Shown here: positions 1 through 64,000 of the stretch, one piece after another
Position numbering within the stretch: position 1 is the stretch's first letter
Layout of the letters: the number at the start of each line of letters is the position of its first letter
Source of the DNA: an uncultured Rhodothermales bacterium
GTDB taxonomy: Bacteria > Bacteroidota > Rhodothermia > Rhodothermales > VXPQ01
Assembly (NCBI GenBank): GCA_964608315.1
Contig: CAZSNF010000012.1
Location: 31,718-95,717, forward strand
DNA length: 64,000 nt
Reading direction: 5' to 3'
Notes under the pieces: model-generated
Told to the model about the DNA's origin: nothing
The model's database searches: none
What the model saw: only the letters and a program-made list of their open reading frames with translations
Made by a program: the position numbers and the translations under genes

Positions 1-843
1 GAAAAGGCGCGCCAGCACGCGATCCTTTTCCATAGGGTCGGTTACATAATACCGATACTCCATCGTTTCGACGCTTTCCTGGCCCGCGCTTAACGAAATA
101 AACCGGGGCTCCGTAAGAAAGTCGCGGCTGAGCGAACGAACTCTGGGAGGAATCGTGGCGCTGAACATCAATGTGCACCGTTCGGCGGGCAAATACCGCC
201 TCAACGCCTGCATGTCCGGGTAAAAACCCATGGAAAGCATCTCGTCGGCTTCGTCGAAAATGACATGGTCGAGGTTTCGAAAATCGGCGTTGCCTCGGCT
301 AAGATGATCGAGAATCCGACCGGGCGTACCGATAACGACCTGGGCGCCGCCCTGCAACCCGCGGACCTGCGGACGATAATCGACGCCGCCGTACACCAGC
401 ACGGAATCCAGTGCGCGGGTTTCGGGAGTAGCCTGTTTCATGTGCTCGAACACCTCGTTGATCTGCTTGGCCAACTCGCGGGTGGGCGACATAACGAGCG
501 CTTGCGCAACGCGACGCGACGAATCCAGACGCTCGAAAAGCGGCAACAGAAACGCGCCCGTCTTGCCAGACCCGGTGCGGGACTGCACGATGAGGTCGGC
601 CCCTTCGAGAATATGAGGAATGACTTGCTCCTGAACGGGCATGAGCGAATCCCATCCGGCGGCGCCCAGCGCCGCGCGCATGATTTCCGGCAAGTCGTCC
701 AGCGACGCCCCCGGCAGGTCTTCGGCGGCGCCCTCTCGTATATCCTGAATCTGCTGCTCGCTATGCTGCTCGCGCTGGGCGCGACGGGTCAAGTCGATGA
801 CCCTGGTATAGGAAAAGGATGATTTGTCTTCGCGCTCACTCAT
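1..843 (-). CDS. DEAD-box ATP-dependent RNA helicase, N-terminal part (C-terminus runs off the window)
   Basis: Own minus-strand translation from the ATG at 843 gives MSEREDKSSFSY... Motifs seen: SRTGSGKT (Walker A), PTRELA, TPGR, FDEADEM (DEAD) and SAT. It is absent from the ORF track because no stop lies inside the window. Confidence 0.9.
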   Translation of the reverse strand, partial: MSEREDKSSFSYTRVIDLTRRAQREQHSEQQIQDIREGAAEDLPGASLDDLPEIMRAALGAAGWDSLMPVQEQVIPHILEGADLIVQSRTGSGKTGAFLLPLFERLDSSRRVAQALVMSPTRELAKQINEVFEHMKQATPETRALDSVLVYGGVDYRPQVRGLQGGAQVVIGTPGRILDHLSRGNADFRNLDHVIFDEADEMLSMGFYPDMQALRRYLPAERCTLMFSATIPPRVRSLSRDFLTEPRFISLSAGQESVETMEYRYYVTDPMEKDRVLARLF

Positions 844-896
844 AAAAAATAACCTGTTGTTTGGGGCGCGGGCCGAAAACGACAGGCCCGGCAGGG

Positions 897-1646
897 TCAC
901 ATGGCAAGACCTCCGTCCACATGCAGCACATGTCCCGTGATGTAATCCGCGGCGGAAGAAACCAGAAAATGCACGGCGTTCGCGACGTCCTGGGGCGTGG
1001 CCGTGCGTTTCAGCGCCGCCGTATCGAGCAAGGCGTTGCGGGCGGCGTCGCTCAACCCGGACGTCATATCCGTTTCCACATAGCCCGGGGCCACCACATT
1101 TACGGTGACTCCGCGGCCGCCAAGCTCCCTGGCGAGGCTCTTCGAAAAACCTGTGACCCCCGCCTTGGAAGCCGCATAGTTCGTTTGTCCCGCGTTGCCC
1201 GAGACGCCTATCACCGACGACATATTCACGATCTTGCCGCCCCGCTGCTTCATCATGGGCCGGTACGCCATTTTGCAGAAATTGAACACGCTTTTCAGGT
1301 TGGCGTCCACCACGGCGTCCCAGTCCCGCTCACTCATCCGAAGCATCAGGTTGTCTCGCGTAATGCCGGCGTTATTGACCAGAATGTCTATGGCGCCCCA
1401 TGCTTCCAGTACGCCGCCCACCGCTTCTTCGGCAGAAGATATGTTCGCGGCGTCTCCCTGAAAAACAAGACATTCCGAACCGGATTCCTCCAGCCGCCGA
1501 CAAAGCGCCTGCGCCTGGTCCGTGGAAGATCGGTACGTAAAGGCCACGCGCGCGCCCGCCGCAGCCAGCGTTTCGACGACAGCCCGGCCAATGCCCCGGG
1601 AAGCGCCCGTAACAAGCGCCGTTTTTCCGTTCAGATCAAAAGCCAT
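897..1646 (-). CDS. fabG: 3-oxoacyl-[ACP] reductase FabG
   Basis: ORF 897..1676, trimmed to the ATG at 1646 (MAFDLNGKTALVTGASRGIG...). SDR motifs TGxxxGIG, NNAG and YxxxK (YAASK) are present. It sits in a fab operon. Confidence 0.93.
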   Translation of the reverse strand: MAFDLNGKTALVTGASRGIGRAVVETLAAAGARVAFTYRSSTDQAQALCRRLEESGSECLVFQGDAANISSAEEAVGGVLEAWGAIDILVNNAGITRDNLMLRMSERDWDAVVDANLKSVFNFCKMAYRPMMKQRGGKIVNMSSVIGVSGNAGQTNYAASKAGVTGFSKSLARELGGRGVTVNVVAPGYVETDMTSGLSDAARNALLDTAALKRTATPQDVANAVHFLVSSAADYITGHVLHVDGGLAM

Positions 1647-1711
1647 GGTTCCGAAGAAATCGGTGAATGAGAACAAGGAGGCCCGTGCGCCTCGACCCGG
1701 CGCGGCGGCGG

Positions 1712-2659
1712 TCAGACTCCGTTGGCGAGCATCGCCGTCAGCTCATCCGCTTTTCCGGCGGAAAAAGTCTGGACGTTGCGACCCAGGGTACGGCGCGTCA
1801 GGCCGTACAGCACCTTCCCCGCGCCGACTTCGATATATGCGTCGGCGCCGTCCGCATGCATGTTCCGGAGCGACCGGGACCAATGCACGGGCGACGCAAG
1901 CTGCGCCACGAGCGCCTTGCGGATTTCGTCGGGATCGCGCGCAGCGGAAGCCGTCACGTTAAGGTACACAGGAAAACGGAGAGGATGAATCGCGCATCCC
2001 GAAAGCGCGCGTTCGAGTCCGTCCCGGGCCTGCTCCATAAGGGGCGAGTGAAAAGCGCCGTTTACGGGCAACGGAACCACGCGGCGAGCGCCTTGCGTAC
2101 GCGCCTCCTGCATAGCCCGTTTGACGGCGAATGCATCTCCGGATATGACCACCTGTCCGGGAGCATTGAAATTCGCGGTCACCACCACGTCGGAAGGCGC
2201 TGAAACGGCCTCGCACACACCCGCCACATCATCGTCTTCCATGCCAAGTACGGCGGCCATGGCGCCGGGTCGTTCGTCGTCCGCGGCGGCCATCAGTTCG
2301 CCGCGCCGCCGCACAAGATGCAACCCGTCCTCGAAAGAAAAAGCGCCCGCCGCAACGAGGGCGCTGTACTCGCCAAGACTGTGGCCCGCCGCCATAGCTG
2401 CGGAGAACCTGGCGCGGCGCAGTATAGCCATGACCGCCATACTGTGTACGTACAGCGCAGGCTGCGTCCTGTCGGTCCGCTTCAAAGCGCCGCCGTTTTC
2501 GTCCGGCTTGCCGAACATGGCCTCCGAAACAGAAAAGGGCAGCAACCGATCTGCCCGGTCTATGACTTCGCGGGCTTCGGCGAAGCGTTCGTACAGATCC
2601 TCGGCCATGCCCGCGTACTGGCTCCCCTGGCCCGGAAAAATAAAAGCGGCTTTTCGCAT
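1712..2659 (-). CDS. fabD: malonyl-CoA:ACP transacylase FabD
   Basis: ORF 1712..2827, trimmed to the ATG at 2659 (MRKAAFIFPGQGSQYAGM...). GHSLGE active-site motif present. Confidence 0.93.
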   Translation of the reverse strand: MRKAAFIFPGQGSQYAGMAEDLYERFAEAREVIDRADRLLPFSVSEAMFGKPDENGGALKRTDRTQPALYVHSMAVMAILRRARFSAAMAAGHSLGEYSALVAAGAFSFEDGLHLVRRRGELMAAADDERPGAMAAVLGMEDDDVAGVCEAVSAPSDVVVTANFNAPGQVVISGDAFAVKRAMQEARTQGARRVVPLPVNGAFHSPLMEQARDGLERALSGCAIHPLRFPVYLNVTASAARDPDEIRKALVAQLASPVHWSRSLRNMHADGADAYIEVGAGKVLYGLTRRTLGRNVQTFSAGKADELTAMLANGV

Positions 2660-2664
2660 CGTCG

Positions 2665-3702
2665 CTACAACTCCGCGGCTACATACGATGCCGTCTCCCT
2701 TGCCGCCGCCTTGCCGCCATCGTAGGCCCAGCGAAGATAACAGGAACCCCACGTAAATCCGCCTCCGAACGCCACCAGCACCAGGGAATCCCCACGGCGC
2801 AGTTCCCACTCCCGATCCGCAAAACACAGGGGAATGGTGGCGGCGGTCGTATTGCCGTACCGGTCGATATTGACCATCACCTTGTCGCTATCGAGACCCA
2901 TCTGGCGGGCCGTCGTATCGATAATGCGCTGGTTGGCCTGGTGCGGCACGAGGTAACGAATATCGTCTACCCCCAACTGGTGGCGGTTCATGATCTCTGC
3001 GGCGGCGCGAGCCATGCCGTCCACAGCGTATTTGAACACTGCGCGTCCTTGCTGCTGCAAAAAATGCATTCCTTTCGCCACCGTTTCGTAGGTGGGGGGA
3101 CGCAGGCTCCCGCCCCCCGGCATGGAAAGCAGCCCGGCGTGTTTCCCGTCGATGCGCTGATAAAAATCGATAATGCCGCAATCCCCGGGATCGGGCTCCA
3201 GAAGCACGGCGGCGGCGCCGTCCCCAAAAAGAACGCATGTGCTCCGGTCCTCGAAATTCGTAATGCCCGACATTTTGTCCGCCCCAATGACGAGCACCTT
3301 CTCGTACCGCCCGCTTTCGATCATTTGCGCCCCGGTCGAAAGCGCAAAAAGAAACCCGCTGCACGCAGCGGAAAGATCGAATCCCCAGGCATTCGATGCG
3401 CCGATTTCATGCTGCACCAGACAAGCCGTCGCAGGAAAAAACATATCCGGCGTAATGGTGGCGACAATAATCGCATCGATTTCTTCCGGGCCCAGCCCCC
3501 GCTTCTCAATCAAATCCTCCGCCGCTCTCGAAGCCATCCAGGCGGTGGCCTTGTCGGGATCGCGAAGAATACGGCGCTCCCGAATACCCGTGCGCGTCCG
3601 TATCCATTCGTCGTCGGTGTCGACCAATTGCTCAAGATCCGCGTTCGTCAGCCGGTCTTCGGGGAGAAAATGCCCAACCGCTGTAATAGCCGCATAGCTC
3701 AT
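2665..3702 (-). CDS. fabH: 3-oxoacyl-ACP synthase III FabH
   Basis: ORF 2665..3726; the likely start is the ATG at 3702 ([14 protein letters not shown]...), with an alternative ATG at 3726. Active-site context SAACSGF and the C-terminal GGGFTWG motif are typical of FabH. Confidence 0.93.
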
Positions 3703-3767
3703 GGCGCTGTTCGTCGCTGATTGCATGATCGGGGATACGCCTTCTGCATACAGAATGGCTCGGAGCG

Positions 3768-4775
3768 TTATTTGCCGAATGCCTTGTTCATTGCCTCAAG
3801 CGCCCCGTGCCGCGCCACATCGGCGGCCACAAGAATCATGCGCTCGATGGCGCGAACCGACGACCCGCCGTGGCCAATCATCACATTGCCGTTTACCCCA
3901 AGCAGCAGCGCGCCGCCATACTCTTCGTAGCTGAACCGAAGGCGTACGGCGGAAAGCGCCTCCCGCACCATCTCCTTGTCCGCATCGGAAAACGCCCGCC
4001 GCGTCATTTCTTCCGATACCATCCGGGGAATCGCAGAGGCCACGCTCTCCCCGAACTTGAGCAGAATATTGCCCACGAACCCGTCGCAAACCACGACGTC
4101 GGCCATATGATGCAGAATGTCCCGCCCCTCGATATTCCCGCAAAAGTGAATGTCCGGAGACGCCTGAAGGAGTTTGTAGGCCTCCTTGACCTGCTCGTTG
4201 CCCTTCCGGGCTTCCTCTCCAAGGTTCACCAGGGCCACCTTCGGCCTGGGAATCTGCATCGCCGCAGAGGCGTAAATCGAGCCCATCTTCGCAAACTGAA
4301 GCAAATGCTCCGGGCGGCAATCCACATTGGTGCCCACGTCAAGCATGATGCAATGGCCCCGGGTAGTGGGGAAAAACGCAACGATCGAGGGGCGCGCAAC
4401 GCCCCGCATGGCGCCAAGCACGAAAAGCGAGGCCGCCATGACGGCGCCCGTATTGCCTGCGCTGACGAATGCGTGCGCCGCGCCTTCCCGCATGGCGCCA
4501 AGCCCAATATGAATGGAAGAGCCCTGCTTCGTTTTTACAGCGGCCGCAGGCGCCTCGTCCATGCCGATCGAATCGGGCGCATGCACGATGCGCAACGGCA
4601 ACCTGTCGACAAGCTCTTTTTTATGGGCAATCTCGGCTTGCAGAGCGTCTCGCCGCCCTACAAGAAGCACTTCAAGATCCCCGTCCGAAGCGTCCAGCGC
4701 ATGAATGGCGCCCTCAACGACAACGGCGGGAGCCTTGTCGCCCCCCATAGCATCAACCGCTACCCGAATGGCCAT
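3768..4775 (-). CDS. plsX: phosphate acyltransferase PlsX
   Basis: ORF begins [16 protein letters not shown]..., the typical PlsX N-terminus. It has the conserved position between rpmF and fabH. Confidence 0.93.
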
Positions 4776-4823
4776 ATTTCAAGGTATGAAGAAGCGACCG
4801 GCGAACCGGACGCAATGCATGGC

Positions 4824-5015
4824 CTAAATAACTCCTTTGGGCCCGATCACCTGACGGCCCCGGTAATAACCGCAACTGGGACAGGCGTGATGCAAAAGCT
4901 TCAACGTACCGCAGTTGAGACACTCGGTTATCTGAGGTTCTTTCAAGCTGCCGTAATACCGCGCGCGGCGCTGCCGCGTACGAGCCTTGGAATGTTTTCT
5001 TTTGGGATTCGCCAT
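4824..5015 (-). CDS. rpmF: 50S ribosomal protein L32
   Basis: ORF 4824..5078, trimmed to the ATG at 5015 (MANPKRKHSKARTRQRRA...). A C-x2-C ... C-x2-C zinc-ribbon is present. Confidence 0.9.
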   Translation of the reverse strand: MANPKRKHSKARTRQRRARYYGSLKEPQITECLNCGTLKLLHHACPSCGYYRGRQVIGPKGVI

Positions 5016-5070
5016 GATTTTTTGTGTTCGCCGATAAGCATAGCTGTTGGCGTGCGCGCCTGCCTGACCT

Positions 5071-5568
5071 TCAGTCATTCTCCGACTTTAATGCGCCAAG
5101 GGCTTCCCAGCGCGGGTCTATGCTATTGTCCTGCGTTCCTTTCGGAATACCGAATGTTGTCGGAATGTCTATGTCTTCTGCTCCGGGAGCAATGCGACGC
5201 GCCGGCACCGCAAGCAAAATCGTGTCTCGCGCAACATCGGTAAGGTCCAGGGCCCGATCGCTCGGATCCAGTAACCTGACCTCGTTGCAACGGTTTTTGC
5301 TCCCGCTTGCGAATCCGGCGCAAGAGAACAGGACGCAGTACGTACCCTCGATCTGCCGATCAAAGGAACGCAGCGTACGGTCGCATTCCAGTATGGCCTG
5401 CGCCCGAACCGTCAGCGAAACAAGGATTTGCGTCTCGGCCACATCCAGTCGCGCGGAGACGTCCACATCCCGAAACACCGAAGGATCCAATTCCAGCGCC
5501 TCGGCCTCCGGCCTGAACGTTCGTTCATGCACGCCCGGCTTTAGCGCTTCGATACCTATCGCAAACAT
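5071..5568 (-). CDS. YceD/DUF177 family protein
   Basis: 165-aa ORF directly upstream of rpmF, which is the conserved yceD-rpmF-plsX arrangement. Acidic C-terminus. Confidence 0.8.
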   Translation of the reverse strand: MFAIGIEALKPGVHERTFRPEAEALELDPSVFRDVDVSARLDVAETQILVSLTVRAQAILECDRTLRSFDRQIEGTYCVLFSCAGFASGSKNRCNEVRLLDPSDRALDLTDVARDTILLAVPARRIAPGAEDIDIPTTFGIPKGTQDNSIDPRWEALGALKSEND

Positions 5569-5577
5569 GACAGCACG

Positions 5578-5721
5578 TCAAATCTGTTCCATCCAACGAA
5601 GATATGCACGCTCGCGTTCCGGGGCAAAAACGATGGGACGCATTTTGGCCAACGCCGCCGCAAAGATCAGGGTATCCTCAATACGTTTCGGCTTGTCTTT
5701 TTCTCCCGAAATCGTTACCAT
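5578..5721 (-). CDS. hypothetical small protein (47 aa)
   Basis: Own translation: MVTISGEKDKPKRIEDTLIFAAALAKMRPIVFAPERERAYLRWMEQI. It runs from the ATG at 5721 to a stop 10 nt before the yceD start, with an in-frame TAA upstream. It is below the ORF-track size cutoff and I recognise no family. Confidence 0.25.
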   Translation of the reverse strand: MVTISGEKDKPKRIEDTLIFAAALAKMRPIVFAPERERAYLRWMEQI

Positions 5722-5806
5722 CCTGCCATGCGCCCTCGGGAATTACGCATGGCGCCGTCGAATGCCGCAGAAAGATTCCCGGGGATCGCGCCAGACGCGA
5801 CCTGTT

Positions 5807-6032
5807 TGTGAACAACGTGTGGACAAGCAGGTTGCCCAGTCAAAAACAAATCGTCCATGACGATAACTACGAAGCAGTACGTGTGAAAAAAATCCGCATC
5901 CTTACGTTTAAACCATTTTTTTACGGGGATATAGGGCAAAAAACGCGGTGTGTATAACCTGTGAGCGCATCTGTGGCGAGCCAAAGAGGGAACGGGCGCG
6001 TATGCAGCGGAATTTTTTTCGGTTGTGAATAA
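5807..6032. promoter_or_regulatory. DnaA-box cluster A upstream of dnaA (dnaA promoter and/or oriC candidate)
   Basis: Four 9-mers lie within 1-2 mismatches of TGTGGATAA: TGTGAACAA 5807-5815, TGTGGACAA 5818-5826, TGTGTATAA 5949-5957 and TGTGAATAA 6024-6032. A moderately AT-rich stretch lies at about 5881-5945. Gene orientation switches here, minus to the left and plus to the right. Confidence 0.5.
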
Positions 6033-7296
6033 TAGGTGCATATCGGCCGGGCTCCGGTCCGCAGGCAGCTTTTTCGAGGAAATAAACAGCAAGAACGACG
6101 ACGTGAAACCACCCTTCGGAAACGCATCCGCGCCGCCTTCGGGCCGCCCCGGGAAACCGCCGCACACGGCCGGAACGGCGTCTCCGCCTGGCCCGCCGCC
6201 GCCGGATGCTGCGCTCCATGCCCGGGCAGACGCTTTCGACTCTGCGAGCCCGGTCTTCATTGCATCCGGCCTTCCGCTGAACGCCTCGTACACCTTCGAC
6301 CGATTCATCGAAGGCGATTGCAACCAGTTCGCGCGCAGCGCCGCGCTGGCCATCGCCCAGCAGCCTCGCCATACGGCCTTCAACCCGCTGCTGATCTATG
6401 GCGGAGTCGGCCTGGGCAAAACGCACCTTGTGCAGGCTATCGGCAACCATGTCCGGCAGCACAGCAATTACAATGTCCTTTATACGTCGAGCGACCACTT
6501 CACGTCGGACTATATGCAATCGCTCCAGACCAACCGGAATAACGAGTTCGTCGCATTTTACAGCGACATAGACCTGCTCATCATCGACGACGTCCAGTTC
6601 TTCAGCAACCAGCCGAAAACGCAGGAAGGCCTCTTCCATACCTTCAACCTCCTGCATCAGACCGGAAAACAGATCGTTTTCTCGACGGATCGGGCGCCCC
6701 AGGACATTCCCGGCGTGGCGGACCGATTGCTTTCGCGGTTTCAGGGAGGACTCGTGGCCGACCTGCAACAGCCCGAGCTGGAAACCCGCATCGCTATTCT
6801 GAACCGCAAGGCCAACGACCAGGGCATCGACATTCCCTACGAATTCATCGAATTCATCGCCCGGCACATCAAGAAGAATGTTCGCGAACTGGAAAGCGCC
6901 CTCATACGGCTACTGGCGCACGCTACGTTGCACCGGCGCGAAATAGATATGCCGCTCATCCGGGAGGCACTGAGCGAACTGCCCGACGACGCGCAGGCGA
7001 AACCGACGGTGGAAAATATCCGCCGCACCGCCTGCGCATATTTCGGGATCGCCGAAGACCTGGTGCTGGGACGGAGCCGCAACCGGGAAATCGTGCAGGC
7101 GCGCCATGTGGGAATGTACTTCAGCAAAAAGCTGACCGGACATTCCCTCGCCACGATAGGCCGGTATTTCGGCGGCAAGGACCATTCGACCGTAATCCAT
7201 GCCTGCCGATGCGTCGAGAACCTGATGGAAACGGATCCGAACTTCCGGGAAACGCTCAAACGAATCCATCGGGAAATTGAAACAGGTTATCGGTAA
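6025..7296 (+). CDS. dnaA: chromosomal replication initiator DnaA (apparently lacking domain I)
   Basis: AAA+ core NPLLIYGGVGLGKTHL (Walker A), LLIIDDVQF (Walker B), and a C-terminal DNA-binding domain (...IVQARHVGMYFSKKLTGHSLATIGRYFGGKDHSTVIHA). The ORF starts at the GTG at 6025 and has no in-frame ATG before the AAA+ domain. The start is uncertain; the next GTG is at 6103. Confidence 0.9.
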   Translation: MNNRCISAGLRSAGSFFEEINSKNDDVKPPFGNASAPPSGRPGKPPHTAGTASPPGPPPPDAALHARADAFDSASPVFIASGLPLNASYTFDRFIEGDCNQFARSAALAIAQQPRHTAFNPLLIYGGVGLGKTHLVQAIGNHVRQHSNYNVLYTSSDHFTSDYMQSLQTNRNNEFVAFYSDIDLLIIDDVQFFSNQPKTQEGLFHTFNLLHQTGKQIVFSTDRAPQDIPGVADRLLSRFQGGLVADLQQPELETRIAILNRKANDQGIDIPYEFIEFIARHIKKNVRELESALIRLLAHATLHRREIDMPLIREALSELPDDAQAKPTVENIRRTACAYFGIAEDLVLGRSRNREIVQARHVGMYFSKKLTGHSLATIGRYFGGKDHSTVIHACRCVENLMETDPNFRETLKRIHREIETGYR

Positions 7297-7412
7297 CTCT
7301 TTCTTCCCGATATTGTTATCTTGGGAAACAGGGACCTTAACCGGTTTCCCCGAATTGCAGCGTCATCCGTCGCCGCGCATGTGCCACCTGAGCGTATCGA
7401 AATAGTAACGCC

Positions 7413-8531
7413 ATGAAATTTACCGCCTCCAGCGCCGCACTCCTAAAGGCGCTGACCACCACCGGGGGAGCTGTCCCCGCCAAAAGCACCCTGCCCATTC
7501 TGGAGTGCATCCTTTTCGAACAAGTTGACGAGACGCGCCTCAGCCTGAGCGCAACGGACCTGGAGGTCACCATCGTACAGCAGGTCGAAGTGCAATTCGA
7601 AAGCACATCGGCCCGCCGCATCGCCGTGCCTGCCCGCCGCCTCCTGGACACGCTGCGCGCCCTGCCGGAAGTGCCGATTTCGTTCGAGGCGAACGATGAA
7701 TTTCATATCGTGCTCAAAACCGAGGCGGGCGAATACAAAATGTCCGGGCACGACGGCGGAGACTACCCGTCCCTGCCCGATCTCGACCCGGAACACACTA
7801 TCGAAACGAACGGCGACCTGATTCGCCGCGCGATCGACAAGACCAGTTTCGCGGTCAGCAAGGACGCGCTGCGACCCGCCATGATGGGCGTGTATTTTCA
7901 GATCGGGCCGGAACCGGGACGCGCCGTGGCGACGGACGGGCATCGCCTTGTGCGCATGCAAATGGACTCCATGATTTCGGACGAGGACGCGAATTTCATC
8001 ATCCCGGAAAAAGCGCTCTCGCTGGCCAACAAGATTTTATCCGGAGAAACCTGCGTCATTCTGGTGGATTCGGGCTATGCGTGCTTCGACGCAGGCAATA
8101 CGCGCATCCTGGTGCGGCTTATCGCCGAGGCGTATCCCAACTACGAAGCGGTTATCCCCAAAGACAACGACAAGCAAATTGTCGTGGAGCGGAACGCACT
8201 GCTCGCCGCCGTAAAACGGGTCAGCCTGTATTCGTCCAACCTGACGCCCCAGATTCGCCTGATGCTCCATCCGGATCACATTGAGATCGATGCGCAGGAT
8301 ATCGAGCGGTCCAGCGAAGCGCACGAGACCGTCCCGTGCGAATACAACGGCGACCCGATGCCCATCGGATTCAACGCCACCTATCTGAACGAGGTCCTGG
8401 GACACATTGACGACGAGGAGATCGTTATAGAGTTCAGTTCCCCGAATCGCGCCGGCGTGGTCACGCCGCATACTCAGCGGGACGGGGAGCATGTGCTGAT
8501 GCTCATCATGCCGGTCATGCTGAACCATTGA
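7413..8531 (+). CDS. dnaN: DNA polymerase III beta sliding clamp
   Basis: 372-aa ORF (MKFTASSAALLKAL...MPVMLNH), immediately downstream of dnaA. Confidence 0.95.
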   Translation: MKFTASSAALLKALTTTGGAVPAKSTLPILECILFEQVDETRLSLSATDLEVTIVQQVEVQFESTSARRIAVPARRLLDTLRALPEVPISFEANDEFHIVLKTEAGEYKMSGHDGGDYPSLPDLDPEHTIETNGDLIRRAIDKTSFAVSKDALRPAMMGVYFQIGPEPGRAVATDGHRLVRMQMDSMISDEDANFIIPEKALSLANKILSGETCVILVDSGYACFDAGNTRILVRLIAEAYPNYEAVIPKDNDKQIVVERNALLAAVKRVSLYSSNLTPQIRLMLHPDHIEIDAQDIERSSEAHETVPCEYNGDPMPIGFNATYLNEVLGHIDDEEIVIEFSSPNRAGVVTPHTQRDGEHVLMLIMPVMLNH

Positions 8532-8539
8532 CCGGCGGA

Positions 8540-9166
8540 TCATTCCAGATTCTTTAGCAACTCCTCGTCTTTGCGCAATCGTTTGACGGCCTTGTAAATG
8601 AAGGCGCGAATAGTCGGGAGCGGGCGGTCCGTGCGCCGCGCAATTTCCGCGTACGACAATCCGCCCAGAAAACGCAGCCGTACGCACGAGCGAAGATGCG
8701 GGGGAAGCCGGTCGATGGCGCCAACCAGCATCTGTTGCTGCGCGCCGTATTCGCGGTAGTTATTCGGCGTTTCGGACACGGAAGTCCCCAACGGGGCGCC
8801 GTCGAGAGCAACTTGCTGCCGCCTTGCGCGAAGGTAGTTGCGGAAGGTGTTCTTGCACACCACGCTGACCCAGCTTGCATAGCGAGACGGTTCCCTGACC
8901 TGGGACTCCCGCATTTCCGTTTTGCGAAACGCTATATCGATCAGGACATCCAGATCGATAGCGCTCCAGGACGACTCCTGAACGAATTTCACGAGAAAAT
9001 ATCTTCGGATGTAGCAGTACGTCCACAATTGAATTACGCTGCGCTCCTGAAGGTCGAGCGTGGCGCGCCAGCGGGCGTAGGCGGCGTTTACGGCGGATGC
9101 GTCGTCAAGACGAAAAGGCAGGCCCGCGGCCAGTTCGTCCAGCGAATCGAAGGATGAGTACGACAT
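8540..9166 (-). CDS. RNA polymerase sigma-70 family (ECF-like) sigma factor
   Basis: The 208-aa ORF has a C-terminal region-4 HTH (LSYAEIARRTDRPLPTIRAFIYKAVKRLR). Its size and region-2-like segment are typical of group 4 sigma factors. Confidence 0.8.
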   Translation of the reverse strand: MSYSSFDSLDELAAGLPFRLDDASAVNAAYARWRATLDLQERSVIQLWTYCYIRRYFLVKFVQESSWSAIDLDVLIDIAFRKTEMRESQVREPSRYASWVSVVCKNTFRNYLRARRQQVALDGAPLGTSVSETPNNYREYGAQQQMLVGAIDRLPPHLRSCVRLRFLGGLSYAEIARRTDRPLPTIRAFIYKAVKRLRKDEELLKNLE

Positions 9167-9304
9167 TAATGATCGGGTGGATAACGTGAGACAGACTCAA
9201 GGATGGAAAACCGAACAGATGGCCCATTCAAAGCGAATACTGGCCAGCCTCGGGCGCTGCAAGACCACTACACAAAAAGACGGTTCGCGCCTGCATCGAA
9301 AAAC

Positions 9305-9333
9305 TTGACGTACAATGCCAAAAGCCGTATATT
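9305..9333 (+). promoter_or_regulatory. sigma-70-like promoter candidate for rplM-rpsI
   Basis: TTGACG (9305-9310), a 17-nt spacer, then TATATT (9328-9333), about 165 nt upstream of the rplM ATG. The promoter consensus of this lineage is unknown to me. Confidence 0.3.
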
Positions 9334-9497
9334 ACTTGGCTACGATGGTTCGTAACGAACGTTTTCGTCTTCAGGAGCGTCCGAACACTCCAACGGAATG
9401 ATCCGACGCCGCGACACCGTCTTGATCGGTATCTGCGCGGGGACATCAGGCTATAAATGATGTGCTGCGTAACAACGGAAGTTAAATAAATTTAGTC

Positions 9498-9941
9498 ATG
9501 GATGCGAACACTTACAAAACTTATTCCGCCAGACCGAGCGACATTGATCGCGCCTGGTACGTCGTGGACGCCAGGGATCAGATCGTCGGTCGGCTTGCGT
9601 CGCGCGTGGCCTCCGTGCTGCGCGGCAAGCACAACCCGCGATTCACGCCCCATATGGACACCGGCGACTTCGTAGTCGTCGTCAATGCGGACAAGGTTCG
9701 CCTGACTGGCAACAAGGAAACGGCGAAGGAGTACTTCCGTTACAGCGGGCATCCAGGCGGAGCGCGGTTCACGACGCCTGCGGAAATGCGCGCTTCCAAA
9801 CCGGAATTCATCGTGCGCAACGCCGTCCGGGGGATGATGCCGAAAGGTCCCCTTGGCCGTCAGATGCTTAAAAAATTAAAGGTGTACGCCGGTCCGGAGC
9901 ATCCGCACGCCGCACAGCAACCCAAAGAGCTCGCGCTGTAA
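9498..9941 (+). CDS. rplM: 50S ribosomal protein L13
   Basis: ORF reads [25 protein letters not shown]...[10 protein letters not shown], typical of L13. Confidence 0.95.
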
Positions 9942-10113
9942 CCCGCGCAACGAAAACAAAAAGGCCCGTTCGGGATCAAAATTCCTCGAGTAAATCGCCT
10001 TTGAGTCATCGGACGCCTGAAAAATTTAATGCGCTTGTCCCCTTGCCTTAAAAATCAATCCGACAAGTGCTATCCACCCCTTTGCAACCAGCGAAAACGA
10101 CAAACCCTATTTT

Positions 10114-10509
10114 ATGGCAGGACCCGTTCAGCATATCGGCGTTGGCCGACGGAAAACATCCACGGCGCGCGTTTACCTGCGCGCCGGAAACGGCCAGGTG
10201 ACGATAAACCGTCGTCCCCACGAAGAGTATTTCCCGCTCGACTGGCGACGCAAGATCATCTTCCAGCCGTTTGAAGCGACCGGCACCAGTGGACAGTTCG
10301 ACGTATTGGTCAACGCAAAAGGCGGCGGCCTGACCGGACAGGTCGAAGCGATTCGCCTCGGCATTGCGCGCGCGCTGGTCGATTTTGACGAAGAATTCAA
10401 AAAGCCCCTTCGCGACGCCGGCTTGCTCACGCGGGACGACCGCATGGTAGAGCGCAAGAAGTACGGTCGCCCGAAGGCGCGCAAGCGGTTCCAGTTCAGC
10501 AAGCGGTAA
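10114..10509 (+). CDS. rpsI: 30S ribosomal protein S9
   Basis: The ORF ends ...RKKYGRPKARKRFQFSKR, the canonical S9 C-terminus. It follows rplM. Confidence 0.95.
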   Translation: MAGPVQHIGVGRRKTSTARVYLRAGNGQVTINRRPHEEYFPLDWRRKIIFQPFEATGTSGQFDVLVNAKGGGLTGQVEAIRLGIARALVDFDEEFKKPLRDAGLLTRDDRMVERKKYGRPKARKRFQFSKR

Positions 10510-10647
10510 CGCAGGCGACGGACAAAACTTTTTCAGGATACTTTAATCACGCATACCGCCCGACATGCGACAGGGTGGCCGCCGCGGCGGTCATGTTTCA
10601 TGCGAGACGGCGGTAGAGGAACAAACCCGGCGAATTACGCCCTTTCC

Positions 10648-11427
10648 ATGAGCGAAACGACACCCGCGACGACCGCCCCCGCGCCCGAAACGGCGCCTGC
10701 CGCAGGCCCGGTCGGCATTGAGCAACTTCTCAAGGCAGGCACGCATTTCGGGCACCTCACGTCCCGCTGGAATCCGAAGATGAAGAAATACATCTTCATG
10801 CAGCGGAACAACATCCACATTATCGACCTGATGCAAACGCAGGCGTTGCTGAACGCAGCGGCGGAAACGGCGGCCCGGTTTGCGCGCCTGGGCAAATCGA
10901 TTCTGTTCGTCGCCACGAAAAAACAGGCGCGGGAAACGGTCCGCTCCTATGCGGAAGAGTGCGATTCCCCTTATGTGGTCGAACGCTGGCTGGGAGGTAC
11001 GCTGACCAATTTCCAGACCATTCGCGGAAGTATCCGGCGCATGGACGAACTGGCCCGGTTCGAAGAAGACGAATCGTTTCAGACGCTCAAGAAAAAGGAA
11101 CGGCTGATGCACAGCCGCGAGCGCGAAAAGCTTGTGAAGGTGCTGAGCGGCATCTCCGCCATGCCGCGCTTGCCGGGCGCCGCTTTCATCGTGGACATAA
11201 ACCGGGAGCACATCGCCGTCAAGGAAGCGCGCAAGCTCGGCATACCGATCATCGCCATGATCGATACGAACTGCGACCCGGATCTGGTGGACTACCCGAT
11301 CCCGGCCAACGACGACGCAATCAAGTCGATCCAGCTTGTTACTTCCGTCATTGCGAATGCGGTGAACGAAGGCAAGCGCTCAAAAGAAAACAAAGACGCC
11401 CACCAGGACCAGAAGCGGAAATCCTGA
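10648..11427 (+). CDS. rpsB: 30S ribosomal protein S2
   Basis: ORF 10600..11427, trimmed to the ATG at 10648. The sequence [24 protein letters not shown] is S2-typical. Confidence 0.93.
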
Positions 11428-11493
11428 CGAATCGGCGATCCTGCAAGGATCGTTGCCTCCGGCGAATTCTGCTTGCAATACAAATTCAAGACC

Positions 11494-12324
11494 ATGACGA
11501 TCAAGGCAGCCGACGTCAAAAAACTCCGTGAGATCACGGGCGTCGGCATGATGGACTGCAAAAAAGCGCTCCAGGAAGCGAACGGCGACCTGGACGCCGC
11601 GGTAGATATTCTGCGCAAAAAGGGCCAGAAGGTAGCGGAAAAACGCGCCTCCCGGGAAGCCAACGAGGGGCTCGTGGCGGCGGCGCTTTCCGACGACGGA
11701 AAACAGGGCGCATTGCTTGAACTGAACTGCGAAACCGACTTTGTCGCACGGAACGAGGAATTCGGACAACTGGCCGAAGCGCTGGTCCGGGTTGCGCTGG
11801 ACAAGGCTCTCGACAGCGTAGAGGCGTTGCAAAACGTCGAGTTTGCGGCGGGGCGAACCGTGGAGCAGTCCCTGATAGAGGCCACGGGCAAAATCGGCGA
11901 AAAGATCGCGGTGCGGCGGGTGGCCTTGCTCGAAAGCGCGGATGGACGCATCGTTTCCTATATTCATCCGGGGTCCCGTCTTGGCGTCCTCGTGGAAATG
12001 TATGGAAACGGACAGGTGGAAAACGCCGGAACCGACGTCGCCATGCAAGTGGCCGCCATGAACCCGATCGCCACCACAAAAGACGACGTTCCCGAAAGCG
12101 TGAAGGAGAAAGAGCTGGAAATTGCGCGGGAATCCGCCCGCAACGAAGGCAAGCCGGATCACATTATAGACCGAATCGCCCACGGCAAGCTGGAGCGGTA
12201 CTTCAAGGACCATGTGCTGGTTGAACAACCTTTCGTCAAGGACTCTTCGATGAGCGTAAAGGTCATGCTGCAAAACGCGGGCGCCGGCGTACGCCAATTC
12301 GCCCGGTTTGCGCTGGGAGAATAA
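11494..12324 (+). CDS. tsf: elongation factor Ts
   Basis: ORF trimmed to the ATG at 11494 ([26 protein letters not shown]...). It follows rpsB. Confidence 0.93.
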
Positions 12325-12343
12325 TCTCCTGACCTCTGAAATT

Positions 12344-13153
12344 ATGGCAAGCGACACGCACCGGAGCGCATACAAGCGTATCCTGCTAAAACTTAGCGGG
12401 GAAGCGTTGCTGGGCGCCCGGTCTTACGGCATCGACCCCGAAGTGCTCGCTGGATATGCGCGCGAAATAGAAACCGTCGCGGAACGCGGGGTCGAGGTGG
12501 CGATCGTAATCGGGGGCGGCAATATTTTCCGCGGCGTTCGCACCGCCCACGCCGGCATGACCCGCGCGCACGCCGACTACATGGGCATGCTGGCCACGAT
12601 GATCAACGCCATGGCGTTGCAAGACGCCCTGGAGCAGGCGGGCCTTCAGACCCGGTTGCAATCCAGCATAAAAATGGAGGAAATCGCCGAACCGTTCATC
12701 CGGCGGCGGGCGATCCGGCATCTGGAAAAGGGCCGCGTGGTCATTTTTGGAGCCGGGACGGGCAATCCGTACTTCACCACCGACACGGCGGCCGCGTTGC
12801 GGGCGCTGGAAATCGAAGCGGACGCGCTCCTCAAGGGGACCCGGGTCAAGGGCATTTTTTCGGCGGACCCCGAGGCCGATCCGAAGGCAAAAATGTACGA
12901 CGAAATCGCGGGCGACGAGGTGATCCGCCGGAATTTGCGCATCATGGATATTACCGCCTTTACCCTCTGCCGGGAATCAAGGTTGCCGATTCTGGTGTTC
13001 GACATGAACAAGCCGGGCAACCTGAACCACATTGTTTCCGGCAAGCGCATCGGCACCGTAGTCCACTGGAACGAAAAATCCGGGGCGGCCCCTGAAAACG
13101 CGCGGGAGCGCCCGGAAACGAAAGCACGCTCCTTCACACAAGTCGAGCCATGA
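12344..13153 (+). CDS. pyrH: UMP kinase
   Basis: ORF trimmed to the ATG at 12344. The sequence [14 protein letters not shown]...[10 protein letters not shown] is PyrH-typical. There is a short C-terminal extension, and the gene overlaps the frr start by 4 nt. Confidence 0.93.
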
Positions 13154-13719
13154 TCAACGAGCATCTCAAGGCCCTCCTGAAAGAGGCCGAAGAACACATG
13201 GAGAAAAGCCTCGAATGGTTGCAGGGCGAACTGCACGCCATCCGGGCGGGGCGGGCCATGCCGGGCATGATCGACAAAATCCGGGTGGACTACTACGGCG
13301 CGCAAACGCCGCTCAACCAGATTGCGACGATCGGCGCGCCGCAGCCCGACCTGCTCACCGTTCAGCCGTGGGATCGGGGCGCGCTCGAAGCCATCGAAAA
13401 AAGCATTATGGCGTCGAACATGGGTTTTAATCCGTCGAACGATGGCGCCATGATTCGCATCCCGGTCCCGCCGCTGTCGGAGGAACGTCGCCGAGACCTT
13501 GTCAAGGCGGCGAAAGGCCGGGGGGAAGAAGCCAAAATCGGGATTCGCAACATTCGTCGCGACGCAAAGGACAAAATGCGCAAAATGGGCGAGGCAGAGC
13601 ACATCCCGGAAGACATGCTGTTCGAAGGCGGCGAGCAACTCCAGAAACTCACAGACCGCTTTACAAACGCCGTGGATGCGCTGACCGCCCGCAAGGAAGA
13701 AGAAATCATGGAGGTATGA
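13150..13719 (+). CDS. frr: ribosome recycling factor
   Basis: 189-aa ORF with ...[20 protein letters not shown]...[16 protein letters not shown], typical of Frr. Confidence 0.95.
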
Positions 13720-13728
13720 TCCGGCCTT

Positions 13729-13775
13729 GCAGTCTCTGAACTTTGTGGGCTTGATCAGAGTATCCTGAGGATACC
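13729..13775. repeat. palindromic element (PE) family, partial copy (left-end module in reverse orientation)
   Basis: GCAGTCTCTGAACTTTGTGGGCTTGATCAGAGTATCC matches the reverse complement of the PE left end. The terminal GTATCC-TGA-GGATAC forms a small hairpin abutting tRNA-Ser. Confidence 0.7.
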
Positions 13776-13777
13776 CT

Positions 13778-13868
<91 letters not shown>

Positions 13869-13933
13869 CTGTTTCCCCGGCTGAACCGCACCATGCCGAA
13901 CCGCGCCCGTTACCCACTCGAATCTTTGCCTGC

Positions 13934-14818
13934 ATGATAAACAGCATGACCGGTTTCGGTCTTGGCGAAGCAGAGGCAAACGGCGCGGTATCGACCGTCG
14001 AACTTCGTTCGACCAACAATCGGTTCTGCGAGATATCGGTTCGCCTGCCGCGCAGCCTGAGCAAATACGAATCGGAAGTCCAGGCCCGCATCCGGAAGCG
14101 TTTTGCGCGAGGGCGGATCGCGGCGCACATCCAGGTCGAGCGCGATACGGAAGAATCCGGCGGAAGCCTCCGGATAAACCCCGAAAGCGTCCGGCAATGC
14201 ATGGAACTGCTCCAGGCCGTGCGCGAAGCCGCCGGACTAACCGAACCGGTGCGGCTCGAACATTTGCTGAAGTATTCCGATATTTTTCAGACGAAGGAAG
14301 GGTCGTGCGGGGAAACGGCCCGCGAATGGAATGCCTCGGAGCAGGCCCTCGACAAGGCGATAGCCAACCTTCAGGCCATGCGCCGCCTTGAAGGAGACGC
14401 CCTCCTGAACGATATGGATCAGCGGCTGCAAGTGATCGGACAGTTACTGGAACAGGTCGAAACCCTTGCTCCCGCGCGCGTCGAAAGCGCGCGCGAGCGG
14501 TTGCGGGAACGGCTTGCCGAAATGCTTGAAGACCGCCGCCTGGACCCCCATCGCCTGGAGATGGAAATTGCGATCCTGGCCGAACGGCTGGACGTTACGG
14601 AGGAATGCGTACGCCTGAAATCCCACCTGAATCTGTTCCGGCAGAGCCTTGCAAGCGAGCATGCGGAAGGGCGCAAGCTTAATTTTATTGCGCAGGAAAT
14701 ACACCGTGAAGTAAACACGCTTGGAGCCAAATCCGGAGATACGACAATCGCCGGCCTTGCCGTCGCCATGAAGGACGAACTGGAAAAAATTCGCGAGCAA
14801 GTACAAAACGTGGAATGA
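13934..14818 (+). CDS. YicC family stress-induced protein
   Basis: ORF 13784..14818, trimmed to the ATG at 13934 (MINSMTGFGLGEAE...). The C-terminal block NFIAQEIHREVNTLGAKS is YicC-typical. Confidence 0.85.
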   Translation: MINSMTGFGLGEAEANGAVSTVELRSTNNRFCEISVRLPRSLSKYESEVQARIRKRFARGRIAAHIQVERDTEESGGSLRINPESVRQCMELLQAVREAAGLTEPVRLEHLLKYSDIFQTKEGSCGETAREWNASEQALDKAIANLQAMRRLEGDALLNDMDQRLQVIGQLLEQVETLAPARVESARERLRERLAEMLEDRRLDPHRLEMEIAILAERLDVTEECVRLKSHLNLFRQSLASEHAEGRKLNFIAQEIHREVNTLGAKSGDTTIAGLAVAMKDELEKIREQVQNVE

Positions 14819-15393
14819 ACAACCCCGAACAGGCCCCGCGCCTTGTGGTGCTCACGGCGCCAAGCGGCTCCGGAAAAACGACCATCGCTAACCGAATCCT
14901 GGAAGCCATGCCTGCTTTCCGTTTCTCGGTATCGGCCACCACAAGACCTCGACGTCCCGACGAAAAGGACGGCGAGGATTATCACTTCATCTCGCACCAG
15001 GAGTTTCAGGCGCTCATCCACTCCGGCGAGATGCTTGAACACGAAGAGGTATATCCCGGACGCTTGTATGGAACCCTGCGATCCGAACTGGACGGCGCCA
15101 GCGCAGAACACCCGATTTTGCTCGATATCGACATTGAAGGCGCGTTCAGGATTAAAAAAATCTATGGGGAAAATGCGCTTATCGTCTTTATTCGCCCCCC
15201 CTCTGTCCGGGAACTCGGGCGACGCCTTCGGGAACGCGCCACGGAAAACGAAGACACCATCCGGGTCCGCCTCGATCGGGCGCGCCGGGAGCTGGACGCC
15301 GTGCGCCAGGCGGACAAGGTGATCGAAAACGACGATATCGAACGCGCCGTCAAGGAAACCTTGCGCGTAGTACGGCGGTTTATTAAAACCTGA
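14815..15393 (+). CDS. gmk: guanylate kinase
   Basis: P-loop APSGSGKTT plus SATTRPRRPDEKDGEDYHF. The start overlaps yicC by 4 nt. Confidence 0.93.
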   Translation: MNNPEQAPRLVVLTAPSGSGKTTIANRILEAMPAFRFSVSATTRPRRPDEKDGEDYHFISHQEFQALIHSGEMLEHEEVYPGRLYGTLRSELDGASAEHPILLDIDIEGAFRIKKIYGENALIVFIRPPSVRELGRRLRERATENEDTIRVRLDRARRELDAVRQADKVIENDDIERAVKETLRVVRRFIKT

Positions 15394-15435
15394 GTACGGG
15401 TACAAAATTTCTGAACATGCAGACAGGGGCCAACC

Positions 15436-15753
15436 ATGGCAATGAAGACCATAGATATTGAAAACCTCACGGCGCAGAGCGACAATGTGTACGAAACGGT
15501 CGTAGTGCTTTCCAAACGCGCTCGGCAAATAGCCGCCCGCCAGAAGGCGGATCTGGACGAAAAACTGGCGTACTACGAAGGATTTACGTCCGATGTGGAA
15601 AATCTCCGTATGCAGGAAGAACAGGCCCGCATATCGCTGGAATACGAAAAACGGCCCAAACCCGCCGAAGTCGCGATCGGCGAAATCGAGCAAAACGAGA
15701 TTTACTTCCGCAACGCCGAAAAAGAAGACTCGCCTGAAGAATTTTCCGCTTGA
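15436..15753 (+). CDS. rpoZ: DNA-directed RNA polymerase subunit omega
   Basis: 105-aa ORF with NVYETVVVLSKRARQIA, an omega signature. The gmk-rpoZ adjacency is conserved. Confidence 0.8.
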   Translation: MAMKTIDIENLTAQSDNVYETVVVLSKRARQIAARQKADLDEKLAYYEGFTSDVENLRMQEEQARISLEYEKRPKPAEVAIGEIEQNEIYFRNAEKEDSPEEFSA

Positions 15754-15810
15754 GTAACCGCCTGCGCGACGCCCGGTCGCAAAAAAGATCGTTGGCCTTT
15801 CGATAAACAG

Positions 15811-17076
15811 ATGACGTCCAGCAAGCCATATGCCGAACTGCGCGGGCGGCATATTCTGCTCGGCGTATGCGGGGGCATTGCGGCGTACAAATCCGTCGAA
15901 CTGGTGCGCCTCCTCAAAAAAGCAGGCGCCGACGTACAAGTCCTTATGACGCCGGACGCCACGCGCTTCGTCACGCCGTTGACGCTGGGAACCGTCTCGG
16001 AGCGTCCGGTTCTCACAGACCTGTTTCCCGAGGCGGAAGACGGCTCCTGGACCCGGCACATTACGCTTGGGCATTGGGCGGACCTGCTAATCGTTGCCCC
16101 GGCGACGGCGCAAACACTGGCCAAAATGGCGGGGGGATTCTGCGATAACATGCTCGCCGCCGCCGTGCTCGCCGCCCGATGCCCGGTTCTCGTCTGTCCG
16201 GCCATGGACGAGGATATGCTGGTGCATCCGGCCACGCAGCGCAACCTGGAGACGCTTCGGTCCTATGGCTATTTCGTGGCGCCGACAGCGTACGGCCCGC
16301 TTGCAAGCGGATTGACCGGGCAGGGCCGCTTGCCGGAACCGGAAGAAATCGCGCAGCACATCCGCGAAGCGCTTGCAACCGGCCCGGACGACCGCCCGGC
16401 GCGCCCCCCTGCGGAAAACGCCCGCTTGCAAAACAGGCATGTGCTCGTAACGGCGGGACCTACCCGGGAGCACGTAGATCCGGTTCGCTTCCTCAGCAAT
16501 CCCTCCTCCGGAAAAATGGGCTTTGCGCTTGCGGAGGCAGCCGCCCGGCGCGGGGCCCGGGTCACGCTGGTTTGCGGTCCGGCGCATCTGGACACGCCCG
16601 CCCGGGTGAAGCGAATCGACGTGGAAAGCGCCGAGGAAATGCACGACGCCGTTATGGCCCATCGCGCAGCCGATATTGTGATCATGGCGGCGGCGGTCGC
16701 GGATTACGCGCCGCAAGAACGCGCCACGCAAAAAATCAAAAAGAAAAACAGCGAGATGACGTTGCGCCTGCGACGCACGACGGATATCCTTTATGCGTTG
16801 CAGCAACAGCGGGCCGAGGGGCAACTCCTCGTGGGATTTGCCCTGGAAACCAGCGATGGGCTGGAAAACGCGCGCAAAAAGCTCCGCGACAAGAACCTCG
16901 ACTGGATCGTGCTCAACATGCTTGCCGCGGATTCGGGATTCGAGACGGAAACGAATCGGATCATGCTGCTGAGCCGCGACGGTCGAGAAGAAGCGGTTCC
17001 CGCGATGAGCAAGCGGGAGACCGCCGAAATCATTCTGGATCGCATTGCGTCCCCGCAGGACCGGACAGCGGCGTAA
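15811..17076 (+). CDS. coaBC: bifunctional phosphopantothenoylcysteine decarboxylase / phosphopantothenate-cysteine ligase
   Basis: 421-aa ORF. The N-terminal flavoprotein part reads [21 protein letters not shown] and the C-terminal part reads [16 protein letters not shown]. Confidence 0.93.
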
Positions 17077-17134
17077 CGATGCGGCGAAACCCGCTGCGGA
17101 ACCGGCCCCGGTCGCGACATAACCTCTTTACCCC

Positions 17135-17995
17135 ATGTCTATCCTCCGCGAACTGAAAACCATCCTTGAGCATGAACAGCGGCTCGGCGGGTCGTTCGCA
17201 CCGCTTCCCCGTTCCGCCAGGCAGGAAGCGCAAGGAACGACGCAGCGCGACCATGCCGCGGCGAAACCGGCCCGACCACTTTCTGAAGCGGCTCCCGCCA
17301 GCAGGATTGCGCCTGCTGCAAACGCGGAGGACAGCAGCCTGTTCGGGGGCGGAGCGGAACAGGGCGGTGGAAGCAACCTGTCGCCCTATGCGCGCATTCA
17401 TGCGCTGATCCCGGCCCAATCCCCGCTGCGCGAAATGAATACGCTGGACGAAGCAGAAGCCTTCGTGCGGGACAATGTGCTCATTCCGCTGGATAAAACC
17501 CGTAAAAACCCGGTGTTCGGCGTCGGGAATCCGGAAGCGGACCTGATGGTGATAGGAGAGGCTCCCGGGGCGGACGAAGACGCCCGAGGCGAGCCTTTCG
17601 TGGGAAGAGCCGGTCAATTGCTGAACAAAATCCTGCAGGCCATTGACTTCGAACGAGAAGACGTCTACATAGCAAATATCCTGAAAAGTCGCCCGCCGAA
17701 CAACCGGAACCCGCTTGCGGGAGAAATCCAGGCGCACGCCCCGATTCTCTATAAGCAAATGACGCTTATTCGCCCCAAATTGCTACTTTGCCTTGGCAAG
17801 GTCGCGGCAGGCGCCTTGCTGAATCGGCAGGATTCGCTGAAAGCCATGAGACAAAAATTTCAGGATTTTCATGGCCTTCCCCTGCTTGTTACCTACCATC
17901 CGGCGGCGCTGCTGCGCAATCCCGGATGGAAACGACCCACATGGGAAGATATGCAGATGCTTCGCAAACGCTACGACCAGTTGAGGAAACTCTGA
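17135..17995 (+). CDS. uracil-DNA glycosylase, family 4, with an N-terminal extension of about 110 aa
   Basis: Motifs GEAPGADEDARGEPFVGRAGQLL and HPAALLRNP are present. The TGA stop (17993-17995) lies inside a PE repeat end. Confidence 0.85.
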   Translation: MSILRELKTILEHEQRLGGSFAPLPRSARQEAQGTTQRDHAAAKPARPLSEAAPASRIAPAANAEDSSLFGGGAEQGGGSNLSPYARIHALIPAQSPLREMNTLDEAEAFVRDNVLIPLDKTRKNPVFGVGNPEADLMVIGEAPGADEDARGEPFVGRAGQLLNKILQAIDFEREDVYIANILKSRPPNNRNPLAGEIQAHAPILYKQMTLIRPKLLLCLGKVAAGALLNRQDSLKAMRQKFQDFHGLPLLVTYHPAALLRNPGWKRPTWEDMQMLRKRYDQLRKL

Positions 17996-18100
17996 TTAAG
18001 GCAAGACGGTCGAGAGGGGCCTGTGGTTGCGCCCTTTCCACACTGGGCCAGCACACCCCTCGCAGCCTCTGAACTTTGCACATTTAATCAGAGTATCCTT
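17983..18100. repeat. PE family, short (about 118 bp) copy
   Basis: The left end GAGGAAACTCTGATTAAG and the right end ...CCTCGCAGCCTCTGAACTTTGCACATTTAATCAGAGTATCCTT are inverted PE termini. Confidence 0.8.
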
Positions 18101-18149
18101 GAAGGGAAATACAACCTGATCGTCGATCCCGCGCCTTGCAGCGCCTCTT

Positions 18150-19619
18150 ATGCCTGAGCAGGAACCATATCCTCCGCCCATGCCGGACGCCCCCCGGGAA
18201 GCCCTGCCGGATCCGCACGCCGGCGGACGCGTGCCGCCGCAAGCCGTCGATGTAGAACAGGCCATATTGGGAGCGATTCTCCTGGAACAGGACGCGCTGC
18301 CGAAAAGCCTTGAGATTCTTTCCGAAGACAGTTTTTACGACGGGCGGCATCAGAAAATATTCGCCGCGTTCTCGGAACTCTTTCGGCGAGGCGTTCCTGT
18401 CGATTTGATCACCTTGACGAACGAATTGAGGCGGCGCAAGGAACTCGAAAAGGTGGGCGGCGCAAATTATCTGAACGAACTCTCGGCGCATATGAGCGCC
18501 GCAGCGAATGTCGAATATCATGCCCGCATCATTGCCGAGAAGCGCCTGCTTCGGAAACTGATCGAAGCGACGACGCAGCTCACCCGGGACGCATACGACC
18601 CCGGGGCGGACACGTTCGAATTGCTCGACAAGGCCGAAACAGACATCTTCCAGATTTCCAATGCGGAGATACGGCGGCCCGCAGAGAAGATCTCGGACGT
18701 CATAAAAACCACGATAGAACATCTTGAGGCGATCAATGGACGCGAAGGGGGCGTGACCGGCGTTCCCAGCGGATTTTCCCGCCTCGACGATTTCACAAGC
18801 GGCTGGCAACGGTCCGACCTGATCATTGTGGCGGCGCGCCCGTCCATGGGCAAAACCGCGCTCGCCCTGACCTGTGCGCGCAATGCTGCCCTGCACAGCA
18901 AATATCCTGCAGGCGTGGCCATTTTCTCTCTCGAAATGGGCGCCGAGCAGCTGGCCCTGCGCATGTTGACCTCGGAAGCGCGGGTCAATTCCCAGGACGC
19001 TCGTACGGGCCGCATGCAGGACGACGACTGGCAGAAACTTAACCGGGCGGCCGGGCGGCTGGCCGAGGCGCCCATTTTCATCGACGAAACGCCGGGGCTG
19101 TCTGTGCTGGAACTCCGCGCCAAGTGCCGCCGCCTGAAATCAGAGCACGACATCGGGCTGGTGATCGTCGACTACCTGCAACTCATGCATGTGTCTGCGA
19201 CGCAGCGCTACAGCAACCGGGAACAGGAAATTTCGCACATCAGCCGGTCCATGAAAGCGCTGGCCAAGGAACTGAACGTGCCCGTAATCGCCCTGTCGCA
19301 GCTAAGCCGGGCCGTGGAAACCCGGGGCGGCGACAAGCGGCCGCAGCTTTCGGATTTGCGCGAAAGCGGAGCCATTGAACAGGACGCGGACGTGGTGTGC
19401 TTTATTTATCGGCCCGAGCGATACGGCCTTGTTACGAATGACGATGGGCATTCCACGGAAGGCGTCGCCGAAATCATTATCGGCAAACAACGCAACGGAC
19501 CTGTCGGCACGGTGGAGTTATCCTTTGTGAAGCAATATGCGCGCTTCGAAAGTCTGGCGACGTACTACCAGGGGGCCGCGGAAGGAAATGGAGCCCACAG
19601 CGAGAACGCCCCCTTCTAG
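18150..19619 (+). CDS. dnaB: replicative DNA helicase DnaB
   Basis: 489-aa ORF with PPQAVDVEQAILGAILL at the N-terminus, Walker A ARPSMGKTA, and DYLQLM...SRSMKALAKELNVPVIALSQLSR. Confidence 0.95.
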   Translation: MPEQEPYPPPMPDAPREALPDPHAGGRVPPQAVDVEQAILGAILLEQDALPKSLEILSEDSFYDGRHQKIFAAFSELFRRGVPVDLITLTNELRRRKELEKVGGANYLNELSAHMSAAANVEYHARIIAEKRLLRKLIEATTQLTRDAYDPGADTFELLDKAETDIFQISNAEIRRPAEKISDVIKTTIEHLEAINGREGGVTGVPSGFSRLDDFTSGWQRSDLIIVAARPSMGKTALALTCARNAALHSKYPAGVAIFSLEMGAEQLALRMLTSEARVNSQDARTGRMQDDDWQKLNRAAGRLAEAPIFIDETPGLSVLELRAKCRRLKSEHDIGLVIVDYLQLMHVSATQRYSNREQEISHISRSMKALAKELNVPVIALSQLSRAVETRGGDKRPQLSDLRESGAIEQDADVVCFIYRPERYGLVTNDDGHSTEGVAEIIIGKQRNGPVGTVELSFVKQYARFESLATYYQGAAEGNGAHSENAPF

Positions 19620-19631
19620 GGCCTGATTTTG

Positions 19632-19674
19632 GGAGATACGCTGATATAACCGCTTCGTTCAGCGCGTCACGTTC
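19632..19674. repeat. PE family, partial copy
   Basis: GGAGATACGCTGATATAACCGCTTCGTTCAGCGCGTCACGTTC resembles the left part of the short copy at 56554. Confidence 0.6.
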
Positions 19675-19724
19675 GCAAATACAGGACATCATGGGCGACG
19701 AGACGCTGCGCCGCAGGAAAAACG

Positions 19725-20768
19725 TCAGAAGCCCAGCCCCCGCGCATTGAGGCGAATGCGGGCGAGAAACATGTCCGACGTAAGATAGAGCGTAGAGCCA
19801 TCGTCCCCGAAGGCGCAATTGGCGATCCGCTCGCCCGTGGAAATGGTGCCGAGGTGCTCCCCTTCGGGCGTCAGCGCCAGTACGCCGCCCGGCCCCGTAG
19901 CGAACAGGTTTCCTTCCGTATCGACCGCCATGCCGTCGAACGCTCCCGCGGCCCCGTCGGCGATCAGCGCGCTGCCGTCGAAAAACACCCGGCTGTTCGC
20001 CAGCGTTCCGTCGTCCTGCACATCGTAGGCGCGAATGACCGGGTGGGCTCCTCCCGAATTCGCAACGTACAGGGTCTTTTCATCCGGGGAAAACGCGATC
20101 CCGTTCGGGAACCCCAGTTCGTCCGCAAGCAAGGACGACGCACCGTTCGGATCGACGCGGTATACGCCATTAAAAGGAAGTTCCTTGTCCGGGCTGTCGT
20201 TGAGGCCCGCCAGTCCGTAGGGCGGATCGGTGAAATACAAATCCCCGCTGGAATGAAAAACCAGATCGTTGGGACTATTGAGGCGCTTGCCCTCGTAGGA
20301 ATCGACTATCGTCTCGCGCGTGAAATTCGCGGCGTCGAGGCGAGCAATCTGCCGGTTTCCGTGATCGCACATCACGAGACGGCCTTCGGCGTCCAGCGCA
20401 AGCCCGTTCGTGCCCAGTTCGGCCCCCGACGGATCGCTTCCTGCGTACCCCGCCGGTCGAAGATAGGGCGAAAGGCCGTCCTTTTCGTCCCACCGGTAGA
20501 TCGTATTCACCGGTATGTCGGAAAAAAGCAGGTAGCCTCCGTCGTCGGGAACCCATACCGGGCCTTCAGACCACTCGAAACCCTCGGCCAGTTTTTCAAT
20601 GACGGCGTCCTCGGGGACCAGCGCGTCCATCCGGTCGTCCAGGCGGATCACTGTTCCGATGGCGTCGGCGGCGGGGCGGGCGTATACCTCCTCTTCTTCA
20701 TGGGAGGCGCAACCCGCCATGACGGCGAACGCAAAAAAGAGGACAGGAATGCGAAGCAGGTCGGTCAT
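19725..20768 (-). CDS. SMP-30/gluconolactonase/LRE family lipoprotein
   Basis: ORF 19725..20867, trimmed to the ATG at 20768 (MTDLLRIPVLFFAFAVMAGC, a lipobox). The segments EGPVW...FSDIP...NSPNDLVF...FTDPPYG are typical of the family. Confidence 0.8.
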   Translation of the reverse strand: MTDLLRIPVLFFAFAVMAGCASHEEEEVYARPAADAIGTVIRLDDRMDALVPEDAVIEKLAEGFEWSEGPVWVPDDGGYLLFSDIPVNTIYRWDEKDGLSPYLRPAGYAGSDPSGAELGTNGLALDAEGRLVMCDHGNRQIARLDAANFTRETIVDSYEGKRLNSPNDLVFHSSGDLYFTDPPYGLAGLNDSPDKELPFNGVYRVDPNGASSLLADELGFPNGIAFSPDEKTLYVANSGGAHPVIRAYDVQDDGTLANSRVFFDGSALIADGAAGAFDGMAVDTEGNLFATGPGGVLALTPEGEHLGTISTGERIANCAFGDDGSTLYLTSDMFLARIRLNARGLGF

Positions 20769-20836
20769 GGGGCAGAGGGTTTCCCGGGGCAAGCGAATGC
20801 AGGTGCGGGCTTGCCTGTATGTTGTAACGTGATGTG

Positions 20837-20907
20837 AGGTGACGGGCGGACTCGAACCGCCGTACAAGGTTTTGCAGACCTTTGCCTAACCACTCGGCCA
20901 CGTCACC
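20837..20907 (-). tRNA. tRNA-Cys (anticodon GCA)
   Basis: Hand-folded from the reverse complement. Acceptor stem GGTGACG/CGTCACC, anticodon arm AAGGT-CTGCAAA-ACCTT, T-arm GGCGG-TTCGAGT-CCGCC. Confidence 0.88.
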
Positions 20908-21006
20908 CGATTTCCTTACCGTTTTCCCGTACCGTACGATTCCGGCGGGTTTCTTGATCCCGGCGAAAGAGCGCCGCGACCGCGCGCCGTTGCTGTCGCG
21001 CCGTAG

Positions 21007-21080
21007 CACGCCCGGCAGGACTCGAACCTGCAACCTGCGGATTAGAAGTCCGCCGCTCTGTCCGGTTGAGCTACGGGCGC
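21007..21080 (-). tRNA. tRNA-Arg (anticodon TCT)
   Basis: Reverse complement: GCGCCCG-TA-GCTC..GAGC, anticodon arm GCGGA-CTTCTAA-TCCGC, T-arm GCAGG-TTCGAGT-CCTGC. The first acceptor pair would be G-U, so the exact ends are slightly uncertain. Confidence 0.85.
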
Positions 21081-21160
21081 AAGGAACAAGTGCGGAGATG
21101 CGGCGACAAGCTGCCGGCGGCGCCTTGCCCCGTCCATACCATGGCCGGAATCGGTATGTG

Positions 21161-21234
21161 TCGAGGCGGCCGGATTTGAACCGACGACCCTCTGCTCCCA
21201 AAGCAGATGCGCTACCGGACTGCGCCACGCCTCG
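21161..21234 (-). tRNA. tRNA-Pro (anticodon TGG)
   Basis: Reverse complement: acceptor stem CGAGGCG/CGCCTCG, anticodon arm TCTGC-TTTGGGA-GCAGA, T-arm GTCGG-TTCAAAT-CCGGC. Confidence 0.88.
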
Positions 21235-21319
21235 ATGTTGCGAACAAGGGCGCATCCTGCGACGCTTCCTTGCAGCGGGAGAAACGGAACAACGTCCTCG
21301 CCGCAAAGGTTCGTCGCGG

Positions 21320-21496
21320 TCAGTTCGCCTTCTTCGCCGCGGTCAGGGTATCCTGAACCGCCTCGGCAGGCACCATGCGGGCCCGAAAGCTGTAATGACC
21401 GTTCGCCTTTTTTTCGGCAGCGACGATTTTGGCCATCTGCCTGGAGGAGGCGCGCGTCTTGCGCACCTTGTCGCCGAATGTCTGTGTTTTCGCCAT
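21320..21496 (-). CDS. DUF4295-like small protein (58 aa)
   Basis: Own translation: MAKTQTFGDKVRKTRASSRQMAKIVAAEKKANGHYSFRARMVPAEAVQDTLTAAKKAN. It lies downstream of rpmB-rpmG, as in Bacteroidota. It is below the ORF-track cutoff. Confidence 0.65.
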   Translation of the reverse strand: MAKTQTFGDKVRKTRASSRQMAKIVAAEKKANGHYSFRARMVPAEAVQDTLTAAKKAN

Positions 21497-21543
21497 GGCG
21501 ATCTACGACGTTTCTGGAGCCGCGGGACAAGGCCCGCCGTCCG

Positions 21544-21714
21544 TTATTTGATTTCCCGATGCACTGTGTGCTTGCGCAACTTCGGATTATACTTCCTGAG
21601 CTCCAGGCGCTGATCCGTATTGCGCCGATTCTTCGTCGTGGAGTACCGCGACGTGCCGGGGGCTTCCGTACACTGGAGCGTCACCTGAATCCGAACTCCT
21701 TTCGCTTTGGCCAT
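21544..21714 (-). CDS. rpmG: 50S ribosomal protein L33
   Basis: Own translation: [56 protein letters not shown]. It is below the ORF-track cutoff. Confidence 0.88.
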
Positions 21715-21781
21715 GATTTTACTCTGGATTACGGGTTCCGGGGTACGCCATGCCGCGACGCCGCGGACATGCCGCGAAACG

Positions 21782-22018
21782 TCAGATGCGTACGCCTTGC
21801 CTGCGCGCCTCGCGAAGCACGGCCTGGACGCCCTTTTTGTTAATCGTTTTCAGCGTCTTCGCGGACACCTTCAGGGTGACGTAGCGATCCTCCTCCGGAA
21901 TGTAAAACCTCTTCTTCTGAAGATTAAGAAGAAAACGCCGCTTCACCTTGTTGTGAGCGTGGGAAACGTGGTTGCCCGTCCGGGGGCCGCGTCCCGTGAT
22001 GTCGTCTTTTCGCGCCAT
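21782..22018 (-). CDS. rpmB: 50S ribosomal protein L28
   Basis: ORF begins [34 protein letters not shown]..., typical of L28. Confidence 0.92.
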
Positions 22019-22247
22019 GTCTCAAACCCCCATGTCTCAAATCCCGAAGAATGCCGTACCGGCGTGTCGATGTTTCCTGCGCGTTTCTGTGCGATACCGC
22101 TCGCAAGCAATGCCTTTGTAGCGTAGCCCCGCAAGATACGCCAAAGAAAGCCGCTTCGCAAGAATTTTTCCGCGAACGACCGTACCGTCTTGTCCTAGGG
22201 CCTGTCTAATCAAACAGATACGCAATCGCCCAAAATTTGTTTCCCTG

Positions 22248-22540
22248 AAGGGTACGCTGATTAAGGAACCTCTGATTAATTCTGCAAAGTTCAGAGGCTG
22301 CGAGGGACGCGCCGGCAAGGAATGACGAAGCAATGCGGCAGGCCCCGCATAATGAGGAATGACGCGGCCAGCGCGTTCCTCGCGGCCTCCCGAAGGGCGC
22401 TTCGCGTCCGCTGCGCCCGAATACGTAGCGTATGCCGCTGATTGCAACGACGCCGTCATAATGTCGCTGTACGCGCGAACGCGAAGCGCTGAGCGAAGTA
22501 GAATTAATCAGAGGTTCCTTAAATCTGCTTCGATCAGCGT
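22248..22540. repeat. PE family, composite: a variant full-length copy (22265-22518) nested inside a mini-element
   Basis: The outer arms are AAGGGTACGCTGAT ... ATCTGCTTCGATCAGCGT. The inner element has variant termini GGAACCTCTGATTAAT ... ATTAATCAGAGGTTCC, each bordered by TTAA. Confidence 0.8.
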
Positions 22541-23313
22541 TCGGGCGCGTCGAAAAACGAAAGCAGCGTATCGCCCCGAAGCCCTGTACGCAGCGTCTCA
22601 AGGGGAATCACTTCGTCCGGAGGAATATTCCCAAGGTTTACGTTGGCGCCGAATTTCCGAATGAACCAGACCTGTTGCGCCTTTCGGGGAGCCTCGAAAA
22701 CCAGCTGCCGGACGTCGACGCGGCGAACGATTGCGTCCATGACGGACGACCGCACCTGACCGGAAGCATCGAAAACGCCCGCCGTTCCGCTCTCCCGCGC
22801 TTCGCAAATAACCTTCCAGCTGCCCGCGTCCAGTTCGTCCCGTATCATCCGGACCCATGTGTCGGGCGAAAGGACAACAGACGGAGCTTTCGAGCCGACC
22901 TCGCTTAATACCCGGAAATCTTCTGCAAAGGAACGAATATGCGCGAGCTTTTCTTCGTGCGGCAGCGAAATGGTCCCATCGGAAATCTCGACATATTCAA
23001 CGTCCAGCGAGCGAAGCAGGGCGCGGTACTCGGCGAGCCGCCCGCGCAAGCAAAACGCTTCGAAGAGGGTGCCGCCAAAACAAACCGGCACCTCGGCAGA
23101 CCGGTACGCCGCCAATTTATCTTCGAGACGGGGCGTGACTACAGCCGTGCCCCATCCCAGTTTTACGCCGTCCACATAGTCTGCGCTTGTTTGCAACAGG
23201 TCCTCCGCCTGCCGAACCGAGAATCCCTTGTCCAGAACGAGGGTCAGGCCCGAAGCGCGCGGACGGGCGGGGCGGGCAGGCAAGTCGTCAAATCCGAATC
23301 GGTCGTGCGGCAT
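22534..23313 (-). CDS. comA: phosphosulfolactate synthase (ComA family)
   Basis: ORF 22534..23346, trimmed to the ATG at 23313. The segments LTLVLDKG...YVDGVKLGWGTA...GGTLFE...VEISDGT match my memory of (2R)-phospho-3-sulfolactate synthase. The stop lies within a PE repeat end. Confidence 0.75.
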   Translation of the reverse strand: MPHDRFGFDDLPARPARPRASGLTLVLDKGFSVRQAEDLLQTSADYVDGVKLGWGTAVVTPRLEDKLAAYRSAEVPVCFGGTLFEAFCLRGRLAEYRALLRSLDVEYVEISDGTISLPHEEKLAHIRSFAEDFRVLSEVGSKAPSVVLSPDTWVRMIRDELDAGSWKVICEARESGTAGVFDASGQVRSSVMDAIVRRVDVRQLVFEAPRKAQQVWFIRKFGANVNLGNIPPDEVIPLETLRTGLRGDTLLSFFDAPER

Positions 23314-23639
23314 GGCGGGTAGAGAAATTTGGGCGGACAGGAACAAGAACCGTCGGCGCGGCGAACGCGAGACCCTCGCGTTCTCTATGAAAGGGCGCGG
23401 GGATCAGTCATCAAGCTTGCTGAACAGGGCGGAAGATCCATCATGCCATTGTTCGAGATAAAGTTCGCCAAAGCCCTTGAAATCATCGACCATACCGATA
23501 ACCATCAGCGTCTCCGGGCGCAGAAGCAAGATAAGCACCCTCTCCTTTCAATGAAGAAAAGAGAGGATCATCGACAATATGGGGTCGAGGATTGTGCGGC
23601 TTGCAGTCGAACAGGCGCAGGTGCGAACGAGCGGCAGCG

Positions 23640-24905
23640 CTACGCCTCCGAATTCACCGCTTTCGCCGGTTCTATGGCGGCGGCGCGCACCGCAGGATAC
23701 AGCCCCGCCGCCGCGCAAAGCCCGATCGCTGCGGCGCTTACCGTCAGCAGGTCCATACCCTCGATAAAGACTGGATACGCATCGATCAGGAACGATTCCG
23801 CGCCGGCCAGCGGGACCAGGGAGAACTGCTGCTGCAACAGGGCCAGCCCCAGGCCGATGATCAGGCCAGAAGCGGTTCCGGTCACGCCCACGAGGACGCC
23901 CTCCAGCAAAAAGATGCGACGGATGTCCCGCCGCGTAACGCCCATGGCCCGCAATGCGCCCACGTCGCGGCGTTTTTCGATAACGATCATGGTCAGCGAC
24001 CCGACGATATTGCACGAGGCCACCACGATAATCAGGCCCAGCACAAAGGTCGCCGCCCATTTTTCGAGCCGCATGACGTCGTACAGCGATTTGCGCAGGT
24101 CGTACCAGGTGACCACCTTGAGCGAGGCGGGCAAACGGGTCGTCAGCATATGCTTGACCGCGTCGGCTTGCTCCAGATCGGCGAGCCGGAGTTCGACGCC
24201 GGTTACGAAATCCTCCGTGCGAAACAGGCGCCGGGCTTCGCTGGTTTCGATGAAAACATGGCTTTCGTCATAAATATCCTCCATTTCGAAGAGACCGCGC
24301 ACATCGAACCGCATGGGGGGCGACGCGGCGGACCCCGTAAAACCGGTCGCCATGTCTTCGATATCCGGGGCCGAAAGCAGCAGGACCCGACCGGCCTCCG
24401 TATTCGCGGACGGCAGAAAAGCCAGCCGGGAGGCCAGCGATACGCCCGCCACGAGACCGGGACGCCCGTTCCGCCGCGCCAGATCGAAGGTCCCGTCGCT
24501 CGTCCGGCTCACTACGCGACTCACGCCGGCGTAGACTTGCGGCTCTACGCCCCGGACCACGACCACTTTGTTCACTTCGGCGCCTTGCTCCGGCAACAGA
24601 AGGGCTTTGCCTTCGACGTAGGCCGAGGCGGATTCGACGCCCGGCAGCGCAAGCGCCACCGCCGCCAGCGAGTCGGGGTTCGCGACCCCGGCCTTCCCGG
24701 TTCCGACAATCCGTACATGCGGATCAAGCGAAACCAGTAAATCCCGCACGACATAATAGAATCCGTTCATCACGGAAAGCACGACCACAAGCGCCGCGAC
24801 CCCGAGTGCGACGCCCGCAACGGAGATGCCGGTAATGAACGAAATAAGGGAGACCTGCCGGCGGCCTGCAAGGTAGCGCCGGGCGATCAGCAAGCGAAAG
24901 TCCAC
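23640..24905 (-). CDS. lipoprotein-releasing ABC transporter permease (LolC/E, FtsX family)
   Basis: 421-aa ORF with N-terminus FRLLIARRYLAGRRQVSLISFITGISVAGVALG and a C-terminal FtsX-type 3-TM block. Confidence 0.85.
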   Translation of the reverse strand: MDFRLLIARRYLAGRRQVSLISFITGISVAGVALGVAALVVVLSVMNGFYYVVRDLLVSLDPHVRIVGTGKAGVANPDSLAAVALALPGVESASAYVEGKALLLPEQGAEVNKVVVVRGVEPQVYAGVSRVVSRTSDGTFDLARRNGRPGLVAGVSLASRLAFLPSANTEAGRVLLLSAPDIEDMATGFTGSAASPPMRFDVRGLFEMEDIYDESHVFIETSEARRLFRTEDFVTGVELRLADLEQADAVKHMLTTRLPASLKVVTWYDLRKSLYDVMRLEKWAATFVLGLIIVVASCNIVGSLTMIVIEKRRDVGALRAMGVTRRDIRRIFLLEGVLVGVTGTASGLIIGLGLALLQQQFSLVPLAGAESFLIDAYPVFIEGMDLLTVSAAAIGLCAAAGLYPAVRAAAIEPAKAVNSEA

Positions 24906-24917
24906 CCGGTTAGCCGG

Positions 24918-25805
24918 TTACAAGAAAGGTTGCGGGTCGGTAAAGGCGCCTTCCGGCGCGTCCGCGGGCATGTCCACGCGATCCGTAAACAAGACAAACC
25001 CGTCGCTGGTCTTTTGCTCGGAAACGACGAGGGCGCCCGAAGGCGTCTCAAAGGTCTTGTGGGCGGACCAGGCGAACGGCTGTGGCGCATGATCCGGAGC
25101 GTGATGCTGCAAGCGGTACGCCCATTGCCGGATATCGCCGGTTTCCTTGTCCGCATAGACCCAGTACTGGTCTCCCGGCGTCAGGCCGACGTCTCCAAAC
25201 GAAAGGTGCAAAACGTCTACGTCGGCGCGGGAAGAATCGGGCAGGTGCTTTCTGCGTACGCCCTCGTCGAACAGTTTGACCGGCATGAGCAGCCAATACG
25301 TATCGTTGATGAAGCTGCGGTAGGCGTCTTCGAGCAGCACGGCTTCTTCTTCGGCGCCCACGCGTTCGCCGAAAAGCCAGGCGCTTCCCTCGCCGGGAGC
25401 AGACGTATTGAACAGCGCCACATACAGGGTGTCTCCGCCGCCCGGCGTTTCCAGCCGGTAATCGCCCGTCATGCGGTTCCACAAATGCCGCCTGCGCACG
25501 GTGCGCTCCGGCGGCGCGGCGACCGAATCGGCGGCGACCGCTGGAGGAGGCCCCGTGGCGAAATCGAACCGCAAGTAGCGCAAGTCCGCCCAGGCCGCAG
25601 GGCCGCCGTACGCCTCGAACACCTTCATGGCCACGCTGTCGGCGCGGTTTTCCATGGCGGGCAGGGCAGGGACATGGGACGCCCCCTCCATCGACGAGCC
25701 GCCGCAACCGGCCAGAACGCAGGCCAGCGCCATAGCGAAAAAGAGGTTGCCTGAAGCGAAACAGGACGAGAAGCGAGGATTGCGCGGTTTTATGATGGAT
25801 TTCAT
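24918..25805 (-). CDS. hypothetical lipoprotein
   Basis: ORF 24918..25988, trimmed to the ATG at 25805 (MKSIIK...FAMALACVLAGCGG, a lipobox). I recognise no family. Confidence 0.6.
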   Translation of the reverse strand: MKSIIKPRNPRFSSCFASGNLFFAMALACVLAGCGGSSMEGASHVPALPAMENRADSVAMKVFEAYGGPAAWADLRYLRFDFATGPPPAVAADSVAAPPERTVRRRHLWNRMTGDYRLETPGGGDTLYVALFNTSAPGEGSAWLFGERVGAEEEAVLLEDAYRSFINDTYWLLMPVKLFDEGVRRKHLPDSSRADVDVLHLSFGDVGLTPGDQYWVYADKETGDIRQWAYRLQHHAPDHAPQPFAWSAHKTFETPSGALVVSEQKTSDGFVLFTDRVDMPADAPEGAFTDPQPFL

Positions 25806-25850
25806 GGTCGAATCGCGTTGATGCAGGAAGCGGGTTGCAAGGCGAGCGGG

Positions 25851-25885
25851 GCGCGCTGAGCGAAGCGGGTTTGATCGGCGTATCC
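25851..25885. repeat. PE family, degenerate partial copy
   Basis: GCGCGCTGAGCGAAGCGGGTTTGATCGGCGTATCC resembles the reverse complement of the short-copy left module. Confidence 0.5.
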
Positions 25886-25980
25886 TGAAAATAGGGACTC
25901 GCAGAACAATGCGCGGGAAGAAAACGCGGGCGAAAGCGACGCGCAGAGCGAAGTGGCTTTGGTTAGGGCCTGTACATTGA

Positions 25981-27075
25981 CTACACATTGAACCGGAACA
26001 GGATCACGTCGCCGTCCGCCACGACATAGTCTTTGCCTTCGGCGCGCAGCACGCCCGCTTCCCGGGCCGCCGCTTCCGAACCGTATCGGAAGAATTCCTC
26101 GCACCGGATTGTTTCCGCCCGAATGAATCCCCGCTCGAAATCCGAATGAATGACGCCCGCCGCCGCAGGCGCGCGCGTACCTTGCTCAACCGTCCAGGCC
26201 CGCGTTTCCTTCGGCCCGGTCGTAAAAAACGTAATGAGATTCAGCAAGGCGTATCCGGCGGCGACAAACCGGTCCATGCCCGGCGCCTTGAGGCCCAGCT
26301 CCTCAAGCCAGGCAGCTCGCTCCTCGTCGTTCAGCGCCGCCAGCTGCGCCTCGATGTCGGCGCAAACGACCACGCAGGAGAAACCCTCCGCCGCGGCGAT
26401 CTGACGCACGACGGCGGCGTGCGGCCCCCCGTCGGGCAGGTCGGCCTCCGCCGCGTTGGCGACGTAAAGCACCGGTTTCGCCGACAAAAGAAACAGGGAC
26501 GCGAGGCGGTCTTCGTCCCCGGGGCGCCCGGGAAAGGTGCGCGCCGGTTTGCCTGCCGCTGCATGGGCGTACACCTGCTCGACGAAGGCAAGTTCTTCCC
26601 GCAGCGCGCGATCTCCGCCCTTGGCCTGCTTTGCCGTTTTCTCAATGCGGCGCTCAAGAGATTCCAGGTCCTTCAACAACAATTCCGTGTCTACGGTCTC
26701 TATGTCGCGCGCCGGATTCACCGCCCCGGAGACATGGGTCACATCGGGATCCTCGAAACAACGCACCACATGAACTATCGCATCCACCTCCCGAATATGT
26801 CCCAGAAACCGATTCCCCAGCCCCTCGCCCCTGGACGCCCCTTCGACCAGACCTGCAATATCCACATATTCGACTGCGGCGGGCGTCGCCTTTGCGGAGC
26901 CGGACAGCGCCGCCAGGCGATAAAGCCGCTCGTCGGGAACAGGCGCCATGCCCACATTCGGCTCGATCGTGCAAAAAGGATAATTCTCTGATCGCGCTCC
27001 CGCGCCGCTCAGCACATTGAAGAGCGACGATTTGCCCACATTGGGCAAGCCCGCGATGCCGCAGCGTAAAGCCAT
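25981..27075 (-). CDS. ychF: redox-regulated ATPase YchF
   Basis: The N-terminus [15 protein letters not shown] (a G1 motif), the 364-aa length and the C-terminal TGS-like part are typical of YchF. Confidence 0.95.
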
Positions 27076-27112
27076 GCGATTTTGTTCAGCGTATCCGTTC
27101 GTTGCGGGGCGA

Positions 27113-27619
27113 CTATTCCGTTTCCCTGCGGAGCGGCTCTGCGCCGGCGCGTTTCAGAACAGAATCCATTCCGATCAGGCCTCGCCCCGACTTTTTCAGC
27201 AGGCGCTTCTTGTGAAGGTCGCACAACACCGCATCAAGAATGCCATTGATGAAGCCCCCGCTTTCCGCCGTACTGAATCGCTTGACGATTTCGATCGCCT
27301 CGTTGATGGACACTTTCGGAGGAATATCCTCAAAGGCCAGCATTTCGGCGAGCGCCATGCGAAGCGCAATGCGGTCGACCAGCGCGATGCGCGACAAATG
27401 CCAGTTTTCCGAATGAGACCCGATGATTTCGTCAAGACGAACAAGATGTTGCTGGACCCACCAGAAAAGGCGCTGGGCGAACGCCAGCGCCGCCGCATCG
27501 CCGCAAAGTTTGGGTGCAATGATCGTCTCGACAATGTGGGCGGCGTCTTCTCCGCCCGCAATTTCGGTCGCGTAGAGCGCCTGCATCACGCATTTTCTGG
27601 CCTCTCTGCGGTTATGCAT
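27113..27619 (-). CDS. nusB: transcription antitermination factor NusB
   Basis: ORF begins MHNRREARKCVMQALYATE... and contains ...INEAIEIVKRFSTAESGGFINGILD. Confidence 0.9.
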   Translation of the reverse strand: MHNRREARKCVMQALYATEIAGGEDAAHIVETIIAPKLCGDAAALAFAQRLFWWVQQHLVRLDEIIGSHSENWHLSRIALVDRIALRMALAEMLAFEDIPPKVSINEAIEIVKRFSTAESGGFINGILDAVLCDLHKKRLLKKSGRGLIGMDSVLKRAGAEPLRRETE

Positions 27620-27671
27620 ATGTCAAAGACGATCTATCGGGGGGCGGCGAAGAATCGTCGCTGAAAACATG

Positions 27672-27712
27672 AAGGATACGCTGATCGAAGCAGATTTAAT
27701 CAGCGTATCCTT
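27672..27712. repeat. PE family, mini-element (41-bp hairpin)
   Basis: AAGGATACGCTGAT-CGAAGCAGATTTA-ATCAGCGTATCCTT has perfect 14-bp arms. Confidence 0.75.
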
Positions 27713-27777
27713 AAGAGGCATCATATTCGCCAAAAGGCTTCAGGTTCTTGTACGCCGCGAGTTTCTCGCCTTTTTCA

Positions 27778-28030
27778 GGATACTCTGATTAAATGCGTAA
27801 CGTTCAGAGGCTGCGAGAGGCGCGCTGGCAAGGAATGACGAAGCGATGTGGCAGGTCCCACATAATGAGGAATGACACAGCCAGAGCGCCTCTCGCAGCC
27901 TCCCGAAGGACGCTTCACGTCCGCCATGCACCGAATCCGCAGCGTTTACCGCTGATTGCAACGATGCCAGCATAATGTCCTGTACCCACGAACGTGAAGC
28001 GCTGATCGAAGCAGATTTAATCAGAGTGCC
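27778..28030. repeat. PE family, full-length copy (about 253 bp)
   Basis: Termini GGATACTCTGATTAAAT ... ATTTAATCAGAGTGCC. Internal stems: GAGGCTGCGAGAGGCGCGCTGGC/GCCAGAGCGCCTCTCGCAGCCTC, ATGTGG/CCACAT and CGCTTCACGT/ACGTGAAGCG. Confidence 0.85.
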
Positions 28031-28064
28031 TTTACTGGTTTATTGGGCAATCCATGGCCAGACC

Positions 28065-30566
28065 CTATCGCCAATGTACGCGCCGAAGCGTCTTTCCGTC
28101 CGTACGAAACCATACGCCGCCCGATTTCGAGGTCAACGCCACCTCGAAGCCGGCAGATTCCAGACGATCCAGTATTTCCTGGTTCGGGAGGCCGTAGCGG
28201 TTTCGCTCCGCCACGCTTACGATCGCATACGGCTTTCGGGCGCTTTCTTTCCATCCTGTCGCACTGTTGAGAAACGCCGGAATCGAACTAGTTTTGGAGC
28301 CATGGTGCCCCACCTTCAGCACGTGACTTTGCAGCAGGTTCCGGTATCGTTGCGCAATGTGCAGTTCGGCTTCGAGCGGAGCATCCCCCATAAACAAAAA
28401 CGACAGCGCGCCGTAGCGCACAAGCAGCACCACGGAATGCGCATTGGGGTCCTCTTCGGGGATATCCTCAAGGGGATACAGCACATAGATGCGCACGTCG
28501 GGCGACAGCGACAAGGAATCGCCTGCGCGGACTGCGCGATGCGGAATGCGCAGGCTGTCCAGCATCGCATTGGTTTCCTCGAAAAGCCTTGACGAGTGCT
28601 GGTAGCCCGAGCGAAACACGCGGCGCACGGGAACAGAACGCAACACGGACGCAACGCCCCCGATATGGTCGCTATCAGGATGGGTAATCACGATGGCGGC
28701 GAGTTCGTCGACGCCATGGTACGCCAACTGGGGCGTTACGAAGCGGCTCCCCGCATCGCTTCCGGTAAAAGGAGAGCGGGGCCCTGCATCGATAAGCACC
28801 CCCTCGCCGTTGGGAAGACGAAGCAGCGCAGCATCCCCCTGACCGACATCCAGATAAATGACGTCAAGGCCCGGGCGATACCGTCCGCTTGCGACCCCCT
28901 GAACCACATCTCCGACAAGAAGGATCAGCACAAGGACAATGCAACGCCAGCGTACCCGGGGACGATACCATGCGGCGAGAGATATTCCCAATAACGTCAG
29001 GACAATGATCGGGAGCGGACGTTCCAGACTCCACCGAACGACGCTCCACCCCATAAAGCGGTCTCCGAACACGGATACGTGCAGTAAAGCCGAAGCCAAC
29101 GCACTGGAGGCAGCGCCGAGAATTTCGCCCAAAACAGGCGCTGCGCTTCCAAAAACAACCGCCGCTACTCCGGCGATGAGCGCGCCTGTCGTCAATGGAA
29201 TGCCCGGCAGATTCAGCGCAAGACCTCCTAATCCAACCTGTCCGAAATGATAAAGCGTTACAGGTAATGTGCCTATGGTTGCGGACAATGTGACGGTGAT
29301 TCCGGAATGCACATACGTTCCCAAACGCGACGGCGGTGTCGGAATCCAGGCCGCGAGCAAAGGCGCCAGCGTGAGAATGGCCGCTACGGCGGAAACGGAA
29401 AGTTGAAATCCCGCCTCGAAAAGATGCGCAGGGGCCACAGCCAGCAGAACGCACACGGCGGCGCCGAGACTATTCAGGGATTGCGCAGGACGTTGCAACG
29501 ATGTAGCGGCCAGAAACAACGAAGCCATTACCACCGCGCGAACAACCGATGCAGAGCATCCCGTGAGCAACATGTACCCTGTGAGCAAAATCACCGTGCA
29601 TGCTACCCGAAGGATATCTACCGTCCGCCAACTCAGGCGGAGCCTGTACAGGAGAGGTCCCAGCAAGTGGTACAAAATCATTCCGACCACCATCACGTGC
29701 AGCCCGGATACGGCCAATAAATGCAAAAGACCCATACGGGCAAAGCGATCCCGGGTATCGCTATCGAGTTGCCTGCGATCTCCAAGGAGCAGCGCATGAA
29801 GAATGGCTTGCGTATCGGGATCAGGCAAAAAACGGTTCAGACTGGATTGGACGAATGCGCGGGCGGGTTCGAGCAGACATCCCATGCTGCGCCGATCTTG
29901 CCCTGTTCGCTCCAGCCCGCCTTCTGCAAGGTACAGGCGAGCATAGATGCGCTTGCGAAACAGGTACCTTCCGTAATCGAACTCGCCGGGATTCCGGGCT
30001 TGGGGCAAATCGGCGAGACGTCCCCGCAGGCGCACCTGATCGCATCGTCCGGGTCGCCGGTCGGGCGGCGCGGCAGACCGACCGGATACGAGCAAGCCAA
30101 CCGGATAGCGATCTCCATTCCGGTCCAGTCGGAGCATGAAGCGGATTGACCCCGCATCGCCTGCAGGATCGTCAAGAATACGTCCTTCCCATACGGTTTC
30201 TTCGCCGTGCATGAGCGCTTCGAACAATGGATGCTCATGGGGAAGCGCATAAAAAGTGGCGTACCGAAGCCCTCCGAAACACGCCGTGAGGAACAGGCCC
30301 GCCAGAACCATGAGCAACGGACGAAATGCGCTTCTCAGGGAGCGCAAACCGGGCAGGACGCGAAAAAGCGCCGCGCAAACGGCAAGGCTCGCCAGTAAGC
30401 CGCCCCATGCTTCGGGGTCCATCCGGCCTTCGTGCGCAATCAGAATACCCAACCCGAGGGCTATGGCCGCCCAGCAGGCCGGATATCGTTTCGGCGGGGA
30501 TTTCTCGGGAGCAGACACTAATATGCAGAATTCAGGACCTGGACAAACTATCTCCCCAAGACACAT
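28065..30566 (-). CDS. comEC: DNA internalization-related competence protein ComEC/Rec2
   Basis: The 833-aa ORF has a polytopic membrane core (ComEC domain) and a C-terminal metallo-beta-lactamase part (VIYLDVGQGDAAL...THPDSDHIGG...VGHHGS). The start is uncertain. Confidence 0.88.
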   Translation of the reverse strand: MCLGEIVCPGPEFCILVSAPEKSPPKRYPACWAAIALGLGILIAHEGRMDPEAWGGLLASLAVCAALFRVLPGLRSLRSAFRPLLMVLAGLFLTACFGGLRYATFYALPHEHPLFEALMHGEETVWEGRILDDPAGDAGSIRFMLRLDRNGDRYPVGLLVSGRSAAPPDRRPGRCDQVRLRGRLADLPQARNPGEFDYGRYLFRKRIYARLYLAEGGLERTGQDRRSMGCLLEPARAFVQSSLNRFLPDPDTQAILHALLLGDRRQLDSDTRDRFARMGLLHLLAVSGLHVMVVGMILYHLLGPLLYRLRLSWRTVDILRVACTVILLTGYMLLTGCSASVVRAVVMASLFLAATSLQRPAQSLNSLGAAVCVLLAVAPAHLFEAGFQLSVSAVAAILTLAPLLAAWIPTPPSRLGTYVHSGITVTLSATIGTLPVTLYHFGQVGLGGLALNLPGIPLTTGALIAGVAAVVFGSAAPVLGEILGAASSALASALLHVSVFGDRFMGWSVVRWSLERPLPIIVLTLLGISLAAWYRPRVRWRCIVLVLILLVGDVVQGVASGRYRPGLDVIYLDVGQGDAALLRLPNGEGVLIDAGPRSPFTGSDAGSRFVTPQLAYHGVDELAAIVITHPDSDHIGGVASVLRSVPVRRVFRSGYQHSSRLFEETNAMLDSLRIPHRAVRAGDSLSLSPDVRIYVLYPLEDIPEEDPNAHSVVLLVRYGALSFLFMGDAPLEAELHIAQRYRNLLQSHVLKVGHHGSKTSSIPAFLNSATGWKESARKPYAIVSVAERNRYGLPNQEILDRLESAGFEVALTSKSGGVWFRTDGKTLRRVHWR

Positions 30567-30601
30567 TCCCCCTTAAAACATAACGTCCAGCCCGAAATTC
30601 A

Positions 30602-30645
30602 AAGGACACTCTGGTCAAGTCTGCTTTGCTCAGCGCATCGCTTGC
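30602..30645. repeat. PE family, degenerate partial copy
   Basis: AAGGACACTCTGGTCAAGTCTGCTTTGCTCAGCGCATCGCTTGC is similar to the left part of the copy at 56554. Confidence 0.5.
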
Positions 30646-30747
30646 GCCCGCAAAAGACGCCATGACAGCATCCTTGTCATCAGCCGCGAAAACACGGCTT
30701 CGGCGTATTGCGGATGTAATGCGCTTCGGGAAGCTGCGAGGAGCAGG

Positions 30748-31023
30748 CTATCCACACATTTGGCGGTTATTCCCTTGTTCTACTATTTACTTTAATTTTT
30801 TTAAATAAATATGTCGTAGTAGTAGGGGCTGTGGATATGTGGACAAAAGGTTTATGTACAAGTTATCCTCATATTGTTGAAAACTTTTTCCCACAGATTT
30901 TTGCGCGTTCTTTCGGGAAGACGTGTGGACAGATACTTCCGATGCAGACAGGTTATTCACGTTGTCTCTCCATTCATTCACGCGTCGTCGGGTGTGCGCA
31001 TCGACAGAGTAAGTTGTGGATAT
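30748..31023. promoter_or_regulatory. DnaA-box cluster B with an AT-rich tract (oriC-like, or a DnaA-titrating locus)
   Basis: Boxes compared with TTATCCACA/TGTGGATAA. One mismatch: CTATCCACA 30748-56, TGTGGATAT 30830-38, TGTGGACAA 30838-46, TTATCCTCA 30863-71, TGTGGATAT 31015-23. Two mismatches: TTTCCCACA 30887-95, TGTGGACAG 30924-32, TTATTCACG 30953-61. An AT-rich tract lies at about 30775-30826 (CTACTATTTACTTTAATTTTTTTAAATAAATATG). Confidence 0.5.
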
Positions 31024-31113
31024 GAGCGCACTTATGCACTTGGTCCGTCGCCGTCCTGCGAGATGGGGATAAAAAGGGGAGTAACCCCCGATTTTTCCAC
31101 GCGTGGCGCGCAG

Positions 31114-32400
31114 TTACGGTTTGCCGAGTCGCTTGAACATTTCTTTCTTGTATGCCTCGACGCCGGGCTGGTTGAAAGGGTTTACGCCAAGCAGGTACCC
31201 GGAGACGGCGACCGCGTGTTCGAAAAAGTAGATGGCCTCGCCAAGACATTTTGGAGAGATTTTTTCCAACCATAACGTAAGGTTGGGTACGCCGCCGTCT
31301 GCGTGCGCCTTCGTCGTGCCCTCCCAGGCGGCTCGGTTGATGGTTGGCAAGGACCGTCCGGCCAGGTAGCCAAGGCCGTCCAGGTCCCCCGAACCGAAGA
31401 CAGGTTCTTCCGGGACGGACAGCGCATGGCCTGCTCTCTCGACCATCAGGAATGTTTCCATCAGGGATCGTTGGCCCTCCTGAACGTACTGCCCGATGGA
31501 ATGTAAATCCGTAGAGTATTGCGCGACGAACGGAAACAGACCCGTCCCGTTTTTGCCTTCGCTTTCCCCAAAGAGTTGTTGCCACCAGCGCCCGAAGCCG
31601 TATAATGCGGGCTCGAATACGGAAAACAGGTCGATGGACAAGCCTTGGCGCAGCAGGACGGACCGAATGGCTGCGTACGACAAGGCAGGGTTGTCGTTTG
31701 GGGACGCCAACTGGACCAGGGCGGAGGCGGCTCCCTGGAAAAGTTCGCGGATGTCGACGCCTGCCGCGGCGATGGGCAGCAAACCAACGGGAGTCAGTAC
31801 GGAAAAACGCCCCCCCACATTTTCCGGGATGACATATTTTTTATACCCGCGGGTTGCGCGCAAGGTATTGAGCGCGCCCTTTTTCGGGTCGGTCGTGACA
31901 ATAATGCGCTCGTTTGCGTCGTCGAAATTTTTTTCGAGATATTGTCGAATGCAGCGAAACGCAATGGCGGGCTCCAGCGTGCGCCCGCTTTTGGAGATGA
32001 CATTGACGAAAACGGATTTGCCCTGCGCATATTCGAGGAGATCGTGCAGATAAGCGCTGCTCATGTGATGCCCCGCGAAAAAGATTTCGGGCGTCTCCGC
32101 ACGGCCCCGAAAGGTTGGAGACAGCGCTTGTATCACGGCTTCTGCGCCGAGATACGACCCCCCGATGCCTATGCAAATCAGCATATCGGCTTCGTTTCGG
32201 ATGTGTCGGGCGGTTTCTGCAATGTCGTCCAGCAATGCGTAATCCGGGTGTGTCAAAAGGTCTCGCCACCCCGTGGCGTCGCCGCCGGGCCCGGATTTTT
32301 CGATGAGGCAGCGGTGCGCCTCAGAGGCAGCAATCAACTGCCTGTCCAGCGCGTCGGGATCGACAAAGGGGGAAATGTGTTCGTAATTGAGGCGAAGCAT
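31114..32400 (-). CDS. pgi: glucose-6-phosphate isomerase
   Basis: ORF 31114..32430; the likely ATG is at 32400 (MLRLNYEHISPF...). The segments IGIGGSYLG and GRFSVLTPVGLLP are typical of PGI. Confidence 0.9.
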   Translation of the reverse strand: MLRLNYEHISPFVDPDALDRQLIAASEAHRCLIEKSGPGGDATGWRDLLTHPDYALLDDIAETARHIRNEADMLICIGIGGSYLGAEAVIQALSPTFRGRAETPEIFFAGHHMSSAYLHDLLEYAQGKSVFVNVISKSGRTLEPAIAFRCIRQYLEKNFDDANERIIVTTDPKKGALNTLRATRGYKKYVIPENVGGRFSVLTPVGLLPIAAAGVDIRELFQGAASALVQLASPNDNPALSYAAIRSVLLRQGLSIDLFSVFEPALYGFGRWWQQLFGESEGKNGTGLFPFVAQYSTDLHSIGQYVQEGQRSLMETFLMVERAGHALSVPEEPVFGSGDLDGLGYLAGRSLPTINRAAWEGTTKAHADGGVPNLTLWLEKISPKCLGEAIYFFEHAVAVSGYLLGVNPFNQPGVEAYKKEMFKRLGKP

Positions 32401-32410
32401 AAAGGCGTCT

Positions 32411-33115
32411 ATGCCAAAAGAGAAAAACATGCACGAAGTTGTTCAGGGAGATGTCACAAGCCGTCTGGCGTTTTGCTGCGCCGATGCGCGGCGGACGAGA
32501 AGCGCGGCCCGCGAGGGTCTCCATCCGCGGAAAGATACTCTTCCGACCTTCGAGCGTTTCGAAGACGCGCAAACGGCCTGTTCAGAGCGGCTTATCGTTA
32601 TCGACGCGTATGCAAGCGGCGAGGCGGGCCAGGACTGGCGATCCTATGCGCCGCCGGAGGCGCTTTGCAATGTGGCGCCGTATCGTCCGCCCGTTTTGAT
32701 TGTGGCTGCAGGCGGGATCGTTACGCGACGTCGCGGGGCGGATATGGAAGTGTTGCTGATTTTTCGGCGAGGCATGTGGGATTTACCCAAGGGAAAGGGC
32801 AAAAAAAAAGAAAGTGTGAGGCAGTGCGCGCTCCGGGAGGTGCAGGAGGAGCTGGGGGTCAGGGAGGTGAGCCTCGGACCTCCGCTTGGCGCCACCGTGT
32901 ATGGCTACGATGTGCATATCCGCCAGGGAACGTATGTGCATGCGGTTAAAACCACGCACTGGTTTCATATGACCACGACGGCCGAGCGCTTTGTCCCGCA
33001 GGCTGAAGAAGGGATCACCGATGTGGCGTGGTTCGCATGGGACGAGGCGGTGCGGCGGACCGGTTTCGAAGTGTTTCGGCGCCACATGATCCGTATCAGG
33101 CGCCTGATAGAATAA
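32411..33115 (+). CDS. NUDIX hydrolase with an N-terminal extension
   Basis: Nudix box GKGKKKESVRQCALREVQEELGV. The start is uncertain, with ATGs at 32411 and 32429. Confidence 0.75.
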   Translation: MPKEKNMHEVVQGDVTSRLAFCCADARRTRSAAREGLHPRKDTLPTFERFEDAQTACSERLIVIDAYASGEAGQDWRSYAPPEALCNVAPYRPPVLIVAAGGIVTRRRGADMEVLLIFRRGMWDLPKGKGKKKESVRQCALREVQEELGVREVSLGPPLGATVYGYDVHIRQGTYVHAVKTTHWFHMTTTAERFVPQAEEGITDVAWFAWDEAVRRTGFEVFRRHMIRIRRLIE

Positions 33116-33146
33116 CGCAGTGCGTCCGCGCCGCGCCGCCGGTACG

Positions 33147-34925
33147 CTATGCCGCGGGCTGGCTGCGCCGAATGTCCTTGACGTAGAGTTGGGTTTCCGT
33201 ACGCCCGTTCCAGGTGTTTTCCTGCACGGAAAAAAGCATGTCGAAGGGTTGCTGCTCGCTTCTGCATTGCTCCAGCATGTCGTATTGCGAGCCCATCCCG
33301 AACCCAATGGCGTTCATGGGGGCGGCTTTGGTCGGATGGCCTTCTTGCGGTTGTTGCAGTACGCTGAATTTGAGGTGCCGGTCATCTTTGCCGACCTTGC
33401 GCGGCGGCCAGGCAGGCAGCAGGCCATTGGCCTGAAACACCGGGCGGTCGTTCCGGGGACCAAAGGGTTCGAACTGTTTGAGCACCGCCAGAAACCGGCG
33501 GTTTATTTCATGCAGGCGCAGGGGCGCATCCACACGGATGGCGGGGCGGAGCGTTTCGGCCGTTATCATTTTGCCTACGGCCTGATCGAACTGCTCTTGC
33601 AATGCCGGAAGTCTGGAGATTTCGAGCGACAGGCCCGCCGCAAAAGCATGTCCTCCGAAGCGCGCCAGCAGGTCTTTGCATTCCAGTAGCGCATCGAAAA
33701 TGTTCACGCCCTCGATAGAACGAGCGGACCCGGTGGCCACGCCGTCTATGGTACCGAGGAGAATGGTCGGACGATGGAACCGCTCGACCAGGCGAGACGC
33801 CACAATGCCGATCACGCCCGGGAACCAGTCGCGGTCGTGCAACACCAGCGTATGCTTCATCTTGCCCGAGGTGATCTGGCGCTCGGCGCCTTTTATCGCC
33901 GACTCAAGGGTTTCCTGGTCCAGTTCCCGCCGCTGGGCGTTGAGTTCGTTGAGTTCTTCCGCGTAGCCCTGCGCTACGTTCGGGTCTTCGGCCAGCAGCA
34001 GATCGATGGCGGTTTTGGCGGATTTCACGCGCCCGGCGGCATTGATGCGCGGGGCCATTTTGAACACAATATCGGCGGCGGCGCAGGCGGGGAGGGACAC
34101 GTTCGCCACTGAAGCCAGCGCCCGCAAGCCCAGCGAGGGGTTTGTGCGAAGCCGCTCCAGGCCAACGGCGAGCAACACCCGGTTTTCGCCTTCCACGGGG
34201 ACCATGTCGCTGGCCGTTGCGACGGCGACAAGGTCCAGCAAGTCCATGGCCGTCTTCGGATTTTGGCCCAATTTCGCCAGCACGGCCTGTATCAGCTTGA
34301 AGCCCACGCTGCATCCGGCGAGTTCCTTGCAGGGATATTTACAATCGGGTCGCTTGGGGTCCAGCACCGCCACGGCTTCGGGCAATTCGTCTTTCGGCGT
34401 GTGGTGGTCGCATACGACCAGGTCCATTCCTTTTTCGCGGGCGTACAGGGCTTCTGCCGCGGCGGTGACGCCGCAATCCACGGCGATAATGAGTCGCGCG
34501 CCAAGGCTGGCCGCCTCGTCAAGGCCCGCGCGGCTTAGTCCGTATCCGTGCTCGAACCGGTTCGGGACGAAGAAATCTGCGTCTCCGCCCAGCGAGCGCA
34601 GAGAAGAAACCAGCAAGGCGGTGGCCGTCGTGCCGTCTACGTCGTAGTCGCCGTACACGACAATGCGTTCTTTTTCCCGGATCGCCCGCGCCACGCGGTC
34701 TGCGGCGGCGGGCATATCCGCCATTAGAAACGGATCGTGCAGGGCGCTGGCGACCGGGCGAAAGAAGGCGCGCGCGCGGTCGAAGGTGTCAATTCCCCGG
34801 AGGATGAGCGCCCGGGAAAGCGCTCCGGGGAGGTTGTTCAATTGCTGTCCGATATCCCGGACGGCTTCCTCGGAAGGAACGGGGCGAAGAATCCAGCGAT
34901 GCGTCATAAGGGACCGGCTTGCCAA
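33147..34925 (-). CDS. recJ: single-stranded-DNA-specific exonuclease RecJ
   Basis: 592-aa ORF with DHH motifs (VVYGDYDVDGTTA, VDCG, VCDHH) and a DHHA1 region (GGHAFAAG). Confidence 0.93.
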   Translation of the reverse strand: MASRSLMTHRWILRPVPSEEAVRDIGQQLNNLPGALSRALILRGIDTFDRARAFFRPVASALHDPFLMADMPAAADRVARAIREKERIVVYGDYDVDGTTATALLVSSLRSLGGDADFFVPNRFEHGYGLSRAGLDEAASLGARLIIAVDCGVTAAAEALYAREKGMDLVVCDHHTPKDELPEAVAVLDPKRPDCKYPCKELAGCSVGFKLIQAVLAKLGQNPKTAMDLLDLVAVATASDMVPVEGENRVLLAVGLERLRTNPSLGLRALASVANVSLPACAAADIVFKMAPRINAAGRVKSAKTAIDLLLAEDPNVAQGYAEELNELNAQRRELDQETLESAIKGAERQITSGKMKHTLVLHDRDWFPGVIGIVASRLVERFHRPTILLGTIDGVATGSARSIEGVNIFDALLECKDLLARFGGHAFAAGLSLEISRLPALQEQFDQAVGKMITAETLRPAIRVDAPLRLHEINRRFLAVLKQFEPFGPRNDRPVFQANGLLPAWPPRKVGKDDRHLKFSVLQQPQEGHPTKAAPMNAIGFGMGSQYDMLEQCRSEQQPFDMLFSVQENTWNGRTETQLYVKDIRRSQPAA

Positions 34926-35117
34926 GCGCGCCCGTCGAAAAGACGGGTTATTGCTTTAGTCAGAGTATCTCTGGAAGGTAGCCATCTTGCGCTCGCTACG
35001 CAAGGCCCCCGTCGGGTCGTCACAGCATTGTTACATTTGGGGATCTTGCCGAGCGTTTTTTCCTGATGCGGACACGGGAACAGATCGGCGGGCTAAATAA
35101 TTAAGGACGCAAAATGT

Positions 35118-35140
35118 TGCGCCTAAATAATTTAGGCGCA
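35118..35140 (-). terminator. perfect 23-bp palindrome downstream of the T9SS-substrate gene (terminator candidate)
   Basis: TGCGCCTAAAT-A-ATTTAGGCGCA has 11-bp arms. It lies 124 nt past the stop at 35264. On the minus-strand RNA it is followed by ACAUUUUG. Confidence 0.4.
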
Positions 35141-35263
35141 CTTGGTTTTGTTTTGTTTGCAGGCTTGCGAAAAGTGCCGCTGCGGGCAACCGGCGCGGCG
35201 GGGATACGCAGAGCCACCTGCCGTGTCGCCAGAATGTGCGCCGGATTGCCGCAGCGGAGGGGA

Positions 35264-36931
35264 TTATTTGAGCAGGGACATCGTTTTCACGGCGACATGC
35301 TGCTCGGTTCGCAGGACGTACAGGTACGCGCCGCTGGCGAGGTCCGCCCCGTCGAGCGAAACACTGTACCGACCCGCGGGCTGTACGCCGTCTACCAGCG
35401 TACGGACCTGGCGGCCAAGCATGTCGTAGACCGCGAGCGAGATGTTCTGCGCCGTTGCCAGCGAGAATTCGATCGTCGTGGACGGATTGAACGGGTTCGG
35501 ATAGTTCTGATCCAGCACGAACGCGTCGGGAATTTCTTCGCCGAGAGGTTCAACCGATGTGGGACCGCCCACGCTGGTCAGGATGCCCGCATCGGAGATA
35601 AAGGACCAGCCTGCAGCCCAGTTCACACTGCCGAAGGCCCCGACATAGTTCGTGGGAAGGAACCAGTCGTCAAGGTCGTCGTGGTTTGATCCTGTGAGCG
35701 CGGGGCTGCCCTCCGCCGGGCGGGGATCCAGGCCGCCGTCGTTCGTGCGGCTGACGCCGCGCAGCATCGGATCGACGATGCGGTTGCCTTGCGCCGCATC
35801 CTTCAGGTATGCAAGCTCCCAGTCGCTTCCGGCGATATCGTCCTTCCCGAACGTTCCGAAGATGTTGTAGGCCAGCACCAGATCGCCTGCTTCGAGCCGC
35901 GCGCGGCTGTCTTCACCCGAATCAAGGTCCTCAATATCCACGGCGCCGCCGTGGAAGTCGTGGAAGATCGAGTTGTAGTACTTGCCGCCCGCATTGTCCC
36001 GGATTTCAAGCGCGTCGTCGTTCTCGTCGTTTGTCGAGTTGGCGCCCGATCCGATATACGTGGCGTTGGAGATGACGGGTATGGCGTAGGGCTGCCCGTC
36101 TTCGGGATCCGTTCCGCCGTCATGCTCGCCGGCGCGGTCGCCGATGTCTGCGGCCTGAACGACGAACCAGAACTGTCCCTTGCCGCGGAAGCCTTCGTCG
36201 TAGTCCATGGCGTCGTCTCCGTTGAAGGCGGAGATGAGGTAGCGCGTGTTGGCCGTGCCGCCGAACCACTCGAATCCGTCGTCCTTGTTGTTGAAGACCT
36301 CAACATACTCGATGGTGGTGCCGGAGCCGACGCCGCCCATGGTGAGTCCGTTGATTTCGTTTCCTGCGCCGATGTCCGATCCGCCGTAACGGATGGAGAC
36401 ATAGCGGAAGACGCCGGAGTCGTCCTCGTCGTCGCATTCGACGCCGGAGCCGGAGCCTCCCGGATCGCAGCCGTAGAGGCCGCGTCCCTCGGTGACGGGT
36501 ACGCCCTCGATGGCCGTTTCTCCCGGCGTAGAGTTCAGGCTGGCTTTGCCGAGAATGATGACGCCTCCCCATAGTCCGCGCGCATCGAGCGGCAGGTCGT
36601 CGGGATCGTTCACGTCATCGGCTTCGGCGGTGAAGATGATGGGGTGGTTGGCGGTGCCGTTGGCATGGATTTTTCCGCCTCGGGTCACGATGAGGGCGGA
36701 AGCGTTTGCCCCCGGGTTGGGTTTGCCCTTGACGATGGTGCCCGCCTCAATGGTAAGGGAGGCTTCGTTTTCGACGAAGACATGGCCGTCAAGGACATAG
36801 GTGTTGTCCGATGTCCAGGTGACGTCGCCTGTGATCGAACCCGTCACATCGACAAGTTCCTGGGCGGTTGCGGCCTGTGGGGCGGTGATGAGCAGCGCGA
36901 GGGCCGCAAGGGTAAGTAGCTTACGATACAT
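35264..36931 (-). CDS. secreted protein with a T9SS C-terminal sorting domain (function unknown)
   Basis: Signal peptide MYRKLLTLAALALLITAPQAATAQ. The C-terminal block NYPNPFNPSTTIEF...LYVLRTEQHVAVKTMSLLK is typical of Por/T9SS CTDs. Confidence 0.8.
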   Translation of the reverse strand: MYRKLLTLAALALLITAPQAATAQELVDVTGSITGDVTWTSDNTYVLDGHVFVENEASLTIEAGTIVKGKPNPGANASALIVTRGGKIHANGTANHPIIFTAEADDVNDPDDLPLDARGLWGGVIILGKASLNSTPGETAIEGVPVTEGRGLYGCDPGGSGSGVECDDEDDSGVFRYVSIRYGGSDIGAGNEINGLTMGGVGSGTTIEYVEVFNNKDDGFEWFGGTANTRYLISAFNGDDAMDYDEGFRGKGQFWFVVQAADIGDRAGEHDGGTDPEDGQPYAIPVISNATYIGSGANSTNDENDDALEIRDNAGGKYYNSIFHDFHGGAVDIEDLDSGEDSRARLEAGDLVLAYNIFGTFGKDDIAGSDWELAYLKDAAQGNRIVDPMLRGVSRTNDGGLDPRPAEGSPALTGSNHDDLDDWFLPTNYVGAFGSVNWAAGWSFISDAGILTSVGGPTSVEPLGEEIPDAFVLDQNYPNPFNPSTTIEFSLATAQNISLAVYDMLGRQVRTLVDGVQPAGRYSVSLDGADLASGAYLYVLRTEQHVAVKTMSLLK

Positions 36932-36999
36932 GGATGAAGGTGAGTTCGGTTTAAAGGATGGAGGTTGTTAACGGTTTCGTAACATGGGCCCGAAACAGT

Positions 37000-37025
37000 G
37001 CGGGGCGACTCAAAGGCCGCCCCGC
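37000..37025 (-). terminator. GC-rich hairpin after the TonB-dependent receptor gene (terminator candidate)
   Basis: GCGGGGCG-(10-nt loop)-CGCCCCGC lies 30 nt downstream of the stop at 37056. The trailing U-tract on the minus-strand RNA is weak (CUGUUUCG). Confidence 0.4.
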
Positions 37026-37055
37026 GCAGAGATTTCGGTATGTAGTTGTATCAGG

Positions 37056-39947
37056 TCAATCGAGTGCGTAGCTCAGGCCGAGCGAAAAGGATCGCCCGAA
37101 GGTATAGGATTCGGCAATGAAATCGGCGCCATTGAACGCATGGGAGAACACCGTCTTCTGGTCCAGAAGATTTTTCACGGAGCCTTTGAGCCCGAAATTG
37201 AACCAGAGGTCTTGCTTGACCGTCAGGTCGACGATATGCCTCGGCTGTTCGAAGATGTTCGGCGTGCCTCCCGAGGCCACGCGGTCCAGCCGGGGGCCGA
37301 ACACATTGTAGTATGCGCTGACCGTAGCGCCGATCTCCGGGTTGTCGTAGGTCAGGTCCACATTGATCATATACGGGGACTGGCCTTGCAGGGGGCGCGT
37401 GTCCGACGCGTTCGGTCGCAGGGCCCGGATAAGCTCCAGTTCGTTCGGCTCAATGGCCACCTGGGAGCGCACAAGCGAGACATTGGCCCCTGCCTGTACG
37501 AACCGCAGGAAGCCGGCCAACTGGTCCAGGTTTTTCCGGGCCTCGATTTCCACGCCGTACACCGTGGCGTGATCGGTATTCTGGAATTGTATGTTCGGCG
37601 TGGACGCCGCCGCGCGCGGATTAATAGCTCGTTCGATCGGATTCCGGAAATATTTGTAGAAAGCGCTTGCGGCCAGAATCTCGCCCGGTCGCGCAAACCA
37701 TTCCCAGCGCACGTCGTAGTTGTCGATGAGCGTACGTTCGATTTCCGGGTTGCCCAGATAGATGTAATCGCCGATGAAGCTGAACGAGGCGTAGGGCGCA
37801 AATTCGCGGAAGTTCGGGCGCGCCAGCGTCCGGCCTTGCGCCAACCGTACGTTCATGTTTTCCCGAACCTCGTACACCAGGTTCATGGAGGGCAAGATGT
37901 CCCGCGTGTCTATCACGCCCTGGGCCAGCGCACTGTCGGCGCTGGTCACCACCATGTCCGTGGTTTCCGCGCGCAAGCCCCCGATGGCGCGCAGGTTGCG
38001 GGTCAGCGGCACGTCCAGCATTACGTAACCCGCAATGATGTCCTGGTCTCCGTCGTAGTTGCCCGCCGCCGCCGAGGCGTCGAAGATATAGTTGCCGAAC
38101 CGGAAAAATCGTTCCGTGCTGGCGTCTTCCAGAATGCCAAGGTTCTCGGGTCCGAAGAAAGCGGACGGGTCTCCGTCGTAACGCAGTTTATCCTGCTGGA
38201 ATTCGAAACGCCGTTCGCGGAAATCGCGGGTCTTGCGTTCGAAACTCCCGCCCGCCTTCACTTGCGCGGGCAATCCGTTCCACTGCCTGAACGGTGCGGA
38301 CGCATCCAGCGCGCCGCTCTGCAGCGCTTCTTCCATGGTGCGAAAGTAGCGCGTTGGTACGGGGTACAGCGCCGGGCTGACAGAATAGGATGTTCTTGTT
38401 TCGCCGTCTCGTTCGGAGGTCGTGTAATGGTTCGTGAAGAACCGCAAGTCCGGCTCGTCCTGCACCGTGTTCGCCAGCGATCCTGTCCATTCGATTTTCA
38501 GTCCGTTGTCGCCGAAGAGCACATGCTCCCCGCGGGCCTGATAACTGTCCAGCTCCCGCGATACGTACTGAAGCGTACGGGTTTCGTACGTGGATCCTTC
38601 GTCGAAATCGCGCGGGAACGCGCCGAACTGGTAGCGCGCCGTGGATTCGCCGCTCCGGTTGTTCATGTAGTTGAAGCCCAGTTCGTGCTTCGGGTGCGGC
38701 TTGTAACTGGCGTTGATCAGCGTTCCCCATAGCACCTCGTCCGTACCGCGCTGGTCCGTAAACAGAAAATCATTGTTGAGTTCCCGGGCGGAAGAACTCG
38801 TAAGTGTGTACCGTCCGACGGAGCCGTCCCCATATTCCCGGACGTTCCGGCTGTAACTGATGCTGGCAATGACGCCGAGAGGCCTGCCGAATACCGGCAA
38901 CTGGTTTCCGAGTGAGAAACTGTAGCTTTGGTTCACCGGGGCGGAAAGGCGGGTGGGGGCCATGACGCCATTGAATGCCCTCGAAAGCCGATCCAGTTCC
39001 TGCGCCGCTTCCTGACTCGTGAACGCATTGCCAATATTCGGAATGTCCAGATTCGGGTTGTTGAAAACCTCCGGCAAGGTGTGCGTCCCTCCGTTGTTGC
39101 CCAGCCACCCGGCGGAGCCCCCTTCATAGGAGAGAAAATCGCTGCCCGGTCCGATGTTGCCCTTGTAACTGATCGAGGTAGAGAACGAAACGGTAAAGTC
39201 GTCCGGGAAGGCCTTCGTCCCGATGTTCACCGATCCGCCGGAGAAACTGCCCGGCTTGTCCGGGGTGAAGGTCTTCGATGTGACGATGTTGTCGAGCAGA
39301 TTGGCCGGAAAAAGGTCCAGCGGTACGGAGTTCCGGTCCGGATCCGCACTCGGCAACGTGGCGCCGTTGAGCTGCGTATTCATGTACCGGTCGCCGAGGC
39401 CCCGCACGTACACATACTTTCCGCCTACGACGGAGACTCCCGTTACCTTCTCCATGGCGTCTGCGGCGGTGGAGCTGCCCGACCGACCGATGGCCTCGGC
39501 GCTTATGGCGTCGCTTACGGCGGCGGCCTTCTGCCGCTGTTTCAGAAGGGAGGCCTCTGTGTTTTCAAGCGCGCGGGCCGCAATCACAATCTCCTCCAGA
39601 CCAATGGCTTCCGGCGCAAGCGCCAAGTCAACGATGGCGGATTCTCCGTCCGCCACGACTACATCCGTAACGGTAACGCTCGTGTAGCCGATGTAGGAGA
39701 AAACAACGTTGTACGTTCCCGGCTCCACCGGTGTGATTGCGTAGTTTCCGTCCAGGTCGGTGATCGAGCCGACAAGCGTGCCTTCGATCAGGACATTGGC
39801 GCCTATGAGGGTTTCTCCGGTTTCGGAATCCACCACGGTACCGATAATGGACCCTGGTTGCGCGGATTGCGCCGCGGCCGTTGAGGCAAGCAGCAAGGAG
39901 GCTCCGAGACAAGCGGCCAGTACAAGGCGCCTGTGTAATCGTAACAT
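37056..39947 (-). CDS. TonB-dependent receptor with a CarboxypepD_reg-like N-terminal domain
   Basis: ORF 37056..40040, trimmed to the ATG at 39947 (MLRLHRRLVLAACLGASLLLASTAAAQ). It has GSIIGTVVDSETGETLIGANV..., a plug region and a C-terminal beta-barrel ending in LSYALD. Confidence 0.88.
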   Translation of the reverse strand: MLRLHRRLVLAACLGASLLLASTAAAQSAQPGSIIGTVVDSETGETLIGANVLIEGTLVGSITDLDGNYAITPVEPGTYNVVFSYIGYTSVTVTDVVVADGESAIVDLALAPEAIGLEEIVIAARALENTEASLLKQRQKAAAVSDAISAEAIGRSGSSTAADAMEKVTGVSVVGGKYVYVRGLGDRYMNTQLNGATLPSADPDRNSVPLDLFPANLLDNIVTSKTFTPDKPGSFSGGSVNIGTKAFPDDFTVSFSTSISYKGNIGPGSDFLSYEGGSAGWLGNNGGTHTLPEVFNNPNLDIPNIGNAFTSQEAAQELDRLSRAFNGVMAPTRLSAPVNQSYSFSLGNQLPVFGRPLGVIASISYSRNVREYGDGSVGRYTLTSSSARELNNDFLFTDQRGTDEVLWGTLINASYKPHPKHELGFNYMNNRSGESTARYQFGAFPRDFDEGSTYETRTLQYVSRELDSYQARGEHVLFGDNGLKIEWTGSLANTVQDEPDLRFFTNHYTTSERDGETRTSYSVSPALYPVPTRYFRTMEEALQSGALDASAPFRQWNGLPAQVKAGGSFERKTRDFRERRFEFQQDKLRYDGDPSAFFGPENLGILEDASTERFFRFGNYIFDASAAAGNYDGDQDIIAGYVMLDVPLTRNLRAIGGLRAETTDMVVTSADSALAQGVIDTRDILPSMNLVYEVRENMNVRLAQGRTLARPNFREFAPYASFSFIGDYIYLGNPEIERTLIDNYDVRWEWFARPGEILAASAFYKYFRNPIERAINPRAAASTPNIQFQNTDHATVYGVEIEARKNLDQLAGFLRFVQAGANVSLVRSQVAIEPNELELIRALRPNASDTRPLQGQSPYMINVDLTYDNPEIGATVSAYYNVFGPRLDRVASGGTPNIFEQPRHIVDLTVKQDLWFNFGLKGSVKNLLDQKTVFSHAFNGADFIAESYTFGRSFSLGLSYALD

Positions 39948-40136
39948 GTCGGCAAAAAAGCTGTATTTGGCAAGTGGCTCTTGTGCGAAGCGCGCCGTAA
40001 CGTATCTTACGGCGGGTGCGCTCAGTTCACGCCGAAACATACGTACGCCACATTACCAAAATGTTAAGGATGCGTCGTTGCGTGTTTTCTGCGCAAAAAA
40101 ATTGTAATTCCTCAAGGGCTTCTCGAAAAAATCACA

Positions 40137-41339
40137 TTGTCCAACCCTTCTCGCCGGGATTCCCTGATCCTTTTCGCCCTTTGGTTAATGGTGTTTTCCG
40201 CCAGCAGCCAGGTCATCGTGATTTCGCCCATTTTGCCTCGCATCGCGGAGGCGTTGGCCGTAAAGGAATCGCTGCTCGGCACGCTGGTTACGTCCTATGC
40301 CGTGATGCTGGGCCTTTTCGCCCTGGTGACCGGCCCCATTTCCGACAAGATCGGGCGGCGCCGGATTTTGCTGACGGGGACCGGTTTCATGGCCGCGTGT
40401 TTGTATCTGCACGCGCTGGCCGATACGTATGCGTCCCTGCTTGCCGTGCGCGCGCTGGCGGGCATGGCGGGCGGTGCGCTGAGCGGAGCCGCCGTCGCGT
40501 ATACAGGAGATTATTTCCCGTATGATCGGCGAGGATGGGCCAATGGATGGGTAATGAGCGGGATTGCAGTCGGACAGGTGGTCGGCATTCCGCTCGGTAC
40601 GCTTCTTGCAGAGTTCGGCGATTACCGGTGGCCGTTTCTGATGTTTGCGGTCACCATGACAGGCGCCTTCGCGTTGATATGGCGGGCGGTTCCACAGCCG
40701 GATGTGCAACGAGACGTTCGCCGTCTTTCTGTGGGGCGGGTCGTTTCGGATTATATAGCCCTTTGCCGCCGACCCGTGACGCGAAACGCCGCCATCGTCT
40801 ATTTTCTGACGTTCCTCGGAGTGGGTCTGTATCTCGTGTATCTTCCGGCCTGGCTGGAGCGCGGCCTGAACGTGCGCGGGGAAGCCATTGCGGCGCTCTT
40901 TTTGTTCGGGGGACTGGCTCATGTGGTTGCGGGGCCCGCCGCCGGAAAACTGTCCGACCGCGTTGGCCGCAAGCCGCTCGTCATCTGGTCGTGCATCGGC
41001 CTGGCCATCGCAATGCCGTTGATGACCTGGCTGGCCACCAGCATGTGGATCGCCAGCGTACTGTTCACGGCGGCCATGTTGTTGCTTGCCCTGCGCATCA
41101 GCCCGCTCCAGTCGTTGCTGAGCGCCCTCGTTCCGTCCAGCAGCCGGGGCATGTTGATGAGCTTCGCGATTGCGTCGGGGCAAGTCGGGATCGGCATTAG
41201 CGGAGCGCTTGCCGGCCTGGCCTATGCCCGGTACGGTTACTGGAGCAATACGCTTTTGGCCATCGTCGCCGTACTGGCCATGGGGATGATGGTGTGGCGC
41301 GGTTTGCCGGAGCCCGACAAAACGGCTCCCGCGCATTGA
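40137..41339 (+). CDS. MFS transporter
   Basis: 400 aa with about 12 predicted hydrophobic segments and the MFS loop motif SDKIGRRRILL between TM2 and TM3. Confidence 0.85.
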   Translation: MSNPSRRDSLILFALWLMVFSASSQVIVISPILPRIAEALAVKESLLGTLVTSYAVMLGLFALVTGPISDKIGRRRILLTGTGFMAACLYLHALADTYASLLAVRALAGMAGGALSGAAVAYTGDYFPYDRRGWANGWVMSGIAVGQVVGIPLGTLLAEFGDYRWPFLMFAVTMTGAFALIWRAVPQPDVQRDVRRLSVGRVVSDYIALCRRPVTRNAAIVYFLTFLGVGLYLVYLPAWLERGLNVRGEAIAALFLFGGLAHVVAGPAAGKLSDRVGRKPLVIWSCIGLAIAMPLMTWLATSMWIASVLFTAAMLLLALRISPLQSLLSALVPSSSRGMLMSFAIASGQVGIGISGALAGLAYARYGYWSNTLLAIVAVLAMGMMVWRGLPEPDKTAPAH

Positions 41340-41368
41340 CGCTCGCCTGCTGAACGCCGCCGCAAGCC

Positions 41369-41662
41369 ATGTCCCGATCCGGAACATACCGTCCCCTCGG
41401 CGAGGTCCTTGAAGCCCTTATCGACCGAATGAATATGCGAGCCCGCCTCGACGAGGCCACGGTGGTGGCTACGTGGCGGGAACTCGCCGGACCGTCTGCG
41501 GGCGACGTTATGGGCGCAGCCTGGGTGCAGGGCCGAACCCTTTTTGTCCGCATCACAAGCGCTGCCCGCCGCCAGGATATGCACCTGGAGCGATCAAGAT
41601 GGCGGGATCGGCTCAACGAGCGACTGGGCTCGGCGCGCATCAAGGAAATCGTATTCCGGTAA
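41369..41662 (+). CDS. DUF721 (DciA-like) protein
   Basis: 97 aa: LGEVLEALIDRM...W.ELAGP...A..V..G.L.V.......R..M......I...LN..LG...I.EI.FR. The pattern matches my memory of DUF721/DciA helicase-loader-like proteins. Confidence 0.65.
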   Translation: MSRSGTYRPLGEVLEALIDRMNMRARLDEATVVATWRELAGPSAGDVMGAAWVQGRTLFVRITSAARRQDMHLERSRWRDRLNERLGSARIKEIVFR

Positions 41663-41671
41663 CGGCTCCGA

Positions 41672-42928
41672 TTATTCCTCGAATTTGCTGAACGCCACCG
41701 AGGTGTTGTGGCCGCCGAAACCGAACGCGTTGCTGGCGCCGACGCGCACCGGGCGCGATTTCGGTTCGTTGAAGGCGTAGTCCAGATCGCACGCCGGATC
41801 GCTTTCCTCGAAATTGATCGTGGGCGGAATGCGGTCGTGCACGATCGCAAGGATGGTTGCGATGGCTTCCACCGCGCCCGCCGCGCCCAGCAAGTGGCCC
41901 GTCATGCTCTTGGTGGAGGACAGGGCCATGTCGTAGGCGTGCGCCCCGAACACTTGCTTGACGGCTTTCGTTTCCGCCACGTCGCCAAGGGGCGTGGATG
42001 TGCCGTGCATGTTCAGGTAATCCACTTCTTCTGCTTTCAGACCCGCGTCCCGCAAGAGCGAATACATGGCGAGCGCCGCCCCGCTTCCTTCCGGATCCGG
42101 GGCCGTCATATGGTGTGCGTCGGCGGACATGCCTACGCCGATAATTTCGGCGTGAATCCTCGCGCCCCGGTTTTGGGCGTGGCTCAGCTCTTCGAGGACG
42201 AGCGCCCCGGCGCCTTCGCCAAGGACGAATCCGTCGCGGCCGGCGTCGAAGGGACGGCTGGCTCCGGCGGGGTCGTCGTTTCGGGTAGAGAGCGCCCGGA
42301 GGGCATTGAATCCGCCTACGCCAAGTTCCGTAACGCTGGCTTCCGAGCCTCCCGAAAGCATCGCATCGGCTTGTCCTTGCCGAATCAGCATATAGGCGTC
42401 TCCGATGTTGTTATTGCCCGTGGCGCACGCCGAAACGATACAATAATTCGGTCCCCGGAAACCATATTTCATCGAAATATGCCCGCTCGCAATGTCCGGG
42501 ATCATCATCGGAATAAAGAACGGCGAGATGCGGCGCGGGCCTCTTTCGAGGTGAATCAATGTCTGGTCCTGGAAAGTTTGCAATCCGCCGATGCCGCTTC
42601 CGAAAACGACGCCGATGCGATCCTTGAGCGCTTGCGGGAGGTCTTCCCGGTCCAGGCAGGCATCGCGCACGGCCTGTTCTGCGGCAACCATGGCGAACTG
42701 GGCGAACCGGTCCAGCCGGTTCACCGCCTTGGACCCAAGGGCTTCTCTGGCGTCGAATCCCTTGAGTTCGCAAGCGAACTTCGTCGGAAAATCTTTTGTG
42801 TCGAACAAGGTAATGGGCGCCGCTCCGCTTTCGCCCCGCATCATAGCCTCCCAGAAGGCGTCTACGGAGTTTCCAAGCGGGGTCAGGGCGCCCATCCCCG
42901 TGATGACGACTCTGCGTTCTTTTGACAT
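41672..42928 (-). CDS. fabF: 3-oxoacyl-ACP synthase II FabF
   Basis: ATG at 42928 (MSKERRVVITGMGALTPLG). Active-site context SACATG, plus HGTSTPLGD and NAFGFGGHN. Confidence 0.95.
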   Translation of the reverse strand: MSKERRVVITGMGALTPLGNSVDAFWEAMMRGESGAAPITLFDTKDFPTKFACELKGFDAREALGSKAVNRLDRFAQFAMVAAEQAVRDACLDREDLPQALKDRIGVVFGSGIGGLQTFQDQTLIHLERGPRRISPFFIPMMIPDIASGHISMKYGFRGPNYCIVSACATGNNNIGDAYMLIRQGQADAMLSGGSEASVTELGVGGFNALRALSTRNDDPAGASRPFDAGRDGFVLGEGAGALVLEELSHAQNRGARIHAEIIGVGMSADAHHMTAPDPEGSGAALAMYSLLRDAGLKAEEVDYLNMHGTSTPLGDVAETKAVKQVFGAHAYDMALSSTKSMTGHLLGAAGAVEAIATILAIVHDRIPPTINFEESDPACDLDYAFNEPKSRPVRVGASNAFGFGGHNTSVAFSKFEE

Positions 42929-42952
42929 ACGGGGCACAGGCGTAGCGCGGCC

Positions 42953-43192
42953 TTACGAGACCTTTTCCTCAAGATAATTCACCGCATCGCCCACCGTTGC
43001 GATGGTTTCTGCGTCCTCGTCGGAAATGGTGATATCGAATTCCTTCTCGAACTCCATGATCAGCTCGACGGTGTCGAGCGAGTCGGCGCCAAGATCGTTT
43101 GTGAACGAGGCGTCGGAAACGACGTCGGATTCTTCCACGCCCAGTTTTTCCACGATGATAGACGTGACCTTTTCTGCGATCGGGTTCGCCAT
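42953..43192 (-). CDS. acpP: acyl carrier protein
   Basis: 79 aa with the phosphopantetheine attachment motif [13 protein letters not shown]. Confidence 0.95.
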
Positions 43193-43471
43193 GATTCAAA
43201 ACCTCCGGTAAAGTTGGTGAAAGGGGCCGCAGGGTTCCCGAAAAACGGGGAGGCGGCGTTGTTGCGGCGATTCGGTGAGAACCTTTTTGTCAGGAACGCC
43301 CGAAATTACGGCAAGGCGTTTGCATAAGCAACGCCCTTGTACACCCTTGCGCGCCGTCGGTTTTCATAAAAATAGACAGGAGACCCTTTCGGCGCGAATC
43401 TATCTTGCGCATTTTCCGTTGGATTACCCATTGAGGTTTTTCGGGGGAGGTTCTTCGGGGCCTGCCGCGCC

Positions 43472-43543
43472 GCTTCGTCATTCCTTGCCAGAACGCTCCT
43501 TGCAAGCCTCTGAGCCTTACGGACTTAATCAGGGTATCCTTAA
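43472..43543. repeat. PE family, partial copy (left-end module, reverse orientation)
   Basis: GCTTCGTCATTCCTTGCCAG..CTCCTTGCAAGCCTCTGAGCCTTACGGACTTAATCAGGGTATCCTTAA. It ends 8 nt before the metK ATG. Confidence 0.75.
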
Positions 43544-43551
43544 TCTGTCGC

Positions 43552-44703
43552 ATGTCGTATCTCTTTACTTCCGAATCCGTATCCGAAGGCCATCCCGACA
43601 AAGTGGCCGACCAGATATCCGACGCCGTGCTGGACGCTGCGCTAACCGGCGATCCGTACAGTCGCGTCGCGGTCGAGACCCTCGTGACGACGGGTCTCGT
43701 ACTCGTGGCAGGAGAAATGACGACCAAAACCTATGTAGACGTCGAGAAAATCGTTCGGCAGACGATACGGGAAATTGGATACATGGACCCCGCGCTGCGG
43801 TTCGATGCGGAATCGTGCGCCGTGCTTACGTCTATTCACGAACAGAGCGGAGATATCGGACAGGGCGTCGATACGGGAGGCGCCGGCGATCAGGGCATCA
43901 TGTTCGGCTACGCCTGCCGCGAATCGGAAAACCTGATGCCGCTTCCGATCACGTATGCGCACAAGCTGGTCCGCGAACTGGCGCGCATTCGCAAGGAAGA
44001 AAACATCATGCCGTATTTGCGTCCGGATGCGAAGAGTCAGGTGACCATTGAGTACGAAGACGATCGGCGTACGCCGCGACGCATCCACACGGTGGTCGTT
44101 TCGACGCAGCACAGCGAAGACGTCGGACAAGCCGGGATCGAAGCCGATGTGCGCAGCCGGCTGTTGCCGAGGGTGATCGATGCGGAGCTGCTGGACGAAG
44201 ACTGCATTTTGCATGTGAATCCCACAGGCCGGTTCGTACTGGGCGGACCCCATGCCGATGCGGGGCTTACGGGCCGCAAGATTATCGTAGATACGTATGG
44301 CGGAAAGGGCGCCCACGGCGGAGGGGCCTTCAGCGGAAAGGACGCTTCCAAGGTGGATCGCTCCGGGGCCTATGCGGCCAGACATATAGCGAAAAACATT
44401 GTGCAGGCGCATCTTGCGGAAGAGGTGGAAGTACAAATATCCTATGCGATCGGCGTCGAGGAACCGGTTTCCGTCGCCGTAGACACGAAAGGCACGGGCC
44501 ATGCGCTGGCCGACCGGGAACTGGCTGTGATCGTTCTTGAGATGTTCGACTTGCGACCGAAAGCGATCATAGAACGCTTCGATTTGCGCAAGCCGCAGTT
44601 TCTCCGCACGGCGGCGTACGGACATTTTGGACGTTCCGGATTTGCATGGGAGGAAACGGATTGCGTCGATATGCTCAAAGACGCCGCGGGCGTGGGCGCG
44701 TAG
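43552..44703 (+). CDS. metK: S-adenosylmethionine synthase
   Basis: ORF begins [28 protein letters not shown] and contains [12 protein letters not shown] and GGGAFSGKD. Confidence 0.96.
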
Positions 44704-44726
44704 CCCGTTTCCGCGCGCGTTTTCCG

Positions 44727-44989
44727 TTAAGGATACTCTGATTAAATGTGCAAAGTTCAGAGGCTTGCGAGGGGTGCGCTGGCAAGGAATGACGAAGCAA
44801 TGTGGTAGGCCCCACATAATGAGGAATGACACAGCCAGAGTGCCTCTCGCAGCCTCCCGAAGGGCGCTTCACGTACGCCATGCCCCGAATCCGAAGCGTT
44901 TACCGCTGACTTCAACGACGCCAGCACAATGTCCTGTGTCCACGAACGTGAAGCGCTGATCGAAGTAGATTTAATCAGAGTATCCTTAA
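44727..44989. repeat. PE family, full-length reference copy (263 bp including TTAA borders)
   Basis: Perfect 21-bp terminal inverted repeat TTAAGGATACTCTGATTAAAT ... ATTTAATCAGAGTATCCTTAA. It has the same three internal stems as the copy at 27778. Confidence 0.88.
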
Positions 44990-47900
44990 AAGTCGTCGGC
45001 CTTGTTGCCCTGTGTTTGCTTGCAGCGCAGGAAAGTCGGTCGCAGGAAAGGCAGGCCCGGGAAGAGAGCCGCCGGTCCGTATATGACCATGCCCTGCTTC
45101 AGCTCACGCCGCAGGCGCAGGCCCGGATCGCCGCCGAGGATACGGTGTGGACGCCGAGCGCCCGACCGGTTCCCGACGGGCGCGTCGATCTTGAAACGGG
45201 TTTTTTGCGGGCCCGGTACCGCATCGGGGATCGCGTGGAAGAAGGATTGTCCACAACGCAGGCGGCCCTTGCGCATCTTGAGCGGGATGGCGAAGCGTAC
45301 GGCATGACCGCCCCCGCGGAGCATCTCCGCGTCGAGCAAGTTCGGGAGGGGCGATACGCCCGCCACGTTCGCTACCTGCAGACGCTTGCCGGCGTACCTG
45401 TTTTTCGGGCCGACGTTGCGGTCAGCCTCGACCGGCGCGGTCAGCCGACCATGGTTGTGAGCAGCTACCGGTCCCATCTCGAACAAGTCCGCGGATTCGA
45501 TCCCGCGCCCACGCTTTCGTCCGCCGCCGCGCAGGATATCGCCCGCCTCGCTGCGTCGCCCGCGCTTGCCGTTTCCGAGCCGGAACTGCTCGTTTACGCA
45601 TCGGATCCGCCTCGCCTTGTCTGGAGCGTTCCGGCCGTTTCTTCCGACTTGCCTGTTTCGTGGGAGGTGCTTGTGGACGCCAGAACGGGCGAAATTCACC
45701 GCATATTCAACACATCGTTGCATGCGCACAAGGCATCGGCCGTATCGCCCGGATCCGGCGGTCCGGCGGTCCGCGCCGCCCCTGCCCATGTCGCTGGAGT
45801 TGTTCCATCGCCTGTGGCGCTGGCCTCGGCGACGCCTCCACCGTTTGTTGCTTCCACACCGGTTTCCGGGAAAGGTATCCGGACAGTGGACGGGTCCGGA
45901 CTGGTCTTCGATCCCGACCCGCTTACCTCCGCAGGCGTGTCCTACGGAGGGGATTATCAGGATAACGACGATGCGGACACGGCGGCGCTGACAGCGCAAA
46001 GAGTGCGGGCGCCCCTGCGCGACGTTACGCAGGGAGCCGATGGATTATATCGGCTGGAAGGCCCGTACGTCCGCATCGAGGGAGACCCGCACGCCGTTCC
46101 GGCGATATCCGATCCCGACGCCTTTGATTTTACGCGATCGGATGATCGGTTCGAGGCCGTAAACGCCTATTATCATATCGACAAAAGCCGTCGCTACGCA
46201 CAGTCGCTGGACGTTGGCTATACCGTGCTCGACGTTCCGGTGAAAGTCGATCCGCAAGCACTCGAAGGGGATAATTCCGTCTACATTCCACAGGGTCGGC
46301 TCCTTCGTTTCGGCACGGGCGGCATAGACGACGCCGAAGACGCCGACGTGCTGTGGCACGAGTACGCGCACGCCTTGCTGGACCATGCGACGCCCGGATT
46401 GATCGGCCTGTTCGAGGGCAGGGCGTTGCACGAGGGCTGGGCCGATTACTGGGCCGCCTCGTATTCCCGTTTTTTGTCCGAGGAGGACCCGAACATTCCC
46501 GCGCACGACTGGAAAAGGCTGTACAATTGGGACGGCAATGCTTCCTGCTGGTCGGGGCGGACGCTGGATCATACGGGGCATTACGACGACGACATGGCGT
46601 ACGAATCCGCAGGATGCCAGGTGTTCCCTCGGATATATCAGTGGGGCTTGCTGTGGGCCACGACCATGATGGATATCTACTCGCATGTCGGGCGCCGCGT
46701 CCTGGACCGTTTGCACCTTGCTTCGCACGCCTATCTTGCCTCGGGGGCCAGTTTCCGGGATGCGGCCGAGGCCCTGATCCAGGCGGACGAGGATATATAT
46801 GGCGGCGACCATGTCGGCGCGCTGGTTCAGGAGTTGGGCGAAGCCGGATTCGTCGATTCCGGGGCGTATGGCCCGGTTCTGGCCCATGATCCACTGGGGC
46901 GGACCGAAAATGTCGGCGGAACGGTCGAGATACGCGTCGAGGCGAAGGGCCTTGCCTCCCCTGTGGATCGCGTCCTCGCGCACTATTCGCCCGGAGCGGG
47001 GCTTCCGTGGCGCTCTTTTTCCCTGTCGCATCGGGGCGATGGGCTGTTTACCGGCGATTTGCCCGTGCCCGACCAGCCGACGGTGGTGCGGTATTACATA
47101 GAGGCGTACGACGCGCAGGGGCGTCGCCGCCGCTTGCCTGCGCTGGCCCCGAACGAATTGTTCTCGTTCGCTGCGGGGCGAGACCTGACGGCGCCCGCCA
47201 TTACCCACGAAGCGCTTGCGCGCGTTCCCATCGCGGCCTGGCCCATCACGCTGAACGCCGAAGCGAGCGACGATTTGGGCGTGGATTCCGTATGGGTCGA
47301 ATACGTTCGCCGGAGCGCAGGCGACGTACGCGAGCAGGGCGCATTCGGCTTGACGAACCAGAACGGGCGCTATTCGGGTCGTTTCCCGGAGCCGACGGCG
47401 CCGCTGCTGGGAGGCGATGTGGTCGAATACCGCCTTGTGGCCCGCGACGCGTCCATGGCGGGCAACGAAGCCCGGCTTCCCGAGGAAGGTTTCTTCTCCG
47501 TGCTGCTCGTGCTGGAGGGCGAATTGCATGCGTTCGATTTCGAGCGGGACGATCCGGCGGTGACGGCGCGGGGATGGCGCCGCGGGCCGCCCGCCTTCGG
47601 CCTTCGGATGGCGTATTCCGGCGAACACGCCTGGGCCACGGCGCCCGGCGGCGCCTATCCCGACGAGGCCGGCAGCGCAACCCTTGACTTGCCCCCGTTT
47701 CGTTTGACTACGGCCAGGTCGGTCTACCTGATTTTCTGGCACTGGTACGATTTCGAGCATGGCGGCGAGGTCGCGCCCGGCGCGTTCGACGACCAGGCGG
47801 ATATCCGGGACGGCGGCAACGTCAAGGTATCGCTGGACGGCGGCGCCTCCTGGGAGACGCTTGTTCCCCAGGGCGGGTATACCGGGAATATCGGCGGGCG

Positions 47901-49209
47901 CGGCGGCAATCCGCTGGCTGGTCAGCCCGGTTTCGGGGGCTACAGCTTCGGCTGGCGCCGCGAAATCGTCCCCTTGCCGATTTCCGGGGACGTACGGGTG
48001 CGGTTCGAGGCGGGAACCGACGCAGGCAACGAAGGACAAGCGCGGTATTTCGCCGGATGGTATCTGGACAAGGTTTCGCTTGTTACCGAAAGGCCCCGGG
48101 ACGTCGATGCGCCCTGGGCGGAAGGGTTGCCGGAAGAACGGGTTGCGCATGTGGCCGGCAGGGATATGCTGGTTCCCTTGTCGATTCGGGCGTACGACAA
48201 TACGGGGGTCGAATCGGTGATCTCTCGCTACGAAATCACCGATGCGCGCGGCGTTGCAACAGGCAGCGTACGATGGGCCATGTCGGGCGCGGATTCGAAC
48301 GTGTACGAAGGCTATCCAGCTCCTTTGCAGACGTTTTTTCCCGGAGACCGGATTGCCTACGCAATACATGTGCGGGATTTCGACGGCAACGAAACGGCGT
48401 ACGGTTCTCCTTTCGCGATCGACGTTCGGTCCGAAGCATACGCGGCGGCTGCGCCCGCCAGCGTAGTTCCCGCAGGGGTATGGCGCCGCGCAGAGGGGGA
48501 ATGGCTTGCCCGGGACGCTGATTCGGGCGCGTCGGGCGCTGTCGTTTCAAGCCTTGTGTTCGCGCCGACGACCATTCCGTCGAATAGCGAATCGACGGCG
48601 CTGGAATTTGCGCACGCCTATGCGCTGGGCGAAAATTTTGGCGGCAACGTGAAAATCACCGAGGACGACGGCTTTACCTGGCGCGCGATTGCGCCTCGGG
48701 AGGGCTACGACGGGAAGTACGCCCCCTCCGTCGACCATCCGATGCGAGACGAAGCGGTGTTCGGGGGCGGTTCGGACGGATCGGGCGCGGTTTCTTTCGA
48801 TCTGACGGGGTATGCGGGCAAAACGGTGCGGCTTCGGATAGACCTTGCCCATGCGGCGCCGTTAGGCCCCGATACGGTCTGGCGCATCGGGAATATCGGA
48901 TACCGTTCCCTGTCTCCGGACGACGATGTCGAGTTCCCCTACGAACTGGCGCTGCATGCGAATTTCCCGGATCCGGTGCGCACCGTCACACACATTTCCT
49001 ATACGATTCCGGGGGACGAAGCCGTTCCTGTTCGCTTGTCGGCCTACGATGTGACCGGTCGCCGGGTGGCCGTGCTGCGCAATCAGGTGCAGGAGCCGGG
49101 AACGCATACGGTGCGCTACGACGCGGGCCGGTTGGCGAGCGGGGTATATATTCTGCATCTCGAAACGCCCCGCGGCATTCGGCTCGAACGCATGATGGTT
49201 ATTCGTTAG
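44929..49209 (+). CDS. large secreted HExxH zinc metalloprotease-like protein with a T9SS C-terminal sorting domain
   Basis: The 1426-aa ORF has a LWHEYAHALLDH zinc-binding motif (M36/M4-like by eye) and a hydrophobic signal segment VVGLVALCLLAAQ. The C-terminal block FPDPVRTVTHISYTI...VYILHLETPRGIRLERMMVIR is T9SS-CTD-like. The only canonical start (ATG 44929) lies inside the PE repeat. Confidence 0.8.
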   Translation: MSCVHEREALIEVDLIRVSLKVVGLVALCLLAAQESRSQERQAREESRRSVYDHALLQLTPQAQARIAAEDTVWTPSARPVPDGRVDLETGFLRARYRIGDRVEEGLSTTQAALAHLERDGEAYGMTAPAEHLRVEQVREGRYARHVRYLQTLAGVPVFRADVAVSLDRRGQPTMVVSSYRSHLEQVRGFDPAPTLSSAAAQDIARLAASPALAVSEPELLVYASDPPRLVWSVPAVSSDLPVSWEVLVDARTGEIHRIFNTSLHAHKASAVSPGSGGPAVRAAPAHVAGVVPSPVALASATPPPFVASTPVSGKGIRTVDGSGLVFDPDPLTSAGVSYGGDYQDNDDADTAALTAQRVRAPLRDVTQGADGLYRLEGPYVRIEGDPHAVPAISDPDAFDFTRSDDRFEAVNAYYHIDKSRRYAQSLDVGYTVLDVPVKVDPQALEGDNSVYIPQGRLLRFGTGGIDDAEDADVLWHEYAHALLDHATPGLIGLFEGRALHEGWADYWAASYSRFLSEEDPNIPAHDWKRLYNWDGNASCWSGRTLDHTGHYDDDMAYESAGCQVFPRIYQWGLLWATTMMDIYSHVGRRVLDRLHLASHAYLASGASFRDAAEALIQADEDIYGGDHVGALVQELGEAGFVDSGAYGPVLAHDPLGRTENVGGTVEIRVEAKGLASPVDRVLAHYSPGAGLPWRSFSLSHRGDGLFTGDLPVPDQPTVVRYYIEAYDAQGRRRRLPALAPNELFSFAAGRDLTAPAITHEALARVPIAAWPITLNAEASDDLGVDSVWVEYVRRSAGDVREQGAFGLTNQNGRYSGRFPEPTAPLLGGDVVEYRLVARDASMAGNEARLPEEGFFSVLLVLEGELHAFDFERDDPAVTARGWRRGPPAFGLRMAYSGEHAWATAPGGAYPDEAGSATLDLPPFRLTTARSVYLIFWHWYDFEHGGEVAPGAFDDQADIRDGGNVKVSLDGGASWETLVPQGGYTGNIGGRGGNPLAGQPGFGGYSFGWRREIVPLPISGDVRVRFEAGTDAGNEGQARYFAGWYLDKVSLVTERPRDVDAPWAEGLPEERVAHVAGRDMLVPLSIRAYDNTGVESVISRYEITDARGVATGSVRWAMSGADSNVYEGYPAPLQTFFPGDRIAYAIHVRDFDGNETAYGSPFAIDVRSEAYAAAAPASVVPAGVWRRAEGEWLARDADSGASGAVVSSLVFAPTTIPSNSESTALEFAHAYALGENFGGNVKITEDDGFTWRAIAPREGYDGKYAPSVDHPMRDEAVFGGGSDGSGAVSFDLTGYAGKTVRLRIDLAHAAPLGPDTVWRIGNIGYRSLSPDDDVEFPYELALHANFPDPVRTVTHISYTIPGDEAVPVRLSAYDVTGRRVAVLRNQVQEPGTHTVRYDAGRLASGVYILHLETPRGIRLERMMVIR

Positions 49210-49297
49210 AATTTTCGGGGGAGGCGGAGCAAGCCATGCTCCTGCGGGTATCTTCCGGGTTATTTTAGTTTCCCCTGTTTCTTCTTTGTCTCAAACC

Positions 49298-50575
49298 ATG
49301 GATTTCAAGAAAGACGCCTACAAAGTCCTTAATCTGGACCTGGCCGACAACGGCCGTCGCGATATTGCATGGGCAGAAAGCCGCATGCCGGTGCTGATGC
49401 GTTTGCGCGAGCAGTACGCCAAAAGCAAGCCGTTCAAGGGGTACCGGATTTCCGGGTGTCTCCATGTCACCAAGGAGACCGCCGTGCTGGTCGAGACGTT
49501 CGCTGCATGCGGCGCGGATGTGGCGTGGTCGGGGTGCAACCCGCTCAGCACGAACGACGAGGTGGCCGCCGCCCTGGCGAAAGCAGGCATCGAAATTTAT
49601 GCATGGTACGGGCAAAGCGTAGAGGATTTCTACTGGAGCATCGACCGTACGCTGGGCAAACCGCCTCATCTCACGCTGGACGACGGCGCCGACCTGATTT
49701 TCCGGGTGCATAGCGCGTTTCCGGCGCTGGCCGAGCATATCATTGGGGGCAGCGAGGAGACGACGACAGGCTTGCATCGCTTGCGGGCCATGGCCGCCGA
49801 CGGGAAACTGCTGTACCCCGTATACGCCGTCAACGATGTGGAAACCAAGTGGGATTTCGACAATGTCTACGGCACCGGTCAAAGTACGCTGGACGGCATT
49901 CTGCGCGCTTCGTCCATCCTCGTGGCGGGCAAGAATTTCGTCGTGGCGGGGTACGGGCACTGCGGGCGCGGCGTAGCGATGCGGGCGAAGGGGCTGGGAG
50001 CCAACGTGATCGTAACGGAAGTGCATCCCACCGCTGCGCTCAAGGCCACGCTGGAGGGCTGTCGCGTGATGACGATGGACGAGGCCGCCGCCGCAGGGGA
50101 TGTGTTCGTGACGGCTACGGGCATGAAGGATGTGATTCGCGGACGGCACTTTGCGGCCATGAAGGAAGGCGCCGTGGTGTGCAACACCGGGCACTACGAC
50201 GTGGAGCTGAACCTTGAGGAACTGGCCGAATTAGCCGAAGACACGTTTCAGGTTCGGGAAAACAACCGGGCCTATCTGCTGAAAGGCGGCAGGAAAATTT
50301 ATGTGCTTGCGGACGGTCGCCTGGTCAATCTGGCCGCCGCCGAGGGGCATCCCTCCGAAGTGATGGATATGAGCTTCGCCAATCAGTTCAATGCGCACCT
50401 CAAACTGGTGCAGGCGCATGAGCGAGGGGAGTCCCTGGAGAATACGGTTATCGACTTGCCCAAAGCGCTGGATCAGGAGATCGCCTCCGTCAAGCTGGAG
50501 ACGATGGGCATTTCGATAGACCGCCTTACCGACGAGCAGACGACGTACGCCACCGATTATTCCGCCGGGACATAG
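49298..50575 (+). CDS. ahcY: adenosylhomocysteinase
   Basis: ORF 49286 (TTG)..50575; ATG at 49298 (MDFKKDAYKVLNLDLADNGRRDIAWAE...). The NAD-binding motif VAGYGHCGRGVA is present. Confidence 0.95.
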   Translation: MDFKKDAYKVLNLDLADNGRRDIAWAESRMPVLMRLREQYAKSKPFKGYRISGCLHVTKETAVLVETFAACGADVAWSGCNPLSTNDEVAAALAKAGIEIYAWYGQSVEDFYWSIDRTLGKPPHLTLDDGADLIFRVHSAFPALAEHIIGGSEETTTGLHRLRAMAADGKLLYPVYAVNDVETKWDFDNVYGTGQSTLDGILRASSILVAGKNFVVAGYGHCGRGVAMRAKGLGANVIVTEVHPTAALKATLEGCRVMTMDEAAAAGDVFVTATGMKDVIRGRHFAAMKEGAVVCNTGHYDVELNLEELAELAEDTFQVRENNRAYLLKGGRKIYVLADGRLVNLAAAEGHPSEVMDMSFANQFNAHLKLVQAHERGESLENTVIDLPKALDQEIASVKLETMGISIDRLTDEQTTYATDYSAGT

Positions 50576-50630
50576 CGGGGAGGCGGGCCGGATCGCGCAA
50601 GGCCGGGTTTCGGAGGGGCTCCGGCGGGAT

Positions 50631-50978
50631 TTAGCCCGCATCCCAGGTGAGAATGTCTTCCTCCGATTTTTCCTTGCTTTCCCACTCCTCGGCGTCCGGG
50701 AGCGTATCCTCTTTCTCGGTGATGTTGTATCCGAGGTCGCGCCATTCGTTGGCGAGATGCTCGTTCCATTCGCGGTAGTGGGACCATTCTTCGGGCAATT
50801 CGTCGTCCGCGAAAATCGCTTCGGTAGGGCAAACCGGTACGCACGCATTGCAGTCGATGCATTCTTCCGGATGGATGACCAGGAAATTCGGCCCCTGATA
50901 AAAGCAATCGACAGGACACACCTCAACGCAATCGGTGTATCGGCAGTTGATGCACGGTTCTGCAACGACGTACGGCAT
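50631..50978 (-). CDS. ferredoxin (FdxA-type, 3Fe-4S/4Fe-4S) with an acidic C-terminal tail
   Basis: ORF begins [27 protein letters not shown] and contains [12 protein letters not shown]. Confidence 0.9.
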
Positions 50979-51095
50979 ATCGAAGCGATAATAAATGTGA
51001 CGGAAAAGAGGGATTACGGAAAGCCCCTGTACGAACAGGTACGAAGATACGGCATATCGGGCGGTTCAGACAAGCGCGCCGGGAAATTCGCATAG

Positions 51096-51258
51096 GGATA
51101 CTCTGATTAAATGTGCAAAGTTCAGAGGCTGCGAGGGGCGCTACACGTCCGCCATGCCCCGAATCCGTAGCGTTTACCGCTGATTTCAACGACGCCAGCA
51201 CAATGTCCTGCACACACGAACGCGAAGCGCTGATCGAAGTAGAATTGATCAGAGTATC
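51096..51258. repeat. PE family, internally deleted copy (about 163 bp)
   Basis: It has GGATACTCTGATTAAATGTGCAAAGTTCAGAGGCTGCGAGGGGCGCT fused to ...ACACGTCCGCCATGCC... and ends GAATTGATCAGAGTATC. It lacks the central ATGTGG/CCACAT module. Confidence 0.8.
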
Positions 51259-51272
51259 ACTATATACTATGG

Positions 51273-51289
51273 ATTTAATCAGCGTATTC
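51273..51289. repeat. PE family, solo terminal repeat
   Basis: ATTTAATCAGCGTATTC directly abuts the ruvB stop codon (51292-51294). Confidence 0.55.
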
Positions 51290-51291
51290 TT

Positions 51292-52329
51292 TTATTCGAA
51301 CAGGGGCTGCGCGTTGCCGGGCGGCTGTACGCCGAGGTGTTTGTAGGCCCGCTCCGTGGCGATGCGCCCCCGGGGCGTTCGCTCCAGGAAGGCTTCCTGG
51401 ATGAGGTACGGTTCGTAGACTTCCTCGATGGTGCCGGCGTCTTCCCCGACGGACACGGAAAGATTATTCAATCCCGTGGGGCCGCCCCCGAATTTTTCGA
51501 TCAGGGTCATGAGGATGCGGGCGTCCATGTCGTCCAGGCCATGTTCGTCGACGTCGAGGGCGTTCAGGGAGCGGTCCGCCGCTTTCTGGTCGATGACGCC
51601 CTCCCCTTCCACTTCGGCGAAATCTCTTGCTCGTCGAAGCAGCCTGTTGGCGATGCGCGGCGTGCCCCGGCTTCGCCGCGCGATTTCCAGGGCGCCTTCG
51701 TCCGTAATTTCTATGCCGAGAATGCTCGCCGAGCGGACGACGATGCGCCTCAGGAGCGCCGCCGTGTAGTAATCGTACCGGAAGTCGATCCCGAATCGCG
51801 CCCGCAGGGGGGCCGTGAGCAGTCCCTTCCGGGTGGTGGCGCCAATCAGCGTGAACGCGGGAATGGCCAGTTTGACGCTTCGCGCGCTGGGTCCCGAATC
51901 GATTACGATGTCGATCCGGTAATCTTCCATGGCGGAATACAGGTATTCCTCCACTACCGGGCTGAGCCGGTGAATTTCGTCCACGAAGAGAATGTCTCCC
52001 TCTTCGAGGTTCGTCAGAATCCCGGCGATGTTCGCCGGTTTTTCCAGCACCGGCCCGCTGGTGGTGCGGATGTTGGCGCCCATTTCTTCCGCAATGATGT
52101 ACGCCAGCGTCGTTTTGCCCAATCCCGGCGGACCGGAAAGCAACACATGGTCCAGCGTTTCGCTGCGCCGCTGCGCCGCCGTCATGAAAACGCGCAGGTT
52201 GTCCTTGATTTTTTCCTGCCCGATGAAGTCGTCCAGCTGGCGGGGCCGCAGCGCTTTTTCGATGTCTTCTTCGGAATGCCGGGGCTGCGGCGAAAGGTTT
52301 TCGGGATGTTCGGGACGGTTCATGCGCAT
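51292..52329 (-). CDS. ruvB: Holliday junction branch migration helicase RuvB
   Basis: ORF 51292..52344 (TTG start); ATGs at 52329 and 52323. Motifs [12 protein letters not shown], Walker [10 protein letters not shown], and LFVDEIHRL. Confidence 0.93.
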
Positions 52330-52417
52330 TCCTGAGGATAACAACGGCGCCTGTCGCGGATCGTATCGCCAAGATACGGTTTCGGGATATCAGGTATGCT
52401 TGCGGCGCGAAAAAATT

Positions 52418-52432
52418 TGGCACTATATTTGA
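52418..52432 (+). promoter_or_regulatory. sigma-54-like -24/-12 element upstream of rpoN (weak candidate)
   Basis: TGGCAC-TATAT-TTGA compared with the consensus TGGCAC-N5-TTGC. The -12 GC is replaced by GA. It lies 115 nt upstream of the rpoN ATG. Confidence 0.25.
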
Positions 52433-52546
52433 GGACATGATATATTGTCCGGGAAGGACGGACAGATATTAAGGTAACGGGTTTTCTCTCCAGCAAACCC
52501 ATTCGAAGCGTTTTATACGTCCTGCGTCCGATCAGAGTATCCCATC

Positions 52547-54016
52547 ATGCTGAATCTCCAGCAAACACAGCGGCTCCAGCAGAAACTGTCTCCTCAGCAG
52601 ATACAGTATATCCAGTTGCTGCAATTGCCTACGCTTGCGCTCGAACAGCGCATCGAGGCGGAGCTGGAAGAAAATCCCTTGCTGGAGGACGCGACCACCG
52701 AGGAGCCTGACCGCCTCGAAGATATTGCAGAGGAGCCCGCCGACGCGGAAACCGAACTGGATCCGGACGAGGAATACGACTGGGGCGAACTCCTCGACAA
52801 TACCGAGGATCTGTACGGCTACAAGGCGCGCGTCGACTACGGCCGGGACGAGGACCGGGAAGCGCCTGTTGCGGCCACCGGGACGCTAACCGAGCACCTG
52901 CGGGACCAGCTGGCGTTGCAGGACCTCACGGAGCAGGAGGAAATCATTGCCGAGCAGATTATCGGCTCCATCGACGAGGACGGATACCTGCGCCGCCCCC
53001 TCGAATCCATTGTGGACGATATTTCTTTCAATGTGGGGTTCGCGCCCTCCCTTTCGGAAATCGAGGAGGTGCTGGCGCGCATTCAGCGCCTGGACCCGAT
53101 AGGGATCGCCGCCCGCGATCTTCAGGAATGCCTGCTGGCGCAGCTTCGCGCCATGCCGCCCGCCACCGAGGGCCGCGACGTGGCGATTCGCATGCTTTCG
53201 GAGACGTACAAGGCGTTCACCATGAAGCATTTCGATGCGATTCAGAAGAAGTTGCGCGTCGCCAGCGAGGAACTTCGGGAAGCGTTCGACCTGATTCGCT
53301 TCCGGCTCGATCCGAAACCGGGCGAAGGGCAGTTCACGCCCCGGCAGAATTACATCACGCCGGATTTCACCGTGGAATGCATCGACGACGAGTTCATTGT
53401 CACGCTCAACGGACGCAATGCGCCGTCGCTGCACATTTCGCGACCGTATCGGCAGATGCTCGAAAGCATGCAGGCTCGCAAGTCGGGACGGCCCGGCGCG
53501 TCTTCCGTAGACGCCGACACGCGCAAGTTTCTCAAGAACAAGTTCGAATCGGCGAAGTGGTTCATCCAGTCCATCAGCCAGCGCCGTCACACGATGACCC
53601 TGGTGATGCACGCCATCATCCGCTTGCAGGAGGATTTCTTCCGGTATGGGGAGGGGCGCCTGAAGCCCATGATCCTGAACGATGTGGCGGAAATCGTCGA
53701 AATGGATATATCGACGGTCAGCCGGGTGGTCAATGGAAAATACGTGCAGACCCGGTTCGGGGTGTACGAGTTAAAATATTTCTTTTCCGAAGGTATTCGG
53801 AGCGCCGCCGGAGAGGATGTGTCCAACAAGGAAATCAAGGCGATCCTCGAAGGGATCATCAATGAAGAAAACAAGGCGAAACCCTTGTCCGATCAGCGTC
53901 TGGTGGGGTCTCTGACGGAACAGGGATTCAGGATTGCGCGGCGGACCGTCACGAAGTACCGCGAGCAACTCGGCATACCCGCCGCCCGCCTGAGGAAGGA
54001 GATTGTGGCGGGGTGA
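52547..54016 (+). CDS. rpoN: RNA polymerase sigma-54 factor
   Basis: ORF begins MLNLQQTQRLQQKLSPQQIQYIQLLQLPTLALEQRIEAELEENPLLE and has the RpoN box ARRTVTKYREQLGIP near the C-terminus. Confidence 0.95.
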   Translation: MLNLQQTQRLQQKLSPQQIQYIQLLQLPTLALEQRIEAELEENPLLEDATTEEPDRLEDIAEEPADAETELDPDEEYDWGELLDNTEDLYGYKARVDYGRDEDREAPVAATGTLTEHLRDQLALQDLTEQEEIIAEQIIGSIDEDGYLRRPLESIVDDISFNVGFAPSLSEIEEVLARIQRLDPIGIAARDLQECLLAQLRAMPPATEGRDVAIRMLSETYKAFTMKHFDAIQKKLRVASEELREAFDLIRFRLDPKPGEGQFTPRQNYITPDFTVECIDDEFIVTLNGRNAPSLHISRPYRQMLESMQARKSGRPGASSVDADTRKFLKNKFESAKWFIQSISQRRHTMTLVMHAIIRLQEDFFRYGEGRLKPMILNDVAEIVEMDISTVSRVVNGKYVQTRFGVYELKYFFSEGIRSAAGEDVSNKEIKAILEGIINEENKAKPLSDQRLVGSLTEQGFRIARRTVTKYREQLGIPAARLRKEIVAG

Positions 54017-54046
54017 GGTCAGGGGGCGTGCGCTCCGTGCCGTACG

Positions 54047-54379
54047 TCAGGCGGCCTGGACCACTTGTACCTTGATGCGCAAGTCTTTGTGCTCCTGCAA
54101 GCGTCCAATAACTCCCAGCAGATTGCTGGCCTGAGGATTGCTTTCCGGGCCGAACATGTGGATTAAACTACTCGACCGTTTTGCGGTCAGTTCGCCCAAT
54201 TCCCGAAAGCCGATGGTGGCGTCGATGTAATCGCGGAGCAGAATCTTGCCGGTACCCACTTCCCCTGCAAGAAGGCACTCGATTCCCTCCTTGAGCAATT
54301 CCTCGCCGAATTCCGGATCGCGCTTGATGCGCGCCCGGATCGTTTCCTTGACGTCTCGTGTCAGGGGCATGGTTTTCAA
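54047..54379 (-). CDS. addiction-module antidote protein (HigA/XRE-like antitoxin)
   Basis: About 107-110 aa; the start is TTG 54379 or ATG 54370 (MPLTRDVKETIRARI...). It lies immediately downstream of a RelE/ParE-type killer gene, which is the typical pairing. Confidence 0.75.
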   Translation of the reverse strand: MKTMPLTRDVKETIRARIKRDPEFGEELLKEGIECLLAGEVGTGKILLRDYIDATIGFRELGELTAKRSSSLIHMFGPESNPQASNLLGVIGRLQEHKDLRIKVQVVQAA

Positions 54380-54716
54380 GCCTTGTTTTTTTGAGTTGCT
54401 TGTATTCTTCCCAGAGATCGTGTGCGGCCTCTATGTCTTTTTGCTGATGTTTCTTGGTTCCGCCGCCCAAAAGGATGATAAGGTCATCGCCGTCCTTGCC
54501 GAAATATATCCGGTAACCAGGGCCGGAGTGTATTCGACGTTCGTAGACACCTCTGCCTACGCCTTGGACTTCAGAGAAGTTGCCCTGTTCCATTCGGGCC
54601 CGCACCGTTGCCACCTTGGTTGCAGCCTGAGGGTCAAGCTGATCAAACCACTCGGCGAACGGGCTGCGGTCGTTAGCGGTAATATATTCCCGAATCACAA
54701 TCTGTTTTTGAATCAT
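54168..54716 (-). CDS. RelE/ParE-superfamily addiction-module killer protein, reading frame abnormally extended (possible frameshift)
   Basis: ATG at 54716: MIQKQIVIREYITANDRSPFAEWFDQLD...GPGYRIYFGKDGDDLIILLGGGTKKHQQKDIEAAHDLWEEYKQ. The family is normally about 100 aa. Here the frame runs 183 aa and overlaps the antitoxin gene by 212 nt. Confidence 0.7.
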   Translation of the reverse strand: MIQKQIVIREYITANDRSPFAEWFDQLDPQAATKVATVRARMEQGNFSEVQGVGRGVYERRIHSGPGYRIYFGKDGDDLIILLGGGTKKHQQKDIEAAHDLWEEYKQLKKTRLENHAPDTRRQGNDPGAHQARSGIRRGIAQGGNRVPSCRGSGYRQDSAPRLHRRHHRLSGIGRTDRKTVE

Positions 54717-54736
54717 TCTGAAAAGCAGAAACTTTT

Positions 54737-56407
54737 TTAAAAAAGGAATTGCACCACGCCAGCCTCCTTCAAGTCCAAATAAGTAACCTCTTCCACAACC
54801 GCCTTGTCCAGACCCTCCATCGGATCGGCGAGATGCTTTATGCGCTGGCCGAGGGCGATGATCGTACGGCGTGCGGGCAACGGCATGGCGCGGAATTCGG
54901 TTGCGCTTACCTGGGTATTGCCGCTGATTGTCCGAAACCAGGCGTCGAGCAGTCGGCTGTTGCAAAGCGCCGCAAGGCCCCAGGCTTCGTCCTCCGAGAG
55001 CGTACCGCCGGGGCGGTGCACATAGTTGAGATGATTCTCGAACCCGACCTGCGGCGCGTCGAATCTTTCGGCGATGTAGGGGGCCGCCGTCAACCGACGC
55101 GCTTCTTCTTTCGCGCTGAAGCGGCGCAGGAGCACGTAATTTCTGTTTGGAACAAGAAGTTTTTGGGCGCCCGCGCGTTGAATATATTCCGGCTTGCGGC
55201 AAGACAGGGGCCATGTGGTTTGCATGGCCCGTACATGGTTCATCCATAGCAGAGGCGCGTGGCTCTCCGGCACATTGCCTTCCTTGCCGATGCGTTCCGT
55301 TGCCCGAAACGGCACCACAGGTCCCGTAGAAATATTCAGGCCAAGATGTTGAAGATTGTTCGGCCAGGAATCCATCAGGGCCAGTGCTTCCTCTTCCTCG
55401 TCCCGAACGGGCAAGCGGAGCGCCTTGTTCTCTGAGGCTAAATCAAGCGCCGTGCTCATCGCCACCTCGCGCTTGTCGGATTCGCTCAGGTCGAGGATTC
55501 CCCGACTCGACGAAATAACAAGCGGCGCACTGCACTCGCTTTGACGCGAATGATCCTGGCGGACGCCAGAGACAATAACATTTTCCTGCAGCACCTCATC
55601 CCGGCTGAAGGCGTCGCGTCGCGATCCGAACACATGAATGTCCGTTGGGCGAATCATGCCGAAAAACACCTCGCGAAACCGCCGAAAATATGAACCGGAA
55701 GTAAAACTTCGGGGGGTAATGAAGATGAAATCCCCCTGTTCGCGCAACAGGGCGGCGGCGATCGCCATGAAGAGTGCGTAGATGTTCGGCTGGCCGTGAA
55801 CCACGGCGGAGGCCGCCCGCGCGCGCGGGTCGGCTTTTCCGATCTTGAAGTAAGGAGGATTGGAAACAACGATGTGGAAGCGTTCGATCTCCGCCCGGGA
55901 AGGAAAGAGTTGGCCGAGCGTACACAGCGTTTCAGCGTGCGCCATGACGAAATCGGTTGCCTCGATCCGAACAGCGACCGTTATTCCATAATTGCGACAC
56001 CAGTTCGCAAGATAGTCGAGGACGGTCCGCAACGGCGCAATCAGGTTTTGATCGACTTCATGGGCGACCAGTTCGATCCTGTCCGGTTTTGGGTCGCGGG
56101 AGGCAAGCGCCTCTATGGTCGCACAGCAGAGAACGCCGGCGCCGGCGGCGGGATCAAGGATGCGGAGCCCCGGTCCATCCGCTTTGATTCGCGCCGCCAT
56201 AAAATCGGCCACCGGGACCGGCGTGAGATACAGGCCATGCGCCTTGCGGTGCTTGTCGGAGACGCTTTCGACGTACCATGCGCCGACGCGGTCTGCATAG
56301 ACAGCGGGTCGCTCTCCCTGGCGAGGAACGGGCATTGCAGGGGGCGCAGGCCGGGGCGCGCTACGTACGCGTGGCCGCACTATTTCTTTTTGAACCGTTG
56401 CCCTCAT
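54737..56407 (-). CDS. gamma-class N6-adenine DNA methyltransferase (Eco57I/TaqI-like), no cognate nuclease adjacent
   Basis: Motif I is ILDPAAGAGVL and motif IV is SNPPYFK. The C-terminal half is TRD-like. ORF 54737..56548 has a TTG start; ATGs lie at 56407 and 56335, so the start is uncertain. Confidence 0.85.
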   Translation of the reverse strand: MRATVQKEIVRPRVRSAPRPAPPAMPVPRQGERPAVYADRVGAWYVESVSDKHRKAHGLYLTPVPVADFMAARIKADGPGLRILDPAAGAGVLCCATIEALASRDPKPDRIELVAHEVDQNLIAPLRTVLDYLANWCRNYGITVAVRIEATDFVMAHAETLCTLGQLFPSRAEIERFHIVVSNPPYFKIGKADPRARAASAVVHGQPNIYALFMAIAAALLREQGDFIFITPRSFTSGSYFRRFREVFFGMIRPTDIHVFGSRRDAFSRDEVLQENVIVSGVRQDHSRQSECSAPLVISSSRGILDLSESDKREVAMSTALDLASENKALRLPVRDEEEEALALMDSWPNNLQHLGLNISTGPVVPFRATERIGKEGNVPESHAPLLWMNHVRAMQTTWPLSCRKPEYIQRAGAQKLLVPNRNYVLLRRFSAKEEARRLTAAPYIAERFDAPQVGFENHLNYVHRPGGTLSEDEAWGLAALCNSRLLDAWFRTISGNTQVSATEFRAMPLPARRTIIALGQRIKHLADPMEGLDKAVVEEVTYLDLKEAGVVQFLF

Positions 56408-56553
56408 CCGTTCGCGCGCTACGGGATGGATCGTTCCTGCGAGAAAATAGTCAACCGCCCCGACATATCGGCGTTCCTTGCCAGTCAAAGAGAAAATTCT
56501 GTTCCCTTGCCCGCGCCGGGGCTTCCGTATATTTCCCGAGGCTGCCAAGGCCG

Positions 56554-56657
56554 TAAGGATACTCTGATCAAAACCGCTTCGCTCAGCGCGTCACATTCCT
56601 TGCCAGCGCGCCCCTCGCAGCCTCTGAACTTGCCAGATTTAATCAGAGCATCCTTAA
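56554..56657. repeat. PE family, short (104 bp) copy
   Basis: TAAGGATACTCTGATCAAAACCGCTTCGCTCAGCGCGTCACATTCCTTGCCAGCGCGCCCCTCGCAGCCTCTGAACTTGCCAGATTTAATCAGAGCATCCTTAA. Confidence 0.85.
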
Positions 56658-57067
56658 TCTCCGCAAAAAATGCGGTGAATAAAATGAATCGTGCTTATAT
56701 CCGCAAAAAATGCGGTGAATAAATCTGACCCGCGCCTGTTTCCGCAGAGAACATTGTCCAGGCAACCCGAATCGTCTTATTCGCCGCAAAAAATGCGGTG
56801 AATAACGATGACGGGGTAAAAAAGAAGGTTTTTGCTTCATTTTCGCCCGGATGGTTCGGGCCCACGGCGGGGTAATTCGTCTAATCGCCGCATAAAATGC
56901 GGAGAATCAATTTGAATTACGCCTGTCTCCGCAGAAAACATTGTCCAAGCGGCCCGAATAAAAATCGTGGATGCAGTAGGATTTTGGGATTCTGCTGGCT
57001 CATATGGTTCGGGAGCATGGCGGAACGATGCTCTCGAATCTATTCACCGCAAAAAATGCGGAGAATA
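56655..57067. repeat. cluster of five 27-bp palindromic repeats (R27) with irregular spacing
   Basis: Copies R1 56655-56681, R2 56695-56721, R3 56778-56804, R4 56882-56908 and R5 57041-57067. Consensus: T(A/T)(A/T)TC-N-CCGCA-(A/T)AAAA-TGCGG-N-GAAT(A/C). R5 reads TATTCACCGCA-AAAAA-TGCGGAGAATA, with 10 of 11 arm positions complementary. Confidence 0.85.
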
Positions 57068-57394
57068 GGGGTGGTTGGGGGCAAGGGGGTGGTTTTGGCT
57101 GCGTTCGCGGTGGTGGCGTTTTGGCCGGGAACCCGCCGTCAACGACCGTGTACGCTTCAAGCGGTTGTCTTTGGAGGGCCATTGATGTCCTGGACAGCAA
57201 GATGGGTGGCTGGATTCTTCACGCCACGCTGGACATTGACTGGCGTAAAAGGCTGCGACAGGGAACCGATGCGCGATGAGGAGCAGTGCCTTGGTTCTTA
57301 AAAAGCGATGTTTGTACGGGCGAACGCCATATAGCCCACATTTTACCAATGCCGAGAAGCAAGCGGCCCCGGACTTGAAGAAGGACAGACAGCG

Positions 57395-60217
57395 ATGACA
57401 AACTCGCGGCAATGGCCCTACCCCGGTTCTTGCTGGTGGAAATTCGATTTTCACACGCATACGCCGGCTTCCCGTGATACCCACGCTTGGCAGCAGGCGG
57501 TTGGTACGGAGGACGAGGTTACGCCGGAAAAATGGTTGCTGAAATATATGGATGCCGAAATCGATTGTGTAGCGATTACTGACCACAATAGCGGTGCTTG
57601 GATTGATCCCCTTAAAGCTGCTTACGAGTCGATGAAAAGACAAGCCGATGATGGATCGCCACCAGAGGGATTTCGAGAACTGACGCTGTTTCCGGGGATT
57701 GAGATTTCGGTACAGGGAGGATTCCACCTACTCGCTATCTTGGACCCCAATTCCACTACCAGCGACATCGACACTTTAATCGGGAAGGTGGATTATACCG
57801 GGACCAAGGGAGACAGCGACGGGGTAACGCGCAAGGGTGCAGCCGAGGTGGTTTGTGAAGTCATGGATGCCGGAGGTGTTCCGATCCCGGCTCATGCTGA
57901 CCGGCAAGGTAATAGTGGTAAGGGCCTTCTTGCTGTACGTCCAGGTACCCGTCAACCCCAACTCGACCCCAACACGGTTCTCCAGGTGCTCGACACCGAA
58001 TGTTTATTGGCAATGGAATGGGAAGACATGGAACATCCGTCTCCTGCGCATGTCGAGAAACATCTCAAAAGGTTGGCGCGGGTACTCGGTAGTGATTCCC
58101 ACAATTTTCAAGGTGAGAATTTTCCCGGATCCCGTTACACTTGGGTCAAAATGGCAAAGCCCACACTTGAAGGGTTACGCCTTGCGCTTCTGGATGGCGA
58201 CGGAATTTCGATTCGGCGGAGCGATGATGAGGGAGAGTTCGATCCGTTCCGTAGGCCTGCACACTTCATCACCCGCATTGAGGTCGAAGAGGCGCACCTT
58301 ATGGGTTTGAGCATCCCAACACAACTTGCTACCACACCTTATTTTAACGCACTGATTGGCGGACGCGGTACCGGCAAGTCCACGATAGTTCATGCGTTAC
58401 GTCTCGCGTATCGGCGCGACAAAGAGTTACAGGATTTGGGCGAAGCAACAGAGCCCTATCGCCAGTTCAAAAGTTTTTCCCAACCAGTCAAGGGACGCAA
58501 TGGGGATGGCGGGCTGCGTGATTCCACGGAGATTCGCGTGGAGCTAATGCGCGACGATGTAGAGCACATTCTGCGTTGGCGACAAGATGGTGCCGGTAAT
58601 GTCGTTGAAGAGCGAGACGTGGATGGTCAGTGGAAGCCCACAGCGAGCCGAGAAGTCAATCCTGAGCGTTTTCCGATCCGGCTGTTTTCGCAGAGTCAGA
58701 TTGCGGCCATGGCGGGCGAAGGTCGACAGGGTTTGCTCTATGTCATTGATGACGCTGCTGGCGTTGCCGAATTACATCGCACTTTCGATGAGACGAAAAT
58801 CACCTATTTGGCACAACGCGCCAGACTGCGCGAACTGGATGAAAAATTAGACGGACGACCAGAGTTGGAACGCAAGCTCAATGACTTGAAACGTAAGCTC
58901 ACAGTGTTCACGCAGTCCGATCACGCGCAAGTTTTGAAAGCGCATGAGCAGGCACTGCGTCAACGTCGAGAGATTGATACGATTTTGGAACAATTGGGAG
59001 AAATGCCCGGACGCATCACGGCATTGGCAGAGGATATGCTACTCGACGATTGGCCGGATAGCGTTTTCGATGCCGCACAGGATGGCGATGTGCTTGCTTG
59101 GCGGAGCGAAACCGAGCAACTTGTAGCGGAAATGCGGGAGGCACTCAATCACACTGCTGACGCATTTGATAATAATGTGCAGAAGTTGCAAGCAGACGAA
59201 AGACTTCGCCAATGGCAGAAGCGTGCCGCAAAGGCCAAATCGGACTACGAAACCCTCCAAACGACACTCACCGATCAGGGCGTGACGGATCCGCAAGACT
59301 TTGGACGTTTGGTACAAGAGCGTCAGAGTCTCGAAGTGCAACTTAAGGGGTTGGATCAGTTGAAAAAGGATCGGGACCTTCTTTACAAAAACAACAAAAG
59401 GCAGGAACAACGAGTGCTTGAAGCACGCAAGGCTATCACGGCAGCACGTGCCGAGTTTGTTGCGGAAACGTTGGAGACCAACACCTTCGTGAAAATTGAG
59501 GTCGTCGGTTTTGGCTTCGAGCCTCGTCATATCGAGCAAAGCCTGCGTAGCATTATCGAGGTGACAGATGATCGTTTTGAACATGATATTCTGCGAGAGG
59601 ATGATGGCGAACCGGACGGCGGTTTGGCTTTTGACATAGCACAGGACGAAAATCGAGAAGCGGCCTTAGATGCTGCGAAGCAACAACTAATAGAAATCAG
59701 CGTCGATTTCCGCGGTCAATTTCGCAACTACCTCAAACGTAAGCACGAGAGGCCAGAGTTCTCCGATCACATCCGGTGCTGGTTCTCGGAGGATGATCTT
59801 CGGATTGAATACAGTCGCCAAGGGGATGGCAGCGATTGGACACCCATCACCCAAGGCTCGCAAGGGCAACGTTCAGCGGCACTGCTGGCGTTTCTGCTTG
59901 CATTCGGCGATGAACCCCTTGTATTGGATCAGCCCGAGGACGATTTGGACAATCACCTTATTTACGACCTGGTGGTACGACAGATTCGCGAGAACAAATT
60001 GCGGCGGCAACTGATCATAGTCACTCACAACCCCAATGTGTTGATTAACGGCGACGCAGAAATGGTCCATGCTTTCGACTTTAGAAGCGGCCAATGCCAA
60101 GTCATTGAGCAAGGCGCCCTACAAGAAGAAGAAGTCCGGGAAGAAGTTTGCCGGGTCATGGAGGGTGGACGGGAGGCATTCGCTCGGCGCTGGGAACGCT
60201 TGGGACGAGAGGTCTGA
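57395..60217 (+). CDS. PHP-domain phosphoesterase fused to an SMC/Rad50-like ABC ATPase (940 aa)
   Basis: PHP motifs: FDFHTHTPAS (aa 17-26), ITDHN (61-65), PAHAD (165-169), GSDSH (232-236). ATPase motifs: Walker A GGRGTGKST (322-330), signature-like GSQGQRSAAL (821-830), Walker B LVLDQPEDDLD (842-852), THNPN (877-881). A long charged coiled-coil-like insert lies between them. An SD-like GAAGAAGGA ends 9 nt upstream of the ATG. Confidence 0.85.
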   Translation: MTNSRQWPYPGSCWWKFDFHTHTPASRDTHAWQQAVGTEDEVTPEKWLLKYMDAEIDCVAITDHNSGAWIDPLKAAYESMKRQADDGSPPEGFRELTLFPGIEISVQGGFHLLAILDPNSTTSDIDTLIGKVDYTGTKGDSDGVTRKGAAEVVCEVMDAGGVPIPAHADRQGNSGKGLLAVRPGTRQPQLDPNTVLQVLDTECLLAMEWEDMEHPSPAHVEKHLKRLARVLGSDSHNFQGENFPGSRYTWVKMAKPTLEGLRLALLDGDGISIRRSDDEGEFDPFRRPAHFITRIEVEEAHLMGLSIPTQLATTPYFNALIGGRGTGKSTIVHALRLAYRRDKELQDLGEATEPYRQFKSFSQPVKGRNGDGGLRDSTEIRVELMRDDVEHILRWRQDGAGNVVEERDVDGQWKPTASREVNPERFPIRLFSQSQIAAMAGEGRQGLLYVIDDAAGVAELHRTFDETKITYLAQRARLRELDEKLDGRPELERKLNDLKRKLTVFTQSDHAQVLKAHEQALRQRREIDTILEQLGEMPGRITALAEDMLLDDWPDSVFDAAQDGDVLAWRSETEQLVAEMREALNHTADAFDNNVQKLQADERLRQWQKRAAKAKSDYETLQTTLTDQGVTDPQDFGRLVQERQSLEVQLKGLDQLKKDRDLLYKNNKRQEQRVLEARKAITAARAEFVAETLETNTFVKIEVVGFGFEPRHIEQSLRSIIEVTDDRFEHDILREDDGEPDGGLAFDIAQDENREAALDAAKQQLIEISVDFRGQFRNYLKRKHERPEFSDHIRCWFSEDDLRIEYSRQGDGSDWTPITQGSQGQRSAALLAFLLAFGDEPLVLDQPEDDLDNHLIYDLVVRQIRENKLRRQLIIVTHNPNVLINGDAEMVHAFDFRSGQCQVIEQGALQEEEVREEVCRVMEGGREAFARRWERLGREV

Positions 60218-60218
60218 T

Positions 60219-61481
60219 ATGTTTGCCACACGTAAAGAACTTCTGGAAAAGATTCGTTTGGGCGAAGGCAGCTTCCTTGAGCTGAAGGAAGTGCGTTTTG
60301 CCGGTAGCAAGATTCGTGGTCCAAAGAGAGATGATCTTGCCGATGAATTGGCGGCCTTCGCCAACAGTCATGGCGGGGTGCTGGTGCTCGGCGTAGATGA
60401 CAGAACGCGTGGAATTCTGGGGATTCCGGAACAGCATCTCACTGAGGTAGAGCGTTTTGTCCATCAGCTTTGCCATGATTCAATAGATCCGCCGATAGCA
60501 CCCATTATTGATCCGCTACTATTGCCGACGGCTACCGGAGAAGAAGTGGCCGTTATCAAAATCGATGTGCCTCGCAGTCTTTTCGTCCATCGCAGTCCCG
60601 GCGGTTTTTTGCACCGTGTCGGCAGCGCCAAGCGCGTTATGTCTTCCGAATATCTTGCCCGCTTGTTTCAGCAACGCAGTCAGGTCCGTATCATCCGTTT
60701 CGACGAGCAGGTCGTTCCCCACGCCAGCTTGCGTGACTTGCAGCCAGCCCTTTCGGAGAGATTTCGGACTTCTCGGTCTCACGATACGCCAGAAGCTCTT
60801 CTGTCCAAACTTCACATGGCTCGCATAGATGATGAAGGGGTATTGAGTCCGACGGTGGCGGGCGTATTGGTCGCTTCCCAGGACCCCCGGGAATGGCTAC
60901 CCAATGCTTATGTACAGGCGGTTTGCTATCGGGGAGTCAATATTCATACCGACCAAGCCACAGATCCGTATCAACTTGACGCGGACGATATTACAGGCCC
61001 GCTTGATATTCAGGTGGTGGAGGCTTGTCGCTTCGTTGCCAAGAACATGAAGGTAGCAGCCTTTAAACATATGGGTCGTCTGGATCGCCCGCAGTTTGAC
61101 ATGGAAGCGGTTTTTGAAGCGATAGTCAACGCAGTCGCCCATCGAGATTATTCCATTCACGGCTCAAAAATCAGGTTGCGGCTGTTCAGTGATCGTTTAG
61201 AGTTGTATTCCCCGGGTGCACTTTCCAATACGATGGCAGTTGAGGAATTGGCCTACCTGCAATCGGCAAGGAATGAGATTATCGCCAGTTTGCTTGCAAA
61301 ATGTCCGGTTCCGTCTGACGAAGCGTGGCTAAAGACTGATCGTAAAATGTTGATGGATAAGCGCGGGAACGGCGTACCTTTGATTTTGTCTCTGAGCGAA
61401 GCACTTTCCGGTCGCTTACCGGAGTACCGCCTGCTCGGCGAGGCGGAACTCATGCTGACGATTTGGGCTGCGGAGGCGTAG
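60219..61481 (+). CDS. Schlafen/AlbA_2-like N-terminal domain protein with a HATPase_c_4-like C-terminal domain (420 aa)
   Basis: ORF 60069..61481, trimmed to the ATG at 60219, 1 nt after the upstream TGA. N-terminus: LGEGSFLELKEVRF...LAAFANSHGGVLVLGVDD. C-terminus: FEAIVNAVAHRDYSIHGSKIRLRLFSDRLELYSPGAL. Such proteins are commonly annotated as RecG-like or putative transcriptional regulators. Confidence 0.85.
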   Translation: MFATRKELLEKIRLGEGSFLELKEVRFAGSKIRGPKRDDLADELAAFANSHGGVLVLGVDDRTRGILGIPEQHLTEVERFVHQLCHDSIDPPIAPIIDPLLLPTATGEEVAVIKIDVPRSLFVHRSPGGFLHRVGSAKRVMSSEYLARLFQQRSQVRIIRFDEQVVPHASLRDLQPALSERFRTSRSHDTPEALLSKLHMARIDDEGVLSPTVAGVLVASQDPREWLPNAYVQAVCYRGVNIHTDQATDPYQLDADDITGPLDIQVVEACRFVAKNMKVAAFKHMGRLDRPQFDMEAVFEAIVNAVAHRDYSIHGSKIRLRLFSDRLELYSPGALSNTMAVEELAYLQSARNEIIASLLAKCPVPSDEAWLKTDRKMLMDKRGNGVPLILSLSEALSGRLPEYRLLGEAELMLTIWAAEA

Positions 61482-61535
61482 GGATGAGGGCCTCCATGTG
61501 ATCTCGTCAACGTTTTCCGTCGCAGGGTGTCTACA

Positions 61536-61562
61536 TAATCTCCGCAAAAAATGCGGCGAATA
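61536..61562. repeat. R27 palindromic repeat, sixth copy, downstream of the two-gene operon
   Basis: TAATCTCCGCAAAAAATGCGGCGAATA lies 55 nt after the stop at 61481. It is identical to R1 except at one position. Confidence 0.85.
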
Positions 61563-61716
61563 GAGCGTTTTACCTTTGAAGGCATGGAGGCTACCTTGCT
61601 GGTATCCGTGCCTTTGGTTAGCCACTGATGAGGGGCTTATGCCATTGTGCAACCAGCTTCGGGTTTTTCAATGCAAGCCATGCCTATCTATCTGATATCA
61701 GCCATATAGCAGGACA

Positions 61717-62913
61717 ATGAATTCACCCATGCGCTCTTCAAAGATATCGCTCCTTATAGTCGCGGCTGTAATGGCTTATGGGGTGGTGGGTGTCTCGGCT
61801 CCAATGATTGCTCTTGCGCAGCCAGCACAGGTTCCTGTCACCCAGGAAACCAATACGCTAAGCGAGGCTTCGGGGGCTGACACGATAAGCGGTACGCAGA
61901 TGGCGTACGGCGATATCCAGCAGGGCTCTGATCGTTATTCCAACGCAGAAATCGACCACAGATTCAACGAGATACGACGCGAACTACTGGACGACCGGGC
62001 GAGCACTATCGAATGGTGGTTGGCTGCTGTTGGTGTGTTTTTGGCCTTTCTTGCTATCCTCGGCCTCTTTGGATTCAGGGAATTGTGGGAAATCAAAAAA
62101 GAAGCGCGGGAGGCCATTGCAAAAACACACGAAGCGACTGAAAAAGCGAAAGAAAGTGCCAATAAGGCCAGACGTCATGCCGAAGATGCTGAGAAGGACC
62201 AGGGGGTAATTACCGAGATGCGTCGGGATATGACCGCAGAAAGTGCCGCAGACAATCCGGCTATCGCACAACAGGCTGTGGATGTCAGCAAGGATCCCGC
62301 TGCATCACACATTGACAAAGCTATTGCCCGCGCTATTTCTCTCCAGAAAGAAGGAAAAATAGAGGAAGCTATAAAAATCTGGCAGGGCATTGCCGATGCC
62401 ATTACGGGAATCGCCAATGACCTTGCGGCCCGTGCTTGGTTTTCTGTTGGTTATCTGGAAAGTATTCGAGGTGATAAAGCAAACTATGAGGAAGTGATTT
62501 CGGCCTACAATCAAGCAATCCGTTTGGGCCTAAACTATGCCGCGGTCTATAATAACCGTGGCCTTGCCAAGGTTGAAATGGGCCAGTATAAAGATGCTAT
62601 TGATGATTACAATGAAGCAATTCATTTGGATCCATACGATGCCAAAACTTACACTAACCGTGGCATCGCGAAGGATGAACTCGGCCAATATAAAGCTGCC
62701 ATTACTGACTACGATGAAGCGATCCGTTTAGAACCATACGATGCCAAAATTTACTATAATCGTGGACTTGTCAAGAGAAGAATGGGCTGCTTAGCTGAAG
62801 CACGTATAGACTTCGAAAAAGCGTTCGAGATTGCGCAAGAGATCGGAAATAAAGAAGTTCTTGCCGCGGCAGAAAAGAATCTTCGCAAACTCGAAAACGG
62901 CGAGAATGCCTGA
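61717..62913 (+). CDS. TPR-repeat protein with an N-terminal signal/TM segment and an internal TM helix
   Basis: The 398-aa ORF has ISLLIVAAVMAYGVVGVSAPMIALA at the N-terminus, a TM helix WWLAAVGVFLAFLAILGLFGF and a charged helical region. It then has at least 4 TPR units (AIxxYNEAIRLxPxxAxxYxNRG). G+C is visibly lower here. Confidence 0.8.
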   Translation: MNSPMRSSKISLLIVAAVMAYGVVGVSAPMIALAQPAQVPVTQETNTLSEASGADTISGTQMAYGDIQQGSDRYSNAEIDHRFNEIRRELLDDRASTIEWWLAAVGVFLAFLAILGLFGFRELWEIKKEAREAIAKTHEATEKAKESANKARRHAEDAEKDQGVITEMRRDMTAESAADNPAIAQQAVDVSKDPAASHIDKAIARAISLQKEGKIEEAIKIWQGIADAITGIANDLAARAWFSVGYLESIRGDKANYEEVISAYNQAIRLGLNYAAVYNNRGLAKVEMGQYKDAIDDYNEAIHLDPYDAKTYTNRGIAKDELGQYKAAITDYDEAIRLEPYDAKIYYNRGLVKRRMGCLAEARIDFEKAFEIAQEIGNKEVLAAAEKNLRKLENGENA

Positions 62914-62942
62914 CTCCATCACCTAACTATTCACCCCCCCCC

Positions 62943-64000
62943 ATGCGCATCGCCATCCTTACCAACGAATACCCCCCGCACGTTTACGGCGGCGCGGGCG
63001 TTCATGTCGAGTATCTCGTGAAAGAACTCCTTGCGGTGGACGGGGGCGCACACGAGGTACATGTGTGCTGCTTCGGGGACCAGCGCGAAGAACGGGACAG
63101 GCTGCGCGTACATGGAGTCGAGGCGGGCGCGGACCTTCCGAGGACGGACCCCCGCCACGCAGGCTTCCTCGAAACGATGGTGCGCAACGTCCGCATGGCC
63201 GGGCTGGTTGACGGCGTCGATATCGTGCATTGCCATACCTGGTATGCGCATTTTGCAGGATGCCTGGTTCGCCGCCTGGACGGCGCCCGCCTGGTGCTGA
63301 CCACCCATTCGCTGGAGCCGCATCGGCCCTGGAAGGTGGAGCAACTGGGAAGCGCCTACTACGCCAGTTCCTGGATCGAAGAGACGGCGTACCGGAACGC
63401 CGACGGCGTGGTGGCCGTGTCCGACGCCATGCGCCAGGACGTGATGGCGCTCTACGACGTGCCGGAAAACAAAGTGCGCGTGATTCCGAACGGCATCGAC
63501 CCGGACGAATACCGGCCCATGGAGCGGCCCGAAATCCTGCGGAAACACGGCGTCGATCCTGCCAAACCGTTCGTACTGTTCGTGGGGCGCATTACCCGGC
63601 AAAAAGGAATCGTTCACCTGGTGAACGCCATCGAACATCTGCGCGAAGGGGCGCAGGTCGTGCTGTGCGCCGGGGCGCCGGATACGGAGGAGATTGCCCG
63701 GGAAATGGAGGAGGCGGTCGCCGCAGCCCGGTCCGCCGGGCGCCGCGATATCGTCTGGATCGCCGATATGCTTCCGCGCGAAGAGACCATCGCCCTGTAC
63801 GCGGGGGCCGACGTGTTCGTGTGCCCCTCGGTGTACGAGCCGTTCGGGATCATCAATCTCGAAGCGATGGCTTGCGAAACGGTCGTGGTCGCTTCCGCCG
63901 TGGGAGGCATACCGGGGATTGTGGTGGATGGAGAAACGGGCGTGCTCGTGCCGCTCGAAGCGCGGGGCGCCGCCGATTTCGAGCCGAAGGACGCGGGGCG
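62943..64000 (+). CDS. glycosyltransferase family 4, glycogen-synthase-like (partial; runs off the window)
   Basis: Own translation from the ATG at 62943: MRIAILTNEYPPHVYGGAGVHVEYLVKEL...FVGRITRQKG...PSVYEPFGIINLEAMACETVVVASAVGGIPGIVVDGETG. These are GT4 signatures. It resembles the actinobacterial-type GlgA as I remember it. Confidence 0.8.
   Translation, partial: MRIAILTNEYPPHVYGGAGVHVEYLVKELLAVDGGAHEVHVCCFGDQREERDRLRVHGVEAGADLPRTDPRHAGFLETMVRNVRMAGLVDGVDIVHCHTWYAHFAGCLVRRLDGARLVLTTHSLEPHRPWKVEQLGSAYYASSWIEETAYRNADGVVAVSDAMRQDVMALYDVPENKVRVIPNGIDPDEYRPMERPEILRKHGVDPAKPFVLFVGRITRQKGIVHLVNAIEHLREGAQVVLCAGAPDTEEIAREMEEAVAAARSAGRRDIVWIADMLPREETIALYAGADVFVCPSVYEPFGIINLEAMACETVVVASAVGGIPGIVVDGETGVLVPLEARGAADFEPKDAG

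Follow-up and report, generated by a model that had tools for sequence, protein, structure and literature searches.

Described relatives of the locus

The two adjacent genes studied here, gene A and gene B, are of the trlF–trlG operon type already described as the "temperature restriction locus" (TRL) of Photorhabdus (PMC7554251), after whose trlF the NCBI TrlF family model is named; the earlier note, which had treated the pairing as an undescribed system, is corrected in this respect. The Photorhabdus locus is situated between polA and dsbA, is active without BREX, and is induced by a temperature up-shift and in late growth (PMC7554251). Deletion of the whole operon, or point and stop mutations in either domain of TrlG, lifts the growth arrest at 36 °C, and trlF–trlG supplied in trans brings the arrest back (PMC7554251). 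The relieving mutations were obtained only in trlG and none in trlF, although trlF is the larger gene (PMC7554251); this absence fits a TrlF that is dispensable for TrlG toxicity. The operon is present in 21 of 46 Photorhabdus and 12 of 1218 V. cholerae genomes, and temperature restriction is the sole phenotype known for a trlF–trlG pair; the study proposes no defence role and never mentions phage (PMC7554251).

Each gene has relatives with known anti-phage activity. Ppl restricts T7 and also Bas63 lacking gene 130, and E. coli Ppl is described, in a single sentence of a 2026 review that carries no visible citation, as a 3'-5' exonuclease acting on single-stranded DNA, inhibited by NTPs and sensing 3'-OH ends. 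In SLFN-pAgo, the SLFN+GHKL module forms a tetramer with ATP, its GHKL residues E314 and N318 binding Mg-ATP, and cleaves tRNA, which aborts infection. Prokaryotic Schlafens with other fused domains also act in phage defence via tRNA cleavage. A Schlafen preprint reports two protective pSlfns, neither of the Slfn-HisKinase type, which refers to those two and not to the other five tested. Schlafen-HisK-wHTH genes within BREX or BREX-related loci were recorded in at least 1017 taxa by a BREX survey, which terms such embedded genes "backup effectors".

Domain architecture of genes A and B

The DNA analysed, hereafter the window, is a 64-kb stretch in which both genes are intact. The two genes, their domains and motifs and the pglX remnant given below are on the forward strand. 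Gene A (trlF-type, 57395..60217) encodes 940 aa and belongs to the Ppl/TrlF family. It passed the NCBIfam TrlF model (595 bits, cut-off 350) and remained under the cut-off of the NCBIfam Ppl model (501 bits, cut-off 1000). Its proposed kinship to Ppl was confirmed by the PADLOC Ppl model, matched over the full length (E=5.7e-121), and by 28–29% identity over 99% of the length to plasmid-borne genes with the annotation "anti-phage protein Ppl". In total, 4945 homologues were retrieved, the relatives at E<=1e-30 forming 953 clusters at 50% identity.

The protein joins a PHP phosphoesterase to an SMC/Rad50-like ABC ATPase, the halves of which are split by a coiled coil of about 260 aa. All eight motifs of A quoted in the earlier note are present, FDFHTHTPAS, ITDHN, PAHAD and GSDSH in the PHP part and GGRGTGKST, GSQGQRSAAL, LVLDQPEDDLD and THNPN in the ATPase, and none of their key residues varies among 60 homologues. 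The PHP-type metal-dependent phosphoesterase domain spans approximately aa 11–275 (57425..58219), with H20, H22, D28, H64, E103, H111, H167, D234 and H236 as candidate metal ligands; these residues, together with D63 and D169, are unchanged across the 60 homologues. Pfam PHP (PF02811), the profile expected to recognise this domain, gave no match at E<=0.01 either with full-length A or with aa 1–302. The assignment was maintained on the basis of the invariant ligand motifs, a sub-threshold match to the NCBIfam CehA/McbA metallohydrolase model (E=5e-7), the full-length Ppl/TrlF models and the predicted fold, which resembles the PHP domain of RNase AM (7ug9; E=2.3e-5, TM 0.58).

The ATPase begins with the Walker A/P-loop GGRGTGKST (aa 322–330, 58358..58384), in which G322 to T330 are invariant in the 60 homologues. 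Its C-terminal half (59855..60037) contains the signature SQGQRS (aa 822–827), the Walker B and D-loop LVLDQPEDDLD (842–852) and the H-loop THNPN (877–881); S822, G824, S827, D845–D852 and H878 are equally invariant. In Pfam, AAA_21 was above threshold (48.5 bits), and SMC_N and AAA_23, which had been expected as well, were found only below it. About 490 aa of coiled-coil-like sequence had been proposed between the ATPase halves. In the AlphaFold model (mean pLDDT 84) the antiparallel coiled-coil insertion is restricted to approximately aa 433–692 (58691..59470), with helices mostly at pLDDT 80–96, the remainder being β structure of the ATPase lobe and a small extra domain. The predicted apex is near aa 547–564 and has no zinc hook, as no CxxC (C..C) motif was found. 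Foldseek matched the model to the heads with coiled coil of MukB, JetC, Smc and Rad50 (E 1e-10 to 1e-5).

Gene B (trlG-type, 60219..61481) encodes 420 aa and is a stand-alone Schlafen(AlbA_2)+GHKL ATPase ("Schlatpase"), with 7916 homologues. The mechanically predicted ORF opens earlier, at 60069; the start was placed at the ATG at 60219 because every homologue begins at the "MF.." of that position. The proposed pairing of an AlbA_2/Schlafen with a HATPase_c_4 domain was verified, both Pfam domains being above the gathering score: SLFN_AlbA_2 at aa 16–141 (60264..60641, 56 bits), a nuclease-type domain, and the ATP-binding HATPase_c_4 at aa 315–406 (61161..61436, 58 bits). Sequence matches in the PDB were 3lmm, Slfn8 and SLFN14, and the PADLOC SLFN-pAgo model matched with E=1e-13. 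Following the motif definitions of the SLFN-pAgo and prokaryotic Schlafen papers, the nuclease motif E16-x4-E21-x-K23 (Ex4ExK) is kept and the "Schlafen box" AAFAN lies at aa 45–49; among 20 homologues E21, K23, A45, A48 and N49 never vary, with at least 90% conservation of E16 and F47. The N-box E300...N304 (61116-61130) is located just upstream of HATPase_c_4, and E300, N304, H308, R309 and D310 are invariant in the same 20 proteins. As judged from these residues, both putative catalytic motifs of B (Ex4ExK and the E…N ATP-binding motif) are intact. The predicted structure model of B was of poor quality (pLDDT 54).

Pairing of the genes and genomic context

The cassette is considered, with a probability of roughly 0.6, a mobile two-gene module of the Photorhabdus TRL operon type, most likely directed against phages or plasmids. 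The reading frames of A and B and the TGA-n-ATG junction with its 1-nt gap, as first noted, were borne out by the sequence: the stop of A, one nucleotide and the start of B read TGA-t-ATG (60215..60221) within ...GGTCTGAtATGTTT, and a Shine-Dalgarno-like GAGAGG lies 8 nt upstream. Among 80 genome loci representing more than 10 phyla, about 73 have a full-length B directly downstream of A (5–30 nt after), and TrlF occurs without TrlG in only about 6 of the 79 informative loci of the TrlF clade of gene A. The 1-nt spacer recurs in 40 of 68 homologous junctions, most others overlapping by 1–11 nt. Identity and distance matrices of A and B co-vary (mirror-tree r=0.80, Mantel p=0.001), and an IncC-plasmid pair only 24% and 29% identical to A and B keeps the gene order with an overlapping junction. 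These comparisons indicate that A and B are a fixed, translationally coupled unit inherited together across more than 10 phyla, and not chance neighbours.

The coupling is, however, asymmetric and not obligatory. Among 80 metagenome loci with a TrlG-like gene, 74 are informative: TrlF lies upstream in 28, and the other 46 have room for it but carry heterogeneous genes instead; some TrlF-free TrlGs are 80–84% identical to TrlF-linked copies. Conversely, TrlG is absent beside Ppl on pCY706 and beside two plasmid TrlFs (L081 and L083). This persistence of each partner alone would be expected if a Ppl-like nuclease and a stand-alone Schlafen-GHKL RNase were separate single-gene defence systems that travel together without physical or regulatory coupling, as would the function of Ppl as a single gene and the mapping of the Photorhabdus phenotype to trlG only. 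Such a co-occurrence is a possible but clearly less probable explanation, since a 1-nt or overlapping junction with fixed order and strand in more than 10 phyla, held even at 24–29% identity, is unusual for independent genes that adjoin in a defence island, and since the distances co-vary and loci without TrlG are rare in this TrlF clade.

The proposed defence context was found in the window in each of its elements. A Gp49/HigB-like toxin with an HTH-type antitoxin (54047-54716) and an Eco57I/N6_Mtase type II methyltransferase (54737-56548) precede the pair, and the G+C content is 0.53 in 54047-62913 versus 0.60 in the remaining window. A 27-nt palindromic repeat, TATTCnCCGCAAAAAATGCGGnGAATA, is present in five copies upstream of the cassette (56655..57067) and a sixth 55 nt downstream of B (61536..61562); the six copies in the window, against 0 expected by chance, are confined to the cassette flanks, and the repeat was absent in all 163 related loci. 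The neighbours of the pair in the window are not conserved with it in relatives, and the pair thus moves as a unit.

The surroundings of relatives of A and B also support a defence context: the cassette is found free-standing or inserted into operons of BREX, Hma and type I R-M systems, and also on conjugative plasmids. About 12 loci are BREX-embedded and about 10 Hma-embedded, with insertion between pglX and pglZ (BrxC-PglX-TrlF-TrlG-PglZ-BrxL in L007) or between hmaB and hmaC (HmaA-HEC08-HmaB-TrlF-TrlG-HmaC in L012), the system genes of both examples scoring 1000–2100 bits in PADLOC. The order on pNDM102337, within a type I R-M operon, is HsdR-TrlF-TrlG-HsdS-AAA-HsdM. Directly upstream of A in the window, 57193..57374 holds a decayed, frameshifted 3' end of a BREX pglX. 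Its local alignment with the pglX 3' end of L007 scored 68 against 19.5+/-2.4 for shuffles (z=20), with z=12 and z=13 for L027 and L052; blastn gave 83% over 54 nt (E=1e-6), and peptide traces were seen in two frames. BrxC, PglZ and BrxL were not detected anywhere in the 64-kb window. The alignments thus indicate that the cassette in the window was derived from one embedded in BREX.

TrlF and TrlG could also be regarded as an accessory nuclease or effector arm of BREX, Hma and type I R-M, and the window copy as a functionless BREX leftover. The conserved insertion point in BREX and Hma, which follows the methyltransferase and precedes the next core gene, the distant R-M pair, the pglX remnant without other BREX genes and the "backup effectors" label agree with this. 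It is nevertheless improbable: roughly 50 of the 80 loci are surrounded by housekeeping genes and have nothing of BREX or Hma within 8 kb, the two window ORFs are undamaged and retain all residues that are invariant in their families, the Photorhabdus TRL works without BREX, and the presence of one cassette in three unrelated host systems would be expected of an autonomous embedded module, e.g. PARIS.

Proposed function and comparison with known systems

A regulator of stress or temperature physiology that curbs growth in stationary phase or once a temperature threshold is passed, the reading first proposed for the TRL from its induction and from growth at 36 °C upon operon loss (PMC7554251), is very improbable given the patchy, horizontally transferred distribution, the carriage by conjugative plasmids and defence operons, the low-G+C, repeat-flanked island in the window and the homology of both proteins to validated anti-phage proteins, and a defence system with heat-triggered autoimmunity would account for the phenotype just as well.

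Under the preferred reading of a mobile defence module, TrlF would act like E. coli Ppl: its ATPase and coiled coil may monitor DNA (free 3' ends, single-stranded DNA) and the nucleotide state, and its PHP domain may be an exonuclease against invading DNA. We infer DNA-end sensing by the ATPase/coiled coil and nuclease activity of the PHP domain in agreement with the brief statement on Ppl in the 2026 review. Gene B had been proposed as a sensor or regulator; a growth-arresting RNase effector is more likely, because the nuclease motif and the AFAN box are kept, the SLFN-pAgo module cleaves tRNA, and the Photorhabdus mutations fell only in trlG. TrlG would oligomerise via its GHKL domain in an ATP-dependent manner and so form an active Schlafen RNase, whose cleavage of tRNA would shut down translation and lead to abortive infection. 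TrlF and TrlG could constitute a layered pair, with direct attack on DNA and a suicidal back-up. TrlG is probably self-restrained and not kept in check by TrlF, since near-identical TrlGs persist without it. The location inside methylation-based systems suggests that the cassette may also guard these host systems when a phage disables them.

Compared with described systems, gene A is a full-length relative of Ppl, which works as a single gene, at about 28% identity; the ATPase half of A also shows C-terminal similarity to PARIS AriA (8v46, E=8e-5). Gene B, which encodes a stand-alone protein, shares the SLFN+GHKL module with SLFN-pAgo, its E300 and N304 being equivalent to E314 and N318 of the latter.

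Gene structure and predicted domains of the pair

Gene A (57395-60217, plus strand) is an open reading frame of 940 aa and gene B (60219-61481, plus strand), read from the ATG at 60219, encodes 420 aa. The junction sequence, GGTCTGAtATGTTT, confirmed that gene B starts 1 nt past the stop codon of gene A, as the earlier note had stated. A longer mechanical ORF beginning at 60069 does not represent gene B, since all homologues begin at the equivalent 'MF'. The spacer between the two genes was exactly 1 nt in 40 of the 69 clean pairs, and most of the others overlapped.

The description of protein A as a PHP phosphoesterase joined to an SMC-like ATPase was borne out by invariant motifs and Foldseek matches. 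Every motif that the earlier note had quoted in A was found, and the key residues were invariant in 60 homologues of 60-86% identity, namely the PHP ligands H20, H22, D28, D63-H64, E103, H111, H167, D234 and H236, and the ABC motifs Walker A (322-330), signature (S822/G824/S827), Walker B plus D-loop (845-852) and H-loop (H878). The AlphaFold model (mean pLDDT 84) showed an N-terminal alpha/beta domain, a split ABC head and helices at aa 433-692. The N-terminal domain (pLDDT ~90) matched the PHP domain of RNase AM, 7ug9 (E=2.3e-5, 237 columns, TM 0.58 on the target), and the ATPase plus coiled coil matched MukB 7nyw (1.3e-10) and the heads of JetC, Smc and Rad50. The proposed Pfam check for PHP (PF02811) failed, with no match at E<=0.01 either for full-length A or for aa 1-302, so that the PHP call rests on motifs and fold; the NCBIfam CehA/McbA metallohydrolase model reached a sub-threshold 29 bits. 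As modelled, A carries a PHP fold with the PHP metal-ligand motifs, agreeing with the PHP superfamily in all save the Pfam model, and its motifs and the predicted coiled coil between the ATPase halves are those of an SMC/Rad50-like ABC protein. About 490 aa between these halves had been read as coiled-coil-like; some 260 aa are indeed helical, but the remainder is not coiled coil. No C..C motif occurs anywhere in A, the apex of the coiled coil being LLDDWPDSVFDAAQDGD, and neither a Rad50 zinc hook (CxxC) nor an SMC hinge was recognized.

Among family models, NCBIfam TrlF family AAA-like ATPase (NF045780) matched A end to end (aa 11-937 against model positions 2-944) with 595.2 bits, over a cut-off of 350, although this model is broad and true Ppl also obtains 476 bits. 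The NCBIfam equivalog for Ppl (NF042955) gave 501 bits, under its cut-off of 1000, while a bona fide plasmid Ppl reached 1330 bits. The PADLOC Ppl HMM (PDLC02208) matched A over its full length (E=5.7e-121), and PADLOC would therefore probably label A as 'Ppl'. Pfam AAA_21 was above threshold, and SMC_N and AAA_23 were below it. A PDB sequence search for a solved Ppl or TrlF structure returned none, the C-terminus of AriA being the sole match. Homologues of A form at least 953 clusters at 50% identity. A match to the Rfam PhrS RNA at 59350-59462 (plus strand), in the region coding for the coiled coil, was rejected as most likely due to chance, its 23.6 bits (E=0.013) falling short of the gathering score of 37.

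The assignment of AlbA_2 and HATPase_c_4 domains to B passed the Pfam check, both above the gathering score: SLFN_AlbA_2 (PF04326) at aa 16-141 (56 bits, gathering score 25.3) and HATPase_c_4 (PF13749) at aa 315-406 (57.9 bits, gathering score 26). The Schlafen motif E-x4-E-x-K (E16/E21/K23) and the AFAN box (A45-F47-A48-N49) are conserved, and E300 and N304 of the GHKL N-box are invariant and correspond to the Mg-ATP-binding residues E314/N318 of RzAgo. By profile and catalytic motif, B is a Schlafen/AlbA_2 protein and a putative RNase. There is no NCBIfam model for B or for two plasmid TrlGs, and the predicted structure of B (pLDDT 54) was judged too poor for a fold search.

Association of the two genes and context of related loci

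Relatives of gene A were sampled at one genome per species and 80 loci were each searched for gene B. The proposed co-occurrence of A-like and B-like genes was confirmed, as a full-length B homologue (53-81% identity) lies directly downstream on the same strand at about 73 of the 80 loci, beginning 5-30 nt past the end of the aligned part of A. It is missing at five loci where downstream sequence is present, and one locus stops at a contig edge. The paired loci come from Latescibacterota, Gamma- and Betaproteobacteria, Acidobacteriota, Chloroflexota, Spirochaetia, Bacteroidota, Cyanobacteria, Verrucomicrobia, Myxococcota and Gemmatimonadota. The pairwise-identity matrices of A and B are correlated (r=0.80, Mantel p=0.001). 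Mean pairwise identity over the 69 A-B pairs is 63% for B against 52% for A, the presumed effector being more conserved than the presumed sensor/nuclease; at loci with A only 45-48% identical to that of the window, B is still 62-72% identical. The methyltransferase, antitoxin and TPR protein that neighbour the pair in the window were found at none of the 80 loci and are thus considered to lie outside the module, the moving unit being A plus B.

The reverse comparison covered 80 metagenome loci with B-like proteins of 40-66% identity. Gene A is directly upstream in 28 of them, 46 have upstream room without A, and six are uninformative. The genes upstream of TrlF-less B-like genes are heterogeneous and include a UvrD-type helicase (in a BREX locus), a SNF2 helicase, an N6/N4 methylase and a housekeeping mutase, and some of these TrlGs are 80-84% identical to TrlF-linked copies. 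Additionally, two plasmid TrlF genes (39-51% identity) lack gene B. A and B are thus strongly but asymmetrically associated: members of this TrlF clade nearly always occur with TrlG, whereas TrlG-like proteins are often alone.

No consistent replacement effector gene was detected downstream of the TrlFs without TrlG. On one E. coli IncF plasmid (NZ_CP097432.1), the TrlF lacking TrlG has 51% identity; ahead of it lie a DEAD/DEAH helicase and an N6 methylase that bears a type I specificity domain, and about 940 nt after it are unannotated. In two BREX loci the TrlG-like gene is preceded by another gene in the place of TrlF, a UvrD-type helicase in L143 (2953-6251) and an unidentified gene in L098, which suggests that partners have been swapped at the same pglX/pglZ insertion point. 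Decay of the pair is exemplified by L063, where about 1.6 kb are inserted between A and B (10835-12446), and by three loci (L001, L019 and L052) with a truncated or fragmented B.

The context of the relatives points to defence. In L007, from the closest genome (Latescibacterota, 80% identity), the pair lies within a type 1 BREX operon with the full set of genes, in the order BrxC-PglX-TrlF-TrlG-PglZ-BrxL, and in L012 it lies within an Hma system, in the order HmaA-HEC-08/DUF3644-HmaB-TrlF-TrlG-HmaC; PADLOC scores at these two loci were 1000-2100 bits. About 12 loci are embedded in BREX and about 10 in Hma, where the pair always follows the methyltransferase and precedes the next core gene; at other loci it is free-standing among housekeeping genes. 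The E. coli IncC plasmid pNDM102337 (NC_019045.2, 134174-147193) carries the pair within a type I R-M operon, between hsdR and hsdS, in the order HTH-HsdR-TrlF-TrlG-HsdS-AAA-HsdM, with the order of the two genes kept, an overlapping junction and identities to A and B of 24% and 29%, respectively. We provisionally take this enterobacterial pair as the branch closer to that of Photorhabdus. The AAA ATPase gene before hsdM is an extra one and the HTH gene at the upstream end is small, and many other E. coli and Klebsiella IncC plasmids show the same arrangement. [quoted passage not shown] The survey reports close linkage of these genes with BREX and DUF499 loci and terms them 'backup suicidal effectors', with no mention of a PHP partner.

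The copy in the Rhodothermales contig

Directly upstream of gene A, a stretch of about 180 nt (57193-57374) matches the 3' end of pglX from three related loci, with alignment scores well above those of shuffled controls (z=20 for L007, 12 for L027 and 13 for L052) and a blastn match of 83% identity over 54 nt. This remnant is frameshifted, since its peptide traces are split over two frames. No match to BrxC, PglZ or BrxL was obtained in the 64-kb window, which thus holds no type 1 BREX system. A candidate pglZ remnant downstream of gene B was rejected, as no trace was present and the apparent signal was the 3' end of gene B itself. The cassette of the window was, to judge by the pglX remnant, once embedded in a BREX locus, which it has outlived.

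The lower G+C content and the bracketing palindromic repeats pointed out in the earlier note were both verified. The G+C content is 0.53 in the cassette stretch and 0.60 elsewhere in the window. The 27-nt palindrome TATTCnCCGCAAAAAATGCGGnGAATA is present in five upstream copies (56655-57067) and one downstream copy (61536-61562); these six copies lie only around the cassette, with none elsewhere in the 64 kb. Two of the upstream copies are contained within a 79-nt direct repeat (56694-56772 and 56881-56959). The palindrome is absent from all 163 related loci and is a feature of this genome, not of the cassette; a REP/MITE-like element and a recombination scar are possible explanations for it.

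Further features were observed in the surroundings. The ORF of a Gp49/HigB-like toxin (54168-54716, minus strand) lacks a stop codon where the domain usually ends (about 54375) and reads some 69 codons further, across the start of the antitoxin gene (54047-54379, minus strand), reflecting either an unusual gene overlap or a lost toxin stop codon. A 398-aa protein encoded at 61717-62913 (plus strand) starts with a hydrophobic segment, ends in TPR repeats and has a charged helical region as well; it lies in the lowest G+C of the window (0.48-0.52) and is not conserved beside the pair elsewhere.

Proposed function and comparison with known systems

The genes of the pair correspond, in kind and order, to an operon described in Photorhabdus laumondii, the temperature restriction locus (TRL) trlR-trlF-trlG (Hapeshi et al. 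2020, PMC7554251). In that study trlR encodes a putative regulator of 79 aa, trlF is annotated as a histidinol phosphatase, and trlG, with AlbA_2 and HATPase_c_4 domains, is mis-annotated as recG. Spontaneous mutants growing at 36 °C carried substitutions, stops and IS insertions in trlG that hit both domains, while the larger trlF yielded none; deletion of the operon had the same effect as the trlG mutations, and restriction was regained in trans (PMC7554251). Phage are never mentioned in that work and no defence role was assigned (PMC7554251), and in the literature searched no later paper uses the names TrlF, TrlG or TRL.

The likeness of the window pair to the TRL consists of the same genes in the same order, trlF followed by trlG (AlbA_2 plus HATPase_c_4) in one operon, and A scores above the cut-off of the NCBIfam model that takes its name from TrlF; the match is to the published description of the architecture (PMC7554251). 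The window pair is on the other hand a distant branch, and the IncC enterobacterial pair is only 24%/29% identical to A/B. No trlR-like gene was recognized either, as clustering of ORFs of at least 40 aa within 1.5 kb upstream of A yielded no conserved small ORF family in the window or at the 80 loci, but only the 3' ends of pglX/hmaB and antisense shadows. In the window the space upstream of A is occupied by repeats and the pglX remnant; two plasmids do have small genes, HTH or hypothetical, ahead of the pair.

For TrlF, the best template is Ppl, according to which it would be an NTP-inhibited ssDNA 3'-5' exonuclease sensing 3'-OH ends. For TrlG, the template is the Schlafen plus GHKL 'Schlatpase' supradomain, a nuclease assembled by ATP, whose tRNA cleavage would abort infection. 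The earlier note had viewed B as a sensor or regulator; this is disfavoured, because the kept Schlafen/GHKL motifs, the Schlatpase template and the genetics of Photorhabdus trlG make TrlG a putative growth-arrest effector. The temperature phenotype of Photorhabdus would accordingly look like autoimmunity. We infer the functional coupling of TrlF and TrlG only from operon structure and co-inheritance.

With regard to the way in which the two proteins may interact, a layered pair is favoured, in which TrlG would be self-restrained and possibly tuned by TrlF, because the two stricter models are both weakened. TrlF as a required activator of TrlG is made less likely by the absence of suppressor mutations in trlF in Photorhabdus (PMC7554251). 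Obligatory restraint of TrlG by TrlF, as in PARIS, is argued against by the intact TrlGs that persist without TrlF and are 80-84% identical to TrlF-linked copies.

The most far-reaching reading, with a probability of about 0.4, is that the pair would act as one integrated immune machine, in which a Ppl-like DNA-end/nucleotide sensor and exonuclease would be functionally wired to a Schlafen tRNase; it would have evolved as an embedded guard of BREX, Hma or type I R-M systems, firing when a phage disables them, and the temperature restriction of Photorhabdus would be its heat-triggered autoimmunity. The operon type (TRL) is already known, the family of A has been named by NCBI and the class of B has been described as a BREX-embedded effector. 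In the searchable literature there is no demonstration of the pair as a defence system, no recognition of the TRL as Ppl plus Schlafen tRNase, and no report of BREX, Hma and type I R-M loci with the whole pair nested inside them; Krishnan et al. 2020, outside that literature, may cover part of these points. Should TrlF and TrlG function as a unit, they would join the literatures on Ppl, on the Schlafen/'Schlatpase' tRNase and on the TRL, which are mutually uncited in the searchable papers. The TRL bars most Photorhabdus from growth at human body temperature, and autoimmune tRNA cleavage would offer a testable mechanism for this restriction. The pair would also be a widespread two-gene system for defence catalogues, which now label only A, and a further suicide module nested in BREX or R-M operons, beside PARIS. 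In the window itself, the putative defence cassette has survived its former BREX locus.

Ppl was reportedly described by Gao et al. in 2020 as a single-gene anti-phage system. Protein A is a full-length homologue of Ppl and shares the architecture of PHP domain and ATPase with coiled coil, but is only about 28% identical, and it does not have the single-gene form: Ppl stands alone without a Schlafen partner (pCY706), whereas B is fixed after A at about 73 of 80 loci. Ppl restricts T7 and Bas63 lacking gene 130, and according to a 2026 review it is an ssDNA 3'-5' exonuclease activated by 3'-OH ends and inhibited by NTPs bound to both the PHP and NTPase domains.

With SLFN-pAgo, B shares the AlbA_2 plus PF13749 supradomain, the E-x4-(D/E)-x-K motif, the AFAN box and the GHKL E/N residues; in that system ATP-driven tetramerisation yields an active Schlafen nuclease that cleaves tRNA, with abortive infection (bioRxiv 10.64898/2026.05.29.728809). 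Other prokaryotic Schlafens likewise cleave tRNA and abort infection, and the prokaryotic Schlafen literature consulted contains no stand-alone Slfn-HisKinase protein shown to defend (bioRxiv 10.1101/2025.07.24.666596). Unlike these systems, B lacks a sensor domain of the Argonaute, Ig-like or DUF262 type; its input may come from TrlF.

SbcCD/Mre11-Rad50, Wadjet JetABCD and Lamassu resemble A in that an antiparallel coiled coil separates the halves of their ABC ATPase heads, which work together with a nuclease. In A, however, the putative nuclease (PHP) is fused in cis at the N-terminus, the coiled coil is short (about 130 aa per arm) and hookless and hingeless, and there are no kleisin or KITE partners.

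PARIS is likewise a two-gene module, of an ABC ATPase (AriA) and a tRNA-targeting nuclease (AriB), often located inside BREX and R-M loci as an anti-anti-restriction back-up (BREX survey, 2026), and AriA resembles the C-terminal ATPase half of A. Nevertheless, AriA is an OLD-family protein that lacks both a PHP domain and a long coiled coil, AriB is a TOPRIM protein whereas B is a Schlafen, and in PARIS the ATPase sequesters the effector, whereas TrlG persists without TrlF.
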